A stretch of 64,000 nt of DNA, taken from positions 94,520 through 158,519 of the forward strand of contig METB01000001.1 in assembly GCA_001771185.1 (NCBI GenBank). Direction: 5' to 3'. Source of the DNA: a candidate division Kazan bacterium RIFCSPHIGHO2_01_FULL_44_14 (GTDB lineage Bacteria > Patescibacteriota > Kazan-3B-28). The notes below the pieces were generated by a model. The model made no database searches, was not told the origin of the DNA, and was given only the letters and a program-made list of their open reading frames with translations. Below are positions 1 to 64,000 of the stretch, piece after piece. How positions within the stretch are numbered: position 1 is the stretch's first letter; the number at the start of each line of letters is the position of its first letter. The translations under genes were made by a program, and so were the position numbers.

Positions 1-304
1 TTAAACTGCTGACATAACAATTTTTAAGAATTTCTGCCTCCCCACCTCTTTCCTGTCCAAAAACCGGGCCGACTGTATGGATGACATATTTGGCCAACAA
101 ATTGTGTCCAGCCGTTATCCGTGCTTCTCCTGTTGGACAATACCCCAGTTTTCTACATTCTTGCGTCAGCCCCAACCCTGCCACACGATGAATAGCTCCC
201 GACACTCCACCACCAGCGGTTAGACGATTGTTGGCGGAATTCACAATGACATCCGCATCCTGTGCGGTGATATCTCCTTTAATCAGGACTGGCTTATATT
301 TCAT
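1..304 (-). CDS. Macro-domain protein (ADP-ribose / O-acetyl-ADP-ribose processing, MacroD/YmdB-like); partial, C-terminus runs off window start
   Basis: Manual minus-strand translation from the ATG at 302-304 gives [43 protein letters not shown]...[17 protein letters not shown]. This matches the macro-domain NAAN..L..GGGV..AI..AAG and V.H.VGP motifs. The frame stays open to position 1. Confidence 0.8.
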
Positions 305-403
305 AATTTGAGGACTACAAATGGATCTGAACGCATCTGGGTCAATTATAGAACCTTATGAGAACCTGTCTATCGGCAGACGGGGAAGCCAAAACCGCTA
401 AAG

Positions 404-1165
404 CTATAAGCTATTGAGCTCTTTATACATTTTAGCCACCTCCTCTGCTATAGATTCATACTCATTTCTGCCCACGACTTCTCTAATCTGGTCAATGTAC
501 CGCGTAGTCAACCTAAGGTGAAACGTTAAACCCAAAAATAAACCCTGTTGCATATAAAGTCCGTTCATCATCTCTGATTCTTTCGGATCCAACATTCCCC
601 TCACCACCATAGGGTTTGGATGATTCAGCCTACTTCCCCAAATATAAGCCTGCCCTATACGAGAAAAATCGAAGTCATTCAAGCAATGCTTATCGTGTAG
701 AGCCTTGAGCATCATATCCGCACTTAGACCCGCCCAACTATGTCTACCGTCCTTCAAATAAGATGGCACTTTTTCATACGACTCTGCCAGAATAGCAGAT
801 GATACGTCCAAATTAAGTGCCTCCTCTTGGTCCTTACCGCCAATCGATTTCAAAAACTCACGATCTTGGGTTAATTGAACCCAAAGATAGTCTTGAAATT
901 CCTTGGCCTTTTTATCTCTACCCTTCATTAACATATATTCAACGGTAAGCGAATACTCGGTTAGCTTGCGAGCCAAGTCTAAAACGCTCGCCGCAGCCTC
1001 CGTATGAGTAGCAAGATAATTGATATCCCTTAGTGCGGAAAAGGACACCCGATATATCCCCAACAGAACAGTCAAAAAATCATCTTGCTCAGTTCTTGCC
1101 CCTTCCGCCAATGGCTGGGTCGCAACCAGTAGTCTAACAAGCAACGACTTGAACCTATTTATCAT
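404..1165 (-). CDS. Hypothetical protein (253 aa), second gene of a two-gene operon; no recognisable domain
   Basis: Long ORF with an 11-nt overlap with the upstream ORF 1155..1886 (operonic). The macro-domain gene lies 100 bp downstream on the same strand. No motif is recognisable by eye. Confidence 0.6.
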   Translation of the reverse strand: MINRFKSLLVRLLVATQPLAEGARTEQDDFLTVLLGIYRVSFSALRDINYLATHTEAAASVLDLARKLTEYSLTVEYMLMKGRDKKAKEFQDYLWVQLTQDREFLKSIGGKDQEEALNLDVSSAILAESYEKVPSYLKDGRHSWAGLSADMMLKALHDKHCLNDFDFSRIGQAYIWGSRLNHPNPMVVRGMLDPKESEMMNGLYMQQGLFLGLTFHLRLTTRYIDQIREVVGRNEYESIAEEVAKMYKELNSL

Positions 1166-1886
1166 TAGTCACGACCTCCGCCACATCTACAAATGGCTCA
1201 ATTCGAAGATGTTGGTAAAGCAAATCTCGTATATCCCCAAAAATCTGATCAAGTGCCCCATCAATCTGAACCTGATTACTGGCTGCTATGCCGATCCATC
1301 GCTTCTGGGCCAATTCAAAAGATTCTACTATTTTACGCTTAAAGTGATCCACTGCTTCGGGTCGCATCCGATCTTTAAATGGTGAACTATCTCCCGATAC
1401 AGTAGCAAACACGCTTGCATCCACAAGATCCGCATCTGCAAACCGCATTCCCGTATGGTGATGCGGAACTCTGCACTCGGCTATCCCATTAAATACCTTA
1501 TAGAGTTGTCCTTTAATATGTTTAAGAGCCACCACCCACTCTTTGCCATTATTGGCCCGTCGTACATCTTTGGTTAGTACATCAAGAAAAGTTTTAACCT
1601 TATCCTTCAAACTATCAACGTCCTCTAGATAAGCATGGAGATGATGTTCGAGTGCCTCTGCACTGCTGATTTGCCCCGACTGATCGGGATAAAACTCGGT
1701 AAAATAAACTTCGTACCTTTTAACTTTTTTCAGAGCTTGGCTCAGAATCATAAGAAGTCCCAAGTACCTCTCCAACTCTCCATCATCCACACCAGTCTTA
1801 TCGATCCTGGTTATATACTGCTTCATTAGACACTCGGGATGAGCATAGACCATAACATCTGCAACTACCTTGTCAAAATTATTCAT
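1155..1886 (-). CDS. Hypothetical protein (243 aa), first gene of the two-gene operon; no recognisable domain
   Basis: Long ORF starting at ATG 1886 (MNNFDKVV...). It overlaps the downstream ORF by 11 nt. It sits inside a defence-island context. Confidence 0.6.
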   Translation of the reverse strand: MNNFDKVVADVMVYAHPECLMKQYITRIDKTGVDDGELERYLGLLMILSQALKKVKRYEVYFTEFYPDQSGQISSAEALEHHLHAYLEDVDSLKDKVKTFLDVLTKDVRRANNGKEWVVALKHIKGQLYKVFNGIAECRVPHHHTGMRFADADLVDASVFATVSGDSSPFKDRMRPEAVDHFKRKIVESFELAQKRWIGIAASNQVQIDGALDQIFGDIRDLLYQHLRIEPFVDVAEVVTNDK

Positions 1887-2010
1887 TTTAATCCTAAGAC
1901 ATATAAAATAGGTAAAACTTAGACCCAGACCAACTATACAGTGCTATCCCACCAGAGATCTGTCAATCACCTCCATAAAGGAGCTGCACAAAAATACAAA
2001 CTATCTATAT

Positions 2011-3180
2011 TCAACGATTTCCTTTTGCTCTATTATGCGTCTTACATAACATCTCACAGTTTTTGGCCGCCGTTTCGCCACCCTTACTCCATGCCGTTAC
2101 ATGATCTGCGTCCATTTCGTCTAACTTCCAAATCTTACTCTTGCTGGCATCATGTCCAATAGCACAATATGGACAGTTTGATTTACCTTGAGCTTCAGCC
2201 CTAGCAGTCTGTGTTGAATAAACAGCCTTCTTGGTCGCCTCATCAAAAACTCGAACATCGATCAATTTTGTGTCAATGGACCCACCGAGAATATACTCAA
2301 AAATGCCTTTGCGATTTTTGATGTACGGATCGCCATAGAGCTTATGCACCTCGGCTGATACTTTGGCTGGGTTGTATGATTTTTTGTGATACTCCTCGTA
2401 AAGTCGTCCCCATTCAAGCCCACGCATTTCGCTTTCTACGTCAGTAAATACGCTAGATACCCAATCAATGACGGTATTAAAATATTTTTTCAGCTCATCA
2501 ATATTTTTGTCTTTGCGATGCTTGCTCATGTAGTCGCCAATATTGCCTTTGCTTACCCAATCAAGAGCACATTCCAAAAATTCTTGCCTGTTGGCACTAC
2601 CTGATACATACGCACTCCATTTTTGAATATTGGCGTTTTGGCTATTACTGAATTCCTCTTTAGCTCTAGTTACGAACGGGCCGGAATACACGGCGTTGAG
2701 TAATTCCTGATTATTGAGCGGAACACCAGCAATATTGATTGTCTTAAACCATTCTTTTATCTGACTTTCTGTCCCTTCACACTCGTAAATGAGCAGTTTC
2801 GTTTCCAAAATTTTGACTTGCTTGTCTTTTGCCATACCGCCATAATATTGCTCCATGCCATTTTCGTCTTTGATGGCAAATTTGTCGGTGATAAATCGTC
2901 CGAGACTAGTGATGCGCTGTTGCCCGTCTAAGACTTCTAGGTTGTCGTCAGAAACTTTGTTGAAATAAATCAATCCTATCGGGTATCCTTTGAGAATTGA
3001 TTCAATAACGGCCATTTCTCTTTTGCCTCCGTCAGAAGCATAGATATAATTACGCTGATACTCTGGCTGAATCGTTAGTTTGCCGGATAAGCCAAACAAA
3101 CCCTTGCCTTCAAGTTCGTTATAGACGAACCCATCACAAATATCTTTGACTGTGGTGCTAGTCTTAAGTGTTGTTTTCAT
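2011..3180 (-). CDS. DUF262 (ParB/Srx-like, DGQQR motif) N-terminal domain fused to a C-terminal HNH nuclease; putative restriction-type endonuclease
   Basis: Motifs [11 protein letters not shown] and [10 protein letters not shown] are the DUF262 QR and DGQQR signatures. The C-terminus CPYCAIGHD...[10 protein letters not shown]...[15 protein letters not shown] is an HNH motif (CxxC...H...N...H). The start lies 4 nt after the upstream methyltransferase stop. Confidence 0.8.
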
Positions 3181-3184
3181 ATTA

Positions 3185-4282
3185 TTATTTCTTACGTCTT
3201 ATAAAAACTCGCTTAAAAGTTTCCTTGCCACTAATATGTGATCCGCGACCGTAAATTCTATTTGGATCTTGATCTATGCCTCGATTCGATCCAAGCAATT
3301 CAAACTGATCTGGATTATATTTATCTAAAAAACTGACAGGAACACCCATCACACCATCATAATCGCTTGGAATGGCATCGGTAAACGGAATTTCAATGGC
3401 ATCGTAGTTATCGTACTTATCATAAGATTTTTTGCCTTTAATCTCTTTGTGCTTGCTGTATTTTAAGTTCTCCTCCATTGTCATAAGTGGCAATATTTGG
3501 TGACGACGCCCATGATCAAGATTGGTAAACCAACAACAGTTTCTGAATTTCACCAAGCCAGTTTCTGGGTCATACACCCCGCCCGCATATTCTCTAGTAA
3601 TAGGCGTAGAAAAATAAGCGTTGCCAGCATTAAAGCCATTTCCTAACCACATTTTATTTTCTTTTATCAATGGAAATATTTCCTTGTAAATAATCGCACT
3701 TAGGTTACCAATGATAACGAATTTTTTATGATACTCAAAAAGCTGCTTCACATATTCACGAAATAGACTGAACGGCGGATTAGTTACCACAATATCGGAT
3801 TGTTCTAGTAATTTTATGCACTCGGGACCTCTAAAATCGCCATCTTTCTCAAGCGGCGTCCATTCATTATTTCTGTTTGCCCTTAACTGTTTGGCAATAT
3901 CTTTCAAGTTGAACTCACCGTCGCCGTCTATGTCCTTCACTTCGTTGATAATAAATTTGTTGGCGGTTACCTTTGGGCGGCCTTTTGCTTTTACAAGCGT
4001 TTTGTCATCACCAAACAAGCCTAATTGCGTGTTAGCAACAGGCGACGGCTTATAACTAGTTGTAATGAGCCGTTTTAATCCAAGCTTATTAAAATTGAGC
4101 ACAAAATAACGAAAAAAATTGCTCTCAAACGGATCATCGCAATTACAATACACCACCTGATCTCGAAACACATTGGGATTATATTCCAGATACGCCGAAA
4201 TCTCTTTTTGGATATCGCTATATTGGGTATAAAACTCATCGTTCTTTACCCTTTTTGCATTCGTAAGATTACTGTTTGCCAT
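3185..4282 (-). CDS. Putative N6-adenine DNA methyltransferase (gamma-class order: FYT motif X, then NPPF motif IV)
   Basis: NDEFYTQ near the N-terminus and IVVTNPPFS (the NPPF catalytic motif) are present. It is immediately upstream of and co-directional with the DUF262-HNH gene. Motif I is atypical ([12 protein letters not shown]), hence the moderate confidence. Confidence 0.65.
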
Positions 4283-4438
4283 AGTACATCCCGATAGTAC
4301 TCCAATATAAAATCCTCTTCTAAAGCCAGTTTTTGACTCCTTTAGTATAACTCAAAATAAGGCTTATTGGGACTGGACTTCGAGCCCCCTTCGGGCATCC
4401 TTACTCTGGTATAGACCGATAGACAAATGGAGGTGAAT

Positions 4439-5776
4439 ATGGCGCAAAACGAAGCGGTTTTAGAGACCCCAGAGGGGACCAGAGAAGCTCCCCAAGCAGA
4501 AGTTGGGAGATACTGCCTCTATGCCCGAAAGTCATCCGAATCGGACGAAAGACAGGCCTTATCCATCGACTCCCAAATCAAAGAGATGATGGCTATCGCC
4601 GAACGGGATGGTATTGAGGTGGTCGAGACAATCAGAGAGAGCCATTCAGCTAAGGATTCCGGCCAAAGACCGGAGTTTATGGAGCTTTTAAGGCGAATCA
4701 GAGAACAAGAGTTCAATGGAATTCTCACTTGGGCTCCCGACAGACTTTCGAGAAATGCAGGGGATTTGGGAGATCTGGTGGATATGATGGACCAAGGATT
4801 GCTGAAACACATCAAGACACCTAGCCAGATATTTAGGAATTCCCCCAATGAGAAATTCCTTTTAATGATTCTGTGCAGTCAGGCAAAGTTGGAAAATGAT
4901 AATCGAGGCATCAATGTAAAACGCGGAATGAAAAATAAATGCGACATGGGTTGGATGCCGTGTCTCCCTCCGCTTGGTTATCTGAACGATAAAGCAAATC
5001 ACACAATCATTGTCGATGCAGAACGAGCTCCGTTTATTAAAGAAGCATTTAATAAAGTCGCCGAGGAAGGCTATACCGGCAGAGCGTTATGGAGTTGGTT
5101 TAATAAAGAAACAGAATTTACAACCAGAGCGGGAAAGAAGATGGCTCTAAGTATGGTTCACAATATGCTGAGAAATCATTTTTACTACGGCCAGTTTATG
5201 CACGGCGGAGTAATGCACCAAGGTAAACATGAACCGCTGATTACAAAAGAGCTGTTTGATAAAGTCAGAGAAGCCATGCAAAAAGGCCCTCGGGGCAGAT
5301 ATGGCGAAAAAATGTTCGCCTTCACTCGAATGATAACCTGCGGAAGATGCGAACTTGGAATAACAGCTGAAGAAAAAGTTAAAAAGCTAAAAAATGGAGA
5401 AGGCCGACGACATGTCTACTACCATTGCAGCGGGTTTGGCAAATATCGATGTAAAGAGGGCTGGATGCGAGAAGCCGACCTTATTGAGCAATTTGTTGAG
5501 CTAATAGATGGAATGGATATCAACCGAATTGGAATGAGAGAGAAACTCCAAGAAGAAATTGAACGATACAATCGCTTCACCACCGGAGTACTCGGTATGA
5601 ATCCCGACACTTCCCCAATTCCCAGAGTAGACCTTAAAATGTACGCGAAATATATCTTGAGAGATGGTAGTCCAGAAGAAAAGCGAGAAATATTAAAGAA
5701 CATCAAAAACAAGGTGGTGCTGCACGATGGAAAACTATCGCTACAAAACACTCCGGAGTTAATTGAGCCCATCTAA
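4439..5776 (+). CDS. Large serine recombinase / serine integrase (resolvase catalytic domain, recombinase domain, zinc-ribbon)
   Basis: YCLYARKSSESDERQALSIDSQ is the resolvase catalytic-Ser motif. The protein is ~445 aa with a Cys-rich region (CGRCE...HCSGFGKYRC). GGAGGTG lies 5 nt before the ATG at 4439; an alternative in-frame ATG is at 4427. Confidence 0.85.
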   Translation: MAQNEAVLETPEGTREAPQAEVGRYCLYARKSSESDERQALSIDSQIKEMMAIAERDGIEVVETIRESHSAKDSGQRPEFMELLRRIREQEFNGILTWAPDRLSRNAGDLGDLVDMMDQGLLKHIKTPSQIFRNSPNEKFLLMILCSQAKLENDNRGINVKRGMKNKCDMGWMPCLPPLGYLNDKANHTIIVDAERAPFIKEAFNKVAEEGYTGRALWSWFNKETEFTTRAGKKMALSMVHNMLRNHFYYGQFMHGGVMHQGKHEPLITKELFDKVREAMQKGPRGRYGEKMFAFTRMITCGRCELGITAEEKVKKLKNGEGRRHVYYHCSGFGKYRCKEGWMREADLIEQFVELIDGMDINRIGMREKLQEEIERYNRFTTGVLGMNPDTSPIPRVDLKMYAKYILRDGSPEEKREILKNIKNKVVLHDGKLSLQNTPELIEPI

Positions 5777-5892
5777 CCCAACCATTGCGAAAAAGTTTAT
5801 AGTCTATGAGAAAAGTGGTTCATGCGCACCAGGAACGGTAATCTAGCTAGAGTAGGCTTACAACTCCCAACGGTATGATTTTGTACGGATAG

Positions 5893-7404
5893 TTATGCCT
5901 CGTTCTCTGGGGATAGTGAAACAAAGAGTTCGTAAAGTTTCTGAAATTTCTCACCAAATATTCGCCCAATCCTATTCCTTCTTATGGCATCCTGCAAATA
6001 CGACTCAGCATATGCTAATTCGGATTTTCGTCCAATGAGTTTCTTGAGTAGTGGCTTGCCAGAAGTTAATTTTAATATAGCAGTGTCGATTTTTGTCTTA
6101 GCCACATTTGACATAGTTTTCCAGACTGGGTCTTGAGACGATGCCATCTTGGATTTAATAGTTGACTGTACATTACTTTTGGTTACCCCCAGTACAGCAG
6201 ATACGATATCTAAATCGTACATAAGACACCCCTCCATGTCATACTGAGCCAACTTAATGAAGTGATTATCTCCTGGAAATTTGTCTGGCTGGTTATCACC
6301 ATCAGTCAAAAAAGAAACATTCGTAATAACAGAGGGTATGGAATTGCTAGCAAATAATTTATAGGCACTTTCTACTCCACCTTTTGCATTGTGTACCTCA
6401 ATCACATCAACAAGCTTTTGTGCACCCGAAATTTTTGCCAATGTCTCGATAACTATTTTATGGATATGGTCTTCTACAAAAACCACATGATTCCCCGATG
6501 GGTCATTAACTATCTTGAATACTCGCGTCCTGAGAGCATCTATTGTTTCTGATGTGGGGTTGCTAGATATTGCAAAGTGTTTAGCCTTACGGTTAATTTC
6601 CAGGAACTTAGAAATATTTTTATAGCCCTCTTCAAACACAATCATTGAATGAGTTGCTACCACAATTTGCTTATCGTATTCTTTGGCGAACCAATTTAAA
6701 TAGTCAAAAAAATACTTCTCGAACGACCAATTCAGATGTATCTCAGGTTCGTCTATAAGAAAAACATCATATTCATCACGTGCTTCATAAAGTTGGAATG
6801 CTAGAGATATGGATTCAGTCTCGCCTACACTCAATTGGTCTGTTGTAACTTTAAGAAAGCCAAACTTTTTTATGACAAAATCAGGAACATCCGCCTCCTC
6901 AAGTTTTAGGTCAACTATCTGATATTCGCTATATAATCGTCTCAGAATATTATTAAACTCTCTTACGGTACGCTTAAGAATGGTTATTTGGTCAACGCCT
7001 TCAGGTGTCACATTGCGCGCTTCGTGATAATGATACAAAACGATATCCGAAAATGGCGGATAGGTTTGATGGGATAGCTCTTCTAGTTTGCGATTATAGG
7101 CATTTTTTAAGTCATCCTTAATCTTACGTTGACTAGAAAATATCTCTTGTACACTTTGCTTAAATTTCCTTATTTCGATGCTTCGACTTGGGCTGTAAAC
7201 GGCAACCCTAAGGCCGGCCTGTCTAGATTGTTGCTCAATCTCAGATAAGAGTTTGCTTTTCCCGGAACCATTAATACCAGAGATAAGATTCAAGTGGGGA
7301 TTAAGATCGACGATTAGCCCATGCAAAAAATCTAACCCCTCGAGGTCTTTATAACCACTTGTAGTAGCACTTGCTAAAAATTTTACCAATCCGTCTTCAT
7401 TCAT
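5893..7404 (-). CDS. OLD-family nuclease (N-terminal ABC-type ATPase, C-terminal TOPRIM), stand-alone (class 1 OLD / GajA-like without an adjacent helicase)
   Basis: Walker A is LISGINGSGKSKLL, signature-like QLSVGE, Walker B VFLIDEPEIHLN. The TOPRIM motifs are HVVFVEDHIHKIVIE (conserved Glu) and SFLTDGDNQ (DxD). No UvrD-like partner gene is adjacent. Confidence 0.8.
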   Translation of the reverse strand: MNEDGLVKFLASATTSGYKDLEGLDFLHGLIVDLNPHLNLISGINGSGKSKLLSEIEQQSRQAGLRVAVYSPSRSIEIRKFKQSVQEIFSSQRKIKDDLKNAYNRKLEELSHQTYPPFSDIVLYHYHEARNVTPEGVDQITILKRTVREFNNILRRLYSEYQIVDLKLEEADVPDFVIKKFGFLKVTTDQLSVGETESISLAFQLYEARDEYDVFLIDEPEIHLNWSFEKYFFDYLNWFAKEYDKQIVVATHSMIVFEEGYKNISKFLEINRKAKHFAISSNPTSETIDALRTRVFKIVNDPSGNHVVFVEDHIHKIVIETLAKISGAQKLVDVIEVHNAKGGVESAYKLFASNSIPSVITNVSFLTDGDNQPDKFPGDNHFIKLAQYDMEGCLMYDLDIVSAVLGVTKSNVQSTIKSKMASSQDPVWKTMSNVAKTKIDTAILKLTSGKPLLKKLIGRKSELAYAESYLQDAIRRNRIGRIFGEKFQKLYELFVSLSPENEA

Positions 7405-7561
7405 TGTTTTATCAATTTGTCACAGCATTAGAATCAATCGACCGGACGCCACCATTCTAACACCAAAAAAGCCCCTTTGAAGGGTCTTCCTTGGAATATA
7501 TTTCTCACGCTTTTTTTATCGAGCTTACTAGGCAAGACGGTCACTTTGCCATTGTAGCTCT

Positions 7562-7635
7562 TGGCTGGGACGGAAGGACTCGAACCTTCGATCATGGGAC
7601 CAGAACCCATTGCCTTACCACTTGGCTACGTCCCA
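7562..7635 (-). tRNA. tRNA-Gln (anticodon CTG)
   Basis: A manual cloverleaf works. The acceptor TGGGACG/CGTCCCA has the U1:A72 pair, the D-stem is GCC/GGC, the anticodon stem is ATGGG/CCCAT with loop TTCTGGT, the T-arm is GAAGG-TTCGAGT-CCTTC, and the 3' end is an encoded GCCA. Confidence 0.8.
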
Positions 7636-7984
7636 CTAATAAGGCGTGAAAAAATAGTTTATCAATAAATTTGGTACGGAACCCGCCTACGCTCTACGAG
7701 CTTCGGAACGGGCAGGCAGGCGCCATCCGTTGTCTTATTTACCCCCGTAGCGAACTTCGCTCTGTTTCGGGGCCACTTGTCTGCCTGCCGATAGGCAGGG
7801 CTACACCCCATCACAATGAGTATTGAGTATAGAGAATTGGGTTATGAGTGTGAAGAGGGGTATCTGGAATTAGTGCAACCCCTCGGTCCTGCTGGACAGC
7901 AGGACTCGGGGAAACAAGGTTTATGTTTTAGTTTCTAGCTAGTCCAATTATCAGACATCTACCATGTCCGAAAGTATAAACCGA

Positions 7985-8299
7985 TTAGTATAGATATATC
8001 AAGACAATGGCAAAGACAGCCAACCAAATCAGAGTCCAGCCCACTAACCACAAGGCCTTGGACCAGTTTTTGTTTAGGGCCAGAAAAATTGGATAACCAA
8101 GCACCGCTCCGGCAGATAATACGGCAGTGATGACAAAAGTTACTGGCATTAAGACAAACCCAGTGGCGTTGGGTTTATCAGCAGTATTAACAAACTTATC
8201 TAGGTTAGTCATAAACCAGGTCCAACCCCAAAGTACGACACCGGCACTAATGGCTTGCCCTAAACCCAAGACCCAAATGGCAGTAGCAGATTTTTTCAT
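7985..8299 (-). CDS. Small hypothetical membrane protein (104 aa, ~3 TM helices)
   Basis: Hydrophobic ORF flanked on both sides by GC-rich palindromic repeat DNA. No homology is recognisable. Confidence 0.45.
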   Translation of the reverse strand: MKKSATAIWVLGLGQAISAGVVLWGWTWFMTNLDKFVNTADKPNATGFVLMPVTFVITAVLSAGAVLGYPIFLALNKNWSKALWLVGWTLIWLAVFAIVLIYLY

Positions 8300-8610
8300 G
8301 TGGCAGATGTGTTAACAATATGTTATCCCTGCCTGCCGGCAGGCTCGAGCCGAAAGCATGTCCTCGCGAAGGCGGGGACGAAGTGCTTAGACACCGGGAA
8401 TCCAGAAAAGAAAAAATAAAGAATGTTTTTGTTTCTGTCTGGATCCCCGCCTTCCTGCCCGAATCGCTACGCCCGCCAGAAATGTTGTATCTACTACGGG
8501 CTGGCGAATCGTTGCGGGCGGGCGCGGGGATGACGGATGAAGAATTTAGTGAAACGCGGCCTTTGGCCTAGATTCTTCGCTTCGCTCAGAATGACAGGTA
8601 AGGGAAAGAG

Positions 8611-9744
8611 CTATTTGAACAAGGAGGTGTAAATTTCTTCAGTATGGTCAATCATTCTGTCGGCTGAAAACTTAGACAAAGTGTTGGCTCCATTTTTGGC
8701 TAATTTGGTTTGGAGTTTTCGGTCATTCAACAGTTTCATTAGCACACCAGCTAACTTTTTCGAGTCCTTTGGTTCCACCAGAAGCCCATTATGATTTTGA
8801 GTGATAATTTCCGGAATTCCGCCAACTCTAGTTGCCACAACTGGGATTTCGGCCTTCATTGCCTCCAAAATCGTAATTCCAAAGGCCTCCGACAACGAGG
8901 GCAGAACAAAGATACGGAAGGTTTTCAGAGCCGGAAGAACATTTCCCATCGACCCAGTAAACACTACTCTATCCTCTAGTCCCGAACTTTTGATTAACTT
9001 TTCTAATTTGAATTTCAATGGGCCCTTACCGACCAGAACCAATTTTACTTTCGGCCATTTTTTCACCATCCGCGCCACCGCCTTAACTAAAGTTGCAGTA
9101 TCTTTGGCGGTGTTGAACGAACCGACTGTGCCAATCACAATGTCATCTGATGTAATGTTAAACTTGTCTTTAAAAGCCTGGATTTCGTCTTGGGTAATCT
9201 TGCGGGCTAGTGGCGTAATCCCGTTATAAATCGTGACGATTTTTTCGGGTTTACTAATTTTTGAATCAATCAGGAATTTGCGAACCGCGTTGCTGACGGC
9301 AATCACTTTGTCGGTTCCACCATCCAACATCCGCATCACACGCAGATGCGTCCAATGTAGAAGTGGATTGGCCAACTTGAACTCGTGAGTATAGGTATGT
9401 TCGGTATGTACTCGTTTAAACGGCATTCCCTTAGAAGCCATCCGACCAATCAAACCCGCCCGCTGCCCATGAGTATGAATGATATCGGGGTCATATTTTT
9501 TCAACAGTTTCGTAACCGCGCTAATTGCTGCCATATCAGCTCGACCCCGCATTGGCACTTGAAAAAACGGGATTTTACGCTTTTTTAACTGTTCGATCAA
9601 CGACCCAGGCGGAGCGATGACTGTAACATTGAATCGATGACTATTAATTCCCGACAGCAATGTTAAAAGATGTCTGGGCGCACCAGTTAAAGAACTATCG
9701 GCAATAATTTCAAAAATACTGATTTTTCCCAGTTTACGCATCAT
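8611..9744 (-). CDS. Glycosyltransferase family 4 (GT-B)
   Basis: C-terminal EAFGITILEAMKAEIPVVATRVGGIPEII, the E-x7-E GT4 motif. Confidence 0.85.
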   Translation of the reverse strand: MMRKLGKISIFEIIADSSLTGAPRHLLTLLSGINSHRFNVTVIAPPGSLIEQLKKRKIPFFQVPMRGRADMAAISAVTKLLKKYDPDIIHTHGQRAGLIGRMASKGMPFKRVHTEHTYTHEFKLANPLLHWTHLRVMRMLDGGTDKVIAVSNAVRKFLIDSKISKPEKIVTIYNGITPLARKITQDEIQAFKDKFNITSDDIVIGTVGSFNTAKDTATLVKAVARMVKKWPKVKLVLVGKGPLKFKLEKLIKSSGLEDRVVFTGSMGNVLPALKTFRIFVLPSLSEAFGITILEAMKAEIPVVATRVGGIPEIITQNHNGLLVEPKDSKKLAGVLMKLLNDRKLQTKLAKNGANTLSKFSADRMIDHTEEIYTSLFK

Positions 9745-9764
9745 GAATGGAATAGTGAAAAGTT

Positions 9765-9905
9765 ATAAGTGATAAGTGAAAAGTTGTGGTTACCCGACAA
9801 GTAATTTTTAATGATGAATTTTGAATTTTGAACCAATGAGATAATGTTTTAATTTTCAAACATTCAGTCATTGGGATTTGATTAGAAATTAGAAATTAAA
9901 AATTG
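9765..9905 (+). repeat. Copy 1 of a MITE-like intergenic repeat (other copies at 15518..15797 and inverted at 35884..36085)
   Basis: The shared sequence is gtgaaaagtt(a)taagtgataagt ... aagtaatttttaatgatgaattttgaattttga ... taattttgaaacattcagtcattgggatttgattagaaattagaaatt. All three copies align on it. Confidence 0.7.
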
Positions 9906-9920
9906 ACTATCCCCTGACCG

Positions 9921-11234
9921 CTAACTGCTAGATGCTAATTTCTTAATGGCTATTTTAATTCTAGAAATTGATTCGGTTTTGCCCAACGCCTCTAATAATT
10001 CTACCGGACTAGGACTGCCCATTTGACCAGATAGAGCCACACGGATTGGCCAAAACAAATCACCGGGATTAAGCCCTTCGACTGATAAAGTTTCATCCAA
10101 AATTGATTGAAGTTTAATTTGATTCCAAGCACTATCATCAATGGCTGATAAAACCTTAAGTCCAGTGTCTAACCCCTTGGCGGTTTGTTCGGGACTGCTT
10201 TTTTTGAATACCAACAAAGTGGCGTCGTATTCGGGGCTTTTGAAAAAGTACTCAATTAGCGAGGGAATTTCGGACAAGGTTTGGGCACGTTCCTGAATTA
10301 ACTTCAAAGCGGACTGAACCAACGGTTCGTCACCAGACAAATGCGCGATAAATGGTTCTGCCAATTTGGTGTATTCGTCCAATCCTTTTTGCATTAAGTA
10401 ATGCTGGTTTAAATGATTGAGATGTTTTAAATCAAACACGGCACCGGCCTTCTGCACCCGCTCCAGAGAAAATTTTTCAATCAGTTCTGCCATAGTGAAA
10501 AACTCTCCCCCATTTGCTCCGCCAGCTGGCAAAGACCAGCCCAACTGCGCTAGAAAATTAATAATTGCTTCGGGCAAGTAACCGGCCCGGATGTAACCGT
10601 CCAAACTAACATCGCCTGTCCGTTTACTCATTTTGGTTCGATCAGGATTCAAAATAAGCGGAATATGAGCAAATTGTGGAACAGACGCTCCGAGCGCTTC
10701 GTAGAGCAGGATATGTTTGGGAGTGTTACTTAAGTGATCTTCGCCTCGAATCACATGAGTAATGTTCATATCAATATCGTCAACCACATTGGCAAAATGG
10801 AAGGTTGGAGTCCCGTCTTTTTTTATTAAAACCACATCATCGAAGTCCTTGGAATTGAATTCAACTTGGCCACGAATAATGTCATCCACAATAATCGCCC
10901 GTGGTTCGGTTGGAAGTTTAAAATAAATTCCCCCATCCTGTTCGTAAGTTAAACCTTGTAACACTAACTTATCTAAATATTTTTGGTAGATATCCGATCG
11001 TTTACTTTGATAATAATCTTCATCCCAATTTAGACCTAGCCATTTCAAACCATTCACAATGCTCTCCTCAAACACCGACTCACTTCGCTCTTTGTCAGTA
11101 TCTTCAAACCGCAACACGAAAACGCCCCCGCCTTGTTTAGCATAGAGATAATTGAACAGTGCTGTTCTGGCACCGCCGATATGTAATGGCCCCGTAGGAC
11201 TAGGCGCAAAGCGCACCCGCACTTTCTTCTCCAT
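9921..11234 (-). CDS. gltX: Glutamate--tRNA ligase
   Basis: RFAPSPTGPLHIGGARTALFNY is the HIGH motif and KMSKR is present; class I GluRS length. Confidence 0.93.
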   Translation of the reverse strand: MEKKVRVRFAPSPTGPLHIGGARTALFNYLYAKQGGGVFVLRFEDTDKERSESVFEESIVNGLKWLGLNWDEDYYQSKRSDIYQKYLDKLVLQGLTYEQDGGIYFKLPTEPRAIIVDDIIRGQVEFNSKDFDDVVLIKKDGTPTFHFANVVDDIDMNITHVIRGEDHLSNTPKHILLYEALGASVPQFAHIPLILNPDRTKMSKRTGDVSLDGYIRAGYLPEAIINFLAQLGWSLPAGGANGGEFFTMAELIEKFSLERVQKAGAVFDLKHLNHLNQHYLMQKGLDEYTKLAEPFIAHLSGDEPLVQSALKLIQERAQTLSEIPSLIEYFFKSPEYDATLLVFKKSSPEQTAKGLDTGLKVLSAIDDSAWNQIKLQSILDETLSVEGLNPGDLFWPIRVALSGQMGSPSPVELLEALGKTESISRIKIAIKKLASSS

Positions 11235-11314
11235 GTTTACATTTTACCACGAGACGGTTTTGCCATAGATGTGCTAGTATAGTGACGAGCCATTTTGGCG
11301 AGGAGGTACCTTGA

Positions 11315-11824
11315 ATGGATATTCGGAAGACCTTGTTAGAGTTGAGGGGTTTGTGGGAATCTGACTACAAGGCAAGTTTTATCGAGGCCAGACGACTGCG
11401 GTTCGATCCTAGATACGGCGATTTGATCCTTTTGGTTATGCCAGCACTAAGCATTGTTTCAGACCCACAAGTGATCGAGCGGGAGTGTCGGTTCGCAAAA
11501 GAGCAGATAGAAAAAATCCGAAGCGGGCAACATCAATCTAACACCGTCGCTCTTGAGGATTTATTTCTCCACAAGATTTTCTTCCCTCTCTCGATTGAGG
11601 AACTCTTAGGGATTGAATTGGCTGATGCTCGCGAGCTAGTCCGGCAGGGATATATCTTGGAGGCAAAGCAGATTGTCTATCAGTTGCGACAAGAATTAGG
11701 AAACAGACCCAAGTCACTCCTCTTTGCCGATCTCAAGAGTATTTTAAAGACAATCCAAGTCATTCCCCAAGACATCGGCGTTACTGACACCGAATACGCC
11801 AACTGGATTCAAATGTTCCATTAA
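11315..11824 (+). CDS. Hypothetical protein (169 aa)
   Basis: ORF with an intrinsic terminator immediately downstream. No domain is recognised. Confidence 0.5.
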   Translation: MDIRKTLLELRGLWESDYKASFIEARRLRFDPRYGDLILLVMPALSIVSDPQVIERECRFAKEQIEKIRSGQHQSNTVALEDLFLHKIFFPLSIEELLGIELADARELVRQGYILEAKQIVYQLRQELGNRPKSLLFADLKSILKTIQVIPQDIGVTDTEYANWIQMFH

Positions 11825-11832
11825 TCACATTA

Positions 11833-11869
11833 GGCTACTTCCTATTTATTTAGGAAGTAGCCATTTTTA
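11833..11869 (+). terminator. Rho-independent terminator
   Basis: A perfect 12-bp stem ggctacttccta / taggaagtagcc with a 6-nt loop, followed by atttttat. Confidence 0.65.
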
Positions 11870-12004
11870 TGTAACACCAAAATCCGTCTTAACAATTAAC
11901 CACCAATACTGCCACCATTCAAACCCTCTTCAGTACCTTTCAAACCTTCGGTATCCATAATATTCATGATTATCTACTATCCTGTCCATTGTACTAAATA
12001 TTTA

Positions 12005-12035
12005 TAAAAAATCCCGTACTTTGACAGCACGGGAT
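12005..12035 (-). terminator. Rho-independent terminator (minus strand)
   Basis: The minus strand reads atcccgtgctgtcaaagtacgggat followed by tttttt. The stem is ATCCCGT/ACGGGAT. Confidence 0.55.
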
Positions 12036-12277
12036 TAATCCCAGGGATGAAGATAGCCCCGGCCGTTGCAGCAACGGCAAGAGTGCAGAGGGAGCCTGTC
12101 GTGTCTTCTTTCAACTGCGAGTCGACAATCGCACCTTTGACATTCAACTATCATCTCACCGCTAGAACCTTGCCTGGTTCGGCGGCTATCTCGAGTATAG
12201 GAACCCGGACACCGGCCAGTACCAACACAACAGAGACAAACACCACCACTTGGGGTCTTCTTCTTGGAGTCGGTCAC
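12035..12277 (-). CDS. Possible small Cys-rich protein (80 aa, 10 Cys); alternatively an untranslated GC-rich 3' region or ncRNA
   Basis: ORF with CLCCVGTGRC...CQRCDCR...CRCCNGRG ending at the terminator. An antisense ORF 12047..12370 also exists. This is ambiguous. Confidence 0.25.
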   Translation of the reverse strand: MTDSKKKTPSGGVCLCCVGTGRCPGSYTRDSRRTRQGSSGEMIVECQRCDCRLAVERRHDRLPLHSCRCCNGRGYLHPWD

Positions 12278-12303
12278 TTTTACTCACCACCTTCCAAGAT
12301 AAG

Positions 12304-13170
12304 TTACAAGACGTCCCTATGTTTCCTGACTTCCTGCATAAAGTCAACTGTAGCGACCTTAATCCGCTGACGGCGCCAAGGTTGGGTCAGAAACCGCCAC
12401 AGCCATTCTAAACCATGTCGTTGCCACCATTCAGGGGCTCGTTTGGCTGGCGACTTGGCTACTGGAGCATTTAGAGCCGTGGCTCCGGTAATAAAGTCCA
12501 ATGCCCCGCCAATTCCCATCACAATTGCCCCAGAGAGTTTTGGCAGTTCAGTTTCGATCCAGTCCATTTGCTGATTGGCCGGCAGGGCTAGAAAAATAAA
12601 TTTGGGCCGACTTAATTGAAGATGAGAGATAACTGTATCCATCGTGTCATATGGCGGACCGGCCACTGCTCCGGCCAATTGCAACTGTGGATACATTTGC
12701 TGAATCAAATTTCCAGCGGTTAGTGCGACACCGGGCTGACCACCTAAAAGAAAAACTGAATATCCGCATTCGCTGGCTAATTTAGCAATCTCCCAGACCA
12801 TGTCCGCACCAGTTAATCGTTCTGGAATAATATTTAGTGTCTTGGGAGCCAATACAATTGCCAAACTGGTCCAAGCAAACTGCCACCACTCTTGAAGATT
12901 ACGCAAAATTGGTTTAGCAGTTAGTGGTAATGATAAATATTTGGCGGCCCAAACCAACCCAAAGCCATCCACCAATGAAAGCGAGGCGTGATTGAGTAAT
13001 TCGCGAAATTCCGGATGGGCCAGAGAATACATCACCATCTCGGGATTGGGTGTAACAATATAATGATTTTGACCATCAACTGCTAAACCGTTAACCACTT
13101 GCAGGGCCTGTGGCAAAGTTAGGCAATCAACTTTCACTCCCAAGATTTCTATAGTTTTCCCGTTGTCCAT
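12304..13170 (-). CDS. WecB/TagA/CpsF-family glycosyltransferase (GT26)
   Basis: N-terminal IEILGVKVDCLTLPQALQ...YIVTPNPE is typical of the TagA/WecG family. The start was chosen at MDNGKT; an alternative ATG is at 13206. Confidence 0.75.
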   Translation of the reverse strand: MDNGKTIEILGVKVDCLTLPQALQVVNGLAVDGQNHYIVTPNPEMVMYSLAHPEFRELLNHASLSLVDGFGLVWAAKYLSLPLTAKPILRNLQEWWQFAWTSLAIVLAPKTLNIIPERLTGADMVWEIAKLASECGYSVFLLGGQPGVALTAGNLIQQMYPQLQLAGAVAGPPYDTMDTVISHLQLSRPKFIFLALPANQQMDWIETELPKLSGAIVMGIGGALDFITGATALNAPVAKSPAKRAPEWWQRHGLEWLWRFLTQPWRRQRIKVATVDFMQEVRKHRDVL

Positions 13171-13221
13171 AAAATTATTCTTGCAATATACTGAACGGCC
13201 GTTCATCTAATTGCAACTTTT

Positions 13222-14337
13222 TTATTCCGTTTGTTTCATTTGCTTTACGAGACGGTCGACTAGGGTTTTAATCTCGGACTGGAAGCGTTGGCGACTAAAT
13301 TTCTGGGCGTGTTCGGAAATTATACTGGGATCAAATTTGGTTTCTTTCTCAACAAATTCTTGAATGGCGGATTTTAAACTGGCAACGGTTTGTTCGGAAA
13401 AGAACAGGCCGGTTTTGCCATCGATAACCGTTTCTAAACAACCTCCTTTGCCGTAAGCAATCACTGGTTTACCGGCGGATTGAAGTTCAACCGGTACAAT
13501 CCCAAAGTCCTCCTCGCCAGGGAAAATCAACGCCCGACAAGTTCGAATATAGTCAATTTTTTGTTCGTCGCTAATCCAGCCGGTAATCGTAACCGTTGGA
13601 CCGGCCATGTGTTTAAGTTCGACTTCCATTTCCCCAGTGCCGATTACGATCAATGGCAATTCAAGTTCGTTACACACCCGAACCACCAAGTCCAGTCGCT
13701 TATATTGACTCAACCGCGCAATCGCAATGAAATGGCCTTTGTTCTCGTGAGAAATTTGAATTTTATCAGTATCGACTGATGGGTAAATTACGATTGATTC
13801 TCGCCGATAAAATTTGCGGATTCGGTCAGCGACATAATTTGAATTGGCAACATACTGATCAACTCGTGAAGCCCCGAGAAAATCCCAAATTCTAATTTTA
13901 CTCAAAATTCCTTTGACGACCGCTTTGACCATTCTATTCATTTGTTTATCCGCCAGGTAAATATGCCAAGCGTCCCACACATAGCGCATCGGAGTATGAA
14001 CATAGGAAATATGAATGGTGTGGGGATTAGTAAGAATGTTTTTGGCAAACGAATGAGAACTTGAAATCACCACATCAAAGTCGTCAAAATCAAAACTTTC
14101 AATAGCCAGAGCATAGAATGGAAGCAAAAATTTAGCGGGAACCCAACTCCATTTTTGTAAATAAGAAGTGATGATTTGACGATGGCCGAACCACGGGTTA
14201 AGTTTTTTGTCGTAAAACAGAGTATAAATTGGCGCTTCCGGGTAAAGATCGCTAATCGCTAAAGTCACTCGTTCGGCTCCGCCGAAGGTATGGAAGAAAT
14301 CGTGAACAATCGCAATGTTTGGCTTTTTGTCTGTCAT
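13222..14337 (-). CDS. Glycosyltransferase family 4
   Basis: EEDFGIVPVELQSAGKPVIAYGKGGCLETV is the GT4 motif. The start was trimmed to MTDKKPNIAIVHDF (ATG 14337). The longer ORF to 14484 would run through a conserved intergenic hairpin repeat and overlap the next gene. Confidence 0.8.
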   Translation of the reverse strand: MTDKKPNIAIVHDFFHTFGGAERVTLAISDLYPEAPIYTLFYDKKLNPWFGHRQIITSYLQKWSWVPAKFLLPFYALAIESFDFDDFDVVISSSHSFAKNILTNPHTIHISYVHTPMRYVWDAWHIYLADKQMNRMVKAVVKGILSKIRIWDFLGASRVDQYVANSNYVADRIRKFYRRESIVIYPSVDTDKIQISHENKGHFIAIARLSQYKRLDLVVRVCNELELPLIVIGTGEMEVELKHMAGPTVTITGWISDEQKIDYIRTCRALIFPGEEDFGIVPVELQSAGKPVIAYGKGGCLETVIDGKTGLFFSEQTVASLKSAIQEFVEKETKFDPSIISEHAQKFSRQRFQSEIKTLVDRLVKQMKQTE

Positions 14338-14435
14338 CCCGAATTCACGGTGTCCTGAGCCAGCCGAGGGATTTTGGGATCTAGTTATGGATTCTGAAAC
14401 AAGTTCAGAATGACCAGTTGATGTAGTTTCTTGGG

Positions 14436-15506
14436 TCATAGAGAAGTGATAATATCCTTTAGACGACGAGCCGACTTCTCCCACGAAAAATCAGCCAGCC
14501 GTCGTCTTCCAGCCGCCACATAGTGCGCTCTGGCGCTAGAATTGTCCAGTATCTGCCGGATTCCATTGGCAATCTGACTGGGTGAAGTTGGTTCAACCAA
14601 AACCCCGGCCTCTCCAGCAATTTCTTTCAAGGCACCCGAGTTACTAGTAACTACTGGCAGATCGTGAGCGAAGGCCTCCAAAATTGGCAAACCGAAACCT
14701 TCATACAACGAGGGAAACAGTAATAATTTGGCTCGCTGATAAAGAGTATTTAGTCCCATTTCCGAAACAAATCCCAGCAAATGGACTTGGTCGCTTAACC
14801 CATATTCTCTGGTCAAATCCTTGACCGGCTCTCCCAAATTTGTTGGACCGGCAAAGACCAAGTGTAAGTTGGGATAGGACGCCACTAGTTCGGCAAAAGC
14901 ATGAATAATATTAAATGGGTTTTTGCGCGGTTCGATTCGACCAACCACCAAAATAAATTCATCGGGAATTGGCAAATGGACTGGCTCAAGCGAGTCGATC
15001 GTGGATGGGACTGCGTTATAAACCACCTCGATTTGATTAACCGGCGTATTGAAATAATGTTCCAGGTCGAGCTTGGTTTGCTGACTGACGGCAATAATTT
15101 TAGTCGCAAACCGACGCGCCCGTTTGACGGTTAACCATGAACTTAACCAATTTTTGAAAGTATAAGCCCGAGGAAATCTCATAAAGGCCAAATCATGTAC
15201 GGTTGCCAGAACTTTACTCGGAAGCTTGCGCGGCAAAATATTACTGGGCGACCACCACACATCTAAGTGATCATGAGCAATCGCTTCGGACAGGGCGGTT
15301 TGGGTCCACCACCTGGTCGACGGAATAATTCGGCTGATAACATGAGAATGATTTTGGAATTGCCAAGGCAAAGTCGACGGAGTGTAAAGAATGTATTCTA
15401 AATCGCCCTCTAATTGCAACAGAGCATAAATTAGTTCTCGAGTTGCCACCTCCACACCAGTGGGCTGGGATTTGACCAAGGCCGATGCATCAATACCAAT
15501 ACGCAT
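14436..15506 (-). CDS. Glycosyltransferase family 4
   Basis: EGFGLPILEAFAHDLPVVTSNSGALKEIAG. Confidence 0.85.
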   Translation of the reverse strand: MRIGIDASALVKSQPTGVEVATRELIYALLQLEGDLEYILYTPSTLPWQFQNHSHVISRIIPSTRWWTQTALSEAIAHDHLDVWWSPSNILPRKLPSKVLATVHDLAFMRFPRAYTFKNWLSSWLTVKRARRFATKIIAVSQQTKLDLEHYFNTPVNQIEVVYNAVPSTIDSLEPVHLPIPDEFILVVGRIEPRKNPFNIIHAFAELVASYPNLHLVFAGPTNLGEPVKDLTREYGLSDQVHLLGFVSEMGLNTLYQRAKLLLFPSLYEGFGLPILEAFAHDLPVVTSNSGALKEIAGEAGVLVEPTSPSQIANGIRQILDNSSARAHYVAAGRRRLADFSWEKSARRLKDIITSL

Positions 15507-15517
15507 GGTGAAAAGTT

Positions 15518-15797
15518 AAAAGTTAAAAGTGATAAGTCCTCCTCCGCCTAAAGCTACGGAAGGATCTGTGATGAAAAGTGACGGCATTTATCCTCCTGCC
15601 GTCATCCCGGCAAAGGCCGGGATCGTATAAGATTCTGGATGCGTTCTGCTGTCCAGCAGAACTTACCAGAATGACGGATGTCCCGGCAAGTAATTTTGAA
15701 TGATGAATTTTGAATTTTGAGTGAATAACCCTAATATCTTAATTTTGAAACATTCAGTCATTGGAATTTGATTAGAAATTAGAAATTGGAAATTAAG
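15518..15797 (+). repeat. Copy 2 of the MITE-like repeat, carrying a ~135-bp internal insert rich in palindromes (gttctgctgtccagcagaac, ccagaatgacgg)
   Basis: The 5' part ggtgaaaagttaaaagttaaaagtgataagt and the 3' part aagtaattttgaatgatgaattttgaattttga...cattcagtcattggaatttgattagaaattagaaatt both match copy 1. Confidence 0.65.
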
Positions 15798-16000
15798 GTA
15801 TTCATTCGGCTTCGCTTGGAGGGAATAATAATCTAGTGGCTAGTATGACTTCTCACGGGACGGGTTTACTTCCGCAGGATGTTAAACTATTATTGGTCTG
15901 ACTGAATGGCTGATTTAACCAAAGGGGTGGACCGCTAGCCAGGTATGGTTGGTTTTGTGCCTGTAGACCAGGTTTTCCCCACTATCCTATTCTAACTCAT

Positions 16001-17419
16001 ATGGCTTATCAAAAGAATTGGCCCACTTTGCTGGCCTATGCTCTCGCGGTAATCGGGTTTTTCGTGGCGGCCGCCTATGCGGTAATGTATGCCACCGGCT
16101 ACCGGATTGATTTTGAGAGCTGGACGGTTCAAAAGACCGGGGTATTGGCGATTACCACTAAACCCAGCGGAGCAACGGTCATTTTGAACGATAGCCAACT
16201 AGCTCGCAAAACCCCGTTTACCCTACGCAATGCCTTACCCGGGCCATATCACATTAAATTAACATTGGCAGGATATCAGCCGTACGAAAAAGATGTGGAG
16301 GTGCTATCGAGCCAAGCCACCGAAGAACACAATGTTGACTTAGTCCTGGCGGAAATAAAATCAACCACCGTAGCCGAAAAGCTGACAGCGGTGTTAAACA
16401 TTGATAATGACATTTGGGCATTTGATTGGAACAAACAGTTTGTTAAAATCGGCGACCCAACTTCTCCATTAGGATTTGATAAAATGCCGACCAATGTTAA
16501 AACCGTCCTGACCCAAGCCACTGGGTTGTATTTGGCCAAGAAACATCCCAATAGCAACGATATAGCTTTGGGAGCGATGGTGGGCAGTAAACGCTGGCTG
16601 GTAATCGCTGATCCATTTGGCTATCGCGGTCAATTATTTGGCGCACCTTTTAATCAAGTCAGTGCAGAAAAATTGTTCTGGATTGATGCCGACCGACTAA
16701 TGTTATTAATCGGTAGTTCAATTTACACCATCGATCTGAATCTTAACCAAACCAATTTGTACGCCAAATCGGTTACTGGGGCTACCTATGATAACGGCCG
16801 GGCTTACTATGTGACTAAAAACTCCCACGGGCAAGTCACTTTGTATAGCGATGGGAATTTGTTTGACGATAAGTCCGCTGAAGTTGCATTCGACAATGTG
16901 CCAGTTGCCAGTAGTCACGAAATTATGGTAACACCCGAAGAAACCATTATTTTACTGACCGACAATCGCTCTAGCCGTGGACTTTGGCTAATCGATAAGG
17001 ACCCTAAAGCCAAGTCGCCAGAATATCAGTTGACCAAATTAGCTAGCGGAGTATATAACACGCTTTATGATTATCTCAACGAACAATTGTTTTTTGTTCA
17101 AGACAAAACTGTCAGCGCCTATGACACCACCAAACGAACGACTCAAAAATTGCGTCAATTCATTGATACCCCAACTTTAGTTGGCAAGCGCAACGAGAGT
17201 GTGTTTATTCAAAGTCAAAATAAGTTTTGGATTGGCGATCCATCTTTAAGCAATGTTTACGAAATTGTCAGCGCAACCAACACGACCCTGCTGTTAGGGT
17301 CGGATTCAAAACGGGTGTGGACACTCAAAGACGGCCAACTGTTAGAGTGGGTATTGCGGAATCCTGGTCAAGGAGTATTTGGAGTGTTGCCTAACTGGGT
17401 CGGCCGAGTCAGCGGTTAA
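16001..17419 (+). CDS. PEGA-domain membrane-anchored protein
   Basis: N-terminal TM helix, then SGATVILNDSQLARKTPFTLRNALPGPYHIKLTLAGYQPYEKDVEV, the PEGA motif. Confidence 0.7.
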   Translation: MAYQKNWPTLLAYALAVIGFFVAAAYAVMYATGYRIDFESWTVQKTGVLAITTKPSGATVILNDSQLARKTPFTLRNALPGPYHIKLTLAGYQPYEKDVEVLSSQATEEHNVDLVLAEIKSTTVAEKLTAVLNIDNDIWAFDWNKQFVKIGDPTSPLGFDKMPTNVKTVLTQATGLYLAKKHPNSNDIALGAMVGSKRWLVIADPFGYRGQLFGAPFNQVSAEKLFWIDADRLMLLIGSSIYTIDLNLNQTNLYAKSVTGATYDNGRAYYVTKNSHGQVTLYSDGNLFDDKSAEVAFDNVPVASSHEIMVTPEETIILLTDNRSSRGLWLIDKDPKAKSPEYQLTKLASGVYNTLYDYLNEQLFFVQDKTVSAYDTTKRTTQKLRQFIDTPTLVGKRNESVFIQSQNKFWIGDPSLSNVYEIVSATNTTLLLGSDSKRVWTLKDGQLLEWVLRNPGQGVFGVLPNWVGRVSG

Positions 17420-17452
17420 AACACTATCGACGATTAAAGTTGTCTATAATAA

Positions 17453-18241
17453 CTAAACTGGCAAAATAGTTGGCAGTTTAGGAATCTGCTGGAACGGAGC
17501 AAATGACTCAATATCAACTGGCGGACGGCCGACTAAATCTGCCTGTACAACTAACCGACGCAAACTGGTGCCAACTGGAGTGCAGGTCATTAAGGTAAGA
17601 ATTGGTTTGCCACTGCTGTTTAAAATATCAACTTGGCTGGGGTTGACTATGAATGACTGATTGACCCGATAAATATATTTGCCACCTTGGTAATAAACAT
17701 AAATCAAGTCGCCAACGGTTAATTTATCCAACAAAGCAAATACTTGATTAAACTTACCGCCATTCCACCAGTAGTATGAACTGTGACCGGTCAGAAATAC
17801 ATTGCCAACTCGTCCCGGCATCGCTGTGTTGGGATAATGCGCCACTCCATCTTTGATTGCCGTTAGAATGGCATCGTTGGACGACTCGGTCGGATAGACG
17901 ATCGGTGCGTCAACATTGATTTTGGGAATTAAAATTGTATCGGTTGCCGGAACGATTAGTTTTCGATTGAGGGTGTCGGTGACCTCCTGAATGTCTTGCA
18001 AATTGTCGCTAACCGATATCGGCAATTCATATTTTCGTGAGAAGTCAGTTGTGGGTGCTGAAAAATAATAAGATACTTTAGTATAAATGGTCGGCGCCAT
18101 CACAATCAGGGTCAGCAATACAAAGAAAAAAATAAATAGTCCGAGGAATTTCAATAGTTCGACTAAAATCCGACGGCGCGGTTTGCGAGCTGGCGGAGTG
18201 GGTGGATACCAATCGGGTTGAGAATCGAATCCATTCATCAT
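17453..18241 (-). CDS. Sortase-family transpeptidase
   Basis: N-terminal TM anchor, LTGHS, and TLMTC (the TLxTC catalytic-Cys motif). Confidence 0.8.
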   Translation of the reverse strand: MMNGFDSQPDWYPPTPPARKPRRRILVELLKFLGLFIFFFVLLTLIVMAPTIYTKVSYYFSAPTTDFSRKYELPISVSDNLQDIQEVTDTLNRKLIVPATDTILIPKINVDAPIVYPTESSNDAILTAIKDGVAHYPNTAMPGRVGNVFLTGHSSYYWWNGGKFNQVFALLDKLTVGDLIYVYYQGGKYIYRVNQSFIVNPSQVDILNSSGKPILTLMTCTPVGTSLRRLVVQADLVGRPPVDIESFAPFQQIPKLPTILPV

Positions 18242-18243
18242 GA

Positions 18244-18630
18244 TTAGGACGGCGGAGAATAGTTGCTCTTCTTGGATAGTTGTTCGTAGGTCATCAGACC
18301 CACTACCCGACTGCCGTCAGGGAAAACCCAGGTTGGGTATTGAGTAATATTGGCTTCCTTGGCAGCATCGGTTTGACCTCGACCATCCGGGGTGGAACTC
18401 TCGATGTAGGTAATATATTGAAATGCGTCACCGAATAGTTTCTCTTGTTTGATGCAGATATGACACCAAAAAGCGCCATACATCTTCACATCCTGGCTAG
18501 TTAAATGTTTGGCTAATCCCTCGTAATCTGGAGTAACTTTAGCCGATGAATAATTATACCAACCTGCCACCAACGCAGCGGCTAATAAAATGACCAGAAC
18601 GATAATTAGAGGTCGGATGTAGGTTTTCAT
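18244..18630 (-). CDS. Thioredoxin-fold thiol-disulfide oxidoreductase-like protein (membrane anchored, WCxxC)
   Basis: FWCHIC CxxC motif after an N-terminal TM segment. The start was taken at MKTYIRPLII. It is directly downstream of the sortase gene. Confidence 0.6.
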   Translation of the reverse strand: MKTYIRPLIIVLVILLAAALVAGWYNYSSAKVTPDYEGLAKHLTSQDVKMYGAFWCHICIKQEKLFGDAFQYITYIESSTPDGRGQTDAAKEANITQYPTWVFPDGSRVVGLMTYEQLSKKSNYSPPS

Positions 18631-18777
18631 AATGTTAATAATAGAAGGTGGATCAGTCCATGCTTCGCCCAAGGGCTACGCAGGACAAGCTTCTTTTGCG
18701 CAAAGTAATAACTGACAAGATATCCTTAATCAAAGTTTCGGATATCGTAGCCAAGCGTAGTTCGTTAAAACGAAGCT

Positions 18778-18863
18778 TGGTGGCCGAGGAGAGAGTCGGA
18801 CTCTCATGCCCTTGCAGGCACACGATTTTGAGTCGTGCGTGTCTACCATTCCACCACTCGGCC
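18778..18863 (-). tRNA. tRNA-Leu (anticodon CAA)
   Basis: The manual fold has acceptor GGCCGAG/CTCGGCC, D-stem GTG/CAC, anticodon stem CACGA/TCGTG with loop CTCAAAA, a long variable arm TGCC-TGCAAG-GGCA, T-arm GAGAG-TCCGACT-CTCTC and an encoded ACCA. The six-frame ORFs overlapping it are spurious. Confidence 0.85.
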
Positions 18864-18933
18864 ACAAAGTTAATCGCCAAATTTTAAATCACAAACTCCA
18901 AATTTTGATTATTGATTATTGTCGGTTTGATTA

Positions 18934-20148
18934 TTACTTGACTGGGAATTTCCTAGTCAAGACCTGCACTTCCTTTTTCACCGCCGATAATACAGCCGGA
19001 CTGCTAGGTTTGTCCACCACTTTAGCAATCATCATGGATACCTCGGCCATCTCCCGCTCCCCCATCCCCCGACTAGTTAACACTGAAGTTCCAAGTCGCA
19101 AACCAGACGGATCAAAGGGACTCCGCAGGTCACCCGGAATCATATTTTTGTTGGTGATAATTCCCACCTTTTCCAAAGCCCGTTCCGCCTTCATCCCAGT
19201 AATATTTTTGGAAGTTAAATCGATCAATATCATGTGATTGTTGGTCCCACCAGTAACGAGAGTGAAGCCCAATTTCCGTAGACCAATAGCCAGGGCTTTG
19301 GCGTTAGCCACTACAGCCAAAGCATAGCGTCTAAATTCTGGCTTGGATGCATTTTGTAAACAAATTGCTTTAGCCGCGGTAATGTTGTCGTGTGGACCAC
19401 CCTGTAACCCCGGGAAGATGGCCTTGTCAATGGCTTCGGCTAATTGTTTTTTACACATGATGATTGCGCCCCGAGGACCGCGTAAGGTTTTGTGGGTAGT
19501 GGTCATTACAATATCAGCGTGCGGAAATGGTTGAGGATGAACTCCGCCAGCAATTAGACCGGCGATATGAGAAATATCGGCTAATAAATATCCACCGGCT
19601 TTTTTAGCGATTTTGCCGAACCTGGCAAAATCAATTTCTCTGGGATAAGCCGTCGCTCCGCAGACAATAATTTTGGGCTTGAAAATTTTAGCCATGGTTT
19701 CGATTTCGTCGTAATTAAGTAAACCGGTCTCTGGATCAACTCCATACTGAATAAACTTATAGGCCTTGCCCGAAAAATTAACTTTGTGACCGTGGGTTAG
19801 ATGACCACCGTGGGGTAAACTCATACCCATGACCGTGTCACCAAATTTCAACAGAGCGGTGTAAATGGCAATGTTGGCCGGACTGCCGGAATAGGGTTGA
19901 ACATTGGCATGCTCGGCGCCAAAGAGTTTCTTGGCCGTATTTTGGGCGATGGTCTCAATTTGGTCAACTACCTCATTGCCACCATAGTAGCGTTTGCCGG
20001 GATAACCCTCGGAGTATTTATTCATTAAAACCGAGCCGGTCGCCTCGCGAATCTCGGCTGGAGCAATATTTTCTGACGCAATCAAAGACAGTGTCTCTTG
20101 TTGACGCTTGGCTTCGGCTTTAATTAGATCTTCGATAGTTTTAGACAC
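18934..20148 (-). CDS. glyA: Serine hydroxymethyltransferase
   Basis: LIASENIAPAEIREATGSVLMNKYSEGYPGKRYYGG...TTTHKTLRGPRG is the PLP-Lys region; SHMT-typical length. Confidence 0.95.
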   Translation of the reverse strand: MSKTIEDLIKAEAKRQQETLSLIASENIAPAEIREATGSVLMNKYSEGYPGKRYYGGNEVVDQIETIAQNTAKKLFGAEHANVQPYSGSPANIAIYTALLKFGDTVMGMSLPHGGHLTHGHKVNFSGKAYKFIQYGVDPETGLLNYDEIETMAKIFKPKIIVCGATAYPREIDFARFGKIAKKAGGYLLADISHIAGLIAGGVHPQPFPHADIVMTTTHKTLRGPRGAIIMCKKQLAEAIDKAIFPGLQGGPHDNITAAKAICLQNASKPEFRRYALAVVANAKALAIGLRKLGFTLVTGGTNNHMILIDLTSKNITGMKAERALEKVGIITNKNMIPGDLRSPFDPSGLRLGTSVLTSRGMGEREMAEVSMMIAKVVDKPSSPAVLSAVKKEVQVLTRKFPVK

Positions 20149-20361
20149 CTTTTTATTCTACCTGATTGCCGTTTGCAGGGGAACCAGGAAAAAGATATAC
20201 TGGGTCTGTTATTTTGCCCTAGAACCTGTTCTGTTAGAAACCGCCAAGGGGGACACTAAGTTGGTCTGCTTAGTTGGCGGCTGATGGGATGGAGTTGACC
20301 AATCATCTAGGGCGGTGGCAATAATTTTTCTAAATCATAGCCACATAAGGTTTTTAACGGG

Positions 20362-21639
20362 ATGAAAAAATACGCTTTTTTGTTAGGATCTCATCCGCTG
20401 ATTAGTTTCCTAGAGATCCTGAATATTTTATCGGTAGAGAAAATCCCCCATGGCTCAATTGAGCGAATGGCAGAGATTCTGATTATCCAACTAAAGACCA
20501 CCGACACAAAAATCAAAAAACTCCAAGAGATACTGGGCGGAACAATTAAAATTATCGAAATCGTGGATGACTACCGAGGCACGATTTTTCAGTTGGACAA
20601 AATCCTGACTCGGGAAAATTTGTTGGCTAATTATTTCTCGCAACATAGTAGCAAAATTAATTTTGGGATTTCGGTCTATACCACCAAATCACTGGTCTAT
20701 GCTGAAATTAATTGGCTCCGGAATTTTGCTTACCAACTGAAACGCCGGTTCAAGGACAAGTACAGCATCCGGTATGTGGATGAGAAAAATTTTGAGTTGT
20801 CCTCGGTGATGGTTGCGAATAATAAATTGGTGGAGACCGGCGCTGAAATCGTCATCATTAAACAGGAAAAAAGTTTCTTGGTCGGCCGAACTCGGACAGT
20901 GCAGGACTTCCGCAGTTATGCCCAGCGAGATATGGAAAAACCCAGTCCGAATCCAAAGTCAGGGATGTTGCCACCTAAGCTGGCCCAGATGATCCTGAAT
21001 CTGTCTCGCGATACTGGGCAAAACCAAGTGTTCGACCCGTTCTGTGGGAGCGGGATTATCCTACAGGAGGCCTTGCTAGTGGGCCTGGAGGTGCTAGGAG
21101 CCGACATTGAGCAAGAAGCCGTTGACGACACGGTCGAGAACCTGGAGTGGTTAATTAAGACCTACAATGCGGCAGCGCCAAAACTGGGCACCGAGAAAAT
21201 CAAAAAAATCAGTATTGCCGGCAAAGTCCGAGTGGCTGATGCGACTCGGTCGCGGTGGGAGAAGGCCAACCAAACCAATACTTTCATTGCCACCGAACCA
21301 TACCTGGGACCACCTCAACGGGGACCAGTATTAATCCATCACGCTAGAGAAATTGCGACCCAATTAGAGACCCTGTATTTGGGATTTTTCACTAACTTGA
21401 AAAAGAATTTCCCCAAGATCAAACGAATCGGAATTGTCTTCCCGATTATCAAAACCAATGAAGGATTGCTGTACTTGAATATTTTAGACAAGGTCAAAGA
21501 CCTCGGTTATATTCGGCGTGATTTTCTGCCAGCCGAGGAAGCCAAGAAAGAGGCGTTAGCAACCCATCGCGGAGGATTACTCTACTCTCGTCCAGACGCG
21601 TTCGTAATTAGAGAATTGTTCGTGTTTGAAAAAAGATAA
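20362..21639 (+). CDS. THUMP-domain RNA methyltransferase (putative tRNA/rRNA guanine-N2 methyltransferase)
   Basis: SAM motif I VFDPFCGSGIILQEA and a catalytic ATEPYLG ((D/N/E)PPY-like) motif. The N-terminal region is THUMP-like. Confidence 0.7.
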   Translation: MKKYAFLLGSHPLISFLEILNILSVEKIPHGSIERMAEILIIQLKTTDTKIKKLQEILGGTIKIIEIVDDYRGTIFQLDKILTRENLLANYFSQHSSKINFGISVYTTKSLVYAEINWLRNFAYQLKRRFKDKYSIRYVDEKNFELSSVMVANNKLVETGAEIVIIKQEKSFLVGRTRTVQDFRSYAQRDMEKPSPNPKSGMLPPKLAQMILNLSRDTGQNQVFDPFCGSGIILQEALLVGLEVLGADIEQEAVDDTVENLEWLIKTYNAAAPKLGTEKIKKISIAGKVRVADATRSRWEKANQTNTFIATEPYLGPPQRGPVLIHHAREIATQLETLYLGFFTNLKKNFPKIKRIGIVFPIIKTNEGLLYLNILDKVKDLGYIRRDFLPAEEAKKEALATHRGGLLYSRPDAFVIRELFVFEKR

Positions 21640-21877
21640 TGAGCGCTGGGCGACGCTCAACCCGCCGTTACTTTCCTCTTGGGGAAAGTAACCAAAGCCA
21701 TGGCCCTGTTCGCTCGGTCTATGAATAAAGAGCTAAATCTCCTTGGCGTTCTCGCCAAACTCCTCCCCGTGGTCGTCAAACATGCGGCTCCACCCCCGGA
21801 GATTTGGCTATTCATGAACGACCTCGCTCCGAAGGGCCGGTAGAAATATTGCCTGGGAGTGAATTATACAGTAACCT

Positions 21878-22204
21878 GTGGGTGTCTTGATGTGGCTTGA
21901 AAATTTGGAGGTAATTGTGATGGAAACGGCTGGAACAACTATGCCGTCTGAAGATCTGTCGTGGGATGAGAGATGGGCAATGGGGTTATGGCGCCTTTGC
22001 GAGTGGCTAAACAATGATTTGCCCCTAATCGCCAATCGCTTAATATCCAAAGCCATATCCATTTTGGGATGCTGGCTGGGTGTGGCAATTGGCTTGCTTC
22101 TACGAATCACGGGGGTCAGCTTCACGATAGTAATAATCATAATTTGGGTGGCAACTCTAATTATAGCCATTTCCTTATACCCCCCAGAGGACAACTATTG
22201 CTGA
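21878..22204 (+). CDS. Small hypothetical membrane protein (108 aa)
   Basis: ORF with 2 TM segments; one of three consecutive small + strand membrane ORFs in different frames. It could be a gene fragment. Confidence 0.3.
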   Translation: MGVLMWLENLEVIVMETAGTTMPSEDLSWDERWAMGLWRLCEWLNNDLPLIANRLISKAISILGCWLGVAIGLLLRITGVSFTIVIIIIWVATLIIAISLYPPEDNYC

Positions 22205-22274
22205 AATCTTTGTTACTAGTGCTTTGTTTTGAATTTGCGAAACTTCGCGTTCAGAAACCTTGGAGGTGAGTTGA

Positions 22275-22550
22275 GTGAAGAAAGTTTTAGTTTCCCTAGT
22301 GAAGTGGCTGGTGCTAGTTCCCCTTTCCGTTGCCACAATTGCCATAGTCGGTGTTTTTACCGGAATTATGGTCTACCTTGGCGGGAACGCAGTCATCAGC
22401 ATCTGCCAGTACCCGCCACAGTCGATAGACGCCTGGGGATGGGGATTTAGTTTGTCTCTAGCGCTGCTTCTGTTGGCCGGTGCAAGTTATGGCATCTCTA
22501 CGTTCTGCGAGTTTGCGCCAAGGATGGCAGTAAACCTGGAGTCGCTTTGA
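22275..22550 (+). CDS. Small hypothetical membrane protein (91 aa)
   Basis: ORF with 2-3 TM helices. No homology is recognisable. Confidence 0.3.
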   Translation: MKKVLVSLVKWLVLVPLSVATIAIVGVFTGIMVYLGGNAVISICQYPPQSIDAWGWGFSLSLALLLLAGASYGISTFCEFAPRMAVNLESL

Positions 22551-22600
22551 AGCAGTCCTTATTATTAAGTCTCAACCATCGAAATAGGAGGTGATGGGTT

Positions 22601-22885
22601 GTGAGAATGTCTGGCAAGCAAGAAAGCCCTGTTGCAAGAATGGAACGGTTGGCCAAACGGCTTCGACTTTTCTACTGGGTAGCGATCACGTTGCGCAACA
22701 TCATGTTTTGGACGATGCTGATTCGGATAACTAGCCTCGTACTAGTAGTTACCGATCACGCATCCCCAACAACCGTTACGTCATTAGTTCAGCTGAATGT
22801 GTCACACGCCCTTTCCTTCCTAATCATGGCAGGATTGGCTGCCGTGATTAAGCGTACCTTGGGAGACGAATTTACCCCCGGTTAA
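22601..22885 (+). CDS. Small hypothetical membrane protein (94 aa)
   Basis: ORF with TM helices. It ends inside a strong GC hairpin (22874..22900). Confidence 0.3.
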   Translation: MRMSGKQESPVARMERLAKRLRLFYWVAITLRNIMFWTMLIRITSLVLVVTDHASPTTVTSLVQLNVSHALSFLIMAGLAAVIKRTLGDEFTPG

Positions 22886-22900
22886 AACCCGGGGGTTTAA
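22874..22900 (+). terminator. Terminator-like GC hairpin
   Basis: acccccgg-ttaaaac-ccgggggt is an 8-bp G/C stem, followed by ttaaatt, a weak U-run. Confidence 0.45.
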
Positions 22901-22976
22901 ATTACCCCCCCCTTGACCCCAACCCCCAGATACGCTAATCTGGCAAAGTAGTAATTTGATGCTTCCCCCTATTTTA

Positions 22977-23062
22977 TGGGGTCCCCGAAATGGTCTAATT
23001 CCGATGAACAGAGAAATGAACATTTTGGGGAAGAGGAGAAATCCTTGAGCATCAAAAGCGCC
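22977..23062 (+). ncRNA. Conserved ~85-nt structured element, copy 1 (second copy at 32946..33030); putative small RNA or cis-regulatory leader upstream of rpmA
   Basis: gggGtccccgaaatggtctaattccgatgaacagagaaatgaacattttgggga... aligns with the copy at 32946. A 10-bp stem ccccgaaaug / cauuuugggg is preserved in both copies through a G-C to G-U change. Confidence 0.4.
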
Positions 23063-23108
23063 ATGTCAGCTTGCCTGACACAAGCGTTAAAGCGAAAGGA
23101 TTTGGACG

Positions 23109-23381
23109 ATGGCTCATGTAAAAGCGGCCGGGACATCTAAAAACCTGAAGGACTCCAAGCCAAAAATGCTCGGGGTCAAAATCTATGGCAACCAATCGGT
23201 AAAGACCGGTGATATTATCATTCGCCAACGCGGTCAGAAATATCGCTCTGGTGAAAATACCCAGATGGGTAAAGACCATACAATTTTCGCGATGAAGCCG
23301 GGCAAGGTGAACTTTAAAGTTCACCGGGTACGCAAAGATGGGATTCGGACGGCGACGGCAATGTTTGTGAGTGTACAATAG
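23109..23381 (+). CDS. rpmA: 50S ribosomal protein L27
   Basis: MAHVKAAGTSKNLKDSKPKMLGVKIYGNQ...RQRGQKYRSGENTQMGKDHTIFA matches the L27 family. Confidence 0.9.
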   Translation: MAHVKAAGTSKNLKDSKPKMLGVKIYGNQSVKTGDIIIRQRGQKYRSGENTQMGKDHTIFAMKPGKVNFKVHRVRKDGIRTATAMFVSVQ

Positions 23382-23478
23382 CCGACTTCCCGTCATGCTG
23401 AATTTAATTCAGCATCTACTCTCATAGATCCTGAAACTCCTCGGTTAACTCGGGACATCGCAAGTTCAGGACGACATT

Positions 23479-25143
23479 TTATTGTACTAGAGCCGTTGGT
23501 CGTTCGCTTCGCTCTAAGCCCTGCAACAGGGAGCTTTCGCGAATGACGGCACCAACAAATTCTCGAAACAGGGGATGCGGACGATTGGGGCGGGATTTAA
23601 ATTCGGGATGAAACTGGACCCCAACAAACCAAGGATGATCTTTGAGTTCTATAATCTCGACCAATTCATTGCTGGGCGAAATACCAGACAACACCATCCC
23701 GAATTTTTCAACATCTTTGCGATATTGATTATTAAATTCGAATCGGTGACGGTGACGCTCTGAAATCGGACTTTTTTGATAAGCATCATATGCTCGGCTG
23801 CCTTTTTTTAGTTCGGCCGGGTAAGCACCGAGCCGCATTGTTCCACCTTTATTCACGACTGTTTTTTGATATTCCATAATGTGAATCACTGGATGCGTGG
23901 TGGCTTCATCAAATTCAGTACTATTGGCGTCAGCCCAGCCCAACACATTGCGAGCAAATTCAATCACGGCAATCTGCATCCCCAAACATAATCCTAAATA
24001 TGGAATCTGATTTTCACGGCAATATTGGGATGCTTTGATCTTGCCTTCAATCCCACGAATCCCGAATCCACCTGGCACGACATAGCCATCGCAACCCCGC
24101 ATAGTTTCCGCCACATTAGTATTGGGGCTACCTAACTCTTCGGCATCAATCCAACGCAGTTTGACATCGACATTATGATACCAACTCGCAGCTCGAAGCG
24201 CTTCAAAAACACAAATATAGGTGTCTTCCATGGTAGTATATTTGGCAACAATGCCGATATTGATTTGTCGCTTGTCTGACTTAATTTTTCCAACCAACTC
24301 TTTCCATTCAGATAAGTTAGGGGACTGGGGGGTCAGTTTCAACTTCTCCTCAATCACTTCGCCTAAGCCATAATTTTCCAGCGTCAACGGAACTTCATAA
24401 ACCGTGTCAGCCGTTTCTAGTGGCACAATATTTTTAATCGGTAAATTACCGGCCCGAGCGATTTTATCCAATCCCGACCGAGAAATGGGATGATCGCTCC
24501 GACAGAAAACAGCGTCAGGAGTAATTCCCAATCCTTGCAAGTCACGAATACTGTATTGAGCCGGACGGGTCTTAACTTCTTTAGTAACACCCAAATAGGG
24601 CAAGAATACTGTATGGCAATACATCACATTGTCTTGACCTAGTTCATTCCGCATTTGGCGGATGGCTTCAAGATAGTGGAATCCTTCGAAATCCCCTACC
24701 GTTCCGCCAACTTCGACTACGGCAATATCAGCATTAACTTTAGTCGCTCCGCTGATAATTAATGATTTCACTTCATCGGTCAGGTGGGGGATTACCTGCA
24801 CTGTTTTTCCCAAGAAATCCCCTCTTCGTTCTCTGGCGATAACATCTGAATACACCCGACCAGTCATAATTGATGAGTCCTGGGTCAGATTTTCATCAAT
24901 GAACCGTTCGTAGTGGCCAAGGTCCAAATCGGTTTCGGCCCCATCATCGGTGACAAAAACTTCACCGTGTTCTCCTGGATTTAAAGTCCCAGCATCATAG
25001 TTGATGTACTGATCCAGCTTCTGCATAAAAATTTTGTATCCGCGGGCCTTTAAGATGTTGCCAATTGAAGCGGCGGCGATGCCTTTACCGAGACCGGATA
25101 GCACTCCCCCGGTGACAAAAATAAATTTAATTTGTTTTTCCAT
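23479..25143 (-). CDS. pyrG: CTP synthase
   Basis: MEKQIKFIFVTGGVLSGLGKGIAAASIGNILK at the N-terminus, then a GATase domain with GLCLGMQ. Confidence 0.95.
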   Translation of the reverse strand: MEKQIKFIFVTGGVLSGLGKGIAAASIGNILKARGYKIFMQKLDQYINYDAGTLNPGEHGEVFVTDDGAETDLDLGHYERFIDENLTQDSSIMTGRVYSDVIARERRGDFLGKTVQVIPHLTDEVKSLIISGATKVNADIAVVEVGGTVGDFEGFHYLEAIRQMRNELGQDNVMYCHTVFLPYLGVTKEVKTRPAQYSIRDLQGLGITPDAVFCRSDHPISRSGLDKIARAGNLPIKNIVPLETADTVYEVPLTLENYGLGEVIEEKLKLTPQSPNLSEWKELVGKIKSDKRQINIGIVAKYTTMEDTYICVFEALRAASWYHNVDVKLRWIDAEELGSPNTNVAETMRGCDGYVVPGGFGIRGIEGKIKASQYCRENQIPYLGLCLGMQIAVIEFARNVLGWADANSTEFDEATTHPVIHIMEYQKTVVNKGGTMRLGAYPAELKKGSRAYDAYQKSPISERHRHRFEFNNQYRKDVEKFGMVLSGISPSNELVEIIELKDHPWFVGVQFHPEFKSRPNRPHPLFREFVGAVIRESSLLQGLERSERPTALVQ

Positions 25144-25274
25144 AATTCTACTATTCTGAACGCTTCTTCGTCATTCTCTGGCTTGACCAGAGAATCCAGA
25201 AAAGAAAATTAAAATCTTTTTCTGTCTGGATCCTCGGGTTCCGTCGGAACGGCCCCGAGGATGACATCAGAATG

Positions 25275-26423
25275 TCACTTATAAACGCGTTCAATATATT
25301 CTGGAATCCGAGTAACGATTTCATAATTAATTGTGTCAGCCCAATCGGCAATATCGGTAGCTGTAATTTGTCTGTTCTGGCTTTTACCAATCAATACTAC
25401 CTCGTCCCCTACTTTGGCCCGTGGACGCCGACTAATATCTAAAATTGTCATATTCATACACACCCGACCAACGATGGGCACCCCCGCGCCTTTCAGTAGC
25501 GCAAACCCCATATTGCCAAGCGACCTCGGCAATCCTTCAGCATAACCGACTGGAATAACTCCCAGGGTCATCGCTTGCGGTGCCTGGAAAGTGTGACCAT
25601 AGCCAACATAAGCACCGGCCTTAATTCGTCTAACATGAATCAAGCGGGTCTTGTAGGTTAACGCCGGTCGCAACTTAAAACCGCGTGTCTTCTTGCTCCT
25701 TTTACACCAAAGTTCTACCCCCCGGGACGGCCAAAGACCGTACATTTCTATCCCTATCCTAACACAATTAAATCGACTGTCGGTTAGCATGGTGGTCGCA
25801 GCTGAAGCGGCTAATGAAATGAGCGGAACTTTAATTCCAAGGGTTTCGATTTTATTAATCGCCCGCTCAAAGACCCGAATTTGATCGTTAGTATAACTTT
25901 GATTTAATTCTTCAACACTGGCTAAATGCGAGTACAACCCTTCCAATTCAAAATAGCGCGGACGGGCCACAATGGCCTTGGTGGTTTTAATTAATTCATC
26001 AATCGTCGCAAATCCGAGGCGATTGATGCCAGTATCCAACTTGAGATGAACGATGGCTTTCTTGTTTAAAATATTCGTCAACCGAGCGGTAGTTCGATAC
26101 GACTCGGCATTGTAAATCGACATCGCCACTTTGTTTTTGATTAGGGTTGGAATGTCGTCTTTACTGACCGCTCCCAATACGACAATCGGCTGTAAGACAC
26201 CCTTGCGTCGCAACTCCAGCGCCTCACTAGCAGTTACTACACCCAGATGAGTCGCGCCGGAACGAAGTGCTTGGCGGGAAACTTCAAACAAGCCATGCCC
26301 ATAAGCATTGGCTTTAACTATCGCGATGATTTTTATTCCCGGCTTAAGTAGTCCTTTAATCTGCTTGATGTTGTGATCAATTGCTTTTAAGTCAATCGTC
26401 AACCAGGATAGCGGACTACTCAT
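25275..26423 (-). CDS. alr: Alanine racemase
   Basis: IAIVKANAYGHG is the PLP-binding Lys motif. Confidence 0.9.
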   Translation of the reverse strand: MSSPLSWLTIDLKAIDHNIKQIKGLLKPGIKIIAIVKANAYGHGLFEVSRQALRSGATHLGVVTASEALELRRKGVLQPIVVLGAVSKDDIPTLIKNKVAMSIYNAESYRTTARLTNILNKKAIVHLKLDTGINRLGFATIDELIKTTKAIVARPRYFELEGLYSHLASVEELNQSYTNDQIRVFERAINKIETLGIKVPLISLAASAATTMLTDSRFNCVRIGIEMYGLWPSRGVELWCKRSKKTRGFKLRPALTYKTRLIHVRRIKAGAYVGYGHTFQAPQAMTLGVIPVGYAEGLPRSLGNMGFALLKGAGVPIVGRVCMNMTILDISRRPRAKVGDEVVLIGKSQNRQITATDIADWADTINYEIVTRIPEYIERVYK

Positions 26424-26586
26424 TTACTACAACTTAATTTAAAACCCAAAGAGAAAACCGACCCAAAACCATTGTATGCCCCCTGAAACATACCTCTCTA
26501 TAGTACTACAAAATTCCCAAGGGGGAGCGGACAGTAGTCAATCCGATCTCTTCCCTTGATTAATTAGATTGGTATTCAGCGTCCCG

Positions 26587-28650
<2,064 letters not shown>

Positions 28651-28738
28651 TCAACAGAGAGATAAGCGGACCGTATAGTATTGGGCCACTTTTCACCTAC
28701 TTTATTATAGCCAAAATCACCTTTGGCTACAAGAGATT

Positions 28739-31024
28739 TTACTCGTCCCTTAGACGGGCCTTATGACGCTCTAGAAGCGTGTTTTCTACTATATCAGCAA
28801 CCCGCTCACGATCTTCTTTAGTGAGCGTACGCAAAGGCGACCTTAACTCAATATGGAAGGCCACACTACGCTGTCCCGAACCGACCGAGGAACGACCACG
28901 ATCCGATGAGTTAAAAATGTCGAATAGTTCAACTTTATCGACTAATGGATCGACTCCCCAAATATCTTTGACTAAATCAGCAATCCTAATGCGATCAGGG
29001 ATGAAGAAAGCCATGTCCATTTTAACAACTGGATATTTTGGTAGTGGGCGATACAGTTTGGTTCGACGCACATGTGAAACTAGCGCACCAACATCGAGCG
29101 TTACAATGGCCTCGGTTCCGTGCTCGGTTAGTTCACTCAAAATTGTTTGATCCAAGACAAGACGTAAGCCACTGACCCCTGTAACCTCCCGCCAAACCAC
29201 TCCACTCACACCCAATTCATCTAACAACATATCAACCAAACCCCGACCAATCCGATAGGCATCTTTTTCTCGAACTCGAATTGCTAATTGTTGGGTTTCA
29301 TTGGGCAACCCTGTTTGGGAGTGAGCAAAAACCGTGCTAAGTTCAAATACTCGAAAATCACTTCGACCAAATTCCAGTTGGGCTAGACCGTTGGTTAATT
29401 CGGTTTTTAAATGAGTTCCTTCACTGCTCAAGGGATTTGCCAGTTCTACCGCCCCGGTTGTGCCCTGGTCAAATGGATGAGTGTAGATTTCAATCAGACC
29501 TAACCTTACTAGCAGTTCCTTTATCCGATTAGACACCAACACAATTTCAGGTATCTGTGGCATCCTCAATTCCATCTTCGGCATCACCGCCGGGACTTGG
29601 TCAGTCCCATAAATCCGGATTATCTCTTCGGCAATGTCGGCCACACCTTCAATATCGGTTCGATAATGAGGGACTTCAATGGTCAAATTCTCATCTGTCA
29701 GCGTGGCGGGTAAGTCCAAGCGATTCAAAATATCTACCATTTCATCAATCGGAACTTCAATCCCGAGCAATTGATTAATCTTGTCTGGACTGACCGTCAA
29801 TGCCCGAGTTATAGGTGGCAATTTTTGATGGACATCAATTAAACCAGCAATGACTTTGCAACCAGGACAAAGTTCTTGAATCAAATTAGTAATCCGCTTT
29901 AAAGCCAGTTCTGGCAAGAAGATATCCAGTCCGCGTTCAAACCGGCCACTGGCATCAGTCCGTAATCCCAACCTCCGAGAAGTGTTGCGGATTGAAACCA
30001 AATCAAAATTAGCGACTTCAATCACAATTGATTGAGTCGCGTCAGTGACTCCACTCCCCTCTCCGCCGATAATTCCAGCGACGGCCAGGGGTTGTTTGGC
30101 GTTGGCAATTACTAACGTTTGATTGTTTAATTTATAATTCGTGCCATCTAATCCGAGTAAGGCCTCCCCTGGTTTGGCCATTCTTACCACAATGTCTTTC
30201 CCACTAATTTTATCGTAATCAAAAGTATGAATTGGGTTACCTAATTCCAACATGACATAGTTGGCAGCATCAACGATATTATTGATTGGCCGAAGTCCAG
30301 AGGACAATAAAACACTTTGCATCCAGTCCGGCGAAGGCCCAACGCTAACTTGTTGAATTACTCGCGCCATATACCTAGGACAAGCCATCGAATCCTGGAC
30401 TGTTACTTGCAAAAAATCATTAACCCGACCACCTGCTTCTTTAACATCAATATTAATCGGCGGAGTAAAATCCTGTTTTAAAACAGTGGTAATTTCCCTG
30501 GCTAGGGATTTATAAGAAATATAGTCCGGCCGATTGGCTAAGATTTTCAAGTCAAGCACACTATCTCCTTCTTCTCCCAGCACTTCACTTAGAGATGTCC
30601 CCGGTGTCCGGTTGGAATCTAAAATCATAATTCCCGAAGCGTCGCCAGTTCGTCCCAATTCGGCCTGACTACACAACATTCCACTAGAGCGTTCACCCCG
30701 AATAACGGCTGACCGAATGGTCGTACCGTCTGGCAAAACTGCACCGATGGTTGCGACTGGGACTTTCTGACCAACAGCGATGTTGTGAGCCCCGCAAACA
30801 ATGTCTAGGACTTCTCCGCCAACATCTACTTTGGTTAGTTGAAGTTTATCGGCGTTAGGGTGTGGCGCAATATTTAAAATTTCACCCACTACAAAATTGG
30901 CCCACTTTCCGCTCGTAGTGATGGACTCAACTTCAGTGATATGCAAATAAATTAAATCGGACAACTCTTGGGGAGAGAGTTTCAGGTCCAACCACGATTT
31001 AAGTAATTGATAAGAAAATTTCAT
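28739..31024 (-). CDS. pheT: Phenylalanine--tRNA ligase beta subunit
   Basis: N-terminal MKFSYQLLKSWLDLKLSPQELSDLI...tRNA-binding domain; ~760 aa B3/B4 and B5 architecture. Confidence 0.93.
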   Translation of the reverse strand: MKFSYQLLKSWLDLKLSPQELSDLIYLHITEVESITTSGKWANFVVGEILNIAPHPNADKLQLTKVDVGGEVLDIVCGAHNIAVGQKVPVATIGAVLPDGTTIRSAVIRGERSSGMLCSQAELGRTGDASGIMILDSNRTPGTSLSEVLGEEGDSVLDLKILANRPDYISYKSLAREITTVLKQDFTPPINIDVKEAGGRVNDFLQVTVQDSMACPRYMARVIQQVSVGPSPDWMQSVLLSSGLRPINNIVDAANYVMLELGNPIHTFDYDKISGKDIVVRMAKPGEALLGLDGTNYKLNNQTLVIANAKQPLAVAGIIGGEGSGVTDATQSIVIEVANFDLVSIRNTSRRLGLRTDASGRFERGLDIFLPELALKRITNLIQELCPGCKVIAGLIDVHQKLPPITRALTVSPDKINQLLGIEVPIDEMVDILNRLDLPATLTDENLTIEVPHYRTDIEGVADIAEEIIRIYGTDQVPAVMPKMELRMPQIPEIVLVSNRIKELLVRLGLIEIYTHPFDQGTTGAVELANPLSSEGTHLKTELTNGLAQLEFGRSDFRVFELSTVFAHSQTGLPNETQQLAIRVREKDAYRIGRGLVDMLLDELGVSGVVWREVTGVSGLRLVLDQTILSELTEHGTEAIVTLDVGALVSHVRRTKLYRPLPKYPVVKMDMAFFIPDRIRIADLVKDIWGVDPLVDKVELFDIFNSSDRGRSSVGSGQRSVAFHIELRSPLRTLTKEDRERVADIVENTLLERHKARLRDE

Positions 31025-31066
31025 TGTTTTGTTGATTTGTTGTCATCCTGAGTGCTAACGAAGGAT

Positions 31067-31354
31067 CTAGCGAAGCGTCATGACATCTTTCATCAACGGG
31101 TTCACACTTTGTATTAATTTCAACTTTTTCGCACGTGTCCAGCCCTTAATCTTTTTTTCAGCAGTAATAGCTTCCGTTGGACTTGGGAATTCTTGAGACC
31201 AAATTATCTTATATAACCGATACCGACCAGAAAACGACTTTGCATTGTTGGTTTTATGTTCGTAGATACGTCTCTCGGGATTATTTGTAATACCAGTATA
31301 TAAAACATTGTTGTTATAATTCGTAGCAATATAGACATACCATGTTTTGTTCAT
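31067..31354 (-). CDS. Small GIY-YIG domain protein
   Basis: WYVYIATNYNNNVLYTGITNNPERRIYEH is a GIY-YIG motif. The gene is inserted between pheT and pheS. Confidence 0.7.
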   Translation of the reverse strand: MNKTWYVYIATNYNNNVLYTGITNNPERRIYEHKTNNAKSFSGRYRLYKIIWSQEFPSPTEAITAEKKIKGWTRAKKLKLIQSVNPLMKDVMTLR

Positions 31355-31467
31355 ATGCGACCTACGGTCTAGATTCTTCGCGGAGCATGTCCTGAAGAAC
31401 TGAAGGGCTCAGAATGACGGAAAATAATGGCGGGAATGACGAAGGGTGGCGCGGGAATGACAGTTAA

Positions 31468-32475
31468 TTAAAATTCTTCCAAAAAATCTAAATTGCCTGA
31501 TAAAAACAACCGAATATCATCGATACCATGCTTTAACATCGTGATCCGATCTATCCCCAGACCAAAAGCAAACCCAGAAAATTCGGTTGGATCAATATCA
31601 CCGTTTTTTAGAACAGTTGGATGAACCATTCCACAGCCCATTAGCTCTAGCCAATGCCCTTTAAACCAAATATCAACTTCAAAACTGGGCTCGGTGAATG
31701 GAAAGAAACTCGGTCGGAGTCGGGTTTTAACTTCCGAACCCAAAATGTCCTTAACTATTGTATCGATGACGGCCTTAAGATGAGCCACTGTAATCCCCCG
31801 ATCAATTAACAATCCTTCGAGTTGATAAAAGACCGAACTATGAGTGGCGTCCTCGGCCTCATAACGGAAGGTCCGTCCGGGAGCGATAATCCGAATTGGT
31901 GGCCGGTGCTCTTTCATATACCGAATCTGCACGGGTGAGGTGTGGGTACGAAGAAGGAATTTGGAATTTTGTCCGTCAGCTGACGGATTGAATTTTGAAC
32001 CTACCGACTCTTTCAGCCAGAAGGTGTCCCAAGCATCTCTGGCTGGATGGTTGTCGGGAATATTTAAAAGATTAAAATTATTTTCTTCGGTCTCAACCTC
32101 TGGGCCATCTGCCACCGAGAAACCCAGTCCTCGAAACAGTTTGACTAGTTCATTGGTAGTTTGAGTTAAGGGATGCAACCGGCCTAATGGTGGATGAAGT
32201 CCTGGGATAGTGGGATCAAATAATTCAACTTCGGCTTTAGGTTGTCGCTCGGCCAACTGATTTAACCGTTCGGCCAGTTGCTGTTTGATTTGATTACCCA
32301 ACTGGCCAGCCACTGCTTTCTGTTCGATCGGAAGATCGGCAATTTGACCGAGCAAGTGATTCAGTTCCGATTTACGCCCCAGATATTTGGTCCGCAAAAT
32401 TTCATAATTGGCTGGATTGGCCGACGCAATCTCGGATTGGGCCTGGAGCCATAATTGTTTGAGTTTATCTTCCAT
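31468..32475 (-). CDS. pheS: Phenylalanine--tRNA ligase alpha subunit
   Basis: Class II motifs FRYEAEDATHSSVFYQLEGL and GLGIDRITML. Confidence 0.95.
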   Translation of the reverse strand: MEDKLKQLWLQAQSEIASANPANYEILRTKYLGRKSELNHLLGQIADLPIEQKAVAGQLGNQIKQQLAERLNQLAERQPKAEVELFDPTIPGLHPPLGRLHPLTQTTNELVKLFRGLGFSVADGPEVETEENNFNLLNIPDNHPARDAWDTFWLKESVGSKFNPSADGQNSKFLLRTHTSPVQIRYMKEHRPPIRIIAPGRTFRYEAEDATHSSVFYQLEGLLIDRGITVAHLKAVIDTIVKDILGSEVKTRLRPSFFPFTEPSFEVDIWFKGHWLELMGCGMVHPTVLKNGDIDPTEFSGFAFGLGIDRITMLKHGIDDIRLFLSGNLDFLEEF

Positions 32476-32487
32476 TGAATAACTTTC

Positions 32488-32850
32488 CTATTCTACTTTA
32501 ATCTTAAAATAAACTTCTAGCAGTAAACCAATCACTACAACCATCACGATATTCCACCAAGCCAGGACATTAAGCCACTGGAGAATTAGAACGCCAATAC
32601 CAGCCAAACCTAACAGCGCACCATGACGCAGAGCGGTCCAAAATCGCTTAGCCCCAGTCAACCGAGTGTATAAAGCGTACAAAACTAAGGTGAATCCCCC
32701 AACCATTGTTACCCCCAAACTGATTAGGAACAGAACTAATCCGACATAGCCAACCGTGGTGGGGTCAAAATAAATCAGCACCAAACTCCAGGCAATGATC
32801 GTCAGACCGGTAGTGATGGCTGTACCGATTAAATAACTAGTAACAGGCAT
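32488..32850 (-). CDS. Hypothetical membrane protein (120 aa, 4 TM)
   Basis: Hydrophobic ORF 12 nt downstream of pheS. Confidence 0.5.
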   Translation of the reverse strand: MPVTSYLIGTAITTGLTIIAWSLVLIYFDPTTVGYVGLVLFLISLGVTMVGGFTLVLYALYTRLTGAKRFWTALRHGALLGLAGIGVLILQWLNVLAWWNIVMVVVIGLLLEVYFKIKVE

Positions 32851-32945
32851 AACCTAAGTATATCTGAAATCAAAAAAGCCACGCCACTAGCGTGGCTTAT
32901 AATTATCAGATTTACTCTTGAAACTGTGGGCTAGTTCTCTTGATT

Positions 32946-33030
32946 GGGACCCCGAAATGGTCTAATCCCGATGAGCAGAGGAATGAATATTTTGGGGAGA
33001 AGGAAAAACAATTGAGTGACAAAAGCATCC
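32946..33030 (+). ncRNA. Conserved ~85-nt structured element, copy 2
   Basis: gggaccccgaaatggtctaatcccgatgagcagaggaatgaatattttggggagaaggaaaaa aligns with 22977..23062. It precedes a ~480-bp ORF-free region. Confidence 0.4.
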
Positions 33031-33503
33031 CGGCGAGCCGAGATAGCGTAACACGAAATTGTTTGGATATAAAATAAGGGGTCATACAGGCGCCCTAAAA
33101 TAAAAAATTAAATGGCGTGATGACCCCTTAAGGTGCAAACACCGAACCGTCCCGCCGACGCAACTGACCAGCAGTCACTATCGAAAAGTTTTTGGATGAA
33201 GAACAAAACGAATTTTGTTTTTATTTTTCCAACACGGGACAGTGTCGGAAAGCGAAGCACCACTGGGGGGAGTGATACCTCGCTTCCCGACACTCTCGCT
33301 AATACTTGTTGTCAAAGGCCTTCACCAAATTATATCACTGTACCACAAGCGAAACCCTTCGTCAATACTCCTAGCCAGTAAAGCCGATATTAGTGGCTTC
33401 TGGAGCACAAAGTTTTTTAGTTATCCCCACCCAGTAGAAGATATTGGATGGCACTTTGTGCCAATCAGAGAAATCCAATATACTCTACCAGGTTTAACCC
33501 GTT

Positions 33504-35870
33504 TTACCCCAAAATCTGGTCGGTTGGTTCTGGGATTACCATAAAGTCCGGTAATGAGTTGAGTACCTTTTGCCCATATTCTTTGGTTAGTAGCCGACTG
33601 TCCAAAATTACCAAAGGTAACTTCAGTCGCTTAACCTGGTGGAGAATCTCTTTCAGTCGCATGATTCCCCGAGCCAGAGTATAGGTTTCAAATCCATCCT
33701 CGACATCGCTCAACACCTTGGCCTGGGGCCGAGATACTGCCTCAAATGGGATTTTTCCCAGAATCAGCCGGTCAAATCCAGAGGCGTAAGATTGGACCCG
33801 ATCAAACCAGTAGTAATGCCCCAGCAGAACAAACCTGGAGTGCTTAGACAAAAGCTCGGGAATAAGTGAAGCGTTCCCAACTGTATCATAATTTTCCAAG
33901 ACCGCTTTGGTGGCCTGGGCTTCCACGAACAAGTCCCCAAACAGTTGACGGGCCTCATAAGCAGAATTGAGTAAAAATAAAATTTTATTATCTCGTTCTA
34001 AAGTTCTTTCCGCCAACTGATGCAAAGCATAGGAGTAGTCGTTCCCTTCTGGCATATCTTGGGCTAATACCAATTCGGTTTTGGATGACTGACCGACGAT
34101 CTTCCCTGTTCCCTCACCAAAAACCGAATTTAAATAAGCAAAACTGCCACTCACTGATAATCCAGGGCCCAAGACCGTCAATCCACCAGCCCGATCAATT
34201 AGTCGATGCAGGATCTGGAGATTAGATTGGGCTGGAACAATTTCCAAGAAGAATCGGTTGCCGTCGACAAATAGAAAATAGCGTCGATCGGCTGACAACT
34301 CGGCGACCGCCCTAAAATCGTCAATCAATTTACTAGTGCGTTTAGCTTGGGCCTGACCAGCCGAACTGGTGACGGTTTTAATCCCCTCCAAATAGTTAGT
34401 TAAATGATCAGCTGCCGAAGTTAAGGCAGTTTTTAGTCCATCAGTTATCAGGTCCGGCATCAATTCGATATTGCGCTCATACACGGATACTGGCGGATGG
34501 ATTGTATAAATCCCAACTAGCGCTTCGGTGACTGTCTGCAAGTCACCACCAAAATGATTTAACGATTTGAACAAACTGTCCGCCAGTTTTACATCAACAA
34601 CTCGAATATGCTGGTGAACAAAATCCCGCCGACTGCTAACCGCTGCCGCAAAATAAATCGCCGAGAAGGTTCTGGACTGACTAGCGAATAAAGCATCTTC
34701 CAATAGCAACGGGTGGGCAGTTACCAGATTGCGTCCATCCAAGTCCGTCATATCCAACAACCCATTGGCCGAAGTAATTAAGATGTCTCCGGTCGGCTCA
34801 ATTCCCGGATTGTGCGGGGATAATTTTTGCTCCCATTGATATTGTTCATCCCGAGACAGATACAATCGGCTGTAATCCATCCCCCACTCTTCCCGCCAAA
34901 TTACAACTTTAGCCACCAACTTGGCTTCTAATGCACTTAGATCATCTCGATCCTTTACTAGATCAACTTCTGCATCAGTTCGATACCACAAGTTAGAGGG
35001 ATAGCGTGGGACCAAGTCGGTCTTAATCGTTTTCCCCACTCGAGTCCAGTTGGTTTGATAAAATAACCGATCCGGGACAATAACAATTGCTGGGTGATGA
35101 ACACTAGCATAGGCCAGCGTTAGAGCGGTGGGATTATCATCAAAATGAGTTTCGATAAAATTAATTTTCCCCTCTTGGGCCGTAGCGATTTGTTCAACTG
35201 ATGGCTTAGCTGATTTTATTTCTTTCACCAGTCCATCAATCTCATCGCCATCATGTCGGGGAGTTAATTTTAAGTCAGTAAAAGCGGGTGGTTGAGCAAT
35301 CAACCAACCCCAAGTCCAGGCAGTTTCGGGCACCAACTCGGCAATGCGTCGGCGGGTAGTTGGTTTTAAATTGGCGGTTTGCTGAACTAAAAATTTAAAC
35401 AAATCCACGGTGGCCAATACATCCGCCATTGCCCGATGAGACGGTTGGTGAGGAAACCCTAAAGAATGAGCCATATATTCCAAACTGTAATAGGACTGGG
35501 ACGGCAAAACGGTATAAGCCAATTCCAAGGTGTCGAGCGCCGGATTGGTCAGTTCAGCTTTGTTGTTGTTTAAAAATTCAATATCAAAACCAATGTTATG
35601 CCCAACAATTGGAGCGGACCCAATAAATTTGCGAATTTGGTCCATCGCCTCGGCAATGGTTGGCTGACCAACTAAATCCGCCGGAGTAATGCCGGTCAAA
35701 GCCACGACAGTCGGTGAGATTTCTTGATTAGTCGAAATTAATAAATTTAACTCCCCGACTATTTCGGCGTGGCCGTTCAATCGAACAGCGGCAAATTCAA
35801 TAATGTCGTCAATTTTAGCATTGACGCCGGTCGTTTCCACATCTAGAACGATATATTCTGAATACAGCAT
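33504..35870 (-). CDS. DnaQ-like 3'-5' exonuclease domain fused to a large DinG-like C-terminal region, without a recognisable Walker A or DEAH motif
   Basis: The N-terminus carries DEDDh motifs: VLDVETTG, GHNIGFDIEFL, HRAMADV. The ~600-aa C-terminal extension resembles the exonuclease-DinG architecture, but no GxGKT or DEAH is seen by eye. Confidence 0.7.
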   Translation of the reverse strand: MLYSEYIVLDVETTGVNAKIDDIIEFAAVRLNGHAEIVGELNLLISTNQEISPTVVALTGITPADLVGQPTIAEAMDQIRKFIGSAPIVGHNIGFDIEFLNNNKAELTNPALDTLELAYTVLPSQSYYSLEYMAHSLGFPHQPSHRAMADVLATVDLFKFLVQQTANLKPTTRRRIAELVPETAWTWGWLIAQPPAFTDLKLTPRHDGDEIDGLVKEIKSAKPSVEQIATAQEGKINFIETHFDDNPTALTLAYASVHHPAIVIVPDRLFYQTNWTRVGKTIKTDLVPRYPSNLWYRTDAEVDLVKDRDDLSALEAKLVAKVVIWREEWGMDYSRLYLSRDEQYQWEQKLSPHNPGIEPTGDILITSANGLLDMTDLDGRNLVTAHPLLLEDALFASQSRTFSAIYFAAAVSSRRDFVHQHIRVVDVKLADSLFKSLNHFGGDLQTVTEALVGIYTIHPPVSVYERNIELMPDLITDGLKTALTSAADHLTNYLEGIKTVTSSAGQAQAKRTSKLIDDFRAVAELSADRRYFLFVDGNRFFLEIVPAQSNLQILHRLIDRAGGLTVLGPGLSVSGSFAYLNSVFGEGTGKIVGQSSKTELVLAQDMPEGNDYSYALHQLAERTLERDNKILFLLNSAYEARQLFGDLFVEAQATKAVLENYDTVGNASLIPELLSKHSRFVLLGHYYWFDRVQSYASGFDRLILGKIPFEAVSRPQAKVLSDVEDGFETYTLARGIMRLKEILHQVKRLKLPLVILDSRLLTKEYGQKVLNSLPDFMVIPEPTDQILG

Positions 35871-35883
35871 TATACAAATAAAT

Positions 35884-36085
35884 TCTTAATTTCTAATTTC
35901 GAATCAAATCCCAATGACTGAATGTTTCAAAATTAAGATATTGAGATATTGATTCAAAATTCAAAATTCATCATTAAAAATTACTTGCTGGAACATTACA
36001 ACTTTTCATCGCAGATCCTTCCGTAGTTCTGCCGTACGGCAGAACGAAGGAGGACTTTTCACCTATCACTTCCCTCATTTGTCAT
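35884..36085 (-). repeat. Copy 3 (inverted) of the MITE-like repeat, with a palindromic insert ccgtagttctgccgtacggcagaacgaagg
   Basis: Its reverse complement matches aagtaatttttaatgatgaattttgaattttga...cattcagtcattgggatttgattcgaaattagaaatt and ...gtgataggtgaaaagt. Confidence 0.65.
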
Positions 36086-36108
36086 TTGTCATTTGTCATT
36101 TGTCATTT
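36081..36108. repeat. (tgtcatt)x4 perfect heptanucleotide microsatellite
   Basis: tgtcatttgtcatttgtcatttgtcatt lies immediately upstream of the cdaR stop / MITE end. Confidence 0.9.
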
Positions 36109-36110
36109 AT

Positions 36111-37310
36111 CTACCGAACCCTGCTTAATACCACTTCGACTTTGATGGGCGCGAAACTCACCACCTCTACCCCAGTCGGTGTAGTAAACATGCCTTGATT
36201 TATCTCAATCATATTAGCCCCAGATAGAGCCCCCCGCAAGTCGAGATTTAAGATAACATCATTCCGAGTCAGACCCTTGAGCATTTCCGGAGCCCCGGCC
36301 AAAATCACCTGGATACTGCCCGGGTTGGTAGTAGTAACGCTAAAGCCCTCGGTCACATTAGCATACTGGGGAACAACCGTTAACTGCTTGGTGCCTTGAG
36401 ATGACCCGATCGTGACGGTGGTTAAAATTAGATTTTCCCCGACCAAACTAATTCCATTAGGTAAATCGACTGCCACTTGGTCGGTGAAATTTTTGGTCCG
36501 ACCGTTTAAGTTAATCGGGGTGGTGGTGAGATATGCCAATTGGTCGAGGGCTTGTTGAGTGCCGGACACCAGCACCACTGCTGGTTCAAATTTGACTTCC
36601 TGCACCCAAAATCCGCCCGGCAATTTATTTACAAAACTGGCCTTGAGCCCAAGATTGCGCGAAGCCGCTCCCGGACCAATCTCGATGTTGGCTTGACCTT
36701 CGGCGGGAGACATTCGCACCGCTCCAAGCGACTGACCACCGCCATTATCGGCCTGAAAGCTAATTGGCACCGTAAATGATTCTCGCCGATGACTAATTGT
36801 AACCTCGGCACTAGCGTGAGTAATTTTGTCCAACAAAGCACCCGCCCCATAAATCGTCACTCGATCGGGTACGACTTTGGCCTGTTTGACACTATAACCG
36901 TCTGCTACCCAACCAGTCGTATTTAAAACCACCGGCACAATTTTTGATACCTCAACATCAAGATCAACAACCACTTCGGTTGGCTGATAATTAATTAACC
37001 GAATGTTGTTGGGTACCGCCAAGGGAACAATCGGCCGGCTGTAACGACCCGGCGTAGCGATGCCACTTAAATCCAACTGGAATTGGAATGAAATATCATT
37101 TAGTTTAGTGATAGCGTAGGGCCGACCAGAAATTTTGGCCGTGACGGTAGTAACACCATTTGCCACTGCTAAACCAGCCGGTAAATTTTTTACGATAATT
37201 GGGGCCGACCAGGATTTCGTCTGATAAGACAAGGCATAAACATTTACCCAAATCAGCACGGCAGTGATAATCAGTATCACGCGTATAGATGTAATATCAG
37301 AAAATCGCAT
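36111..37310 (-). CDS. cdaR: YbbR-domain protein (CdaR, regulator of the diadenylate cyclase)
   Basis: N-terminal TM segment followed by repeated YbbR-like beta-rich domains. It is immediately downstream of cdaA and overlaps it by 1 nt. Confidence 0.75.
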   Translation of the reverse strand: MRFSDITSIRVILIITAVLIWVNVYALSYQTKSWSAPIIVKNLPAGLAVANGVTTVTAKISGRPYAITKLNDISFQFQLDLSGIATPGRYSRPIVPLAVPNNIRLINYQPTEVVVDLDVEVSKIVPVVLNTTGWVADGYSVKQAKVVPDRVTIYGAGALLDKITHASAEVTISHRRESFTVPISFQADNGGGQSLGAVRMSPAEGQANIEIGPGAASRNLGLKASFVNKLPGGFWVQEVKFEPAVVLVSGTQQALDQLAYLTTTPINLNGRTKNFTDQVAVDLPNGISLVGENLILTTVTIGSSQGTKQLTVVPQYANVTEGFSVTTTNPGSIQVILAGAPEMLKGLTRNDVILNLDLRGALSGANMIEINQGMFTTPTGVEVVSFAPIKVEVVLSRVR

Positions 37311-38149
37311 TAAGCCGATGGATAAACGAGTATGGTTTTGAGAATCCGAGATAATTCAGATGGAGTCAGATTTTTGTAAGTATCATCGCCATGCAATAAC
37401 ATAATGTCGCCAATGGTTTTATTTACCACTACCACCACCGTTCCCCAATCCTTGGCCACTTTCTTGATGATTGGATTGGTGGCCGAAAATAACACTTTGG
37501 CTCGGGGTGACAGCAAAGTCGAACCAGCCGAAACAATTCGGTTAGTATCAATAATCACCGCTCCCCGACCTAAAACCGAACCGTTGCCGAAGAAGTCAAT
37601 CAGCAATTCGCTGGTCACTACCGAATTCATTTTGGTCCCATTTTCAATTAGCCGAATCAGGGACTTGTCTTTTTTGATAACAATTAATGACGGTTTGTGC
37701 GCTCGGCTCAAAACCGCAGTAGCTTCGGCCACGGCCTTAATCATTTGTTGAATGTCACCGACACTCGCCCGAGGTTGAGTTCCAGCTGGGTTCAAGCGCG
37801 GTCCTGTCGATTCTAGCACGGCCTTAATTTCTGGTGCGTACAAGGCGGCTACGGCTAGCAGAGCAATCATAATTAAACTACTAGCAACAATGAACAGCGC
37901 CCAGAGTCCCAACGTCCGAGCGATGAGAGCCATTAATAACAAAAAAAGGATTTTGGGGAAAATTTTAATTAGGTCACTCCGGCGCAATTTTTTATACAAC
38001 CACCAGAGTACAGCAAAGACCAGAACGATATCGATTAAACCCAAAAGTGAGAACTGGCCAGCTATCCCCTGCCAAAACAGTGCAGCAGTACTTTCCACTG
38101 TCGCCCAACTCAATTGAATTTGCTCAATTAATTTCAACCACAAGTTCAT
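37310..38149 (-). CDS. cdaA: Diadenylate cyclase CdaA (DAC domain, 3 N-terminal TM helices)
   Basis: GSVLGRGAVIIDTNRIVSAGSTLLSP and TNPIIKKVAKDWGTVVVVVNKTIGDI match DisA_N/DAC motifs. Confidence 0.8.
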   Translation of the reverse strand: MNLWLKLIEQIQLSWATVESTAALFWQGIAGQFSLLGLIDIVLVFAVLWWLYKKLRRSDLIKIFPKILFLLLMALIARTLGLWALFIVASSLIMIALLAVAALYAPEIKAVLESTGPRLNPAGTQPRASVGDIQQMIKAVAEATAVLSRAHKPSLIVIKKDKSLIRLIENGTKMNSVVTSELLIDFFGNGSVLGRGAVIIDTNRIVSAGSTLLSPRAKVLFSATNPIIKKVAKDWGTVVVVVNKTIGDIMLLHGDDTYKNLTPSELSRILKTILVYPSA

Positions 38150-38207
38150 TCACTCTCCTCGTGTTTAACTAGTTTATAATACGACAAAAGTAAGAGTTTG
38201 AGAAAAA

Positions 38208-38277
38208 GCCCCGTAGAAGCAATTTGGGATGCCAGAGGCATTGGCGCAAAGCGCAACCAAATTTTCTCTACGGGGCC
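38208..38277 (-). ncRNA. Highly structured ~70-nt element in the cdaA 5' leader region
   Basis: Outer arms gccccgtagaagcaatttggg / aaattttctctacggggc, about 19 bp. Inner hairpins are gatgcc..ggcatt and gcgc-aaa-gcgc. Confidence 0.35.
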
Positions 38278-38537
38278 AAAGTCAGCAGCCAGAGCTGCAA
38301 TGCGCGATGCGCGGAACCATAAACCGCTTACGCATCAGGTACACCTCCCTTGTGGGGGTTAGGGTCAGAAAACGGCCTTTCGGCCGTTGTAGTCACCTAC
38401 CTTTTAAGTATAGCAAAGCCGTCAACCCCCATTCCCAGCTTCGTCATGCTGAATTTGGTTCAGCATCTAGATTCTGAAACAAGTTCAGAATGACCGATGA
38501 AACGAAACTGGGAAAGGGCGACAGAACAAGACCCAAA

Positions 38538-38804
38538 TTACTTCTTCTTGGAGACCCAGTTGTAGACACCGGCAAACACCCAACCGATGATGTAGCCGAC
38601 AATAAAGGCCACTATCAACAGCCAGATAGCGCTTCCCCACGAGAAGACACCTACGGTCATTGGATTGGCCATGAAATGCAAACTACACACCCAATCGATG
38701 AACTGTTGGCCCATGCCACCAGCTACAATCAAAATCCAAACCAAATGGACGAGGGCAACAAACCAAGCCACCGTCAGGGCGACACGATGCTGAAATGCTT
38801 TCAT
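38538..38804 (-). CDS. Small hypothetical membrane protein (88 aa)
   Basis: Hydrophobic ORF with 2-3 TM. The overlapping + strand ORF 38490..38939 is judged less likely. Confidence 0.4.
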   Translation of the reverse strand: MKAFQHRVALTVAWFVALVHLVWILIVAGGMGQQFIDWVCSLHFMANPMTVGVFSWGSAIWLLIVAFIVGYIIGWVFAGVYNWVSKKK

Positions 38805-38846
38805 AGTACCCCCAATAAAATAATATACCGCTTAAAGTGTATCATC

Positions 38847-39242
38847 TTATTCAGTAGTTTTTCCATCAAATTCTTCGGGACGGGCAATAGCATCGGCCTT
38901 GGTTACCCGCACCGTTCCATTGATATGTTCGGGTGGTGAGTAGAGGGTATAAAGTTTAAGTTCAACTGAACTCATATTGATAACATTGTGGTTTGAGCCG
39001 GCTGGGACAATGACCGCGTCTCCATCGGCCACTTGATAAGTATTATCATCAATTACCACTTGTCCGCTCCCCGCCTCGAATCGGAAAAATTGGTCGATAT
39101 TTGGATGGACTTCAGCGCCAATTTCCTCGCCCGGCTTTAGAGTCATCAGTACCAATTGGGTGTGATGACCAGTGTATAACACTCGCCGAAAATCGGTGTT
39201 GGCAAGAGTCATTTTTTCGATATTGTCGTGATATCCTCGCAT
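38847..39242 (-). CDS. Cupin-domain protein
   Basis: GAEVHPNIDQFFRFEAGSGQVVIDDNTYQVADGDAVIVPAGSNHNVIN is a cupin_2 pattern. Confidence 0.65.
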   Translation of the reverse strand: MRGYHDNIEKMTLANTDFRRVLYTGHHTQLVLMTLKPGEEIGAEVHPNIDQFFRFEAGSGQVVIDDNTYQVADGDAVIVPAGSNHNVINMSSVELKLYTLYSPPEHINGTVRVTKADAIARPEEFDGKTTE

Positions 39243-39337
39243 AAGAAAAAAGTTAGTAATATAACACTTTCATTATAGGCCTTGGATATGAAAAAGGCGG
39301 GACAAAGTCCCGCCTTTTAAATAAAAGAAGCCGAAAG

Positions 39338-39817
39338 TTACATGAAGACCTCTGTCATCTTTCCGTGAAAACCTTTGTGGAATTCACAAACCGCAACCTC
39401 CCTGCCACAACCGTGTTCGTTCACGATGATTATCACTACCGCTGGGTGATGACAACCAGGTCGTCTACAAACTTGACCAGGTTCCGCCGGAGTGTAGTAG
39501 GCAGAGTCCATGTACTCGAATAGGCAGAAGTAATCCTCTGGTTTTAGCGCCGAGAAGGATTCTTCTTTGCTTAGCTCGGTCTCGCAAAAGCGAGTAACTC
39601 GGCCGGATTTATACCACCGAGGTGAGACGCCGGGGGAACCGAACTCGTTGTCTAAACTTGGTCCGAATTTGACATTGATGGTCCCGTCGGGGTCACCATC
39701 TTCGACAATCCCCACTACCACGCCCGTCTTCCCGTGATAGGTATAGGTCTTATTTCCGTTACCAAGGTCAACCTTCACAATATCGCCAATCGTAAATGAC
39801 ATCTTAGTCACCTCCAA
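39338..39817 (-). CDS. Hypothetical protein (159 aa) with a C-terminal Cys/His cluster
   Basis: ORF with CRRPGCHH...HGCGREVAVCEFH, a possible metal-binding region. Confidence 0.5.
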   Translation of the reverse strand: MEVTKMSFTIGDIVKVDLGNGNKTYTYHGKTGVVVGIVEDGDPDGTINVKFGPSLDNEFGSPGVSPRWYKSGRVTRFCETELSKEESFSALKPEDYFCLFEYMDSAYYTPAEPGQVCRRPGCHHPAVVIIIVNEHGCGREVAVCEFHKGFHGKMTEVFM

Positions 39818-39892
39818 AATTTGAACACTAATCTAAATCAAAATGTAAAGGGACATCCAGCCCCCTCCAAGATATGAACATTGTATCATGGA

Positions 39893-40621
39893 CTACAGAC
39901 CAGCCAGACGGACCACCAAGAACAGCGTCCCGGCCCCAAACAGAGTCATCAGCGTGGTTAAAAATTTCGGATGAGCATGATGGCTCTCGGGAATCAAATC
40001 GCTGGCTCCAACATACAGGAAAAACCCAGCAAAGATTGCCAGGAGAATCCCCAACATTGATTCTGGCAAAGTAAAAAATAAAGTTGCCACAATCCCCAAG
40101 ACCGGAGCGATAGCGTCCACTAATAGCCACTTGAAAGCCAGACTACTGTCTTTGGAGTTTTTCAATAAAACGCTGATTGTATTAATCCCGTCAGAAAAAT
40201 CGTGAGTCAAGACCGCAACCGCGACCACTATTCCAACTGCCGAAGAAACCTGGAAACCAACCCCAATTGCTAATCCGTCTAGGAAACTATGGACTGAAAG
40301 TGTACTGCCACCTAAAATCCCACGCCGAGAAGAGGCATGATGGTGATTATCGGATGACTCATTATGATAATGCAACAATACCCAACGGTCTAACAGCAAA
40401 TAGGCCAAAAATCCGGCACCAATAAAACTGGCGATAGTAGCAACGGAATAAAATTGCTGACCGATCAATTGGGCCTCTGGAATCAAATCAAAAAATGCCA
40501 CGCCAATCACAGCGCCGGCGGAAAATCCGAGGATAAGATGGAGTTTGTCCTTGAATCGGAGGGCCAACCAACCACCCAGTAGAGTGGACAGGAAAGCCAG
40601 TACAGCAGATAAAATCAACAT
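39893..40621 (-). CDS. ZIP-family metal transporter (ZupT-like)
   Basis: Multiple TM helices, a His-rich loop HHHASSRRG, and the conserved HSFLDGLAIG / HDFSDG ZIP motifs. Confidence 0.85.
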   Translation of the reverse strand: MLILSAVLAFLSTLLGGWLALRFKDKLHLILGFSAGAVIGVAFFDLIPEAQLIGQQFYSVATIASFIGAGFLAYLLLDRWVLLHYHNESSDNHHHASSRRGILGGSTLSVHSFLDGLAIGVGFQVSSAVGIVVAVAVLTHDFSDGINTISVLLKNSKDSSLAFKWLLVDAIAPVLGIVATLFFTLPESMLGILLAIFAGFFLYVGASDLIPESHHAHPKFLTTLMTLFGAGTLFLVVRLAGL

Positions 40622-40843
40622 GGTAACTATCCAGATAGTGAATATCTAGACCATTATATCGCACTGCCAGAGCCCAAGAGCCAAAAATTACTTTTTAGAA
40701 AAATCAGCCCAAAGCGAGATAAGCCCCAAAGCAAAAAATAATCCGGCTTCGAGCCAGTTTGATTTTTGGATGGCTTCGATTAGCGCAATACCAAAGAAAA
40801 TAACAAATACCGCAAGATTGGTGTAAGTAATGTTTTTCATAAT

Positions 40844-40892
40844 TGGCAGACCGTGGTGGAGCCTGCCTGCCGGTAGGCAGGGAAGTTAGAAC
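40844..40892. repeat. Intergenic repeat family R1, copy a (others at 41957..42008 and truncated at 46343..46372)
   Basis: tggcagaccgtggtggag-cctgcctgccggtaggcagg-gaagttag; the embedded hairpin is CCTGCC..GGCAGG. Confidence 0.7.
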
Positions 40893-40912
40893 CTTTCGAG
40901 CAAAAGTTGAAA

Positions 40913-41854
40913 TTATTTATACTTGAAATTCACATCGCGTTGCTCGGCAGGAAGCTGATAGCCATCAGTTTCGAAAGGATAAGCAAGCACCCCGCTGGGA
41001 AAAATTACATCAGGACTATAACTTTTCCAATAAAAGAATGACCCCGGTTGAACAAGATGAAGATGCCTGTCCCCATTTTTGATGTTTAGATTTACTGATG
41101 TATTAGGTACGTCGAAGTAGAAGTCAGCAAAGGAGTGAGTACCAACACCATCCGGTGCGGGTACAGTACCAGCGAATCCAATTAATTCCCCGCGTTTTAC
41201 CTTGTATCTGATTAGAGCGCCGTATGAAGCTGCATTACCCATGGGTGAAAGCGTATAATTCCCATCCCAAAATAATTGGTATCCCTGGGCTGGCGGCGCC
41301 TTGAGGTCGTTACTTAAACTTTGAGTGTGTCCGGTCAATAGAGGTGAGGTCAATAAATGATATACGGTCATATGCACCCCCGGCCAATCAGGGCTTGTAG
41401 ACTCGAAGAATAATTTTACATCATCGGAATGGGTAGATAATCCTCCCGAAACAATCTGAGTACTGGTATCTCGAAAGCCAACTAGCACCATATCGAACGG
41501 TGCGAGTACGGGCGAACCGCCTTTATAAGCTTCAAAGCTCATACCAGGCTTATGCTCGTAAGGTTCCCATCCTGGATGGCCGCCAACCTTTGGGCCCAGT
41601 GTAATTATGCCAGGGTCAGCGCCTGTGCCGTATAGCTCCGTATGAGTATTGATACCTATCATACTGGGTGGCGGGGAAGTAATTGCAGATGCGCTCGTAG
41701 CGGGCACGCCCTGAGTGGGTGCGGAAATTGGTGTTTGAGAATTTTTATATTGCCTTACACCGATGTAACTAATACAACCGAGAACAAAAATCCCCACAAC
41801 AATTACGGTGGATATTGAGCTTTGAAAGAGGCCCTTGTTTGATTTATTAACCAT
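40913..41854 (-). CDS. Hypothetical membrane-anchored / secreted protein (313 aa)
   Basis: N-terminal TM/signal anchor, a Ser/Pro/Thr-rich linker and an HLHL motif. Any peptidase assignment is uncertain. Confidence 0.55.
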   Translation of the reverse strand: MVNKSNKGLFQSSISTVIVVGIFVLGCISYIGVRQYKNSQTPISAPTQGVPATSASAITSPPPSMIGINTHTELYGTGADPGIITLGPKVGGHPGWEPYEHKPGMSFEAYKGGSPVLAPFDMVLVGFRDTSTQIVSGGLSTHSDDVKLFFESTSPDWPGVHMTVYHLLTSPLLTGHTQSLSNDLKAPPAQGYQLFWDGNYTLSPMGNAASYGALIRYKVKRGELIGFAGTVPAPDGVGTHSFADFYFDVPNTSVNLNIKNGDRHLHLVQPGSFFYWKSYSPDVIFPSGVLAYPFETDGYQLPAEQRDVNFKYK

Positions 41855-41956
41855 ATTAAAAAACAGAATAACACTTCTTTAAGCGTACTCCCGCTGGCGT
41901 AAAACCACCAATGGACACTTCTGAGATGAATTACTTCGAGCGACTGACTATTTTAC

Positions 41957-42008
41957 TGGCAGACCGTGGTGGAGCCTGCCTGCCGGTAGGCAGGGAAGTT
42001 AGGACTAC
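41957..42008. repeat. R1 repeat copy b
   Basis: tggcagaccgtggtggagcctgcctgccggtaggcagggaagttagg is identical to copy a over 46 nt. Confidence 0.7.
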
Positions 42009-42009
42009 C

Positions 42010-42564
42010 TTAACTGGGTTGGTACGAGTTTAATATATCACCAACCACCACCCTCCGTCCGCCCCTTACATAACGTAAGCCATTGGGGTGATAGGTGGCC
42101 AACACGGGGTATCCCTCAACCGTCACTACTTTCCCATGGTCTTGTCGTAGATTGATTGGTTTTTGGGTTAGTGCTTCAAACGGTTTCTTACCCAATGCGA
42201 TAATTATTCGAGGACGCACCATCTTTATTTCTTCAAGTAAATATTTACGACAAACCTCGGCAGCGGTTTTGAAGTCCTTGGGATCTTCACTTACGAGCCA
42301 CCTTACCACATTGGTAATATAAACATCGTCTCGCTTTAATCCAGAATCTGCCAAAATAGAATTTAGAATTGAACCACCCATTCCCATAAATGGTCTGCCT
42401 AATTCAGTGTTCAACTTCGTAGGAGATTCTCCGACGAACATCACTTTTGCCCCAATCCTTCCTTCGCTTGGCACCAATCCAACATTACCCGCAACAGCCA
42501 TTATCGCAGGGTCTTTTAGCATTTTAGTGACAATAGTATTGTTTGAGACAAATTGCTTATCCAT
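42010..42564 (-). CDS. Uracil-DNA glycosylase superfamily protein (family 4/5-like)
   Basis: VMFVGESPTKLNTELGRPFMGMGGSILN (GE(A/S)PG...PF.G..G) and YHPNGLRY (the HPS-like motif). Confidence 0.75.
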   Translation of the reverse strand: MDKQFVSNNTIVTKMLKDPAIMAVAGNVGLVPSEGRIGAKVMFVGESPTKLNTELGRPFMGMGGSILNSILADSGLKRDDVYITNVVRWLVSEDPKDFKTAAEVCRKYLLEEIKMVRPRIIIALGKKPFEALTQKPINLRQDHGKVVTVEGYPVLATYHPNGLRYVRGGRRVVVGDILNSYQPS

Positions 42565-42622
42565 ATATCTATCTTACCAAGTTCCAATTCCCATCCGTTC
42601 TGCAAAATAAAAAACCCTCGCG

Positions 42623-44314
42623 CTATGGAGCGCGAGGGGGTTCGAATGAATATCCCAGAGAATCAAGGCGAACAGCAAACTGCTCTAATGCTACGAGAAG
42701 GTTTCGTAGATACGACTGAGCAACGGCATCGGTGACTGAAGAAGATATGGAAAACAATAAATTGTCCCAATTATCACCAGTGCACATTGAAGGGTGGCGC
42801 ATGTATGGCACCCAAATCTCAATTCTAAACCCGAAATTCCATGGCCAGCCAGCACTATTAACTTGACTATCACGGATGAGATCGCGTAGCTTTTTTCTCA
42901 GTCGGCAATTTCGAAACAATAGCGACCACAGTCGATAGTCGACGTCGATACACTGCATTAGGCCGTGCAAATATGCTTTGACATACGATAACAGACGAGC
43001 TGTTTCTCGGTGAGCATAATCTCGTCTTTCTCGTTCGGCTACTCGCTTGTCCCGCTCGGCTTGTTCGGCTAGTTGCCTATCCCGCTCGGCTTGTTCGGCT
43101 AGTTGCCTATCCCGCTTGGCTTGTTCTGCCAACTGTTTGTTGTGTTCAACTCGCTCGGCTTGTTCGGCTACTTCTTTGTCTCGTTTGGCTTGCTCGGCGA
43201 TCCGTTTGGTTTTGGCATCCAGTTCGGCTTGCTCAGCAGCTTTTTTTGCTATCGCTTCTTTCTGTGCTAACTTGCGCTGAAGTTTTTGCCGCTTCCAACG
43301 AGCTCGTTTAGCTAAATAGTCCCTCACCGCCTTCTGATAATCGACAAACTCTTTATTAGACGACGAGGGAAAATCGCTGAGTAAAGCAATTGGGATACAT
43401 GCCTCATCAATGTCAATCGCCTTCTGAACTATGCCAAGAACCGTCTTAATCGACTGACCAATCCAAGCACCGTATAGTGCCTGCCCTAGCCAGTAGGTGG
43501 CATTAGTGGCGTCCAGCTTAACGATTATCGACGATATTTGAAACGCTTGCTGAAAATCGCCTAACCGATGACATGCTTGAGCCAGATTAATCAGTCCCCG
43601 CACCCGATGCCCGGTAGTGCGAGCACATTTTGTAGCCAGTTCAAAACTGCGCCTGGCTTCCGACCAGTTGTTGCGAATCAGGTGGATGTGACCCAAGTGG
43701 TAGTAAGCCAAGTAAGCGGTTGTGTCGTGCCTCAACGACTTCAGCAACTGTTTTTCAGCTAATTCGAATTCCTGCTGATAAAACCACAGTAGACCTTGTT
43801 CGATGTGTTGACGAGCGGTATTGGCAAGCGGGTTACGCAACACATCAACTACCTGCCGTCCAATGCTCACTAGCTGTGTCGCTGACCAGTTTAGAGTGAC
43901 TAATTGTTGGTTAGTTTTATCTAACTTGGTACCGATATAGCCTAACTGATTATTGGTTTTGTCCAATTGATGACTAACGTGGTCTAGCCGATTGCCGACA
44001 GCCATCATGGTAAGGTCAAGAAACTGAGCTACTCGATCAAGTTCACGAACAATGTCTTTAGTAGATTGACCGATGGCCAATTCCATTGACCGCCTAAGAC
44101 TGTTGATGGTGTATTCTATTTCTGAGGAAAGGGCGTCGTACAGATCGGATTGAGATTCTAGTTCGGACTGCAGGTTTCCCAACTGCAAACTCAGCGACTG
44201 GCCAAGCGATCGGAGGGCGGAGGTGGTATCCATCGTCCCCCGCTGTACAATGTTTTCCATCCCCCACAGGGGTTCGGTCAACACAAGATCTAGACGAGAG
44301 TGTTCGATGCTCAC
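42623..44314 (-). CDS. TPR-like / coiled-coil repeat protein (563 aa) with tandem RQLAEQAERD decapeptide repeats
   Basis: The central region is helical, TPR-like. The C-terminal part contains AEQAKRDKEVAEQAERVEHNKQLAEQAKRDRQLAEQAERDRQLAEQAERDKRVAE, encoded by a 30-bp tandem DNA repeat. Confidence 0.6.
   Translation of the reverse strand: MSIEHSRLDLVLTEPLWGMENIVQRGTMDTTSALRSLGQSLSLQLGNLQSELESQSDLYDALSSEIEYTINSLRRSMELAIGQSTKDIVRELDRVAQFLDLTMMAVGNRLDHVSHQLDKTNNQLGYIGTKLDKTNQQLVTLNWSATQLVSIGRQVVDVLRNPLANTARQHIEQGLLWFYQQEFELAEKQLLKSLRHDTTAYLAYYHLGHIHLIRNNWSEARRSFELATKCARTTGHRVRGLINLAQACHRLGDFQQAFQISSIIVKLDATNATYWLGQALYGAWIGQSIKTVLGIVQKAIDIDEACIPIALLSDFPSSSNKEFVDYQKAVRDYLAKRARWKRQKLQRKLAQKEAIAKKAAEQAELDAKTKRIAEQAKRDKEVAEQAERVEHNKQLAEQAKRDRQLAEQAERDRQLAEQAERDKRVAERERRDYAHRETARLLSYVKAYLHGLMQCIDVDYRLWSLLFRNCRLRKKLRDLIRDSQVNSAGWPWNFGFRIEIWVPYMRHPSMCTGDNWDNLLFSISSSVTDAVAQSYLRNLLVALEQFAVRLDSLGYSFEPPRAP
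43051..43140. repeat. In-frame 30-bp tandem repeat (2 perfect and 1 degenerate units, with further degenerate units on each side)
   Basis: cccgctcggcttgttcggctagttgcctat x2 exactly, then cccgcttggcttgttctgccaactgtttgt. Confidence 0.85.
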
Positions 44315-44437
44315 AAGGCACCTCCTTTAGAATATAGATTGTCAATTCGGGTTGCCCCGATACAAAAACCAGTCTTAGGATAGCGCTAAAACTATCAGAG
44401 AGTCAAGTAGAAATCTGCTCTGGGAGTGACAAAATAT

Positions 44438-44527
44438 TGGCAGGACAGCTGAATTCCGGTTATTCCTAAGGAGTAAAAATGGAGGGTTTTGGGTAGGTCA
44501 TCTGCCACTTAGGTTCATTATAGAACC
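44438..44527 (-). promoter_or_regulatory. Intergenic repeat family R2, copy a (others at 45241..45330 and 47922..48012); conserved putative promoter plus leader
   Basis: The three copies share tggcagg(a/g)cag...ccaaggag(t)aaa...gggtaggtc...gggttcattatag(a/g)acc. The minus strand reads ggt(t/c)ctataatgaacc, a perfect TATAAT, oriented toward a downstream minus-strand gene in each case. Confidence 0.5.
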
Positions 44528-44539
44528 TACGCAATAAAA

Positions 44540-44863
44540 CTATACATTACCTATTAGAGCGAACTGGAAAAAGTATCGATTCAAAGATACCCATTCCGGA
44601 CTATCCGCAGTGGTTTGGCTTTGCCATGTCTGAACCAAAACTTCTCTGGCTCTGGCAATTTCTCGTAGGCGAGACCCATCAGTTTGGCTTTGCAGGGTTA
44701 AATCAATTAGTTCAAGCATTCGTTCAAAGGCCCGTTCGGCGATGGCATCGTCTTTACCTCGCCACTTGAGCATTCGGCTGACTTCACTACCAACATTGCC
44801 TAACTGTTGAGGTAGAGTTAGTTTAGACCAACTTTGGATTAGAGCATCTGAATGATGGTTCAT
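44540..44863 (-). CDS. Small hypothetical protein (107 aa), downstream member of an overlapping gene pair
   Basis: ORF overlapping the upstream ORF by 4 nt (ATGA). It is helical with no recognisable domain. Confidence 0.5.
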   Translation of the reverse strand: MNHHSDALIQSWSKLTLPQQLGNVGSEVSRMLKWRGKDDAIAERAFERMLELIDLTLQSQTDGSRLREIARAREVLVQTWQSQTTADSPEWVSLNRYFFQFALIGNV

Positions 44864-45204
44864 ATAATCAATTGTTTTACGATATTGATAATTTTTTCTT
44901 TTGTCTCTGTATCATCAACTCCACGGGAACGATTGTTTTGTGAAGGACGAATATTAATCATGGAATCGAATTCTATCCAGTCATCAGTTTGGATATCTGG
45001 ATAGAGATTAATACCCCAAAGATTGGTTTGAATGGAGCCCTGTTCTAATAATAAAGCCTCTTCATCGGCATGGAGTTCTCCACCGACCGCCATAATACCT
45101 TGCTCAATATCAACCACGCACTTAACTAAATCACCAAATCGTTCTTTGGCGATTTCCGTAAGTTCGGTTCGAGAAATAGGTTGAGTAATAATTCTGATAT
45201 TCAT
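44860..45204 (-). CDS. Small hypothetical protein (114 aa), upstream member of the overlapping pair
   Basis: The ORF start at 45204 is 32 bp downstream of R2 copy b. The 4-nt overlap with the next ORF fits a TA-like or two-component arrangement. Confidence 0.5.
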   Translation of the reverse strand: MNIRIITQPISRTELTEIAKERFGDLVKCVVDIEQGIMAVGGELHADEEALLLEQGSIQTNLWGINLYPDIQTDDWIEFDSMINIRPSQNNRSRGVDDTETKEKIINIVKQLII

Positions 45205-45240
45205 AAACTGGTTAAAGATTGATTATAGATAATTCTCGGA

Positions 45241-45330
45241 TGGCAGGGCAGACGGGTTGAGATTACGCGCCCAAGGAGATAAATTAAGGTTTTGAAAGGG
45301 TCTTTAGGGGGACGGGTTCATTATAGGACC
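45241..45330 (-). promoter_or_regulatory. R2 repeat copy b
   Basis: tggcagggcagacgggttgagatt...cccaaggagataaa...gggttcattataggacc; the minus strand carries ggtcctataatgaacc. Confidence 0.5.
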
Positions 45331-45409
45331 CACAGGGATAAATCTAAGCGCTACTTGACTGTTTACCGTATAGCGTGTAGAGTACAAGTATACACATGAT
45401 AAATACCTC

Positions 45410-45940
45410 CTATGGGTTCTGTCCCTGGGCGGTATTTTTCGTTTTAGAGCCATCCCCTATTTTCCGGGTAAGATTGTCCATATAGATAATCTTCTCCTTG
45501 GCCGTTTGTTTTAACAATGACGAGCAGGTCTTTTTGTATGGGCTTAAGACGGCTCGAAGTTTGTGGTTGTCGTAGAGATGTCGCACGAGAGAATAGAAAT
45601 CACCGTCGCTGGTAATAATCACGGCTTGGTCATATTTGTCGTAGTCCAGCATGGCTTGGAGCACTAAATCGGCGTCGACATTCCCCTTAATATTGCCGTC
45701 TCCGTCTGGGATAGTCGGCTTGAATTTCACTACAAATCCGGCTTTTTGGAAAAGATCATAGAGGTCATTATGCTTAGCAACATAGCCAATGAATAAGTAG
45801 GCAATATCAACTCCATACTTTTCAGCTAAGTAGCGACGAAATCTAACCCAATCAATCTTCCAACCCAATGACTCGATGCCCCGATAGACATTTTGACTAT
45901 CGATAAAGGCGTAGTGATTTTGTGGTAGTTTTCCGTGCAT
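45410..45940 (-). CDS. NYN-domain (LabA-like, PIN-related) putative ribonuclease
   Basis: AFIDSQNVY...DGNIKGNVDADLVLQAM...AVIITSDGDF is the NYN/LabA acidic-residue pattern. Confidence 0.7.
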   Translation of the reverse strand: MHGKLPQNHYAFIDSQNVYRGIESLGWKIDWVRFRRYLAEKYGVDIAYLFIGYVAKHNDLYDLFQKAGFVVKFKPTIPDGDGNIKGNVDADLVLQAMLDYDKYDQAVIITSDGDFYSLVRHLYDNHKLRAVLSPYKKTCSSLLKQTAKEKIIYMDNLTRKIGDGSKTKNTAQGQNP

Positions 45941-45996
45941 ATTTTAATAATACCCTACTCTAAGAGAGATAGGGTGGGAACGGAGTTCCAAATTAG

Positions 45997-46320
45997 TTAC
46001 ACAGATATCTTTTCACCGATATTATCAAAAACCGTCACATCTCCCTTGTCATACTCGCCCATTTCAAATCCGTCGTATTCAAAATGGTCGCCATCTTGAT
46101 AAAAATACAGGGCTGTTTTTAAATCCAATACTAAGATAAATCCGCGCTTGGTGCCAGCTGTCGGGTATAAATCTATTCTATGGGTATCACCAAAAATCTC
46201 ATGCGCTTTATCAAATACCGGATTAGCAACACCAAGTTCTTTGGCAAACAACCTAAAGGCAGCCCATGGCCAAAGTTTTAGTAATAATTTACGGTGCCAA
46301 GAAATTTTTCTGTTAGCCAT
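45997..46320 (-). CDS. Hypothetical protein (107 aa)
   Basis: ORF 56 bp upstream of, and co-directional with, the NYN gene. No domain is recognised. Confidence 0.45.
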   Translation of the reverse strand: MANRKISWHRKLLLKLWPWAAFRLFAKELGVANPVFDKAHEIFGDTHRIDLYPTAGTKRGFILVLDLKTALYFYQDGDHFEYDGFEMGEYDKGDVTVFDNIGEKISV

Positions 46321-46342
46321 AAATCGATATTCTATTCTTTGC

Positions 46343-46372
46343 TGGCAGACCGTGGTGGAGGAAGTCAGGACA
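46343..46372. repeat. R1 repeat copy c (lacks the cctgcctgccggtaggcagg hairpin)
   Basis: tggcagaccgtggtggag-gaagtcaggac. Confidence 0.6.
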
Positions 46373-46390
46373 CAGATGATAATATCCTAC

Positions 46391-47788
46391 TCAGACGGGC
46401 TGGGCCAAATTGTGTCTTTTCTGTCTAGATAAAACAATGGCATTCACTACCCAGAAAGCTACAAAACTAACAACCACTGCTGGAATAAAAGCTTCCACTG
46501 GACTGATCCAGAGAAAAGCAACTAATGTGATTGTGCCCAAGACGATACTCCAAAGTGCTGCTTGCGAAGTAGCCTTTTTCCAATAAAAGCCAAAAACAAT
46601 TGTGGGTATTAACACCGCCACAAAACTTACAGCCTCGATAGCAAGATGCGCTAAGCTAAAGATAGCAATTGCCACAATTACGGCGATTGCTCCCACAATA
46701 AATGTAGTCCAACGGCTCAAGTGTAAGGTCTGAGCTTCGGTTAATTTTTTACCAAATGTTTCTTGTGTTAAATCATGCACTATGGTCATGCTCATAATCA
46801 AAAGCATCGTATCCGCTGAAGACATAATAGCAGCAAAGAAACCAGCCAGCACCACGCCAAACATTACTGGTGAAAGGAATGAATTAAGCAGCTGCGGAAC
46901 CACCATATTGGCTTCTATGCCAGGCAATAATATATGCCCGTAGATTCCAAGCAGGGTTCCCATAATGATGAAGGCAAAGGTTACAAAAGCACCTACTGTC
47001 ATTGCCCATTTTACATTCTTGGCCGTATCTCCAGCGTAGGTTCTTTGCCATATATCAGAGCTCGTGATATTGGTTGCACCTAAAAACAGGAAGCCAAAAA
47101 CAAAAACATACCATGGCGCGAATTCACTACCGCCTAAGAACGAAGCTGGCAGGTTAGTAATAGCTTGAAAACCGCCTCCTTGCGCAATCAGCATGGGGAG
47201 AAATATAGCCAAAAGACCCAGCATAACGATGAACTGAAATATGTCTGTGCGGATATCAGCCCTCAGCCCTCCTATTGTCGTGTAAAGCACTACAATGCCG
47301 CCTCCAATTGCAGTCGCCCAGATGGGGTCAAGTCCACCCACGGCGGCGACAAAGACGCCTAACCCTAGAATCTGGAGAGCTAGCCATAACGCGTAGGTAA
47401 TTAAGTTGACTACCATACCAGCTACTTGAACTGCCTTTGAGTAACGATGTTTCAAGAAGTCGGGAAGGGTGAAGGCCCCATGTGTATCACCGAACTCTTT
47501 AATTTTTGGTGCGAAGAACCTGGCATATATCAAAAAATATACAAACATCGAGCTCAGCAGAAACAATGTTGCTAACCCACCACCTGAATATGCGATGCTG
47601 GCATTGGACAAAAGAGCGCCTACCCCAATAAAGCTAGACACCAGGGTTGCAACCAATACAAACTTATTTGTCTTCCGAGAGTTAACCCAATAATCTGCTA
47701 AGCCGACTTTTTTACGATCCCATACACCGATTAAGAAGATAATCAGGAAAAAGATACCGACAATCCAAATTGCTGTTGAGTTTATCAT
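46391..47788 (-). CDS. Sodium:solute symporter (SSF) family transporter
   Basis: About 12 TM helices with SSF-typical N-terminal helices and GG-rich segments. The start was taken at MINSTAIWIVG (ATG 47788). The ORF extends to 47902 but its leading 38 residues are non-hydrophobic. Confidence 0.8.
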   Translation of the reverse strand: MINSTAIWIVGIFFLIIFLIGVWDRKKVGLADYWVNSRKTNKFVLVATLVSSFIGVGALLSNASIAYSGGGLATLFLLSSMFVYFLIYARFFAPKIKEFGDTHGAFTLPDFLKHRYSKAVQVAGMVVNLITYALWLALQILGLGVFVAAVGGLDPIWATAIGGGIVVLYTTIGGLRADIRTDIFQFIVMLGLLAIFLPMLIAQGGGFQAITNLPASFLGGSEFAPWYVFVFGFLFLGATNITSSDIWQRTYAGDTAKNVKWAMTVGAFVTFAFIIMGTLLGIYGHILLPGIEANMVVPQLLNSFLSPVMFGVVLAGFFAAIMSSADTMLLIMSMTIVHDLTQETFGKKLTEAQTLHLSRWTTFIVGAIAVIVAIAIFSLAHLAIEAVSFVAVLIPTIVFGFYWKKATSQAALWSIVLGTITLVAFLWISPVEAFIPAVVVSFVAFWVVNAIVLSRQKRHNLAQPV

Positions 47789-47921
47789 ATATTGATTATA
47801 ACAAAGCTTATCACGATGTATATGGAATTTGGCAGGGGCCATCCTACGCTCTAATGAGCTACGGAATGACAATTCCCTACAACCGTTCCATAGTTCTGCC
47901 AAATGGCAGAACGACGGACGG

Positions 47922-48012
47922 TGGCAGGACAGACGGGTTCAGACCCTCCCCCCAAGGAGTAAAAACGAGGATATTGGGTAGGTCGTCTGGCACTTGGGTT
48001 CATTATAGAACC
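47922..48012 (-). promoter_or_regulatory. R2 repeat copy c, in the divergent intergenic region between the SSF transporter and the R-M methyltransferase
   Basis: tggcaggacagacgggttcagaccc...ccaaggagtaaaaa...gggtaggtcgtctggcacttgggttcattatagaacc. Confidence 0.5.
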
Positions 48013-48127
48013 TAAGGAGAAAATGAGACAAATGAGACATCCCATGAAAAGACCTCGATGTCTTATTTTAGGGATTACCCTGCTGTATCTAGGTCTTCCA
48101 TGAACCGTGGGTTAAGATAGTAGTAGG

Positions 48128-49762
48128 ATGAAGTTCATGGTCGATGAGAGTGTGCAGAAGTTAAGAGGGGGGTATTATACACCCCTAGATTTAGCAACTT
48201 TTCTTGCCAAATGGGTTAACGGAGTTAATCCCGAGAAGGTTTTAGAGCCTAGCTGTGGAGATGGGGTATTTTTTAGTGCTTTTGCGCATATTGGCGGATT
48301 AGCACAAGGGCGTATAACTGGGTTTGAGCTTGATCCACGTGAAGCCATCAAGGCTCGCACCAAAGCAACGCAATGTAAGGTGCGAGCTAAGATTCACCAA
48401 GAAGATTTTTTGGGTTGGGCCAAAAACAAGCTCGGAGATGGAGCTGTGTCATTTGATGCAGTAGTGGGCAATCCACCCTTTATTAGGTACCAATATCTCC
48501 CTCCAGAATTTCAGAGTCAAGCCGAGGCAATCTTCCGGACACTGGGTCTACCTTTCACAAAACACACCAATGCATGGGTTCCTTTTGTCCTTGCATCTAT
48601 TGCTCTACTAAGACCGGGAGGGCGTCTTGCTATGGTCGTACCAGCTGAAATTATTCATATCCCCCACGCTCAAGCACTGAGGACGTATTTGGGAAAAAGT
48701 TGTAGACGTATAGTAATTGTTGACCCAGAAGAAATGTGGTTTGATGAAACGCTACAAGGTACCGTTTTGTTGCTTGCCGAAAAACTGCATGATAGTTCAG
48801 ATCATCCTCATGGATTAGGAATTTATCCTGTCAAAGGGAGAGAGTTTCTATTACTGGATCCCGAGACTGTATTCATGTCACCAAAAGCCATAAATGGTAA
48901 AACTATCGAGGGTAAATGGACTAGAGCATTATTAGACTCTTCGACGCTGGCCTTGATAGATAAGCTAACGAGACACCCAAATGTTCATGTTTTTAAAGAC
49001 ATAGCGGACGTAGATGTTGGGATAGTCACGGGTGCTAATGATTATTTTTTGGTATCAGAAAAAACGGTTAAGCAGTTCCACTTGTCTCCTTGGGCTCATC
49101 CCATGTTCGGCCGTAGCCAGCAATGTCCGGGCATTATATTTGATAAGACCCAGCATCAAGCCAATATTAAAGGAGATAAACCAGCCTACTTTATTTGGTT
49201 CTCAAAAGATGAGAGGTTACAAGATTCTAACGCTCTGGCGTATATACAGCATGGGGAAAAACAGAATTTTCATATTCGATATAAATGTCGCGTTAGAGCT
49301 CCTTGGTATTCTGTTACTTCTGTTTATGCAACCGAGATTGGCATGTTAAAAAGGGCACATAATTTACCTCGTCTTGTACTCAATAAGATGGGCGCTTTTA
49401 CTACCGACACGGCATATAGGATTAATAGCCAGATTCCTGCTAAACAGCTGGTCGGTAGTTTCATTAATTCGCTCACGGCTCTGAGTGCAGAATTAGAAGG
49501 TCGTCATTACGGTGGTGGTGTTCTAGAATTGGTTCCCTCTGAAATTGAACACCTATTGTTGCCTATACCTGACGACACTGTATTCGACTTAGGAGAACTA
49601 GACGATCTTGTACGCACGGCAGATACTGAGCTGATATTGCGCAAACAAGACACAAGGATATTAACTCCGCTTGGTATTTCGGAGGCTGAACGACTTAAAC
49701 TTTTAACTGGTTGGAAAAAATTGCGGAATAGGCGTCAACGCATATCGCAACTGGAAGATTAG
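48128..49762 (+). CDS. N6-adenine DNA methyltransferase (gamma-class, TaqI/Eco57I-like) with a C-terminal target-recognition domain
   Basis: Motif X GGYYTPLDLATFLAKW, motif I LEPSCGDGVFF, motif IV VVGNPPFIRY. Confidence 0.85.
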   Translation: MKFMVDESVQKLRGGYYTPLDLATFLAKWVNGVNPEKVLEPSCGDGVFFSAFAHIGGLAQGRITGFELDPREAIKARTKATQCKVRAKIHQEDFLGWAKNKLGDGAVSFDAVVGNPPFIRYQYLPPEFQSQAEAIFRTLGLPFTKHTNAWVPFVLASIALLRPGGRLAMVVPAEIIHIPHAQALRTYLGKSCRRIVIVDPEEMWFDETLQGTVLLLAEKLHDSSDHPHGLGIYPVKGREFLLLDPETVFMSPKAINGKTIEGKWTRALLDSSTLALIDKLTRHPNVHVFKDIADVDVGIVTGANDYFLVSEKTVKQFHLSPWAHPMFGRSQQCPGIIFDKTQHQANIKGDKPAYFIWFSKDERLQDSNALAYIQHGEKQNFHIRYKCRVRAPWYSVTSVYATEIGMLKRAHNLPRLVLNKMGAFTTDTAYRINSQIPAKQLVGSFINSLTALSAELEGRHYGGGVLELVPSEIEHLLLPIPDDTVFDLGELDDLVRTADTELILRKQDTRILTPLGISEAERLKLLTGWKKLRNRRQRISQLED

Positions 49763-50904
49763 TCAATCTCGAGCACAAATCTATTCGAATCATTCATATC
49801 TCTGTATAGCGAGAGTGTACGTCCAATTAGATTTGTGCGAGCTATATATTCCGAAAACGGCCCCCAGCTGAGACGGGTCATTGCGTTTCTTTGTCTGTAG
49901 GTTGTACTTGTAGTGTCGGTGCTGTGATGAATATCCAGAGCAAGCTCACCACAGTACACGCCCTTTATTATAAGTTGAAATGTCGCGCTGGATTCTTCTA
50001 CATTACCAGTTGGACTAGGTGTCCATATCAGGTGGCTAAACACAACATCTCTAAAATAATGTCTGTGATCTATGTGGGTATCGAGAAGACCCTTGTCCAG
50101 GTTAATAGAGCCCGTACGATGTGTTTGTGCCGCTTGGGGAATATTAAGATCTCTTTCGGTGAGAGGCTTACTATCCCAGACTAGTTCAAGATTTGATGCA
50201 GGTTGGACAGGAACGTTCTCTATATTTTGATTCTGTGGGATTATTGTAGCTGCAACTATTTCTCTACGGAGGGGGGTAGTTCTGAGTTGTATACGTGTTA
50301 TAGTATCGTCGACAGACCTTGCTGTTACAGGGTGAGGTGAGGAGGTTTTTGATTCATCAAGTAGCCGACCACTTGATTGTAGATGAGCCAGTTCTTCTTT
50401 GGTGTTAACTAAAAAAATATGCTCTGGGTCGCAAGTCATTAAGTCAAGGAGTTGATCTTGGACATTCAAAACTATGTCATGATCTGCAGTAATATTCAAA
50501 TCTAATGTGAGTGCCAAACTAGACTCTATGTTATTATTCAGACCACCGATAGTGAGATTAGCACTTCCTATCACCATCCTTGCTTCGTTGGGACCTTTGG
50601 CAAAGTAGAGTTTGGGGTGAAAAATAACAGTGCGGGCCCCCGTATCTACCACATAGAGGGTCACTCCCAAATCAATTAATCTTTCTAGACCTTGTAGGGA
50701 AGTTATATCGTTGCGTATACCCACAAAGAACTTTGCCCTGTCTACGAACGGACGCAGAGCTTCTTCAATAAGGCGAACTCCGTCATTATTCACAAAGGCA
50801 ATACTGAAAATAATCTCTTCTATTTCAGGAGTTTCTAGCACTGTTTTTACTGCTTGAACATGGGTATCCGCAGTAAAACCTTGGAGGATAAAACGTGTGG
50901 GCAT
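49759..50904 (-). CDS. Phospholipase-D-superfamily (HKD) nuclease; putative BfiI-like restriction endonuclease
   Basis: FHPKLYFAKGPNEARMVIGSANLTIGGL is the HxK(x)4D...GSxN HKD motif in the N-terminal half. The ~200-aa C-terminal domain is a candidate DNA-binding domain. The gene is convergent with the MTase, and the 3' ends overlap by 4 nt. Confidence 0.75.
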   Translation of the reverse strand: MPTRFILQGFTADTHVQAVKTVLETPEIEEIIFSIAFVNNDGVRLIEEALRPFVDRAKFFVGIRNDITSLQGLERLIDLGVTLYVVDTGARTVIFHPKLYFAKGPNEARMVIGSANLTIGGLNNNIESSLALTLDLNITADHDIVLNVQDQLLDLMTCDPEHIFLVNTKEELAHLQSSGRLLDESKTSSPHPVTARSVDDTITRIQLRTTPLRREIVAATIIPQNQNIENVPVQPASNLELVWDSKPLTERDLNIPQAAQTHRTGSINLDKGLLDTHIDHRHYFRDVVFSHLIWTPSPTGNVEESSATFQLIIKGVYCGELALDIHHSTDTTSTTYRQRNAMTRLSWGPFSEYIARTNLIGRTLSLYRDMNDSNRFVLEID

Positions 50905-50939
50905 TTTTACTTGTGTAGAAACTATATATCTTGGCTGGC

Positions 50940-52220
50940 CTAGAGAGACCCTGACCCCCCTACCGGCAGCTTATCCGTGCCCTGTGTCTGACTGACGGAG
51001 GGTATTTGAGGGCTGACAGGAGAAACTTTATTAGATTCTCGAGGCTCTACCTCAATGGGTTGAAGTTGAGAAATCGATTCAACGGAAGCACCGAGTTCCT
51101 TGAGTCTTTCAACTTGAGGGAGCACCATACTATCTAACGAGCCAACAGCCGAATTGTATTTTTTAGTGGCACTTGACAGATTACTCCCAATACCTACAAA
51201 GTGTTCTGCAAAAGTTTTTAATCTAATTCCTAGGGTGCCCACTTGTTTCATTATTTCGACTGCATTTTCTGCAGCCTTGTGTTGCTTCCATGCATGAGCA
51301 ATTAGAAGTATCAAAGGCATGATTGTAGCCGGACTGGCTAACATAACACTTTTGTTCTGGGCTTCCCTGTATAGGCTGGGATCTTTTTCGAAGACGGCTC
51401 TGACCGCAGCTTCACCTGGGATAAACATAATGACGTACGGGATACGATTATCCAAATATCTCTGGTATTCTTTGGTAGATAATGCTTTAACCCGATTCTT
51501 AAGACTAGTAGAAAATAAACCAAGGTGTCTCTCCTTTTCCGCTTCATCAGTGGTCTCTACAGCCCTCATAAAATCTTCAAGACTAGCTTTAGAATCAACG
51601 GCAAGTTTGAGCCCCCCAGGTAAATTAATAATGATGTCTGGTCGTAATGAAGATTCTTCTCCGGATAAAGTTTGTTGAACCAGAAAGTCCGTGCCTTCTT
51701 GTAAACCACATTCAGTAAGAATGTTTTTTAAGACAGTCTCACCCCACCTCCCCCTCACCGGACTGGCAGAAGACAAAACGGCTTTTAGTGACAACGTACT
51801 TTGTTCAATTTTCGTACCCGTATCTAACACCCGTTTAATGCTTTCTCCCAAAGCCCCAAATTGTTCATTTCTCTGTGTTTCCCAGCTTGCAACTTTCTCA
51901 TTGACCGATTTAACTGATTTATCAATATTATCGGCTATATTTTTAAAGCCAGTCTCTTTATGCTCCAAGTCTGTATTAATGACTTCCCGGGCTGACTTAA
52001 ATTGCTCAAGAAAATCCCGAGAGTGCTGTCGTAAAACCTCATTAGCTACGGACTTAAATCGATCACTGAGTTCTTCTTCGGTTTTTTGTATTGCGGTAGA
52101 TATTTTTTGCTCCGCCACGATTTCGGCATCTTTTCTTGCATTTTTAATAAATCCGGCTATAAAATAGCCCACCAGTCCCCCCAGAACAAAAGTCGCGACA
52201 GGAACTAAGTAAAGCATCAT
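50940..52220 (-). CDS. rmuC: DNA recombination protein RmuC
   Basis: N-terminal TM plus coiled coil, then the RmuC core RGRWGETVLKNIL...LPGG...KASLEDF. Confidence 0.85.
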   Translation of the reverse strand: MMLYLVPVATFVLGGLVGYFIAGFIKNARKDAEIVAEQKISTAIQKTEEELSDRFKSVANEVLRQHSRDFLEQFKSAREVINTDLEHKETGFKNIADNIDKSVKSVNEKVASWETQRNEQFGALGESIKRVLDTGTKIEQSTLSLKAVLSSASPVRGRWGETVLKNILTECGLQEGTDFLVQQTLSGEESSLRPDIIINLPGGLKLAVDSKASLEDFMRAVETTDEAEKERHLGLFSTSLKNRVKALSTKEYQRYLDNRIPYVIMFIPGEAAVRAVFEKDPSLYREAQNKSVMLASPATIMPLILLIAHAWKQHKAAENAVEIMKQVGTLGIRLKTFAEHFVGIGSNLSSATKKYNSAVGSLDSMVLPQVERLKELGASVESISQLQPIEVEPRESNKVSPVSPQIPSVSQTQGTDKLPVGGSGSL

Positions 52221-52304
52221 CGTGAATTTAATTAGTTATATTTAAAATTGATAGCTTATAATCCTCCTGGGGAGACGGGCGGGTCGCTTGACTCGCGCAC
52301 TTGA

Positions 52305-52378
52305 TGGCAGGGGCGAGAGGAGTCGGACCTCTACTTAGAGTTTTGGAGACTCTCGTGATACCGTTTCACTACGCCCCT
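52305..52378 (-). tRNA. tRNA-Trp (anticodon CCA)
   Basis: The manual fold has acceptor AGGGGCG/CGCCCCT, D-stem GTGA/TCAC, anticodon stem AGAGT/ACTCT with loop CTCCAAA, T-arm AGAGG-TCCGACT-CCTCT and an encoded GCCA. Confidence 0.85.
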
Positions 52379-52406
52379 ATATCTGGTACACAGGTGTATT
52401 TTATCA

Positions 52407-52436
52407 CAAACCCCGCTACTGGGGCGGGGGTTTCGA
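52407..52436. terminator. Bidirectional GC hairpin / terminator between tRNA-Trp and rpmG
   Basis: aaaccccgc-tactgg-ggcggggg-ttt; stem CCCCGC/GCGGGG with A/T runs on both sides. Confidence 0.45.
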
Positions 52437-52594
52437 CAGGCGATTCTATAAGATTCTGGTCGCGCTTCGTTTGCCAGAATGACCCTTCTACGCTCTGGTG
52501 AGCTACGCAGGGCTACGCGAAAGAGAGAAAAAATGGATCCCTGCCTTCGCGGGAATGACAAACACTACCCTCACCCGCTCGTTCTCACTACTCA

Positions 52595-52777
52595 CTATTT
52601 GGTCTCTTTGTGCTCGGTGGTTTTTTTGCAAAGACGACAGAATTTCTTCCGTTCCAGTCGGTCAGGAGTATTCTTGGGGTTTTTGCGGGTTGAATAAGAC
52701 GCCCGTTTGCACTCGGTACACATCAACTTGATGATGGGACGCTTAATCTTTTTTTGAACTTTACCTTTTTGAGCCAT
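52595..52777 (-). CDS. rpmG: 50S ribosomal protein L33
   Basis: [58 protein letters not shown] matches L33, including the Cys4 zinc ribbon. Confidence 0.85.
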
Positions 52778-52902
52778 AATATTTAATAAATACTAAATTC
52801 TAATATCTAAATCTTAAACAAGCACGAAATTCTAAATTATAAACAGGTTTGAGAAATTGGGATTTGGGGTTTGTTTAGTGTTTAGGATTTCTAATTTAGA
52901 GT

Positions 52903-53766
52903 TTAGACCTTCTTTACCTGAAGGAAGTCCAACTCGACGGGGGTTTCGCGGCCAAAGATAGATACCAACACTTTAATTTTACCCCGCTCTTCGTCTACTT
53001 CAGAAACAGTCCCGTCGTAATTCTTGAATGGGCCATCATTGATGTGGACCAAATCACCCACTCGTAAATCAATCTTGTACTTGGGTTCTTCGACTGCCAT
53101 CCGCTTGAGAATTGTCTTAATTTCAGTATCTGATACTGGGACTGGCACAGTGCCAGAACCGATAAAGCCGGTGACATTCGGAGTATTGCGAACGACATAC
53201 CAAGAATCCTCGGTTACATTCATATTTACCAGTACATAGCCGGGGAAAATTTTCTTTTCCACCGTTTTGCGCTTACCGGCCCGAATTTCAATTTGATTTT
53301 CTTTGGGGACTAAGACATCAAAGATTTTATCCTGCATGTCCAAAGAAGCAATTCTTTGATGTAAACTTTCAGCCACGGCGTCTTCGTAACCAGAATAAGT
53401 ATGTAGAACATACCACTGGCCAGGCCATTTAGTACTGGTAGTTGAAGCGTCCACGGCTGGAGCAATGGTTGGCTCTTCTTGAACATCATCGTCCTCTTCT
53501 TCGGCTTCCACAACCGATTCGGTTACGTCAGTTACGGTATCAGGAACTGTCTCTTCTTCGATATCGACTGCAGGGACTTCTTCGGCGACCGGCTCTGGAT
53601 TAGCGTCTTCTGCTGGAACTGCATTGTCCCCCACTACCTCCATAGGAGTTTCTTCCTCCTTCGCCAAGGATTCCTCCTGCGTTAAAACTTCAGAGGACTC
53701 ATGGTCGGAGGGCTGCACCTCTGGCTTGTCTGGTTGAATTGATTGATCTTGGTCTTGGTCGGTCAT
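52903..53766 (-). CDS. nusG: Transcription termination/antitermination factor NusG with a ~110-aa acidic N-terminal extension
   Basis: The NGN domain is [18 protein letters not shown] and the KOW is [21 protein letters not shown]. The N-terminus is a D/E/P/V-rich low-complexity stretch. Confidence 0.9.
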
Positions 53767-53771
53767 TTGGT

Positions 53772-54080
53772 TTATTGAGTTACATCGATATTGCCATTAC
53801 TGGTCTGGATGTCTCCCACATTAATATCCGGCGCAGTAACGGTTTGGCTGGACTGATTAGACGAACTAGACAGAGCGGTCAAATATTTAATTCCGGTAGT
53901 AAAGATATAATCGACTCCGCCAATAAAAACGGCAAAAATTAACGAGACGCCAATTACTACCAAAGTTAGGTTGATAACTGTCCGCCGACTTGGCCAAGTT
54001 ACTTTGGCTAATTCAGTTCTGGCTTCATGGAAAAATTTTAGAATGGATTTAAACATTTTGAGAAGATAGATTCTGGACAA
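53772..54080 (-). CDS. secE: Preprotein translocase subunit SecE (with a C-terminal extension)
   Basis: [45 protein letters not shown] is the SecE TM motif. It is immediately upstream of nusG. Confidence 0.8.
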
Positions 54081-54287
54081 ACCAGAATGACGAATATTAT
54101 TTTCTTTTCTGGATTCCCGCCTGCCTGGGAATGACAGAGAGTGGCGCGGGAATGACGAAAGGTGGAGTGAGGAGCAGACGGAATAAAATCTTGATAGGGA
54201 GGGAGAGCAGTGAGCTTGGCCTTTAGGCCGGTCTTTTGCCCGTGAGCGTCGAGAGGGAACCCACTGGGTTCCTCTCGAAACGTTAAT

Positions 54288-54701
54288 TTAACGCTTCGAG
54301 AACTGCGGTGCCCGACGAGCTCGTCTTAAACCTGGCTTCTTGCGCTCTTTGACTCTCGCATCACGGGTAAGTAAACCGGCTTTTTTCAGTGAGGTCTTCA
54401 TATCGACATCAAAAGCGACCAGTGCCCGGGCAATTCCGTGACGAATTGCATCGGCTTGAGCAGCGATTCCGCCACCAGAAACCCGAGCTGAAACATCAAA
54501 ACTCTTGGCCATGCCGGTCAATTTTAACGGTTCCATCACCACCTCGGTCAAATGGGAAGGATTGAAATACTTCTCCCCTTTTTGATTGTTAACCACTAAC
54601 TTACCGTCTTTCCCTTTGTATAACCGCACCCGCGCAGTAGCGGTTTTGCGGCGACCAGTGCCATAGAAATATTGTCCAGTAAAAACAGTTGAACTCTCCA
54701 T
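54288..54701 (-). CDS. rpsI: 30S ribosomal protein S9
   Basis: [15 protein letters not shown] near the N-terminus; C-terminus ...[12 protein letters not shown]. Confidence 0.92.
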
Positions 54702-54733
54702 TAGTTTGAAATTTGTAATTTGTAATTTGACAT

Positions 54734-55168
54734 TTATATATTCACCGGTTTAGGTTGTTGACCAACATGGGGATGTTCGGCCCCAGCGTAAATCTTTAAC
54801 CGATTCATTAATACATGACGCAATTTATTTTTGGGCAACATCCCGTCCACGGCATGCTCCAACACTCGCGTTGGATGCTGGTCAATTAATTGCTGGGCTG
54901 TTCGGGTCTTCAGCCCACCGGGATAACCGCTGTGACGCGAATAGGTCTTGGCCAACAATTTATTGCCGGTCAATTTCACTGTTTCAGCATTAACAACAAT
55001 CACATTGGTTTTGGCATCGACTGCTCCATTGAATTGAGGCATGTCTTTGCCCATTAATAATTTAGCGATGCCCGTAGCCAGCCGTCCGAGCACCCGATCT
55101 TTGGCGTCCACTAAAAACCAGCGTTCTGGAAGTTGATGAGATGGAATATGTGGCGTTGCCTTTTTCAT
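54734..55168 (-). CDS. rplM: 50S ribosomal protein L13
   Basis: [25 protein letters not shown]; conserved position upstream of rpsI. Confidence 0.92.
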
Positions 55169-55225
55169 TGTTGATACATAATAGTCCTTCGACTCGGCTA
55201 ATGCCTCGCTCGGGAAATAAAATTT

Positions 55226-55579
55226 TTAGACAAATTCAATAATGGCGGTGGGAGCGGCATCACCGGCTCGAAAGCCCTTTTTGACCACTCGAACATAACC
55301 GCCAACCCGAGTTTTATAGCGAGGAGCGATGACCAGCATCATTTTTTTAACTACCACCTGGTTGTTATACAGTTCCCCCATCAACTTTTGCTTAGCAGCC
55401 AGAGTACCTAGTTTGGCCGTGGTCATCATCTTTTCAATTTTTGGCTTCAAGGCCTTGGCTTTGGCCTCTGTAGTCTCAATCCGCTCGTGCAAAATTAAAG
55501 CAGTTAGCAGACCTTTTAACAAAGCCGACCGTTGCCCTTTTACCCGACCTAATTTAGTCCCCGTCATCCGATGTCGCAT
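55226..55579 (-). CDS. rplQ: 50S ribosomal protein L17
   Basis: MRHRMTGTKLGRVKGQRSALLKGLLTALILHERIETT. Confidence 0.92.
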   Translation of the reverse strand: MRHRMTGTKLGRVKGQRSALLKGLLTALILHERIETTEAKAKALKPKIEKMMTTAKLGTLAAKQKLMGELYNNQVVVKKMMLVIAPRYKTRVGGYVRVVKKGFRAGDAAPTAIIEFV

Positions 55580-55631
55580 AAAATCAATTAAAAATTAAAA
55601 ATGAATAATTAAAAAATGTGGAATAAAGAAA

Positions 55632-56567
55632 TTATGAATTATCAGGGTTGAATTCCAGACCCAGCTCTTCCAGTTTGGCGACGATTTCATCTAATGCCTT
55701 GGCGCCTAAACCCTTTAGACCTTGCAATTTTTCGGCGCCCAATTCCAAAATGTCGCTAACTTTTTTAATCCCGTTATTGACCAGGGCATTGGTGGTACGA
55801 ATCGATAAATTAATTTCGTCAATATTGAAGTCGCGGACATCACCCGTCACCGTTTCTTCTTCTTCAACTGGAACCTCAATGTCTGATGGAGTTGCTCCAA
55901 ACACACTCAACTGATTCGATAAAATTTGAGCACTCTGCTTTAACGCTTCATCGGGAGCAATCGTGCCGTTAGTTAGAATGTCGAGTGTTAGTTTGTCATA
56001 GTTAACCGCTTCACCGACTCGAGTTGGTTCCACTTTGAAAGCGACTTTCTGGACCGGAGAAAAAGCGGCGTCAATCGCAATTGTTCCAATCGAAAAACTT
56101 TCATCATTAATTTCTTCGCTGGGCAGATAGCCCCGACCAGACGCCACTCGGATTTCCATGTCGAGAGTAGATTTATCAGACAAGGTAGCAATTTCATTCT
56201 CTGGATTCAAGAGTTCAACAGAACTGGGCAACTGCAGGTCGGCGCCAGTAATCATACCGGCTTTAGTGGCATGCAGTTTAATCACAACTGGACCGGCTTC
56301 ATGCAGTTTAAAGCAAAGCCGTTTGAGGTTCAAAACTATCTGCACCGCATCTTCTGTGACTCCTGGGATTGCGGAAAATTCGTGATCGATACCGGAAATT
56401 TTAACGGCCACCACGGCCGCCCCGGGTAGTGAACTTAATAAAATCCTCCGGATGGCATTGCCGATGGTAGTGCCATAACCCGGAAAGAACGGTTCTACGA
56501 TAAAGACCGCCCGATTACCGGCTTTTTCTTCTATTTTGATGCTTGGCAGATTAATCTCATTGATCAT
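55632..56567 (-). CDS. rpoA: DNA-directed RNA polymerase subunit alpha
   Basis: N-terminal domain ...EPFFPGYGTTIGNAIRRILLSSLPG and a C-terminal alpha-CTD; it sits between rpsD and rplQ. Confidence 0.93.
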   Translation of the reverse strand: MINEINLPSIKIEEKAGNRAVFIVEPFFPGYGTTIGNAIRRILLSSLPGAAVVAVKISGIDHEFSAIPGVTEDAVQIVLNLKRLCFKLHEAGPVVIKLHATKAGMITGADLQLPSSVELLNPENEIATLSDKSTLDMEIRVASGRGYLPSEEINDESFSIGTIAIDAAFSPVQKVAFKVEPTRVGEAVNYDKLTLDILTNGTIAPDEALKQSAQILSNQLSVFGATPSDIEVPVEEEETVTGDVRDFNIDEINLSIRTTNALVNNGIKKVSDILELGAEKLQGLKGLGAKALDEIVAKLEELGLEFNPDNS

Positions 56568-56590
56568 AAGTAGCTCCCCAATAAAAATTA

Positions 56591-57217
56591 TTACCTTGAA
56601 TAGAACTCAATAATTAATTTTTCGTTGAACGGAACTTCGATTTCGTCACGGATTGGCAGAGAGATTACTTCAATACTGAACTTACTAGAATCAACTTTCA
56701 ACCAGCTAACTGGTTTATTGGCTTTTATGGTCTCTTCCAACTTGGTTTTAATCGCCGGTTTAGTGATGGACAAAGTGATTACATCACCCGGTCGAACTTG
56801 GATCGAAGGGACATCGACTTTACGACCGTTTAGTGAAAAATGTCCATGGCTAACTAACTGACGAGCCGCCGGATGTGAATCTACTAGACCGGCCCGATAG
56901 ATAACATTGTCTAACCGAGTTTCGACGCCAATCAACATCGCAATGTCGGTTGAACTGGTCTGGCGCTTTCCTGCCGTGTAATATTTTTTCAGTTGCTTGG
57001 CCGTTAGGTGATAAAACACTCTGGCCTTTTGCTTCTCTTTCAACTGTTGACCATAGCCAGTTAACCTGACAAATGCCCGTTTCTTGCCATGAATACCTGG
57101 CGGCTGCTTGCGATGCAGTTTAACATACTTAGCCGCAGCGGCACGATCACCGCTCATGGCGAATTCTTCGCCGAGCCCCCGGACTTTTTTCATGGTTGGA
57201 CCAGTATATCTACCCAT
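56591..57217 (-). CDS. rpsD: 30S ribosomal protein S4
   Basis: MGRYTGPTMKKVRGLGEEF..., an S4 domain. Confidence 0.92.
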   Translation of the reverse strand: MGRYTGPTMKKVRGLGEEFAMSGDRAAAAKYVKLHRKQPPGIHGKKRAFVRLTGYGQQLKEKQKARVFYHLTAKQLKKYYTAGKRQTSSTDIAMLIGVETRLDNVIYRAGLVDSHPAARQLVSHGHFSLNGRKVDVPSIQVRPGDVITLSITKPAIKTKLEETIKANKPVSWLKVDSSKFSIEVISLPIRDEIEVPFNEKLIIEFYSR

Positions 57218-57253
57218 AAAATAAATTTCTAATGACTAATGACAAATTTCTAA

Positions 57254-57718
57254 TTATACGCGCCGCGCTTTACGCGCTCGGGGGCCATTATGAGGGATTG
57301 GAGTCATGTCTTTAATCGATGTTACATCCACACCGGCTTGGGCAATTGCCCGAATCGCTGCATCCCGACCAGTTCCGACGCCCTGGACAAAAATTTGAAG
57401 ACGCTGCAAACCGGTAGTAAGAGCTTTGCCAATCGCAGCCGAAGCGGCCTTGGAAGCGGCGAAAGAAGTTGACTTTTTCGAACCACGGAAACCCTGCTGT
57501 CCGGCTGAACCAGTGGCGATTACTCTGCCTTCAGTATCGGTAATGGTAATCAGGGTGTTATTAAAGGTGGACTTAATATAAACCCGACCCTCAACCACAT
57601 TTAGCTTGACCCGCTTTTTCTTTGGTTTAGCAGCCGCCTTAGCCGCCATGGCTTGTTGCTTGGCTTCGGACTTCTTGCCCTTCTCTGCCTTCTTTTGTAA
57701 TCTTTTCTTTCTCGACAT
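57254..57718 (-). CDS. rpsK: 30S ribosomal protein S11 (with a Lys/Ala-rich N-terminal extension)
   Basis: GRVYIKSTFNNTLITITDTEGRVIATGSAGQQGFRGSKKSTSFAA. Confidence 0.9.
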   Translation of the reverse strand: MSRKKRLQKKAEKGKKSEAKQQAMAAKAAAKPKKKRVKLNVVEGRVYIKSTFNNTLITITDTEGRVIATGSAGQQGFRGSKKSTSFAASKAASAAIGKALTTGLQRLQIFVQGVGTGRDAAIRAIAQAGVDVTSIKDMTPIPHNGPRARKARRV

Positions 57719-57805
57719 AATAAGTAATGAGTTATTAGTTGCGAGTTATGAGTGATAGAGATGACTTTGCTCTCACTACTCAATTCTCGTTACTCGATAC
57801 TGCTT

Positions 57806-58192
57806 CTAGGTCTTATCTCCGGTCTTCTTCCGGCCACTGCCCATCGTTACCCGCTTACCGCGCTTGGTTCTGGCATTGGTCTTGGTTCGCTGACCATGTA
57901 CTGGCAATTTGCGAGCGTGACGCTGACCCCGGTAACTGCCAATATCTCTTAGTCGTCTAATATTTGTAGACACCTCTCTCCGTAAATCCCCTTCAACTAC
58001 CGATTGTTTTTCGACTAATTCTCTTAACTTAGCTTCTTCGCTTTCGGTTAAATCTTTAGTCCGCGTGGTTGGATCAATCTTGGCGTTAGCCAGAATATCG
58101 GCACTCAACTGCCGACCAATACCATAAATCGCCGTCAAAGCGATGTCGATTTTTTTCTTGTCATCCAAGTTAATTCCAGCTAGTCGAACCAT
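57806..58192 (-). CDS. rpsM: 30S ribosomal protein S13
   Basis: MVRLAGINLDDKKKIDIALTAIYGIGRQLS. Confidence 0.92.
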   Translation of the reverse strand: MVRLAGINLDDKKKIDIALTAIYGIGRQLSADILANAKIDPTTRTKDLTESEEAKLRELVEKQSVVEGDLRREVSTNIRRLRDIGSYRGQRHARKLPVHGQRTKTNARTKRGKRVTMGSGRKKTGDKT

Positions 58193-58289
58193 TATGAATA
58201 ATTAAGAATGAAGAATGAAGAATTTTGGCAGTTCCGATTTATCTGAGTTCCGAACATTTTTAATTTTTACTTTTTAATTTGTAATTATT

Positions 58290-58403
58290 TTAACCTTGTC
58301 TCTGCTTATGTTTTTTAGTTGGACAGATGACCATCACTACACCCTCCCGCTTGATGACACGACATTTTTTGCAGATAGGTTTTACTGAAGCTGAAACTTT
58401 CAT
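58290..58403 (-). CDS. rpmJ: 50S ribosomal protein L36
   Basis: [37 protein letters not shown] is a 37-aa L36 with a zinc ribbon. The start was trimmed from the longer ORF to the conserved MKV. Confidence 0.88.
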
Positions 58404-58443
58404 TCTTTCTTTGTTCTCTTTACTAGATACTAGATACTGAATA

Positions 58444-58659
58444 CTACTTATGTCGATAGGTGATTCTCCCCTTCTCAATATCGTAGGGGCTCATTTCAAC
58501 GGACACCTTATCCCCGGGCAAAATCTTAATATAATGCATCCGCATCTTGCCGGAAATATGGGCTAAAATGATATGGCCACCCTCAATTTCCACCTTGAAG
58601 GTGGCATTGGGGAGGGCTTCTACCACGGTGCCCTCAAGTTCGATTACCTGCTTATCTGA
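58444..58659 (-). CDS. infA: Translation initiation factor IF-1
   Basis: [61 protein letters not shown]. The ORF continues 5 codons further upstream. Confidence 0.9.
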
Positions 58660-58770
58660 CATAAAAATTATCACCGCCAGAGGCGGGACACCCTGCTAAC
58701 ATCTATTAACTATATGTAAATCAACACTTGGCGGTGGCTTTGCCTATTATTCTATTTTTCCCTGGATTAG

Positions 58771-59538
58771 TCAAGATTTAGGGCTCCCAATGAGCGTTTC
58801 CAAAGGAGTAATCACCTCGTACCCCTGGTCGGTCACCAAAACGGTATGTTCAAACTCGGCGACCGGTTTACCATCGGCTGTCCTGACACTCCAGTCATCT
58901 GCTTCGGTAATGGTCTCTTCATCGCCCAGACCAACAATCGGCTCAATGGCAAGGGCCGTCCCGGCGATTAGAGTTGGACTGGAGCCAGGAGTAGTAAAGT
59001 TAGGAATCATCGGGTTCTCGTGAAGCCGATGGCCTACCCCATGCCCGACAAACTGACGGAAAATGGTTAGCCCCTTGCCTGTGAGAGTTTTTTCAATGGC
59101 GCCGGAGACAGCGCTGACCTTGGCACCGGACCTGACTTCACTAGTCCCAGCCAACAGCGCCGCGTAGGCACCGTCCATTAATCGTTTTACAATCGGACTA
59201 ACTTGCCCAACCGCCCAAGTCACCGCCGCATCAGTATGCAGACCGCGATAATACAAACCCATGTCAACTGTGATAATATCGCCTGCCTGCAAAACCGTGT
59301 CGCTGGGAATACAATGAACTACTTGGTCATTCACGCAGAGACAAACTGGTGCCGGATATCCTTCAAATCCCTGGAACGATGGCAGACCACCTTGGCGTTT
59401 AGCTTCAGTTTCAGCCAAACGAGACAAAGTTTGTAAGTTGGTTCCAGGTTTTATTTCCCGGCGCAGTCGTTCCAGAATTAAGACCAGACGACGTCCTCCC
59501 TCCCGCAGATCGGCAATTTCTTCGTCAGTCAATTTCAT
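58771..59538 (-). CDS. map: Methionine aminopeptidase (type I)
   Basis: Pita-bread fold motifs (DMGLYYRGLHTDAAVTW, HGVGHRLHE); it follows adk in the conserved operon. Confidence 0.9.
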   Translation of the reverse strand: MKLTDEEIADLREGGRRLVLILERLRREIKPGTNLQTLSRLAETEAKRQGGLPSFQGFEGYPAPVCLCVNDQVVHCIPSDTVLQAGDIITVDMGLYYRGLHTDAAVTWAVGQVSPIVKRLMDGAYAALLAGTSEVRSGAKVSAVSGAIEKTLTGKGLTIFRQFVGHGVGHRLHENPMIPNFTTPGSSPTLIAGTALAIEPIVGLGDEETITEADDWSVRTADGKPVAEFEHTVLVTDQGYEVITPLETLIGSPKS

Positions 59539-60110
59539 AAGCCGAGTACCTGATTAATGGTCTGCTTCACTTTGGCTACAGTTTGGTCTCCATCAACTAT
59601 AATCAACCGGTGAGTTTTTTTAAAATACGGTAGCAACTTTTTGGCTTGATTTTGAAAAATATTAATTCGCCGTTTGATTACAACCGGGTTTTGGTCATCG
59701 GGCCGACCTTGGGTATTGGCTCGATGCAATAATCGAGCCCGAATGACTGACACCGACAGTTTCAAATACACCATCACAACCTTTCGACCGGCTCGATCAA
59801 GCAAACTTTCCAAATCCTTCACCTGCGCATCGCTCCTGGGATAACCATCAAAGAGAATTGGCTGACGACTGGCCAACTGCAGATAATTTCTGACGATTTG
59901 TTTAGTTACAACTCTTGGGATTAGCCGGCCAGTATTGGTCATCGCTTTGACGCGTTTGGCCAACTCTGAACGACCTTGGGCTAGGTGCCTAATCTCTGCT
60001 CCCATATCCAAATGATGGGCTTTTAATTTTTTAACCAACAATTCGGCTTGGGTTCCTTTACCAGAACCGGGGCCACCATACAAGATAATATCGGAATTAA
60101 ATTTCGTCAT
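59535..60110 (-). CDS. adk: Adenylate kinase (short form without a zinc LID)
   Basis: ILYGGPGSGKGTQAE P-loop; conserved position after secY. Confidence 0.9.
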   Translation of the reverse strand: MTKFNSDIILYGGPGSGKGTQAELLVKKLKAHHLDMGAEIRHLAQGRSELAKRVKAMTNTGRLIPRVVTKQIVRNYLQLASRQPILFDGYPRSDAQVKDLESLLDRAGRKVVMVYLKLSVSVIRARLLHRANTQGRPDDQNPVVIKRRINIFQNQAKKLLPYFKKTHRLIIVDGDQTVAKVKQTINQVLGL

Positions 60111-61371
60111 ATTGCTTCATGATCAGTTGAGCCCTGACCTGACGCATGGTCTCTAATGCCACCGATACCACAATCAACAAACCAGTACCGCCTAGAGTTA
60201 AAGTGGTAACTCCGGTCATGGACTGCGCCAATAACGGCAGAACCGCAATCAGACCCAGAAAGATAGCGCCAGCCAAAGTAATTCGATTAGAAACAAAACT
60301 TAAAAAATCGATGGTCTGCTTTCCTGGCCGAATACCAGGAATAAATCCGCCCGATCGCTGAATATTTTCGGCGACATTTTCGGGCTTGAAAATAACCCAA
60401 GTGTAAAAATAGGTAAATCCAACCACTAGAACAAAGTAGAGAATGCCGTAAAAGAGTTGGTCTTGAAACAGTTTTTGGACGGCATTAGCGGCACTGGCAA
60501 TCCACGGCGTTCTGGCCGCCGCAAAGAATGAGGCGATTAGTCCAGGAAACATGAGTAGCGACAATGCAAAAATAATTGGAATGACTCCGGCCTGGTTAAC
60601 TCGAAGCGGTAAATGATTGGTCTGACCAGAAAATAAGCGATTGCCGCCGCCACGCCCGGCATATGCAATCGGGATATTGCGTTGACCTTCGCTGATATAG
60701 ACCACAAAATAAATTGTCACAATGGCCAAGATGACAAAAATAATTAAGTTCATCATTTTCCCCAAATCAAACAATGCCAATGTACTAGACAAAGAAGTCG
60801 GCAAGGCGGCTAAAATTCCCATAAAGATAATTAACGACACCCCATTGCCAATCCCCATCTCGGTAATCAGTTCTCCAATCCACATTAACAGCATGGTTCC
60901 ACCAGTAATCACCAATAAGATAGCAACCATCCGTAATGGTGAAATGGAGCCCAAAATCGACACATCGGACCGCTGAAGCAAAGCCACCATCCCCCAGGCC
61001 TGTAATAATGCCAATGGCACGGTGAGATACCTGGTATATTGATTGATTTTGCGCCGACCGTATTCACCCTCTTTTTGAAGGGCCTCCATGCTCGGCAAAG
61101 CCATCGTCATCAGCTGCATAATAATTGACGCATTAATGTACGGCGCCACTCCCATCATCGCAATCGAGAATTTATTCAAAGCCCCGCCGGAGAATAAGTC
61201 CACCAGTCCCAAAAATTGATTACTGGAAAAGACCTGTTGCAAAGCCACTACATTAACCCCCGGCATTGGAGTGTGAACGATTAATCGAACGATCGCCAAT
61301 AATCCAATCGTAATCAAGATCCGATTGCGCAGATCCTTGTGCTTAACTATTTGGCGAATTACATCCATCAT
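60097..61371 (-). CDS. secY: Preprotein translocase subunit SecY
   Basis: 10-TM protein with SecY motifs (GVAPYINASIIMQL, ...GGTGLLIVVSV). Confidence 0.93.
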   Translation of the reverse strand: MMDVIRQIVKHKDLRNRILITIGLLAIVRLIVHTPMPGVNVVALQQVFSSNQFLGLVDLFSGGALNKFSIAMMGVAPYINASIIMQLMTMALPSMEALQKEGEYGRRKINQYTRYLTVPLALLQAWGMVALLQRSDVSILGSISPLRMVAILLVITGGTMLLMWIGELITEMGIGNGVSLIIFMGILAALPTSLSSTLALFDLGKMMNLIIFVILAIVTIYFVVYISEGQRNIPIAYAGRGGGNRLFSGQTNHLPLRVNQAGVIPIIFALSLLMFPGLIASFFAAARTPWIASAANAVQKLFQDQLFYGILYFVLVVGFTYFYTWVIFKPENVAENIQRSGGFIPGIRPGKQTIDFLSFVSNRITLAGAIFLGLIAVLPLLAQSMTGVTTLTLGGTGLLIVVSVALETMRQVRAQLIMKQYDEI

Positions 61372-61373
61372 AA

Positions 61374-61829
61374 TTACTTAACAATTTTAATTGTACCGCC
61401 GGCTCCCTCAATCTTCTTACGAGCCGGTTCGGAAATAAAGTGAGTTTGAATGGTTAAGTTGGTTGAGATCTCCCCTTCTCCCAAAACTTTGACCCTAGTA
61501 TCTGGACCGATTAACCCAGCTTGATGCAACCTTTCAATGGTTAAGATATTGTCATTCAAATAGCGCGACAAGTCCTTTAGATTCAACCGAAAAACCGAGA
61601 ATTTGCGGTGAGCCCGGAATCCCTTCTTTTTGGCGATTCGCTGGACTAATGGCATCTGGCCACCTTCAAACTTGGCGGACAGTTTTTTACCCGTCCGAGC
61701 TTTCTGACCTTTATTACCCCGACCGGAAGTATTTCCGCCACCAGCACTATTACCTCGTCCAACCCGTTTACGGGATGGATAGCGAGTTCCTTTGACGGCA
61801 CCATGAAGAGTAGTGATTTCTAGCGTCAT
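61374..61829 (-). CDS. rplO: 50S ribosomal protein L15
   Basis: GRGNSAGGGNTSGRGNKGQKAR is Gly-rich, as in L15. It lies directly after rpsE with no intervening L30 gene. Confidence 0.9.
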   Translation of the reverse strand: MTLEITTLHGAVKGTRYPSRKRVGRGNSAGGGNTSGRGNKGQKARTGKKLSAKFEGGQMPLVQRIAKKKGFRAHRKFSVFRLNLKDLSRYLNDNILTIERLHQAGLIGPDTRVKVLGEGEISTNLTIQTHFISEPARKKIEGAGGTIKIVK

Positions 61830-62407
61830 ACGGTTTCCTCCTGGGCTTTTGATTTATTATCTCTATCCCTGCTAGACCTTGAGCCACGTTGTTCAAAAAT
61901 TGCTTTCGGAGAAATCATTTGGCTCAATGCATCAATGGTCGCTACAATATTGCTAATTTTATTGCTCGAACCAAGCATTTTAGCGGCTGCATCTTTTACT
62001 CCAACCAAATCTAAGACCACCCGGACTGGACCGCCAGCAATCAACCCGGTTCCGGACTGGGCTGGTTTAATTAAAACATGAGCGCTTTTGTGCTTACCTT
62101 CCACCAAATACGGCAGAGTTCCCTTATTTAAATAGACCGTTCTCATGTCCTTCTTGGCGTCCGTCACGGCCTTGGCCACGGCGGTAGTCACATCGGCGGC
62201 TTTGCCTAAACCGTAAGCGACTCGACCATTCTTGTCACCAATCACAACTAAAGCCCGAAACCGCATTCGCTTACCGCCCTTGACCACTCGAGTGACTCGG
62301 TTAATCTCAACTACCCGCTCTTCAAATTCCTTGGGAGCTGCAGCCGGACGCCGACGTCCGCCCCGAGCCGAAGAATTTGATCCTGATTGGTTGTGACTAT
62401 CAGCCAT
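61826..62407 (-). CDS. rpsE: 30S ribosomal protein S5
   Basis: VVEINRVTRVVKGGKRMRFRALVVIGDKNGRVAYGLGKA. Confidence 0.92.
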   Translation of the reverse strand: MADSHNQSGSNSSARGGRRRPAAAPKEFEERVVEINRVTRVVKGGKRMRFRALVVIGDKNGRVAYGLGKAADVTTAVAKAVTDAKKDMRTVYLNKGTLPYLVEGKHKSAHVLIKPAQSGTGLIAGGPVRVVLDLVGVKDAAAKMLGSSNKISNIVATIDALSQMISPKAIFEQRGSRSSRDRDNKSKAQEETV

Positions 62408-62413
62408 AATTAA

Positions 62414-62764
62414 TTAAAATTTTAAGCCGTGTTCGCGAGCGGCTTCAGCTAAAGCCCGGACTCGGCCATGATATCTATATTCGCCCCGATCAAGTGCGAC
62501 TTGGGTAACACCAGCCGACTTAGCCGCTTCGGCAATCAGTGCCCCAACTTGAGTAGCAGAGGTGATTTTACCGTCCTTCGATTTAATTTTGATACTATTG
62601 GCAGTCGCCAAAACCTTACCAGACGCATCAATAATTTGAGCATAAATGGCTTGATTACTGCGATAGATTGACAACCGCGGACGATTCATGTTTGATTGCA
62701 ACCGAACCCGAGTGCGATTACGGCGCAATTGGCGTTGCTTGGTTGTGAGAGATTGTTCACTCAT
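62414..62764 (-). CDS. rplR: 50S ribosomal protein L18
   Basis: [17 protein letters not shown]...[17 protein letters not shown]. Confidence 0.9.
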
Positions 62765-62772
62765 AAATTTCC

Positions 62773-63312
62773 TTAAGCTGTCTTAGCGGCCTTCCCGGCT
62801 TTGCGTCGAATAGTTTCGTCGCTATATTTAATTCCCTTACCTTTATATGGTTCTGGTTTCTTAATCGATCGGATCAAGGCGGCCATATGACCAACTCGCT
62901 GCTTATCAATCCCGGAAACAATCAACTGGTTTTTGTCTTGTTTGATCTCTACTCCCTCAATAATATCCAGCACGACTGGATGAGAGAATCCAACACTTAA
63001 TACGACCTGGTTGCCACGTAATTCGGCCTTAAATCCCACTCCATTAATTTCTAAAGTCCGAGTGAAACCGTCGGTCACTCCTTTAATATTATTATTGAGT
63101 AGCGAACGAATCAAACCATGCAGGGCTTTAGTCGCCTTAATTTCGTTCAGCCGTTTGACCGCCAGAGTGCCATTTTGCTGTTCCACTACAATATTGTCAG
63201 GGATAACTGTAGCCAGTTCACCTTTGGGTCCCTTAACCTGCACTAACCGATCTGTAATCGAAACGGAAGCGTTGATGGGAACAGTAATTAAAATTTTACC
63301 TATTTTAGACAT
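62773..63312 (-). CDS. rplF: 50S ribosomal protein L6
   Basis: [19 protein letters not shown]..., a two-domain L6. Confidence 0.9.
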
Positions 63313-63421
63313 GGCTAACGCAATTAAAAATGAAAAATGAAAAATGAAAAATTAAGAAATTCGGAACTATTCGGCTGCACCAATTTTGTAATTTGTAATT
63401 TATAATTTGTAATTTTCATGA

Positions 63422-63823
63422 TTACCAAATCTTGAATAATACTTCTCCGCCCAAATTAACTGTTCGGGCTTGAGTATCGGTCATCACTCCCTGCGAAGTA
63501 GAAACTACCGCAGTGCCAACTCCACCCAGGACCCGAATCAGCCGATTGACTGGAGTATAAATTCGCTGTCCAGGCCGACTTACTCGCTGCAGACCTTGGA
63601 TGACCGAGGCACCGTTGGAAGCATATTTCAGGGTAATTTTAATTTCTTGGAATGAACTATCTTTGACTGGAGATATAACTGCTTCCTTAATATAACCATC
63701 GGCTTGAAGCAATTGAGCAATCTCTAGTTTCAACCGCGAATACGGCACCACGACTAGTGGCTTATGCACAGCCGCCGCATTACGAATGCGAGTTAATAAA
63801 TCAGCAATTGGATCGGTAGTCAT
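63422..63823 (-). CDS. rpsH: 30S ribosomal protein S8
   Basis: MTTDPIADLLTRIRNA..., an S8 signature. Confidence 0.92.
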   Translation of the reverse strand: MTTDPIADLLTRIRNAAAVHKPLVVVPYSRLKLEIAQLLQADGYIKEAVISPVKDSSFQEIKITLKYASNGASVIQGLQRVSRPGQRIYTPVNRLIRVLGGVGTAVVSTSQGVMTDTQARTVNLGGEVLFKIW

Positions 63824-63938
63824 TATATGAATTAGTTAACAGTTAAAGGTTAACAGTTAATAGTTTAGGTAGAAGAGATAGAGATTTATATAAATTTTTA
63901 TTCACTTTTCACTATTAACTTTTAACTTGATTGTTTTA

Positions 63939-64000
63939 TTACCAACTGGCTTTTTTTATTCCCGGTAACTTACCTTGACGGGCCAAGTCCCTAAAGCAGA
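63939..64000 (-). CDS. rpsN: 30S ribosomal protein S14 (C-terminal fragment; the gene continues beyond the window end)
   Basis: Minus-strand translation ends ...KLPGIKKASW*, the conserved S14 C-terminus, in the expected position upstream of rpsH. Confidence 0.7.
   Translation of the reverse strand, partial: CFRDLARQGKLPGIKKASW

Follow-up and report, generated by a model that had tools for sequence, protein, structure and literature searches.

A near-constant DUF262–HNH nuclease paired with a cassette-shuffled EcoRI-family methylase: a predicted restriction-modification module

An NTP-gated nuclease has been described for both BrxU and SspE (PMC10952713). More broadly, COG1479/ParB-like domains have been seen fused to HNH domains and linked to restriction-modification (R-M) (PMC3632139), proteins of this kind are known to be widely transferred with their function unexamined (PMC6287321), and ParB–HNH fusions have been called "novel" (PMC12704722). 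Beyond such general remarks, we found no paper on a DUF262–HNH nuclease paired with an EcoRI-family methylase. Catalogued Type II models nevertheless match both members of such an adjacent gene pair, which PADLOC files as Type II R-M components. Judging from the literature, the system is apparently undescribed, though PADLOC models already cover both of its proteins. Here we analyze the pair encoded in the window, i.e., the whole 64,000-nt stretch of DNA from a candidate division Kazan bacterium, to which all positions refer.

The two genes, which we term M and R, both lie on the minus strand. M (3185..4282) codes for a 365-aa N6-adenine DNA methyltransferase of the EcoRI family (PF13651), as indicated by Pfam, PADLOC and the alignment with M.EcoRI. 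It is followed by R (2011..3180), which codes for a 389-aa nuclease made up of a DUF262 (ParB/Srx-like) domain, a helical region and an HNH domain. The initial annotation had placed M 4 nt upstream of R, and the spacer between the stop codon of M and the start codon of R indeed reads TAAT (3181..3184, minus strand). The annotation of M as an NPPF-motif N6-adenine methyltransferase also holds: the PF13651 EcoRI_methylase profile matches residues 5–363 of 365 with its positions 1–344 of 345, and thus full-length (E=6.6e-123; 410.8 bits, the curated cut-off being 26.4), the PADLOC MTase_II model PDLC03297 matches with E=1.1e-100, and the catalytic motif IV, NPPF, can be read at residues 168–171 (3770..3781, minus strand) and is invariant in 54 homologues. 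Genuine M.EcoRI aligns with M along its full length, with 42% identity by tblastn and 50% in the alignment, and shares both motif IV and motif I (VVYCNCDDP; residues 43–51) in identical form. Hence, the Cys-containing motif I, originally described as atypical, is typical of the EcoRI family. These sequence criteria place M among the EcoRI-family gamma-type N6-adenine DNA methylases, its activity being predicted, and its full-length resemblance to a DNA adenine methylase at 42–50% identity speaks against its being an RNA or protein methyltransferase. A PDB sequence search with M gave no match and no structure of its methylase family was found; likewise, NCBIfam has no model for M or R and the Nanomotif supplement no motif data for PF13651.

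The initial reading of R as a DUF262 domain fused to a bona fide HNH nuclease is borne out by HMM searches, which recover both domains in the one 389-aa protein, just as they recover EcoRI_methylase in M: Pfam GmrSD_N (DUF262) matches residues 36–165 (1.5e-21) and HNH (PF01844) residues 336–389 (7.8e-7), with no match to DUF1524 in R, the C-terminal domain being the PF01844 HNH. The DUF262/GmrSD_N domain (residues ~33–165; 2686..3084, minus strand) bears the nucleotide-binding motifs QPEYQR and DGQQR. In 59 R homologues Q38-P-E-Y-Q-R43, D85 and Q87-Q-R89 are invariant and G86 is nearly so; the motifs align with those of BrxU, and their conservation suggests that R is NTP-dependent. In the C-terminal zinc-finger HNH nuclease (residues ~334–389; 2014..2181, minus strand), C336, C339, D359, H360, N374, C379, H382 and N383 are invariant in the same 59 homologues, and the HNH residues align with D53/H54/N68/N77 of the Gme HNH nuclease 4h9d, whose roles are set out in PMC4619093. 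The catalytic His, the structural Asn, the metal-binding Asn/His and the Cys/His zinc site (C336/C339/C379/H382) are all present, such that the HNH catalytic residues are intact throughout these homologues. The intervening region (residues ~166–333; 2182..2685, minus strand) is a candidate for contacting DNA or M; it is helical, with pLDDT mostly 72–95, in an AF2 model of R that is of moderate quality overall (pLDDT 78.7, pTM 0.53). The structures closest to R are BrxU and SspE, and a PDB search with R as a single sequence gave chance matches only. No m6A-reader domain is recognizable in R. Finally, the PADLOC Type II REase model PDLC03418 (REase_II) matches R end to end (E=7.9e-83), a label that denotes a model match and implies no claim that a characterized enzyme exists.

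Although the arrangement had been regarded as unusual, it is not rare: we scored at least 8000 relatives and found the M–R arrangement in at least 589 species genomes. A survey of gene order across 80 species-genome loci, 76 of them informative, placed M upstream of R on the same strand in 75 of the 76, spanning many bacterial phyla, DPANN archaea and plasmids. M is directly upstream in 55 loci and upstream with inserted genes in 20, while it is absent from one and 4 are uninformative. Plasmids bearing the pair come from Moraxella, Enterococcus, Pediococcus and actinobacteria, and the pair is also encoded on metagenome contigs, in some cases behind an HTH controller gene. The pairing of M and R is far beyond chance. 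Elsewhere their junction usually consists of a 1-nt spacer or an ATGA overlap, and in others it harbors inserted defense genes; in the 20 loci with inserts, as much as 3.1 kb of other genes lies between the two, and the pair can therefore do without tight co-translation. DNA homology between the window and other loci ends where the two genes end (1999–4291). With R proteins being 80–91% identical at a DNA identity of 71–81%, R appears to be under strong purifying selection. Taken at the sequence level, M and R travel as one unit across bacteria, archaea and plasmids. Relatives L001–L011 and L015 additionally code for a C-protein-like HTH protein upstream of M; the window has no such controller gene, there being no suitable ORF in the 144 nt between M and a divergent recombinase. 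Promoter and terminator scans returned nothing above shuffled controls.

This large serine recombinase (4427..5776, plus strand) belongs to the context rather than to the module itself. It probably serves to mobilize the island that carries the module, and of the 80 genome loci 9 have a homologous recombinase next to the M–R pair. The module is located in a defense-type island. No direct repeats marking its borders were detected, and the sole candidates for the latter, REP-like hairpins at 365 and 7784, have counterparts elsewhere in the window. In the host part of the window, GATC, ACGT, AGCT and AGACT are depleted, as is GAATTC mildly (z=-2.2), with none of these site-avoidance signals being attributable to the M–R system. 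Two single cases depart from the usual organization of the pair. In the protein P0436, one natural ORF without a stop codon at the M–R junction encodes an EcoRI_methylase domain joined to DUF262–HNH; this methylase domain is probably dead, its motifs being degenerate (FPSF where M has NPPF). We rejected the idea that this is an artefact of TGA read-through, as the in-frame TGAs coincide with conserved Trp residues, five of which were compared with the protein of the window. In the other, locus L034, R is intact and M is absent, a situation that could persist only if R does no damage on its own. Either of these could be a decaying locus.

The most informative feature of the family is the contrast between its two proteins. 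M has two hypervariable cassettes, both putative target-recognition elements: cassette A (residues ~213–250; 3533..3646, minus strand), of type A1 in the window and possibly a target-recognition loop, and cassette B (residues ~331–357; 3212..3292, minus strand), of type B10. Their conservation is 12–32%, with indels, whereas R has no hypervariable bin or segment along its length. Across 66 M–R pairs we discerned 11 discrete A types and 36 discrete B types in 47 combinations; the A and B types combine freely with each other and shuffle independently of R. Thus, the pairs L069 and L084 are 94% identical in both R and the M core, yet their cassettes share just 23% (A) and 7% (B) identity. Consistent with this, the Spearman correlation of R identity with the identity of the two cassettes is 0.05 and 0.07, as against 0.48 with that of the M core, and no column of R exceeds the permutation maximum in the information it carries about the type of cassette, whereas columns of the M core do so. 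In the AF2 prediction, pLDDT falls below 50 at M residues 218–234, within cassette A. Cassette type A2 is identical to the equivalent M.EcoRI segment at 27 of 41 positions, and the A1 type of the window at only 9 of 41; this segment contains Tyr205 of M.EcoRI, which is numbered Tyr204 in the mature enzyme and is reported by Wong and Reich to photo-crosslink to DNA. Given that R is near-invariant, with no segment or residue tracking the cassettes of M, it most likely does not read sequence itself. As far as can be judged from the proteins compared, the pairing of a near-constant R with a cassette-shuffled M is new here.

We are highly confident that the M–R pair is an R-M module, with the function being a prediction. 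The initial proposal of an R-M-like module with a host-protecting methylase is supported by the DNA-methylase family of M, the intact HNH of R, the conserved M-to-R synteny, the relatives with HTH genes and the PADLOC match. With regard to how such a module might work, we give roughly even chances to a mechanism in which the methylase guides the nuclease. Under this proposal, M would methylate adenines at a site set by its two swappable cassettes, thereby marking the host DNA as self; R would cleave or nick DNA lacking this mark, with M, in the manner of a Mod-like specificity subunit (cf. Type III and Type I), directing it to unmethylated sites. The binding and hydrolysis of NTP by the DUF262 domain would then be the switch by which the HNH nuclease is allowed to act, as for SspE and BrxU.

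The leading rival to a methylase-guided R is that of an orthodox Type II system. A Type II REase by definition recognizes its own site; accordingly, R alone would recognize and cut one fixed site via its middle and HNH regions, all M variants would cover that site or a superset of it, and the cassettes would be loops diversifying for some other reason, e.g., escape from the anti-methylase or anti-restriction proteins of phages. In keeping with classical operons, M and R are separate genes, some relatives have the C-protein-like HTH gene, and genes can be inserted between the two; moreover, the Type II REase model of PADLOC covers R in its full length, and fixed specificity would be expected to conserve R very strongly. 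However, methylases are normally far better conserved than the Type II REases they accompany, and here the relationship is reversed, with R more conserved than M. This explanation also demands that 47 cassette combinations, featuring indels and unrelated sequences, all cover one site, even though cassette A corresponds to a DNA-contacting segment of M.EcoRI (given the reported crosslink), and it has no account of the NTP-binding motifs, the fusion with a degenerate methylase or the intact orphan R. We consequently regard it as rather unlikely, while still the most serious of the alternatives.

Two further alternatives dispense with any guidance of R by M. In one, R would be blind to sequence and sense the methylation state: using NTP, it would scan DNA and cut that with a low density of m6A without any contact with M, such that protection would come from any adenine methylase whose sites are frequent. 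A constant R beside a variable M and the genes inserted between the two are compatible with this, and the DUF262-family proteins BrxU, GmrSD and SspE do read the modification state of DNA (PMC10952713). Yet the known DUF262 nucleases are all activated by modification rather than by its absence, R has no recognizable domain for reading m6A, and neither the constant EcoRI-family partner nor the fusion with a probably dead methylase is explained; these points make it improbable in our view. In the other, R would attack modified phage DNA in the Type IV-like manner of GmrSD or BrxU, and M would be a separate entity (an orphan, epigenetic or counter-measure methylase) linked to it by co-transfer of islands. 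This draws on BrxU and SspE being the nearest structures, the annotation of some homologues as McrA-like by JGI, and the position of the module within a defense-type island. It is hard to reconcile with the same-strand M-to-R order in 75 of the 76 informative loci across phyla and plasmids, usually with a 1-nt spacer or ATGA overlap, with DNA homology limited to exactly the M and R genes, and with the existence of an M–R fusion; in addition, R lacks a DUF1524 and the long GmrSD linker, and the GmrSD-like PADLOC models HEC-05/06 match it weakly. Hence, we consider it very improbable.

Returning to the methylase-guided reading, we tentatively advance, at somewhat less than even confidence, the fuller proposal that these pairs constitute an undescribed class of R-M systems, in which a two-cassette EcoRI-type M, acting as modification enzyme and specificity subunit in one, guides a universal, sequence-blind R combining a ParB-type switch with an HNH nuclease, and whose M–R junction is a hotspot for the insertion of defense genes. 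Such a class would resemble Type III or Type I systems in function while being built from folds unrelated to theirs. If true, this class would span hundreds of bacterial and archaeal lineages, with a ParB-type nucleotide switch replacing the helicase-like motor and linking the ParB-CTPase field to restriction; it would also supply a function for the widely transferred COG1479 "ParB-like and HNH" proteins (PMC6287321). Should the specificity of R come from M, it would join Types I, III and IIG/ISP as a fourth independent way of having a methylase guide restriction. The combination of a constant nuclease with a two-cassette methylase would likewise be naturally suited as a scaffold for reprogramming DNA recognition, the methylation motifs of uncultured CPR/DPANN genomes might become predictable from cassette type, and the M–R junction would be a new place for finding defense genes.

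Against this background, the relationship of the pair to known systems can be summarized thus: With the EcoRI system it shares a methylase that is a full-length family member with motifs I and IV identical to those of M.EcoRI, but R is unrelated to R.EcoRI, a PD-(D/E)XK enzyme, the gene order is M to R instead of R to M, and M has an extra insert (residues ~80–140) and different cassettes. The DUF262 domain of R matches Menshen NsnA (7e-27) and PD-T4-2_A (7e-15) of PADLOC, but these matches are limited to the N-terminal domain of R (residues ~33–247), and those systems have other partner genes (OLD-type ATPase etc.), no HNH and no methylase. Membership in the GmrSD, Dazbog-type and Menshen systems was rejected, the DUF262 domain being the sole matching part. 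Like GmrSD, BrxU and SspE, R has an N-terminal DUF262 ParB/Srx-like domain with DGQQR and QR motifs and a C-terminal His-Me-finger nuclease, and by analogy it is likely to be an NTP-gated nuclease. Unlike them, it is 389 aa rather than about 550–600 aa long, it ends in a classical zinc-finger HNH (PF01844) in place of DUF1524, and it has a cognate methylase, while they are modification-dependent or phosphorothioate-sensing. Type III systems parallel the pair in their mod-to-res order, in confining variable elements to the methylase while the restriction subunit is conserved (the role of our cassettes in specificity being putative), and in a restriction subunit that joins an NTP-dependent domain to a nuclease (the use of NTP by R being predicted). 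However, Res combines an SF2 helicase-like ATPase with PD-(D/E)XK, as opposed to the ParB/Srx fold and HNH of R, and Mod is a beta-class enzyme with one central TRD, as opposed to the EcoRI-type M with its two cassettes. Since the folds are unrelated, the M–R pair is no member of Type III, and what the two have in common is an analogy of logic.

As judged from their sequences, the methylase M and the nuclease R form a real, intact restriction-modification module with a predicted function. M (3185-4282, minus strand; a 365-aa ORF call) is a full-length match to the EcoRI-family adenine methylases (Pfam PF13651, E=6.6e-123; PADLOC MTase_II, 1e-100) and carries the NPPF motif, bearing out the initial annotation of an NPPF-type adenine methylase. 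It aligns end to end with genuine M.EcoRI (the Escherichia coli plasmid copy adjoining a "type-2 restriction enzyme EcoRI" served as reference), and the two are identical in motif I (VVYCNCDDP) and motif IV (NPPF). Hence, the cysteine-containing motif I, originally considered atypical, is the norm in this family, to which M belongs by sequence. R (2011-3180, minus strand; a 389-aa ORF call) follows after the 4-nt spacer already noted in the initial annotation and has a 100% identical counterpart among the NCBI proteins of candidate division Kazan bacterium RIFCSPHIGHO2_01_FULL_44_14. Its proposed fusion of DUF262 to HNH is recovered by Pfam matches to both domains: GmrSD_N/DUF262 (1.5e-21, residues 36-165) and HNH (7.8e-7, residues 336-389). 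Across 59 homologues sharing 60-91% identity with R, every residue of the QPEYQR and DGQQR motifs is invariant except the nearly invariant G86; the HNH catalytic residues are likewise retained, with C336, C339, D359, H360, N374, C379, H382 and N383 conserved. In a profile search, 4h9d (the Gme HNH nuclease) aligned with the HNH part and BrxU with the DUF262 motifs. Separately, the helical middle region of R (residues ~243-290; window 2311-2454) weakly and repeatedly matched the three CW_7-like repeats of the lysozyme structure 5i8l (E=0.0012), which is probably due to chance.

The pairing of M with R is real and recurs widely. On metagenome contigs with near-identical nucleases, the EcoRI_methylase gene precedes the nuclease gene without exception. 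Searching a single genome for each species recovered at least 589 relatives, the best 80 of which belong to Patescibacteria, Omnitrophota, Chloroflexota, Bacteroidota, Proteobacteria, Firmicutes, Planctomycetota, Elusimicrobiota and DPANN archaea. The co-occurrence survey upholds the gene pair: M lies upstream of R in 75 of these best 80 loci, directly so in 55 (spacer -4 to +35 nt) and with 77-3099 nt intervening in 20; four cannot be judged because their upstream DNA is too short, and in one, the genome locus L034, M was not found within 4.4 kb upstream. Plasmids from Moraxella, Enterococcus faecium, Pediococcus, Arthrobacter, Rhodococcus and others carry the pair as well, and a search of 50%-identity representatives assigned 447 clusters to the nuclease family at E<=1e-30. 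At the nucleotide level, the window is homologous to the other loci only across 1999-4291, exactly M and R, implying that the gene pair is the unit of transfer. The DNA identity of these loci to the window (71-81%) is lower than that of their R proteins (80-91%), which points to strong purifying selection on R. In one clade of the family, an HTH_3/XRE gene coding for 68-82 aa, resembling an R-M controller (C) protein, is placed directly upstream of M (326-532 in L001, 8655-8867 in L009, and relatives); such a gene often precedes M on the metagenome contigs with near-identical nucleases, recalling C-protein-controlled R-M operons, and is absent from the window and most other loci.

Across the family the nuclease is better conserved than the methylase (80-91% versus 43-88% identity to the window proteins). 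The variation in M is concentrated in two segments, cassette A (residues ~213-250) and cassette B (residues ~331-357), each bordered by nearly invariant sequence and containing indels; 66 M/R pairs display 47 combinations of 11 A types with 36 B types. R has no comparable variable segment, its least conserved 10-residue bin having a majority-residue frequency of 0.64. L069 and L084 have nucleases and methylase cores that are each 94% identical, with cassettes at 23% (A) and 7% (B), and L001 and L009 have unrelated cassettes despite 94% identical nucleases. Taking all pairs together, identity between nucleases is correlated with that between methylase cores (Spearman 0.48) but not with that between cassettes (0.05 and 0.07). 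No nuclease column was informative on A type above the permutation maximum (best column 0.81 bits; permuted 95th percentile 0.75, maximum 0.85; total 2.17), and methylase core columns reached 1.53 bits. By these comparisons, movement of the cassettes is uncoupled from the nuclease. The A2 type matches the corresponding M.EcoRI segment at 27/41 positions and the window's A1 type at only 9/41. This M.EcoRI segment includes Tyr205, numbered Tyr204 in the mature enzyme and reportedly the site photo-crosslinked to the DNA target by Wong and Reich. In the AlphaFold model of M, pLDDT falls below 50 at residues 218-234; low values are common in DNA-contact loops modelled without DNA. We infer that cassettes A and B are target-recognition elements undergoing shuffling.

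If the methylases indeed differ in specificity and the nuclease does not, the latter cannot itself hold the matching specificity. The most economical model would then be a Mod/Res scheme like that of Type III (and Type I) systems: M would recognize its site and either methylate it or, where the site is unmethylated, recruit or license R, with the NTP-binding DUF262 domain acting as the switch that turns on the HNH nuclease. Nuclease activity gated by NTP has been documented in the relatives BrxU and SspE (PMC10952713). Two single cases point the same way, without being decisive. One is P0436 (L096, 5001-7067), a 688-aa single-ORF fusion of an EcoRI_methylase domain to DUF262-HNH from an organism using genetic code 4 (TGA = Trp), with in-frame TGA codons at conserved Trp positions, five of them matched to the window protein. 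Its catalytic motifs are degenerate, FPSF replacing NPPF and CNAGDG replacing CNCDDP, and no second methylase is evident nearby; its methylase fold is probably dead and retained as an N-terminal module of the nuclease. The other is L034 (3405-5623), where an intact nuclease follows a RhuM-like gene, with housekeeping genes on the flanks, and no EcoRI-family methylase occurs over 4.4 kb of upstream and 3.7 kb of downstream DNA, a situation that could be tolerated only if the nuclease did no harm by itself.

PADLOC assigns both proteins to Type II, and annotation pipelines will therefore label the pair as an R-M system. The PADLOC label favors an orthodox Type II arrangement, wherein R reads one fixed site covered by every methylase variant; however, the cassette diversity of M, the conserved NTP motifs of R and the reversed conservation pattern, with R above M, all speak against it. 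It is possible that R directly detects missing m6A without sequence specificity, but this would leave unexplained both the exclusively EcoRI-family partner and the methylase-nuclease fusion. A Type IV-like nuclease beside an unrelated methylase is contradicted by the synteny data. The evidence supports the R-M interpretation in the initial annotation and takes it further, to a restriction-modification variant that is probably guided by its methylase.

The module probably sits in a mobile defence island. Downstream of R are a DUF5677 gene (404-1165, minus strand; a weak match of 25.7 bits, just under the cut-off of 27.1) and, overlapping it by 11 nt, a gene of unassigned function (1155-1886, minus strand) whose 243-aa product had no match in any library searched; neither is near the M-R pair in other loci. 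Just beyond the island, a macro-domain-like ORF (1-290, minus strand) runs off the left window end. Divergent from M is a large serine recombinase gene (4427-5776, plus strand; Resolvase, Recombinase and Zn ribbon), and recombinases 30-55% identical to its product adjoin the M-R pair in 9/80 genome loci (loci listed with a related recombinase: L009, L015, L016, L019, L027, L037, L058, L066, L067, L089), suggesting that the R-M gene pair may often ride on serine-recombinase elements. A 503-aa AAA_15/AriA/OLD-like ATPase (5893-7404, minus strand; PADLOC models AriA, the best at 9e-18, PtuA, GajA and ATPase-Toprim), adjoined by a tRNA-Gln (7562-7635), appears by its domain matches to be a single-gene OLD/PARIS-like defence candidate. 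The REP-like palindromic hairpin CCTGCCGRYAGGCAGG occurs in five places (365-380, 7784-7799, 8328-8343, 40866-40881 and 41979-41994; 10 strand matches versus 0.2 expected), and the island lies between two of these copies. Across the host portion of the window (7801-64000), GATC (236 observed, 472 expected), ACGT (60, 174) and the asymmetric AGACT (17, 85) are strongly underrepresented, as is AGCT, which may be the mark of other restriction systems, whether past or present.

In roughly one genome in four, an insert of 0.6-3.1 kb made up of same-strand genes lies exactly at the M-R junction (L020, L021, L025, L041-L043, L045, L046, L055, L065, L068, L069, L071, L073, L075, L077, L080, L090, L091). 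Among these genes are PIN_8, an OLD-family nuclease, PD-Lambda-5 A+B, RhuM (PDC-S05), DUF2130, Schlafen/AlbA_2+HATPase_c_4, Bro-N (PDC-S13), PDC-S57 and Shedu SduA; with defence genes inserted at precisely this point, the junction looks like a hotspot for them.

The M-R family is very widespread and seemingly uncharacterised: our search of the available literature turned up no account of the pair, the constant-R/variable-M pattern or the mechanism. R shares its DUF262 domain with the GmrSD family, which also supplies its nearest structures; we rejected its membership in that family, given its classical HNH instead of DUF1524, its length of 389 aa and its cognate methylase. The M-R system differs from Type III systems in fold, but resembles them in gene order and in the place of variability.

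Follow-up and report, generated by a model that had tools for sequence, protein, structure and literature searches.

The gene block flagged in the earlier note is a real integrative defence island at the end of a tRNA-Gln gene. We read positions -414..7561 of the window (the whole stretch of 64,000 nucleotides that was analysed; negative positions lie to its left) as one integrative element that was inserted at the CAGCCA of tRNA-Gln by its own large serine recombinase (LSR), and we give this reading a probability of about 0.8. It is carried by a strain that lacks the block with base precision, by ends that are shared with related elements, and by an LSR whose relatives consistently adjoin tRNA 3′ ends.

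The island has base-precise ends at tRNA-Gln

The tRNA gene and the two copies of the repeat that bounds the island are:
7562..7635, minus strand: tRNA-Gln(CTG), intact, with encoded CCA (ARAGORN; Rfam tRNA, 65.1 bits)
7562-7567: proximal copy of CAGCCA, the last 6 nt of tRNA-Gln and presumed crossover region (junction comparison)
-409..-414, outside the window: second copy of CAGCCA (junction comparison)

The encoded CCA of tRNA-Gln faces the gene block, and the position of this 3′ end given previously, 7562, was correct. In a strain contig (L092) the CCA end of tRNA-Gln is joined directly to the sequence 415 bp left of the window start. L092 is 99.1% identical across the stretch of glycosyltransferase, 104-aa protein and tRNA, and past the tRNA CCA it matches L001 at 11575-11613, a difference of 7,976 bp with a 6-bp CAGCCA overlap. 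The element missing from it, island A (7,976 bp, window -414..7561), starts with the base directly after the CCA of the intact tRNA and is flanked by a direct repeat of 6 bp, CAGCCA (L001 3599-3604 and 11575-11580). So short a repeat is expected of serine integrases and not of tyrosine integrases, and in the relatives it measures 6-8 bp. The attL junction of island A is CCGTCCCAGCCAAGAGCTACAATGG, and the junction at the L092 site without it is CCGTCCCAGCCAGCAAGGGCACGAG. The closest complete genome, Kazan GW2011_GWA1_50_15 (Kazan GWA1), has the same flanking genes and tRNA-Gln, without any island gene. The GC content of island A, 41.4% versus 44.9%, is under that of every equal-sized window in the 65 kb flanks (z -4.3), and its tetranucleotide distance is the largest among all windows (z 3.0).

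The earlier note had taken the block for an integrated island, guessed that it extends left of the window and left that boundary unresolved. The L092 junction confirms the extension and places the boundary at -414, and the island itself is upheld by its base-precise absence in L092, its absence in Kazan GWA1, its deviant composition and its shared termini. Comparisons proposed there gave results: island-less L092 and Kazan GWA1 were found among related genomes, the repeat of the tRNA-Gln 3′ segment sought left of the window turned out to be the 6-bp CAGCCA at -409..-414, and GC was lower in the island than in its flanks. The remark that the window holds no clear direct repeat was also right, as the sole repeat is 6 bp long and its second copy lies outside.

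L092 is a contig of 7.9 kb, both outer sides of which differ from the window genome. A metagenome scan with the exact tRNA-Gln 3′ 32-mer returned 0 matches, though the collection includes contigs from the same JGI samples, and thus provided no extra empty sites. Rfam reported no RNA family in island A except the tRNA, and the GC-rich spacer at 7636-7984 is not repeated elsewhere in the window.

The large serine recombinase

The recombinase gene and the element that precedes it are:
4427..5776, plus strand: LSR, 449 aa, convergent with the tRNA and the sole recombinase in the island (Pfam)
4369..4400, plus strand: conserved element that precedes the LSR gene, GGGACTGGACTT...TTCGGGCATCC

The LSR has the architecture of a serine integrase, an N-terminal resolvase-type catalytic domain followed by a C-terminal Recombinase domain and zinc ribbon. 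Pfam recognised Resolvase (4.8e-20) and Recombinase (5.2e-14); Zn_ribbon_recom (7.4e-5) scored 23.5 bits against a cut-off of 25.3 bits and was detected in nearly all homologues. In an alignment of 26 homologues the motif YARKSSESDERQALSIDSQ, YARKSS (residues 32-37) and the zinc-ribbon cysteines C305, C308, C334 and C342 are invariant, and all family-invariant residues, including the catalytic R34 and S36, are kept in the island protein. Its catalytic domain aligns with TP901-1 integrase (3BVP) and its C-terminal part with the C-terminal domain of A118 integrase (4KIS). Pfam, YARKSSESDERQALSIDSQ and these two alignments bear out the previous call of a large serine integrase with an RKSS-type catalytic motif. 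The best curated NCBIfam match is CcrB (7e-33), at 114 bits versus a 900-bit cut-off, so the protein is not a Ccr. An alternative start at 4439 yields 445 aa; an exact-sequence look-up of the 449-aa form found no match because the gene callers of the collection used this second ATG.

A weak resemblance to the tRNA end had been suspected at 4365-4395. This did not hold: it scored at chance level and was absent among the best matches. We rejected the segment as an att or tRNA remnant, as it is the conserved element upstream of LSR genes, invariant in all five related LSR loci that were compared. This bears on whether the block is a composite of two acquisitions, one of the OLD-type gene (below) with the LSR and one of the restriction-modification (R-M) genes and the rest, with an internal att remnant at 4365-4395. 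The LSR does lie in the middle of the block and not at an end, the cargo of relatives differs on each side of it, and L097 contains tandem remnants. However, the supposed remnant is the upstream element at 4369-4400, no second P′ or P arm is present inside the island, the tRNA 3′ end has no match above chance in the 17 kb downstream, and L092 lacks the whole 7,976 bp and not part of it. We regard a composite as very improbable.

Relatives of the recombinase adjoin tRNA 3′ ends

The LSR is a member of a big CPR family that consistently adjoins tRNA 3′ ends. Across 85 loci with LSR homologues, the nearest tRNA downstream of the LSR lies on the opposite strand with its 3′ end toward the LSR in all 38 cases (38/38, p 7e-12), at a median distance of 2.4 kb. 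Downstream of the LSRs 49 tRNAs were on the minus and 5 on the plus strand, and upstream there were 4, in similar amounts of DNA. Such proximity to tRNA 3′ ends is unusual for large serine recombinases. The pairing of an LSR with a tRNA 3′ end as its target appears undescribed, though the kind of island is ordinary. The largest LSR survey consulted is silent on tRNA and Patescibacteria and takes clusters of protein-coding genes as targets (PMC10083194), and a survey of Patescibacteria islands mentions neither integrases nor tRNAs (PMC12455944).

The related loci that we inspected contain R-M, helicase and ATPase genes. The cargo of relatives differs on the two sides of the LSR, and here as in relatives the LSR gene forms a divergent pair with the gene of a methyltransferase or a regulator.

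That pairing would also suit an LSR that serves as a resolvase or invertase for the adjacent R-M and defence genes, for example in phase variation, with the island having arrived otherwise, for instance by homologous recombination of its flanks after DNA uptake, of which CPR bacteria are thought capable; the 6-bp repeat is also short. Against this, inverted repeats suitable for inversion were not found in or around the island, the LSR has full integrase-type C-terminal domains, the orientation of the nearest downstream tRNA is strict (38/38), and the termini accompany the LSR in different lineages and at different tRNAs. We consider a resolvase or invertase role very improbable.

Conserved termini and a candidate attP

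The ends of island A comprise the following elements:
7529..7561, minus strand: P′ arm, on the element side next to the tRNA, AGAGCTACAATGGCAAAGTGACCGTCTTGCCTA
7465..7486, minus strand: hairpin and T-run just inside the P′ arm, GACCCTTCAAAGGGGCTTTTTT
Outside the window: terminal module with TGTCNCATT repeats at -251..-269 and -297..-315, then the P arm and CAGCCA

The P′ arm is conserved in L097 and L103, which lie at tRNA-Trp and have LSRs 70-72% identical to that of island A. It contains GACC at +20..+23 from the CCA, a motif that is enriched at this family's sites (24/38 loci versus 4.6% in controls), and L099, L103 and L105 have a similar hairpin behind the arm. At the other end, the distal ~120 bp are also conserved in two other elements, L097 and the second cassette of the window (below), and the final 6-7 nt of each distal copy repeat the end of the tRNA at which it lies, CAGCCA at Gln and CTGCCA or CCTGCCA at Trp. 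Both ends of island A are conserved in elements whose LSRs are 68-72% identical. In each of L111, L162 and L185 the TGTCNCATT hallmark is closely followed by 6-8 bp that copy the tRNA end, giving islands of 9.5-12 kb.

When attP is reconstructed from the two ends, 7-bp inverted repeats surround the core, imperfect in island A (AGCTGTT-CAGCC-AAGAGCT) and perfect in L097 (AGCTGTT-CTGCC-AACAGCT). A search for strong dyad symmetry with 20-nt arms in the reconstructed attP and attB gave a weak signal, in which only the 7-bp repeats beside the core stand out.

By canonical rules LSRs recombine only attP with attB, with a 2-bp crossover, and a coiled-coil motif controls directionality. In the mechanism that we propose, the attP of the circular element would consist of the P arm (...TTTTACTCCTTGGGAATCAACCGTATCCGAGCTGTT), the CAGCCA core shared with the tRNA end and the P′ arm (AGAGCTACAATGGCAAAGTGACCGTCTTGCC), with the predicted junction GAGCTGTTCAGCCAAGAGCTACAATGG. 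The LSR would exchange strands inside the core, by which the tRNA would keep an intact 3′ end, and the integrated element would sit between the tRNA and the former downstream sequence. The crossover probably lies within the 6-bp CAGCCA, and the LSR of island A, which holds no other recombinase, is the probable catalyst of the insertion.

Island A may still be able to move. The main alternative is that the LSR-integrated island is now a fixed, immobile remnant and that the L092 polymorphism reflects old history or a deletion. A circular or excised form was not seen in the contigs (18/18 contigs with the OLD gene had the integrated form), the attP junction and terminal 24-mer were absent from IMG/VR, no recombination directionality factor was recognised, and the island is identical or nearly so across many Rifle samples. 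On the other side, the LSR is a full-length protein that retains every invariant residue, the two terminal modules are intact and conserved to the same degree as in relatives, and a 99.1%-identical strain lacks the island at a base-precise junction. We find immobility rather unlikely on this evidence.

The cargo genes

Six cargo genes accompany the LSR:
5893..7404, minus strand: stand-alone OLD-type protein with ABC-ATPase and predicted TOPRIM domains, 503 aa, between the tRNA and the LSR
3185..4282, minus strand: EcoRI-like N6-adenine DNA methyltransferase, 365 aa (Pfam EcoRI_methylase, 6.6e-123; PADLOC MTase_II, 1.1e-100)
2011..3180, minus strand: GmrSD_N (DUF262) plus HNH endonuclease, 389 aa (Pfam; PADLOC REase_II, 7.9e-83)
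1155..1886, minus strand: 243-aa protein without a family match
404..1165, minus strand: DUF5677-like protein, 253 aa (Pfam, 1.4e-5, 25.7 bits versus a 27.1-bit cut-off)
1..304, minus strand: 5′ portion of a gene for a Macro-domain protein (ADP-ribose hydrolase-like) that runs past the window edge

The OLD-type protein is an ABC-type ATPase (Pfam AAA_15, 3.8e-12) with invariant ATPase motifs: G43/N45/G46/K49, S192/G194, D218/E219 and H252 (Walker A, signature, Walker B and H-loop). Its probable TOPRIM domain is called from motif and fold, since the Pfam TOPRIM models were silent on both the full protein and its C-terminal half alone. The PADLOC AriAB, ATPase-Toprim and GajA models match as far as residues 371-441, an alignment of 12 family members has invariant E311 and D368-G-D370, and an AlphaFold2 model (pLDDT 79.6) has 6P74 as its best Foldseek match in the PDB (E 5.5e-8). 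No helicase (class 2), GajB (Gabija) or AriB (PARIS) partner is adjacent, the neighbours being the LSR and the tRNA, and 'stand-alone' is therefore the correct term. The description as a stand-alone OLD-family ATPase-TOPRIM protein stands on AAA_15, the E311/DGD motif, the 6P74 fold and the lack of a partner. The subfamily is small and compact, with proteins of ~490 aa and 134 cluster representatives at E<=1e-30. Like class 1 OLD proteins (Thermus scotoductus OLD, 6P74; P2 Old), the island protein combines an N-terminal ABC ATPase and a predicted C-terminal TOPRIM domain in one polypeptide, has the conserved Glu and DxD, and lacks a partner gene; 6P74 is its best structural match. It differs from them in being ~13% identical to 6P74, in nuclease and defence activities that are predicted only, and in belonging to a ~490-aa subfamily that the Pfam TOPRIM models miss.

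The methyltransferase gene is transcribed divergently from the LSR gene, and the match to REase_II, a model of Type II restriction enzymes, covers the full length of the 389-aa protein. An apparently longer methyltransferase in L005 and L089 is a scaffold gap (N run) joined to a foreign methyltransferase fragment and was discarded as a variant. The gene of the 243-aa protein and the next gene share an 11-bp overlap, suggestive of an operon, and the full Macro-domain gene lies at L001 10862-11383. Taken together, the OLD-type protein, the Type II R-M pair, the uncharacterised two-gene pair and the Macro-domain protein make a cargo that probably serves defence.

The gene content also bears on a decayed prophage or phage satellite, which we judge highly improbable. 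LSRs are classic phage integrases, and two LSR relatives (L104, L105) come from IMG/VR contigs. Yet none of the seven island genes matched capsid, tail, terminase or replication families in Pfam or NCBIfam (2/7 had no match at all), no phage structural genes were called at the inspected related loci, and the element is 8 kb long.

Possible tandem stacking of cassettes

The window contains a further cassette:
47922-52304: island B, a second cassette of the same family, without an LSR, at tRNA-Trp

The flank outside island B is CCGTCCGTCGTTCTGCC. The sequence beyond the far end of island A is CGAGTCAAGCGACCCG, which is also present after tRNA-Trp. We rejected it as a native tRNA trailer, as L105, L099 and L103 carry the same block at the P′-arm position of related islands and in the same register. 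It is itself an element-type arm, which suggests that cassettes stack in tandem in an SCC-like manner; tandem remnants exist in L097. In L092, too, the element-type arm of an older cassette follows the tRNA, so that L092 is not a virgin empty site or attB.

Stacking would require the LSR to accept a tRNA-core-P′ (attL-like) target, against the attP × attB rule. Integration beside such a site is not predicted by canonical LSR rules, a point that speaks against insertion by the LSR.

A broader and tentative proposal, which we think has a reasonable chance though not an even one, is that this LSR clade, with thousands of CPR homologues of 420-460 aa, represents an undescribed family of 'tRNA-end cassettes'. 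These would use the last 6-8 nt of many different tRNAs, carry a conserved ~120-bp terminal module and also be able to insert beside a tRNA end that already bears the P′ arm of another cassette. Defence cassettes would then accumulate at tRNAs in the way SCC elements do at rlmH, among them cassettes that lack an LSR and are served in trans.

Relation to known systems and significance

SCC-like cassettes carrying defence genes are known (PMC11470126). Like SCC and SCCmec, which are mobilised by Ccr LSRs, island A is an LSR-mobilised, non-replicative cassette at the extreme 3′ end of a housekeeping gene that is kept active; short flanking direct repeats, several cassettes per site, some of them without a recombinase, and defence cargo are further likenesses. 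The target of SCC is rlmH and not a tRNA 3′ end, it uses a CcrA/CcrB pair versus the one LSR here, its hosts are staphylococci versus a CPR bacterium, and the terminal module of the island (TGTCNCATT repeats and the rest) is unrelated. With a CcrB score of 114/900 bits and tRNA-Gln as target, island A falls outside the Ccr-type SCC class, and the resemblance is functional only.

Islands and prophages integrated in tRNA genes by tyrosine integrases (Islander/TIGER; Williams 2002, as cited in PMC12884075) share with island A insertion at a tRNA 3′ end that preserves the tRNA, presence or absence among strains, deviant composition, accessory and defence cargo, and tandem arrays at one tRNA. Island A differs by its serine integrase, a repeat of 6-8 bp versus the usual tens of bp, and an integrase gene that is internal and convergent with the tRNA. 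Prochlorococcus tycheposons are likewise small, cargo-carrying integrative elements at tRNA genes in a streamlined genome, and 27/937 encode a large serine recombinase (bioRxiv 10.1101/2020.12.28.424599). In this comparison, made by description, they are overwhelmingly tyrosine-recombinase elements, often with replication modules, whereas the island family, in the sample covered, uses LSRs exclusively and has only CPR members among its named hits. The small serine recombinase of the filamentous phage phiRSM reportedly integrates at the 3′ end of tRNA-Ser. It too would be a serine-family recombinase with a tRNA 3′ end as attB, but a small resolvase-like inovirus enzyme without Recombinase and zinc-ribbon domains, and its element is not a cargo island; the work of Askora (2011) on phiRSM is reference 22 in PMC7192596.

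Island A resides in a CPR 'Kazan' bacterium, a tiny organism from groundwater. Genomes in the CPR are tiny, we know of no genetic tools for these bacteria, and little has been described of how they acquire and exchange defence genes. For a very abundant clade of CPR serine integrases, the island yields a candidate attP, ends defined to the base, and tRNA 3′ termini as the rule for targets. If tandem stacking is true, it bears on how strict the directionality rules of LSRs are in nature. If active, these integrases would be compact, with targets that are short, conserved and predictable, and could serve engineering, and their activity would explain a recurrent hot spot of defence-gene turnover in CPR genomes.

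Boundaries of island A

On its reverse strand, JGI contig Ga0209542_10000165 (L001; window position = 11166 - p for L001 position p) is identical in sequence to the window, and it supplied 9.6 kb more sequence on the left. This identity, the NCBI record of the recombinase (locus tag A3K24_00495) and the nearest species-representative genome, Kazan GW2011_GWA1_50_15 (CP011216, GluRS identity 78%; hereafter Kazan GWA1), establish that the host is a Candidate Phyla Radiation (CPR) bacterium of the Rifle aquifer.

The earlier note proposed that the genes beside tRNA-Gln form an integrated island that possibly extends left of the window, and saw no clear repeat of the tRNA end within it. Indeed, none above chance was found in 17 kb downstream of the tRNA-Gln 3′ end, and we fixed the left boundary by contig comparison instead. 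Contig L092, in which the 104-aa membrane protein is identical, matches L001 at 99.1% over 2,216 bp, ending at the final base of tRNA-Gln; past the tRNA it matches L001 11575-11613. As CAGCCA is common to both alignments, the inserted element, island A, spans L001 3605-11580 (window -414 to 7561; 7,976 bp) with 6-bp direct repeats at both sides, the distal copy lying outside the window. Its far end lies 415 bp to the left of where the window begins, past the Macro gene and ~200 bp of non-coding DNA. The island is thus real and its boundary fixed.

The proposed comparisons of composition and synteny agreed with this. GC content is 41.4% in island A vs. 44.9% in the flanks (z -4.3), below all equal-sized windows in 65 kb of flanks, and no other window deviates as much in tetranucleotide profile (z 3.0). 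Kazan GWA1 has the common flank (GluRS, GT4 glycosyltransferase and 104-aa genes, tRNA-Gln) and none of the island A genes, and ~170 bp past its tRNA-Gln comes the orthologue of L001 13275-13667. No virgin attB was seen among the sites compared, no directionality factor was identified in island A, and no circular form was found in IMG/VR or among 18 contigs with the OLD gene.

A GC-rich, repeat-like 350-bp spacer (window 7636-7984) separates tRNA-Gln from the 104-aa membrane protein gene; several assemblies break there, and in Kazan GWA1 its place is taken by two genes of 407 and 329 aa (L007 13020-15240). Dispersed short intergenic repeats matching L092 occur at window 9843-9892, 15510-15579, 15733-15782, 35893-35944 and 36000-36071, and the left breakpoint of L092/window synteny falls within one such repeat.

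Gene content of island A

Genes of island A and the adjoining tRNA (window coordinates)
7562-7635, minus strand: tRNA-Gln(CTG), CCA-encoding 3′ end at 7562, toward the block
5893-7404, minus strand: OLD-like protein, ABC-type ATPase
4427-5776, plus strand: large serine recombinase (LSR), all three large-serine-recombinase domains
Remaining block: EcoRI-like methyltransferase
Remaining block: DUF262+HNH enzyme, full-length match to a Type II restriction model
404-1886: overlapping pair, a 243-aa protein without family match and a DUF5677-like protein
Left end of block: Macro-domain gene, truncated by the window edge

The tRNA call was confirmed, with its CCA facing the block. The LSR, read by the earlier note as lying between an R-M-like module and tRNA-Gln, carries an RKSS...SIDSQ motif that is invariant across the family alignment (n = 26 sequences), and can be aligned with the TP901-1 and A118 integrases. 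The assignment of its neighbor as a stand-alone OLD-family ATPase-TOPRIM protein also held. Pfam TOPRIM models give no match in the C-terminal half, but E311 and D368-G-D370 are invariant in the family, PADLOC models (ATPase-Toprim, AriAB, GajA) cover it, and the top match of its AlphaFold2 model (pLDDT 79.6) is the class 1 OLD nuclease 6P74 (E 5.5e-8). Its subfamily is small and compact (134 cluster representatives at E<=1e-30), with a full length of ~490 aa for most top-ranked representatives.

PADLOC and NCBIfam gave no match for either gene of the pair at 404-1886; placed among defence genes, it is a candidate uncharacterised defence pair. Within the R-M genes (window 2300-3700), contigs of at least five independent assemblies stop (L003, L004, L006, L090, L091, L093), and scaffold L005/L089 bridges a gap there with a fragment of another methyltransferase, which suggests strain-level heterogeneity of the module in the population.

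Termini of the element

LSR homologues number in the thousands (420-460 aa), and among the top 120 all named ones are CPR. We inspected three close relatives. The LSR lies 2.7 kb from tRNA-Trp in contig L097 (LSR identity 70%) and 0.8 kb in L103 (72%), and in both the geometry is that of the window: LSR and tRNA pointing at each other across one or two cargo genes, and divergent R-M, helicase or regulator genes on the other side. The 30-35 nt past the CCA, on the P′ arm, are conserved among the window, L097 and L103.

Sequence past the CCA
Window: AGAGCTACAATGGCAAAGTGACCGTCTTGCC
L097: ACAGCTACACTAGAACAGTGACCGTAGTGCC
L103: GCAGCTAC...CGTAGTGCC

L097 also keeps the ~120 bp at the distal end of island A, as a terminal module of the order TGTCGCATTTGTCGCATTTTCTCC ... 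TATAAT ... AACAGCT ... TTTTACTCCTTGGG ... AGCTGTTC-A-GCCA.

Copies of the ~120-bp terminal module
L001: 11417-11580 (window -251 to -414)
Window: 47922-48039
L097: 89-206 and 2000-2117

In L097 the module ends in CTGCCA, the final nucleotides of that contig's own tRNA-Trp. Two TGTCNCATT units (duplicated in island A) are part of the module, together with an outward-facing TATAAT-like box and an AACAGCT/AGCTGTT inverted repeat whose halves are spaced by ~45 nt; a degenerate copy shows one compensatory change. Rfam gave no match; the module could encode a small RNA, act as an outward promoter, or comprise accessory sites for the recombinase or a regulator. When the island ends are joined, the reconstructed attP has a core bordered by 7-bp inverted repeats, imperfect in island A and perfect in L097.

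A weak tRNA resemblance noted at 4365-4395 did not survive as a tRNA remnant: the sequence at window 4369-4400 (GGGACTGGACTT...TTCGGGCATCC) does not vary among five related loci, where it precedes the LSR start codon, and is a conserved upstream element of these genes.

Proposed targeting of tRNA ends across the LSR family

A profile built from 26 LSRs found 80 further metagenome loci (49-56% identity), which with five from the close relatives gave 85. Where a tRNA follows the LSR stop, the closest one lies on the strand opposite to the LSR in every case (38/38 loci, binomial p 7e-12), at a median distance of 2.4 kb; of the loci whose downstream flank is 5 kb or longer, 24/38 have a tRNA of this kind. 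By target, the loci divide into Ser (14), Trp (6), Gln (5), Arg (4), Asn (3), Asp (2), Lys (2) and Glu (2). Over all tRNAs, the downstream side (404 kb) has 49 on the minus and 5 on the plus strand, and the upstream side (458 kb) has 4. GACC occurs 10-32 nt past the tRNA end in 24/38 loci vs. 4.6% of control windows (p 5e-23), at +20 to +23 in 20 of these 24. Another 13 loci have the TGTCNCATT-repeat hallmark beyond the LSR, on the side away from the tRNA; after the hallmark, L111, L162 and L185 repeat 6-8 bp of the tRNA end, delimiting islands of 9.5-12 kb.

Older arms and apparently stacked cassettes

The 33 nt past island A (GCAAGGGCACGAGTCAAGCGACCCGT...) are also found after tRNA-Trp in the window. 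In L105 the GCAAGGGCACGAGTCAAGCGACCCGT block sits between the tRNA-Trp CCA and an island interior common to L099 and L103, and it has GACC at +20 to +23, the register of other P′ arms. Position and register rule out a native tRNA trailer and mark the block as an element-type arm. L092, the comparison site without island A, thus keeps an older cassette's arm, and in the window genome island A lies between the tRNA and the remnant of that cassette, with a further family member elsewhere in the window. The older remnant is a family-2 glycosyltransferase gene missing from Kazan GWA1. Left of the window, L001 11581-13270 holds an older P′-type arm and then this gene; an RND transporter gene (L001 13630-16812) is also missing from Kazan GWA1. 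The stretch downstream of tRNA-Gln past island A looks like a multi-event variable region.

In L097 the P′ arm is present twice and the P arm three times (13528-13986 and 89-2117), with the first P′ arm after tRNA-Trp and the second 450 bp inward, after a degenerate tRNA-end copy; remnants of cassettes seem to be stacked at this one tRNA. L099 (13431-13560) carries an island of the L105 type (~87% identical) with no tRNA called nearby; at its proximal end two GGGAGCCA repeats, 62 bp apart, surround a P′-type arm.

The further family member is island B, at tRNA-Trp.

Island B and its tRNA (window coordinates)
52305-52378, minus strand: tRNA-Trp
47922-52304: island B, with a P′-type arm next to tRNA-Trp
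50940-52220: RmuC
49759-50904: PLD-type nuclease
48128-49762: Eco57I-like methyltransferase
48021-48039: hallmark TGTCTCATTTGTCTCATTT
47922-47928: P arm end CCTGCCA, 7-bp repeat of the tRNA-Trp end

No recombinase gene is among the ORFs of 90 aa or more in island B, which is thus either a non-autonomous or a decayed cassette. Insertion beside an existing P′ arm, as in this apparent stacking, is not predicted by canonical attP x attB rules; it could reflect a Ccr-like enzyme that is permissive, or else a more involved history.

Relation to known systems

In function, island A comes closest to the SCC family, whose cassettes are moved by LSRs, sit at a housekeeping gene's 3′ end, can be stacked in tandem or lack a recombinase, and can carry defence genes (PMC11470126). 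Among curated families, CcrB gives our LSR its best match, at a score far below threshold, which places the LSR outside the Ccr family. To our knowledge, serine enzymes at tRNA genes are limited to scattered cases, namely phiRSM (reference 22 in PMC7192596), which reportedly inserts at a tRNA gene, and some tycheposons. Tyrosine-integrase islands are known by their insertion at tRNA genes (PMC12884075 and references there). Of the tycheposons, a minority have a serine enzyme (bioRxiv 10.1101/2020.12.28.424599). The text of the main LSR survey mentions neither tRNA nor Patescibacteria (PMC10083194), and a survey of Patescibacteria islands mentions neither integrases nor tRNAs (PMC12455944). Provisionally, as far as a limited literature search shows, the LSR-tRNA pairing is undescribed. 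A defence island at a tRNA is in itself an ordinary object, and the defence role of the cargo is putative; what sets this island apart as a new variant is the recombinase class, the family-wide targeting of tRNA ends, a terminal module conserved among relatives and the stacking that seems to occur.

Follow-up and report, generated by a model that had tools for sequence, protein, structure and literature searches.

The window, that is, the whole stretch of 64,000 nucleotides that was analysed, carries an intact ORF of 503 aa at 5893..7404 on the minus strand, running from ATG to stop according to the ORF list and its translation. [quoted passage not shown] The initial annotation had taken it for a solitary class 1 OLD or GajA-like nuclease. 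The ORF matched a profile built from its own relatives at E 3e-158, and many full-length homologues were found; thus, it is no chance feature. A full-length structure model of the 503-aa protein had a mean pLDDT of 79.6. The gene and its features are as follows.

5893..7404 (-), whole CDS (503 aa and a stop codon); ABC ATPase and AriB-type TOPRIM domain in a single chain (family profile and model)
6595..7404 (-), N-terminal compact ABC ATPase domain, aa 1-270 (Pfam AAA_15 and AAA_21; PADLOC AriA 9.3e-18; PDB profile AriA 6.5e-14)
7255..7278 (-), Walker A GINGSGKS (K49); G43, N45, G46 and K49 invariant in 72/72
6820..6834 (-), ABC signature LSVGE (S192, G194, E195); S192 in 72/72, G194 in 71/72
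6727..6765 (-), Walker B and D-loop VFLIDEPEIHLNW (D218, E219); D218, E219, P220, E221 and H223 invariant in the 72-sequence alignment
6646..6654 (-), H-loop THS (H252); H252 in 72/72
5896..6495 (-), C-terminal TOPRIM and helical domain of DUF4435/AriB type, aa 304-503 (profile and fold comparison)
6466..6486 (-), TOPRIM glutamate motif VVFVEDH (E311, D312); both in 72/72
6289..6309 (-), TOPRIM DxD motif LTDGDNQ (D368, D370); D368 in 72/72, D370 is D in 71/72
6223..6243 (-), third acidic motif YDMEGCL (E391); E in 69/72

The protein has an intact ABC ATPase plus TOPRIM architecture. The four motifs named in the initial annotation (Walker A, Walker B, TOPRIM E and DxD) are all present and intact, and their coordinates were verified. 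Furthermore, the degeneration of catalytic motifs that it had considered was not seen, and these residues are invariant or nearly invariant in the 72-sequence alignment. In the predicted structure, about 85 aa of the ATPase domain (aa 72-160) form an insert of four helices, modelled at lower confidence; class 1 OLDs have a dimerisation domain inserted in their ATPase. The HLN form of the Walker B/D-loop is common to the window protein and the merged AriAB proteins of PARIS, in which the consensus is DEPELHLNP. In addition, E311 is aligned to the VEG glutamate of AriAB, and D368/D370 are aligned to AriAB D503/D505. The family consensus at the third acidic motif is YCIENYL, that is, the 'IENYL' motif of DUF4435/AriAB, in which AriAB shows no variation at E525-N526-Y527-L528. 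Of this motif, the window copy retains the E, and G392 and C393 replace N and Y (EGC vs ENY).

The family is small. The homologue search against 1.84 billion representative proteins gave 134 matches at E<=1e-30, of which about 80 are full-length (480-510 aa). At 50% identity the family has about 80 clusters, mostly singletons. The window copy is the most divergent member, with no more than 30% identity to any other sequence of the 72-sequence alignment. The spread is patchy and includes candidate phyla radiation bacteria, archaea, Acidobacteriota, Bacteroidota, and Gammaproteobacteria, which points to horizontal transfer. The description 'little characterised' in the initial annotation holds for the family, whose members are unnamed or misnamed at present; for example, one is annotated as an ECF transporter ATPase. 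The family probably falls under the reporting thresholds of defence-finder tools and would thus be missed by defence inventories.

Both domains are nearest to PARIS. The HMM classification proposed in the initial annotation gave AriA (9.3e-18) and merged AriAB (2.6e-14, over aa 84-441) as the best PADLOC models for the window protein. Furthermore, the AriAB model was matched by 72/72 members (best 3.3e-32) and was the top-scoring PADLOC model for all 72. When the family was compared by hhalign with seven bona fide AriAB proteins, the probability was 99.95 and E was 5.2e-38 over 256 aligned columns, which span the signature, Walker B, the H-loop, TOPRIM E, DxD, and the YCIENYL motif. However, a full-length AriAB match was not reached: the seven bona fide references score 1e-102 to 1e-186 over the whole AriAB model, whereas the window protein covers only positions 198-561 of 694 (E 2.6e-14) and thus is not a full PARIS member. 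The label 'GajA-like' proved too loose, because the GajA models gave weak and partial matches and none at full length. Gabija and class 2 OLD can be ruled out, since there is no GajB in the window and no full-length GajA match that includes the TOPRIM helical insert.

The first alternative is that the protein is a true class 1 OLD, namely an ATP-dependent enzyme without a partner that harms the DNA of phage or host as a nickase or exonuclease, in the manner of TsOLD (the Thermus OLD) or Vc OLD. Its single gene and its ABC ATPase motifs agree with the class 1 label, and this part of the initial annotation stood; we nevertheless consider this explanation unlikely, because its TOPRIM domain is of another type than that of OLD proteins. 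PF20469 (OLD-TOPRIM) was not matched by the window protein and was absent from the families listed for 12 members. PF14491 (DUF4435) was matched by 3 of these 12 (best 8.3e-7), and it was the only TOPRIM-type Pfam family seen. In the Pfam scan of the window protein alone, the C-terminal half had no match, PF14491 included, which counts against the PARIS placement. In like-for-like hhalign comparisons, the single AriAB protein P0151 gave 1.6e-17 over 308 columns and the OLD-TOPRIM protein P0013 gave 4.7e-15 over 223 columns, the latter ending at DxD. The ATPase tells the same way: its family profile against PDB sequences was best for AriA (6.5e-14) and favoured it over TsOLD (5.4e-5) by about nine orders of magnitude.

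The sequence profile of the C-terminal domain found nothing significant in PDB, neither AriB nor OLD, and the class of this domain is thus taken from profile-profile and fold comparison. In the whole-protein Foldseek search, the ATPase domain dominated and TM-scores were 0.15-0.32 (0.24 for the match to 6p74), low values that result from differing domain arrangements. The C-terminal domain was therefore re-modelled alone for the fold search, replacing the whole-protein comparison. Against PDB, AriB gave the only matches at probability 1.00 (E 7.4e-4 and 3.8e-3), and the fold match covers 181 residues with AriB vs 125 with TsOLD. Thus, neither classic OLD nor Gabija describes this nuclease; its family, small and still without a name, consists of candidate one-protein defence systems that combine ATPase and nuclease and are closest to PARIS. 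The protein falls under the operational definition of class 1 (single gene) and by descent lies on the PARIS branch, which some authors put as class 4 of OLD-like systems (PMC11464382).

The neighbours given in the initial annotation, a recombinase and a tRNA, are correct. On one side there is a large serine recombinase gene at 4427..5776 (+), convergent with the 503-aa ORF, and on the other side a tRNA-Gln at 7562..7635 (-). In a search for direct repeats or att sites, no word of at least 14 bases from 7406-7640, around the tRNA-Gln, recurred in the window, and thus no island border emerged, as is expected for serine recombinases. The promoter and terminator scan gave counts not above the shuffled expectation. 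The Rfam scan of the window found tRNAs only, and the GC content is about 43%.

The 'solitary' state claimed for the gene was borne out: it has no operon partner, none was found in the window, and none is conserved across 29 non-redundant related loci surveyed for context. A GajB-type (UvrD/PcrA-like) helicase gene is absent from the window. The check for a distal partner that had been proposed, made within the window by tblastn with HsdR, HsdM, HsdS, and UvrD-PD-(D/E)XK seeds, gave no match. A gene with UvrD and PD-(D/E)XK lies nearby in just 2/29 loci (L011 and L026). An AriB-like DUF4435 partner had also been considered; no separate gene of this kind lies beside the ORF or elsewhere in the window, but the module itself is present, fused in the same polypeptide. 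Stand-alone relatives of the C-terminal domain, of about 290 aa, were considered as AriB subunits. In L073, the only locus with usable flanks, such a relative has no ATPase neighbour, and a recent fusion of a two-gene PARIS is thus not supported.

Restriction-modification (R-M) genes recur in the genomic company of the family, and large serine recombinases form part of it in 8/29 loci. The order hsdS-gene-hsdR was found in six loci (L005, L006, L007, L015, L024, and L027) and hsdM-gene-hsdS in one (L012), so that 7/29 loci place the gene inside type I R-M operons, often with start and stop codons overlapping those of hsdS and hsdR. In L025, hsdM lies 3.4 kb upstream. A GmrSD_N+HNH restriction enzyme lies 1.2 kb from the family gene in the window, with the recombinase gene in between, and 0.8 kb from it in L018. 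In L022, a SIR2 gene adjoins the family gene. In about two-thirds of the 29 loci, R-M genes are lacking over a distance of about 4.5 kb. Since the window has no type I R-M, the restriction link of the window copy is limited to the type II-like pair about 1.6 kb away.

This company bears on a second alternative, in which the protein is not autonomous: it would be a latent PrrC-like nuclease, silenced by bound R-M proteins, that fires when a phage inhibitor disables them. The overlapping genes inside type I operons, the restriction enzyme near the gene in the window and in L018, and the precedent of PrrC/EcoprrI all speak for such coupling. We regard it as quite improbable, since most loci have no R-M gene close by, the R-M systems that do occur differ in type (mostly type I, but type II-like in the window), and the window lacks hsd genes. 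Furthermore, the architecturally equivalent HEC-04 (Hma-embedded candidate 04, E. coli MOD1-EC5853) protected alone in an E. coli strain without restriction-modification (Payne et al.).

The weakest alternative, a role outside defence (housekeeping or mobile-element maintenance, e.g. addiction or stability of the serine-recombinase island, or a Cran1-like cell-cycle role) or an inactive window copy, could draw on the large serine recombinase near 8/29 loci, one copy in a conjugative element, the divergent ENY motif of the window copy, and archaeal Cran1, an OLD-family ATPase with a cell-cycle role, which shows that such ATPases can serve outside defence (PMC12796447). It is very improbable, because the window copy keeps all catalytic residues, and because a patchy distribution with R-M, SIR2, and other defence-type neighbours is what defence cargo typically shows, unlike housekeeping genes.

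We therefore favour the explanation that the protein is probably a self-contained phage-defence protein of the PARIS branch, which in one compact chain would cut nucleic acid, perhaps tRNA, when triggered by a phage. The analysis establishes what the domains are, that the catalytic residues are intact and conserved, which relatives are nearest, that no partner is conserved, and that R-M genes and mobile elements accompany the family; a role in defence, its trigger, its substrate, and its oligomeric state are what we infer. The N-terminal ABC head would bind ATP (K49, E219, and H252) and serve as the infection sensor. A phage product might alter the nucleotide-dependent conformation or the dimerisation of the ABC heads, and because of the genomic company of the family, the trigger is plausibly a phage protein that disarms restriction systems. 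Payne et al. have laid out the rationale for the placement of such genes within restriction systems (bioRxiv 10.1101/2024.01.29.577857). The change in the head would then license the C-terminal two-metal TOPRIM site (E311/D312, D368/D370, and E391) to cut nucleic acid.

By precedent of AriB and P2 Old, the likeliest target would be the anticodon arm of a host tRNA, and its cleavage would halt translation and thereby abort the infection. Sensing of Ocr by AriA depends on ATP, and AriB cleaves tRNA-Lys, tRNA-Thr, and tRNA-Asn (PMC11464382, PMC12409363). P2 Old cleaves tRNA-Thr in its anticodon stem (PMC12445682). However, a tRNA target is not assured, because Vc OLD, another relative encoded by a single gene, nicks DNA (PMC12392090). 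In addition, activation could not rely on setting the nuclease free, as it does in two-gene PARIS, since a covalent link holds sensor and nuclease together and the protein lacks the scaffold insertions of AriA (see below); activation would have to take place within the chain or within an oligomer. More tentatively, the family may be an unrecognised single-chain 'mini-PARIS' that lost the AriA scaffold, has its TOPRIM domain switched on within the chain or dimer, and guards R-M systems from the hsdS-hsdR position by sensing anti-restriction proteins; we hold this fuller proposal as possible rather than probable.

PARIS is thought to act by an ATPase scaffold that releases a separate nuclease, which then dimerises. 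A covalent union of an AriA-like head and an AriB-like nuclease without the scaffold insertions offers a test of whether PARIS-like activity requires release or can do with an intramolecular switch. Furthermore, structural studies would gain a far smaller model in the family protein. That the gene repeatedly lies between hsdS and hsdR speaks for ABC-TOPRIM proteins as guards of restriction systems against inhibitors made by phages, and it extends this idea to candidate phyla radiation bacteria and archaea, lineages in which few defence systems have been studied.

Among known systems, the class 1 OLDs (P2 Old, Thermus scotoductus OLD, and Vibrio cholerae Vc OLD) differ from the window family, which lacks PF20469 and in which the helices downstream of the TOPRIM core resemble those of AriB rather than those of OLD. 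In addition, a review places class 1 OLDs away from other defence genes, whereas the window family is often embedded in R-M operons. PrrC/RloC resemble the family in their position between hsd genes in several loci and in an ABC-type NTPase head coupled to a nuclease. This likeness, confined to function and context, suggests the same logic of a guard of the restriction system; the nuclease domain of PrrC/RloC is unrelated and non-TOPRIM, and no sequence membership in PrrC/RloC was detected for the window protein.

The merged AriAB of PARIS is like the window protein in that one chain carries an AAA_15/21 ABC ATPase and then a DUF4435-type TOPRIM domain, and both share DEPE-HLN, the TOPRIM E, DxD, and the downstream (C)IENYL glutamate. 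However, AriAB proteins (683-698 aa) exceed the window protein in length by about 190 aa, and the TOPRIM motif is VEG in AriAB vs VED in the window protein. The spacing from Walker A to Walker B is 170 aa in the window protein (family median 175), compared with 309 in AriAB (K36 to E345) and 354 in AriA (K39 to E393). At this spacing, the scaffold insertions of AriA (IS1 and IS2, which provide the coiled-coil, the hexamer, and the trigger pores) are largely absent. The ATPase thus lacks about 140-185 residues of AriAB/AriA, and the way in which PARIS recognises its trigger, through pores in the AriA hexamer, cannot be assumed for the window protein.

HEC-04 is related by remote homology. Its PADLOC model (PDLC04149) matched the window protein at E 1.6e-8 (31.6 bits, aa 141-444), and hhalign gave E 2.2e-11 (first 399 residues of HEC-04 compared). 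The HEC-04 model is absent from the 25 PADLOC models matched by most of the 72 members. By sequence, the window protein does not belong to HEC-04. HEC-04 aligns with AriAB over the ATPase only (E 1.5e-5, first 399 HEC-04 residues). HEC-04 was found embedded inside another defence operon (Payne et al. 2024, bioRxiv 10.1101/2024.01.29.577857); the window family is embedded in type I R-M operons in 7/29 loci, and the window copy lies instead in an island beside a type II-like R-M pair. Meanwhile, HEC-04 is a validated single-protein system with near-identical motif spacing, and the FVED and DGD motif forms are common to both proteins. K49/E219/H252/E311/D368,D370 of the window protein correspond to K62/E239/H272/E319/D375,D377 of HEC-04, in which K62A and E319A/D375A/D377A mutants abolish defence (bioRxiv 10.1101/2024.01.29.577857).

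The gene at 5893..7404 (-) is an unbroken ATG-started ORF of 503 codons, and the motif coordinates in its product were checked by translation. The Walker A, Walker B, TOPRIM glutamate and DxD motifs quoted in the initial annotation were all found, and their coordinates were confirmed. The motifs of the window protein are as follows.

Motifs in the window protein
7255-7278 (-), Walker A, GINGSGKS
6820-6834 (-), ABC signature, LSVGE
6727-6765 (-), Walker B and D-loop, VFLIDEPEIHLNW
6646-6654 (-), H-loop, THS
6466-6486 (-), TOPRIM glutamate motif, VVFVEDH
6289-6309 (-), DxD motif, LTDGDNQ

A word-indexed search returned only 12 relatives of this protein (~30% identity, 476-505 aa). The profile built from them (alignment A1) was run against 1.84 billion representative proteins, and we found 134 proteins at E<=1e-30, ~80 of them full-length (480-510 aa). 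The family is rare, its clusters are mostly singletons, and the source databases leave its members unnamed or misname them (one is labelled EcfA2). The hosts are candidate phyla radiation bacteria, archaea, Acidobacteriota, Bacteroidota, and Gammaproteobacteria, and this patchy host range indicates horizontal transfer. In addition, there are stand-alone proteins of ~280-296 aa (P0114, P0116, P0123, P0124, P0128 and others) whose similarity to the family is confined to its C-terminal domain (E 1e-44 to 1e-36) and which have ~90 extra residues at the N-terminus. At the only such locus with usable flanks (L073, 5001-5891), the neighbours encode DinB and an enoyl-CoA hydratase, and no ATPase gene was found beside it. 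These relatives would be solo AriB-like TOPRIM proteins.

In the alignment of 72 family sequences (A4), the ATPase residues G43, N45, G46, K49, S192, D218, E219, P220, E221, H223, and H252 and the TOPRIM residues E311, D312, and D368 do not vary; position 370 is D in 71 sequences and position 391 is E in 69. The window copy diverges most from the rest (<=30% identity to every other member) and has Y-D-M-E-G-C-L where the family has Y-C-I-E-N-Y-L. Because it keeps all the conserved ATPase and TOPRIM residues, it is reasonable to predict an active enzyme. With the uninterrupted ORF, this bears out the earlier view of an intact gene.

To which branch of the OLD-like superfamily do the two domains belong? 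Pfam matched only the ATPase of the window protein (AAA_15, AAA_21); the OLD-type TOPRIM family PF20469 matched neither the whole protein nor its C-terminal half at E<=10. Among the 12 members, DUF4435 (PF14491, the AriB family; 3/12, best E 8.3e-7) was the one TOPRIM-type family that Pfam recognised. The best PADLOC models for the window protein were AriA, the PARIS ABC ATPase (9.3e-18), and merged AriAB, the single-gene form (2.6e-14, aa 84-441); GajA matches were weaker and partial. The AriAB model matched 72/72 members (best 3.3e-32). Against sequences of solved structures, the family profile ranked PARIS AriA highest (6.5e-14), followed by retron and Septu PtuA-type ATPases, with Thermus scotoductus OLD only at 5.4e-5. 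Outside the clade of 500-aa proteins, the search of representative proteins also reached some of 683-698 aa which, judged by their PADLOC AriAB scores (1e-102 to 1e-186), are bona fide merged PARIS.

Furthermore, hhalign aligned the family with seven merged AriAB proteins over 256 columns (probability 99.95, E 5.2e-38), spanning the signature motif, Walker B, H-loop, linker, TOPRIM glutamate, DxD, and YCIENYL motif. In like-for-like single-sequence comparisons, the alignment to the AriAB protein P0151 (1.6e-17) had 308 columns and took in the helical region past the TOPRIM core, and that to the OLD-TOPRIM protein P0013 (4.7e-15) had 223 columns and stopped at the DxD. The C-terminal domain (aa 283-503) was modelled alone (pLDDT 88.6, pTM 0.86), and in a Foldseek search against the PDB, AriB chains were the sole matches at probability 1.00 (8ux9_A, E 7.4e-4, TM 0.56; 8v46_D, E 3.8e-3; next match, E 0.46). 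The active site of AriB comprises E26, D30, D88, E90, and E122 (PMC11464382), and the merged AriAB counterparts in the family alignment are E444, D503/D505, and E525. By order, spacing, and the family/AriAB alignment rather than residue by residue to AriB, E311 (with D312), D368, D370, and E391 of the window protein would correspond to this site.

Thus, both domains fall in the PARIS (AriA/AriB) branch and not in the OLD/GajA branch, clearly by profiles and moderately by fold. The initial interpretation holds for a solitary and intact gene, but its OLD/GajA-like label should be replaced by PARIS-like, since PF20469 gave no match and the best relatives are AriA/AriAB by PADLOC and AriB by fold. 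On the same evidence, the protein is unlikely to be a genuine class 1 OLD with DNA as its target.

The family gene sits in an apparent island left of a tRNA-Gln, with the following features.

Features of the island
404..1165 (-), weak DUF5677 match (Pfam 1.4e-5, under the curated cut-off)
1155..1886 (-), 243-aa protein, no match in Pfam, PADLOC or NCBIfam
2011..3180 (-), GmrSD_N (DUF262) + HNH endonuclease (PADLOC REase_II 8e-83)
3185..4282 (-), EcoRI-family adenine methyltransferase (Pfam 6.6e-123; PADLOC MTase_II 1e-100)
4427..5776 (+), large serine recombinase gene, convergent with the family gene (Pfam Resolvase, Recombinase, Zn_ribbon_recom)
7562..7635 (-), tRNA-Gln

The recombinase and the tRNA had been correctly named as neighbours, and there is no adjacent co-oriented gene beside 5893..7404. 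The methyltransferase lies directly upstream of the endonuclease, forming a type II-like restriction-modification (R-M) pair (2011-4282, -). Since the usual substrate of GmrSD-type enzymes is modified DNA, it is unusual to see one paired with a methylase. The two overlapping genes on the left side of the island, 404..1165 and 1155..1886, could form a further module for defence or for the island. Meanwhile, an ORF at 1-~330 (-), resembling a Macro (ADP-ribose-binding or -hydrolysing) domain by eye, leaves the window's left edge, and thus the left border of the island lies outside the window. The other 56 kb of the window contain neither an hsd nor a UvrD-type gene. A short palindromic element rich in GC (…CCTGCCTACCGGCAGGCAGG…) occurs at 7711-7722, 7770-7800, 40860-40871, 41973-41984, and 59280-59291; its core GGCAGGCAGGCG, with one mismatch allowed, occurs 5 times in the window vs 0.11 expected. 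At least three copies are located in the gaps between ORFs of >=200 aa and have ~40 bases in common; the element could represent a dispersed repeat, either REP-like or terminator-like.

To compare genomic company, neighbouring ORFs of 29 non-redundant loci (the window, metagenome contigs, and GTDB genomes) were clustered all-against-all, and no partner present in most loci was found. This result and the lack of hsd or UvrD-type genes in the window support the description of the gene as solitary. Upstream of the family gene, a UvrD-helicase + PD-(D/E)XK nuclease fusion of 1007 aa is encoded in only 2/29 loci (L011, 81-3104; L026, 428-2425); in L026 the two genes share a strand and are 160 bp apart. 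This may be an occasional Gabija-like pairing or a mere neighbouring defence gene. The family gene stands between hsdS and hsdR, often with overlapping stop/start codons, in L005, L006, L007, L015, L024, and L027, and between hsdM and hsdS in L012; in L025, hsdM is 3.4 kb upstream. However, a PrrC-like nuclease depending on the R-M complex is improbable, as about two thirds of the loci have no R-M genes within ~4.5 kb and HEC-04 (Hma-embedded candidate 04, a single-protein defence system) works alone. A homologue of the window's GmrSD_N+HNH enzyme is also found in L018, 0.8 kb from the family gene, and a SIR2 gene neighbours it in L022. Class 1 OLDs have been described in a review as not near other defence genes, whereas this gene keeps such company. 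With this defence-type context and the conserved catalytic residues, a non-defence or inactive gene is very unlikely.

Large serine recombinases homologous to that of the window occur in 8 of the 29 loci. In three loci the recombinase 3′ end overlaps a tRNA gene (L001, 14616-14688, Asn; L010, 6049-6135, Leu; L013, 3965-4039, Glu), which suggests tRNA-targeting serine-recombinase islands with the family gene as cargo; unlike these, the gene adjoining tRNA-Gln in the window is not the recombinase. In L003 (2773-7968), the homologue P0008 directly follows type IV secretion/conjugation genes (TrbC, TrbL, TraC-like, TraG-type ATPase, M23 peptidase), and therefore the family also travels on conjugative elements.

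We propose that the PARIS-like window protein may be an autonomous sensor-effector. Its ATP-bound ABC heads would sense a phage product, and a conformational change would then activate the two-metal TOPRIM site, which would cleave nucleic acid so that the infection aborts. The closest relatives with known activities suggest what the substrate may be: AriB makes nicks in the anticodon arm of tRNA-Lys, tRNA-Thr, and tRNA-Asn (PMC11464382, PMC12409363), and the class 1 OLD P2 Old likewise cuts through the anticodon stem of a tRNA (PMC12445682). However, Vc OLD is a DNA nickase (PMC12392090), so tRNA is not assured. As for the trigger, the embedding in R-M operons may point to an anti-restriction signal: the anti-restriction protein Ocr sets off PARIS (PMC11464382, PMC12409363), Stp sets off PrrC, and a guard within an R-M operon is the logic put forward by Payne et al. 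(bioRxiv 10.1101/2024.01.29.577857).

By its sequence, the window protein is not standard PARIS. The Walker A lysine and Walker B glutamate are 170 residues apart (family median 175), compared with 354 in AriA (K39 to E393) and 309 in merged AriAB (K36 to E345), and only about half of the PADLOC AriAB model is covered. In AriA, the insertions IS1 and IS2 give rise to the coiled-coil blades and the hexamer, as well as to the pores that have been linked to recognition of the trigger (PMC11464382); the short distance means that these insertions are largely absent here. Since the nuclease is tethered and the scaffold absent, the release-then-dimerisation of PARIS cannot apply unchanged.

HEC-04, a single ATPase-TOPRIM protein embedded in Hma systems, protects E. 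coli, and its K62A and E319A/D375A/D377A mutants lose defence (Payne et al., bioRxiv 10.1101/2024.01.29.577857). Its geometry (K62/E239/H272/E319/D375,D377) is equalled by the window protein (K49/E219/H252/E311/D368,D370), and both have the FVED and DGD motif forms. However, the sequence similarity is remote (PADLOC E 1.6e-8, hhalign E 2.2e-11), and membership of the HEC-04 family was rejected for this reason. The broad kind is thus known, as merged PARIS clades have been described (PMC11464382, PMC12409363) and the compact single-chain HEC-04 validated. What is new is a distinct, unannotated family, present in lineages little studied for defence, recurrently embedded in type I R-M operons and carried on serine-recombinase islands, which combines PARIS-type domains with a minimal HEC-04-type architecture.

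Follow-up and report, generated by a model that had tools for sequence, protein, structure and literature searches.

What kind of element stands directly before rpmA, the gene for ribosomal protein L27, and appears a second time in the same window, a stretch of 64,000 nt analyzed here as a whole? The original prediction described a hairpin-bearing segment at both places and offered three readings: a small RNA, a ribosomal-protein leader, or the end of a larger non-coding element. We find that both belong to an uncatalogued family of structured RNAs of ~130 nt, which are read from the plus strand; the DNA comes from a bacterium of candidate division Kazan (CPR/Patescibacteria).

Two Copies in the Window

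Copy 1 occupies positions 22978–23108 (plus strand, 131 nt) and copy 2 positions 32945–33069 (plus strand, 125 nt). Both are present where they had been predicted, but their right ends had been drawn too short, since homology and structure reach 23108 and 33069. The ~85 nt said to be shared by both loci do align without gaps, although with an identity of 79% (69 of 87 positions) and not ~85%; over the full 131-nt element, the two copies are 73% identical. The window contains the 25-nt core CCCCGAAATGGTCTAATYCCGATGA exactly two times, whereas zero occurrences are expected from 100 shuffles.

The predicted 10-bp stem CCCCGAAAUG/CAUUUUGGGG was found in copies 1 and 2. The C-to-U change in copy 2, which turns the closing G-C pair into G-U, is real but weak as the covariation signature it was taken for; strong covariation is found in the helices P2, P2a, and P3, outside the first description. 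The tail TTGAG..CAAAAGC is indeed common to both copies, and the two distances given earlier agree with ours: from position 23062 to the L27 start codon there are ~47 nt (~50 nt predicted), and the ORF-free segment that follows copy 2 measures ~470 nt (~480 bp predicted).

Anatomy of the Element

The element has two domains, a long P1 hairpin and a P2-P2a-P3 arm with conserved junctions, and between them lies a purine-rich, Shine-Dalgarno-like linker. From the 5′ end, the order is GGGG-N, P1, linker, P2, G-A step, P2a, J1, P3, J2, the return strands of P2a and P2, and the tail GACG. In P1, a basal stem of 10 bp is separated by GUCUA and the opposing GAA from an inner stem of 5 bp, which carries a variable tip; P2 is 7–9 bp long across the members and P2a is 3 bp long. 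Among the unpaired nucleotides, UCUA, the purine-rich linker (A)AGAGGAG, the G-A steps, J1 (C)AAWA, and J2 GUWAA are conserved, as are loops of the CUUG type. The segmentation was made by hand and verified base by base against the sequences.

Copy 1 scores 125.5 bits with our covariance model R1, and its minimum free energy (MFE) fold has the same architecture (z = −3.05). Its P1 hairpin (22983–23030, plus strand, as are all parts given here) is built from a basal stem (22983–22992 with 23021–23030), GUCUA (22993–22997) opposite GAA (23018–23020), an inner stem (22998–23002 with 23013–23017), and a variable apical loop. The linker AAGAGGAG (23031–23038), which the alignments show to be kept in all copies, leads into the arm (23039–23103), where P2 pairs 23039–23046 with 23096–23103, the G-A steps lie at 23047–23048 and 23094–23095, and P2a pairs 23049–23051 with 23091–23093; J1 (23052–23057), the P3 hairpin (23058–23085), and J2 (23086–23090) are enclosed by P2a. 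The tail is GGACG (23104–23108), the family consensus being GACG at 0–2 nt before the downstream gene.

In copy 2 (R1 107.3 bits; MFE z = −3.21, stability being higher in sense than in antisense), P1 spans 32950–32997 (32950–32959 with 32988–32997, inner stem 32965–32969 with 32980–32984), and the arm spans 33006–33064, with P2 at 33006–33013 and 33057–33064, P2a at 33016–33018 and 33052–33054, and P3 at 33025–33047. Its tail has degenerated to GGAUA, and a same-strand gene is absent downstream.

At locus L033 of a relative, the first base of GUCUA and the last base of GAA change together from G·A to C-G, a change that suggests three extra pairs with a UA bulge and seems to fit such an arrangement better than the K-turn or sarcin-ricin motif that had been considered by eye for the P1 internal loop. 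The tip of P1 is a hot spot: loci L014 and L015 differ there at 9 of 20 positions and are ~97% identical elsewhere. Two tip types, GACRAANGRAG and GAUGRAYAGAG, recur across loci, possibly of more than one genome. A comparison of the variable apical loop with the upstream and downstream sequence gave no consistent pairing target.

Covariation and Strand

Ten full-length instances, several of them closely related, were found in at least five Kazan-group lineages of the Candidate Phyla Radiation (CPR), together with one variant that has P1 only. These further copies and the structural conservation in relatives back the predicted functional RNA structure on the plus strand, and covariance across relatives was one of the checks that the prediction itself had named.

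A structural alignment of nine instances with 36 proposed pairs was made by hand to fit the structure, so that the following figures are somewhat inflated: 97.3% of the cells are paired, compared with 76% in shuffles (0 of 500 shuffles reached the observed value); 20 pairs are changed on both sides, a number also reached by none of 500 shuffles; and the covariation score is 0.59, compared with 0.21 in shuffles. As a control, the partners were slid by 1–3 columns, whereupon 35–50% of the cells were paired. The single-sequence MFE folds of four members independently give the same architecture. P2 reads AAAUCCUU/AAGGAUUU in copy 1 and AAACAAUU/AAUUGUUU in copy 2, with every varying position covarying, across loci as well; P2a changes from GC(A)/(A)GC to GUG/CAC; and P3 forms a hairpin in both copies from unrelated sequences. 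In L033, the basal stem of P1 is fully covaried.

Read on the plus (sense) strand, the alignment contains G·U in 16 cells at 8 positions and C·A, which corresponds to G·U on the antisense strand, in 3 cells, and by MFE three of four members fold clearly more stably in the sense direction. Neither a conserved reading frame nor a conserved start codon was found on either strand across the members. From the G·U bias, the sense-strand stability, and the broken frames described below, it follows that the element is an RNA structure read from the plus strand. A minus-strand RNA or terminator made of P3 and CUUUUG was also considered and rejected, given the 16-to-3 ratio of G·U in favor of the plus strand and the short U-run.

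ORFs are listed across both copies on both strands, and four members start with AUGGGG, which would suit a short peptide gene (an ATG-GGG frame on the plus strand, or ORFs of 55–57 aa on the minus strand); the similarity could otherwise stem from a duplication that is neutral or due to chance. However, the frames are broken by stops or a frameshift in L015, L025, L011, L014, and L016, the compensatory changes in the helices would be non-synonymous, and zero chance matches are expected; the shuffles, the covariation, and the broken frames refute both, and we leave them practically no probability.

Comparison with Known RNA Families

The Rfam/Infernal scan called for in the original prediction yielded no family for the element in Rfam 15, a set of 4227 models that includes riboswitches, ribosomal-protein leaders, self-cleaving ribozymes, SRP, 6S, tmRNA, RNase P, Drum, and raiA. 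At the gathering threshold, only 3 tRNAs were found in the whole window; at E ≤ 10, the only matches overlapping the element in both copies and five other loci (seven instances) were chance-level microRNA and sRNA matches, far below the thresholds. No T-box or riboswitch matched at E ≤ 10, and the self-cleaving ribozymes (hammerhead, HDV-like, twister, pistol, hatchet) gave no Rfam match. A fixed cleavage site making mature ends does not fit either, since the spacing from GACG to the gene varies from 0 to 2 nt. Likeness to SRP, tmRNA, RNase P, 5S, HDV-like, and hairpin-ribozyme RNAs, judged by eye against consensus sequences, was dropped, Rfam being negative. We did not find a description of the element in the literature.

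With riboswitch and T-box leaders, the element shares its size (~130 nt), conserved aptamer-like helices that covary around invariant junction nucleotides, the 5′ leader position, and, in copy 1, a helix that overlaps the ribosome-binding site. It differs from them in that neither a terminator/antiterminator nor a conserved alternative pairing could be found: no terminator follows the element, its downstream genes are heterogeneous, and the alternative hairpin GAGGA-GAAA-UCCUU occurs in copy 1 only. To our knowledge, tRNAs are controlled by no known riboswitch class. Having no expression platform and no coherent regulon, the element cannot be assigned to the riboswitches.

Relatives and Genomic Contexts

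A pattern scan of metagenomes gave five true homologues (L011, L014, L015, L016, and L025); L007 has a P1 variant. The source samples are groundwater metagenomes. With the R1 model, a further, diverged copy was recognized in L033 immediately in front of rpmA (39.6 bits, E = 2e-8), along with two copies in a tRNA cluster near alaS (L114), which belongs to the same species as the window or to a sister species. The element is thus multi-copy, with two copies in the window and two more in this cluster. Of the latter, the copy at 16981–17111 scores 150 bits with R1, and the variant at 16677–16770 keeps only P1 and the linker, its P3 being replaced by a hairpin related to short GTAG repeats. No copies were found at the three tRNAs of the window or at the EF-Tu, S10, spc, and alpha operons in the window and its flanks, and a covariance-model scan of 10 kb beyond each window end gave zero copies. 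The exact P1 pattern had 0 matches in 185,579 species genomes, so that in this form the element is absent from the GTDB representatives, and a scan of viral contigs with the P1 pattern gave chance matches only. Presence is sporadic among close relatives and differs at orthologous loci.

The P1 variant lies on a low-coverage contig (L007 1–1768), in which the 3′ end of alaS is joined to the variant and then to the rpmA region of the window. We rejected it as a third copy after alaS: at the true alaS locus (L114), ftsA follows alaS and the element is absent there, so that L007 is probably an assembly chimera or a recombinant formed via the repeat.

In five loci, the 3′ end of the element (GACG) lies 0–2 nt from the start of the downstream gene. 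In L015, an 11/12 promoter match is followed by 25 nt, the element, 1 nt, and tRNA-Lys(UUU); in L016, the obg stop codon is followed by 7 nt, the element, 1 nt, and tRNA-Ala(CGC). In L014, the element begins 37 nt after tRNA-Gly and is separated by 19 nt from a tRNA-like minihelix that ends in CCA, behind which comes a terminator. The L114 copy at 16981–17111 is antisense to a run of tRNA genes; a convergent tRNA-Arg(CCG) has its CCA end 1 nt from the 3′ end of the copy, and a divergent tRNA-Lys(CUU) lies 66 nt from the 5′ side of the copy. L011, like copy 2, has no same-strand gene downstream, and L011 and L014 have only hairpins after the element. MALAT1-mascRNA (PMC8457004) is an example of an RNA whose end RNase P defines at a neighboring tRNA or tRNA-like structure; similarly, a predicted RNase P cut would release the element with a defined 3′ end where it lies within 1 nt of the 5′ end of tRNA-Lys or tRNA-Ala. 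The rpmA-linked copies differ from this case in having no tRNA-like structure downstream.

Such contexts would also suit a stand-alone, trans-acting small RNA, that is, a protein- or RNA-binding scaffold with several paralogues, whose 3′ end is set by a neighboring structured RNA. Having no terminator of its own, it would depend on a tRNA, either in sense and cut by RNase P or in antisense, or on a hairpin, and its fusion to rpmA would reflect promoter sharing in a compact genome. In keeping with this, the element lies in both orientations relative to tRNAs and also where a same-strand gene is missing downstream, there are several paralogues per genome, and a stable helix begins 0–19 nt downstream of every non-rpmA copy. 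The sequence of P1 is almost invariant between organisms with completely different P2 and P3, which suggests a common partner. A free small RNA, however, leaves unexplained why the element meets the rpmA ATG flush in two distant lineages, with the Shine-Dalgarno sequence embedded in P2, and why the GACG tail is degenerate exactly in copy 2, where the gene is missing, and in L025, where it is mutated and the downstream tRNA-Lys gene carries an insertion. Moreover, when the promoter upstream of each copy was tested, it was significant only in L015 and at rpmA (8/12, copy 1). We regard a trans-acting role as possible but doubtful.

REP/BIME repeats and the IS200/IS605-derived PATEs are intergenic, multi-copy, hairpin-rich units. 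The element resembles them in all three respects, in the near identity of some copies (>95%, with sharp ends, at three loci: L014; L015/L025; L114 16981–17111), and in a presence that varies between relatives at orthologous loci. If it were a non-autonomous mobile or repeat DNA of this type, tending to land beside tRNA genes, its hairpins would act as ssDNA or as generic transcript structure; copies do abut tRNA gene ends in both orientations, with pieces of tRNA close by (L014, L011), and the short GTAG-plus-palindrome hairpins of the same genomes do share a UAGUUC..GAACGA submotif with P1. The element is nevertheless much larger and more complex than such repeats, with strand-biased G·U and with unpaired junctions, G-A steps, and CUUG-type loops that stay conserved while the helices covary. 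Copies 1 and 2, which belong to one genome, differ by compensatory and not random changes, and at rpmA vertical inheritance has carried the copy to deep divergence without loss of its structure. No terminal inverted repeats, target-site duplication, or constant flanking tetranucleotide or motif were seen at the copy flanks, and no transposase domain was found among the called genes at the loci around the copies or at the window-flank loci; the latter contain only a serine recombinase, in a restriction/defense island ~17 kb from copy 1. As transposase, target motif, and terminal repeat were not seen at these loci, assignment to the REP or PATE class fails, and we judge the mobile-repeat explanation unlikely.

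Several other repeats and insertions were recorded in these genomes. The short hairpin repeats have the form CAGAUCCUUCC-GUAG-UUCUGCC..GGCAGAAC-GAAGGAGG, are flanked by ACUUUUCAYC, and are REP-like (GTAG plus palindrome); they lie at 35997–36070 (plus), 15513–15579 (minus), and 47886–47917 (plus) in the window and in two copies at ~7030–7240 of L110. Just downstream of one of them, a perfect tandem repeat, (TCATTTG) × 4.9, occupies 36075–36108. The defense/restriction island extends over ~400–9200 of the window and encodes a serine recombinase, an EcoRI-type methylase, GmrSD/HNH, and an AAA ATPase. L025 755–1123 contains a tRNA-Lys-like gene with an insertion of ~36 nt in the D-loop region and a GIY-YIG ORF flanked by 67-nt direct repeats of the 5′ part of the tRNA; in the window, a small GIY-YIG ORF lies between pheT and pheS (31067–31354, minus). 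The minihelix of L014 (8025–8075), GUGGGGAUAC..GUAUCCCAC-UCCA, repeats the acceptor end of the upstream tRNA-Gly, and the motif CAGUGGGGAUACACUUC recurs in L015 at ~1080–1110 (minus).

The rpmA Locus

The rpmA gene (23109–23381, plus) encodes L27 of 90 aa, as identified by Pfam PF01016 and homologues; candidate division Kazan bacterium GW2011_GWA1_50_15 has an L27 with 92% identity to it, and the other best matches are likewise from Patescibacteria. The promoter TTGACC-17 nt-TAATCT (22913–22941, plus), with a score of 8/12, lies ~36 nt before the element and is conserved in relatives with or without it. Copy 1 ends 0 nt before the rpmA ATG and the L033 copy 2 nt before. L033 has the same promoter and the same synteny, SHMT-methylase-rpmA-pyrG, and every helix is kept there despite divergence; an AAGTAGTWAT..TGA segment ahead of the element is also common to both. 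In copy 1, the Shine-Dalgarno sequence of rpmA, AAGGA, lies 8 nt before the ATG within the 3′ strand of P2, AAGGAUUU, which ends 5 nt before the ATG. Embedding of the Shine-Dalgarno sequence in P2 is confined to the window lineage, and P2 of the L033 copy lacks one.

In L035 and L040, what is retained is CGTAAAAGCGAAAGGATTTAGGCA-ATG alone, the counterpart of J2, of the P2a and P2 3′ strands, and of the tail in copy 1. When 19 rpmA loci of CPR bacteria and 4 loci from the closest L27 relatives were scanned with the covariance model, L033 alone was positive. In the closest relatives, L110 (L27 97% identical), L026 (92%), L112, L113, and L031, the same promoter precedes a leader with GATACT-type repeats, and the element is absent. 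We infer from these comparisons that the element is probably old at rpmA and has been repeatedly lost or truncated there.

In L026, L031, L110, L113, and L037, ~60 nt before rpmA carry the repeats (C)TTGATACT / CTAGATACT or UCUCUA and lack a Shine-Dalgarno sequence; this element-free leader may be a second leader type. The region from the methylase gene to the rpmA promoter (~21640–22910) is hypervariable among strains (compared with L008, L009, and L110): in the window, it contains small ORFs without a Pfam match, and in close relatives other short ORFs or hairpin repeats. In L033, two tRNA matches of 118 and 137 nt (5718–5835 and 5859–5995, plus) lie 1.2 kb upstream of the element; they probably contain introns.

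The ribosomal-protein leader proposed originally is correct in so far as copy 1 sits in the 5′ UTR of rpmA. The L21 leader (RF00559) is found upstream of rplU-rpmA in Firmicutes. Like the ribosomal-protein leaders, the element can form a structured 5′ UTR directly before a ribosomal-protein gene, with a helix that involves the ribosome-binding region (the 3′ strand of P2), but only copy 1 and the L033 copy are of this kind. One might suppose an autoregulatory operator, at which L27 or another ribosomal protein would bind and repress rpmA translation; the abutment of both copies on the ATG, the Shine-Dalgarno sequence in P2, and a position held over a long evolutionary span would agree with it. 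Most members, however, lie away from ribosomal-protein genes, adjoining tRNA-Lys, tRNA-Ala, a tRNA cluster (in antisense), and an unrelated RNA gene, and none was found before the S10, spc, alpha, or EF-Tu operons, the large ribosomal-protein operons in or next to the window. In addition, the ribosomal-protein leaders of Rfam 15 show no match in sequence or structure. Since its gene set is not restricted to that of a regulating ribosomal protein, the element does not belong to this class, and autoregulation by L27 appears very unlikely.

Surroundings of Copy 2

Copy 2 is flanked by two minus-strand genes. On its left is the start of one at 32488..32850; on its right is the 3′ end of an RNA gene, a conserved gene of ~260 nt (33072–33332, minus; fold z = −6.7) that fills the ORF-free segment. 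Its promoter (33365–33337, minus) is TTGACG-17-TACAGT, compared with TTGACA-17-TACAAT in L029. Positions 33087–33430 of the window are 82% identical in nucleotides to a locus of a Kazan genome (L026), and the flanking proteins are only ~55% identical. The RNA contains a 27-bp hairpin with an invariant CCCCCC loop, its G·U pairs form only on the minus strand, and it ends near 33072 in a terminal hairpin and a U-rich tract, this terminator hairpin meeting the 3′ end of copy 2. No Rfam family matched the RNA of 33072–33332. L026 has the RNA gene without the element; therefore, the ORF-free segment is a separate gene converging on copy 2, and the suggestion that copy 2 is the conserved end of a larger non-coding element has to be abandoned. 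The conserved single-stranded 5′ GGGG of the element might be a target of the CCCCCC loop.

Proposed Model

Of the known kinds of RNA, the element appears to work most like a structured 5′ leader. We propose that it is a new structured leader-type module, which acts in cis and controls or organizes the 5′ end of the RNA that follows; we give this reading a probability of about 0.4. At rpmA, the formation of P2 would hide or position the ribosome-binding site, because the 3′ strand of P2 holds the Shine-Dalgarno sequence and ends so close to the ATG, and the state of P2 would presumably be set by a protein or ligand on the conserved surfaces of P1 or J1/J2. Alternatively, closure of the arm would bring the AGGAG of the linker beside the ATG, where it could serve as a bridged Shine-Dalgarno sequence. 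In front of a tRNA, the module would be transcribed together with it and then be cut off by RNase P.

The leader model is favored by the flush junctions, 0–2 nt at rpmA and 1 nt at tRNA-Lys (L015) and tRNA-Ala (L016); by the conserved rpmA promoter upstream of copy 1 and of the L033 copy and the 11/12 match in L015; and by the persistence of the L033 copy at the syntenic locus with its structure kept, as well as of the 3′ strand of the arm before the ATG in L035 and L040. It is opposed by copy 2, L114, L011, and L014, which have no same-strand gene directly after the element, by the restriction of the Shine-Dalgarno sequence in P2 to the window lineage, and by close relatives (L27 97% and 92% identical) that manage without the element; moreover, neither a terminator nor a conserved alternative pairing was found that could serve as an expression platform. 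A bolder version, in which the element represents a new class of regulatory or catalytic RNA of some CPR bacteria, a ligand or protein sensor or a processing ribozyme that would gate both tRNA 5′-end maturation and L27 translation, seems to us quite unlikely.

Significance

The catalogue of non-coding RNAs from the Candidate Phyla Radiation is very short, and Kazan has no cultured representative. Here, a well-supported structured RNA family is kept in several copies in a reduced genome, flush against core translation genes, and the covariance model R1 provides a ready probe for CPR genomes and metatranscriptomes. Even if the element were a domesticated repeat, it would account for assembly joins of the L007 kind and for the differences between strains in the region before rpmA. 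If it regulates its neighbors or is co-processed with them, it would show how minimal cells coordinate the supply of tRNA and ribosomal protein, and, should the sensor or processing-RNA version be true, it would mean RNA-level control of the translation apparatus in organisms with very few transcription factors.
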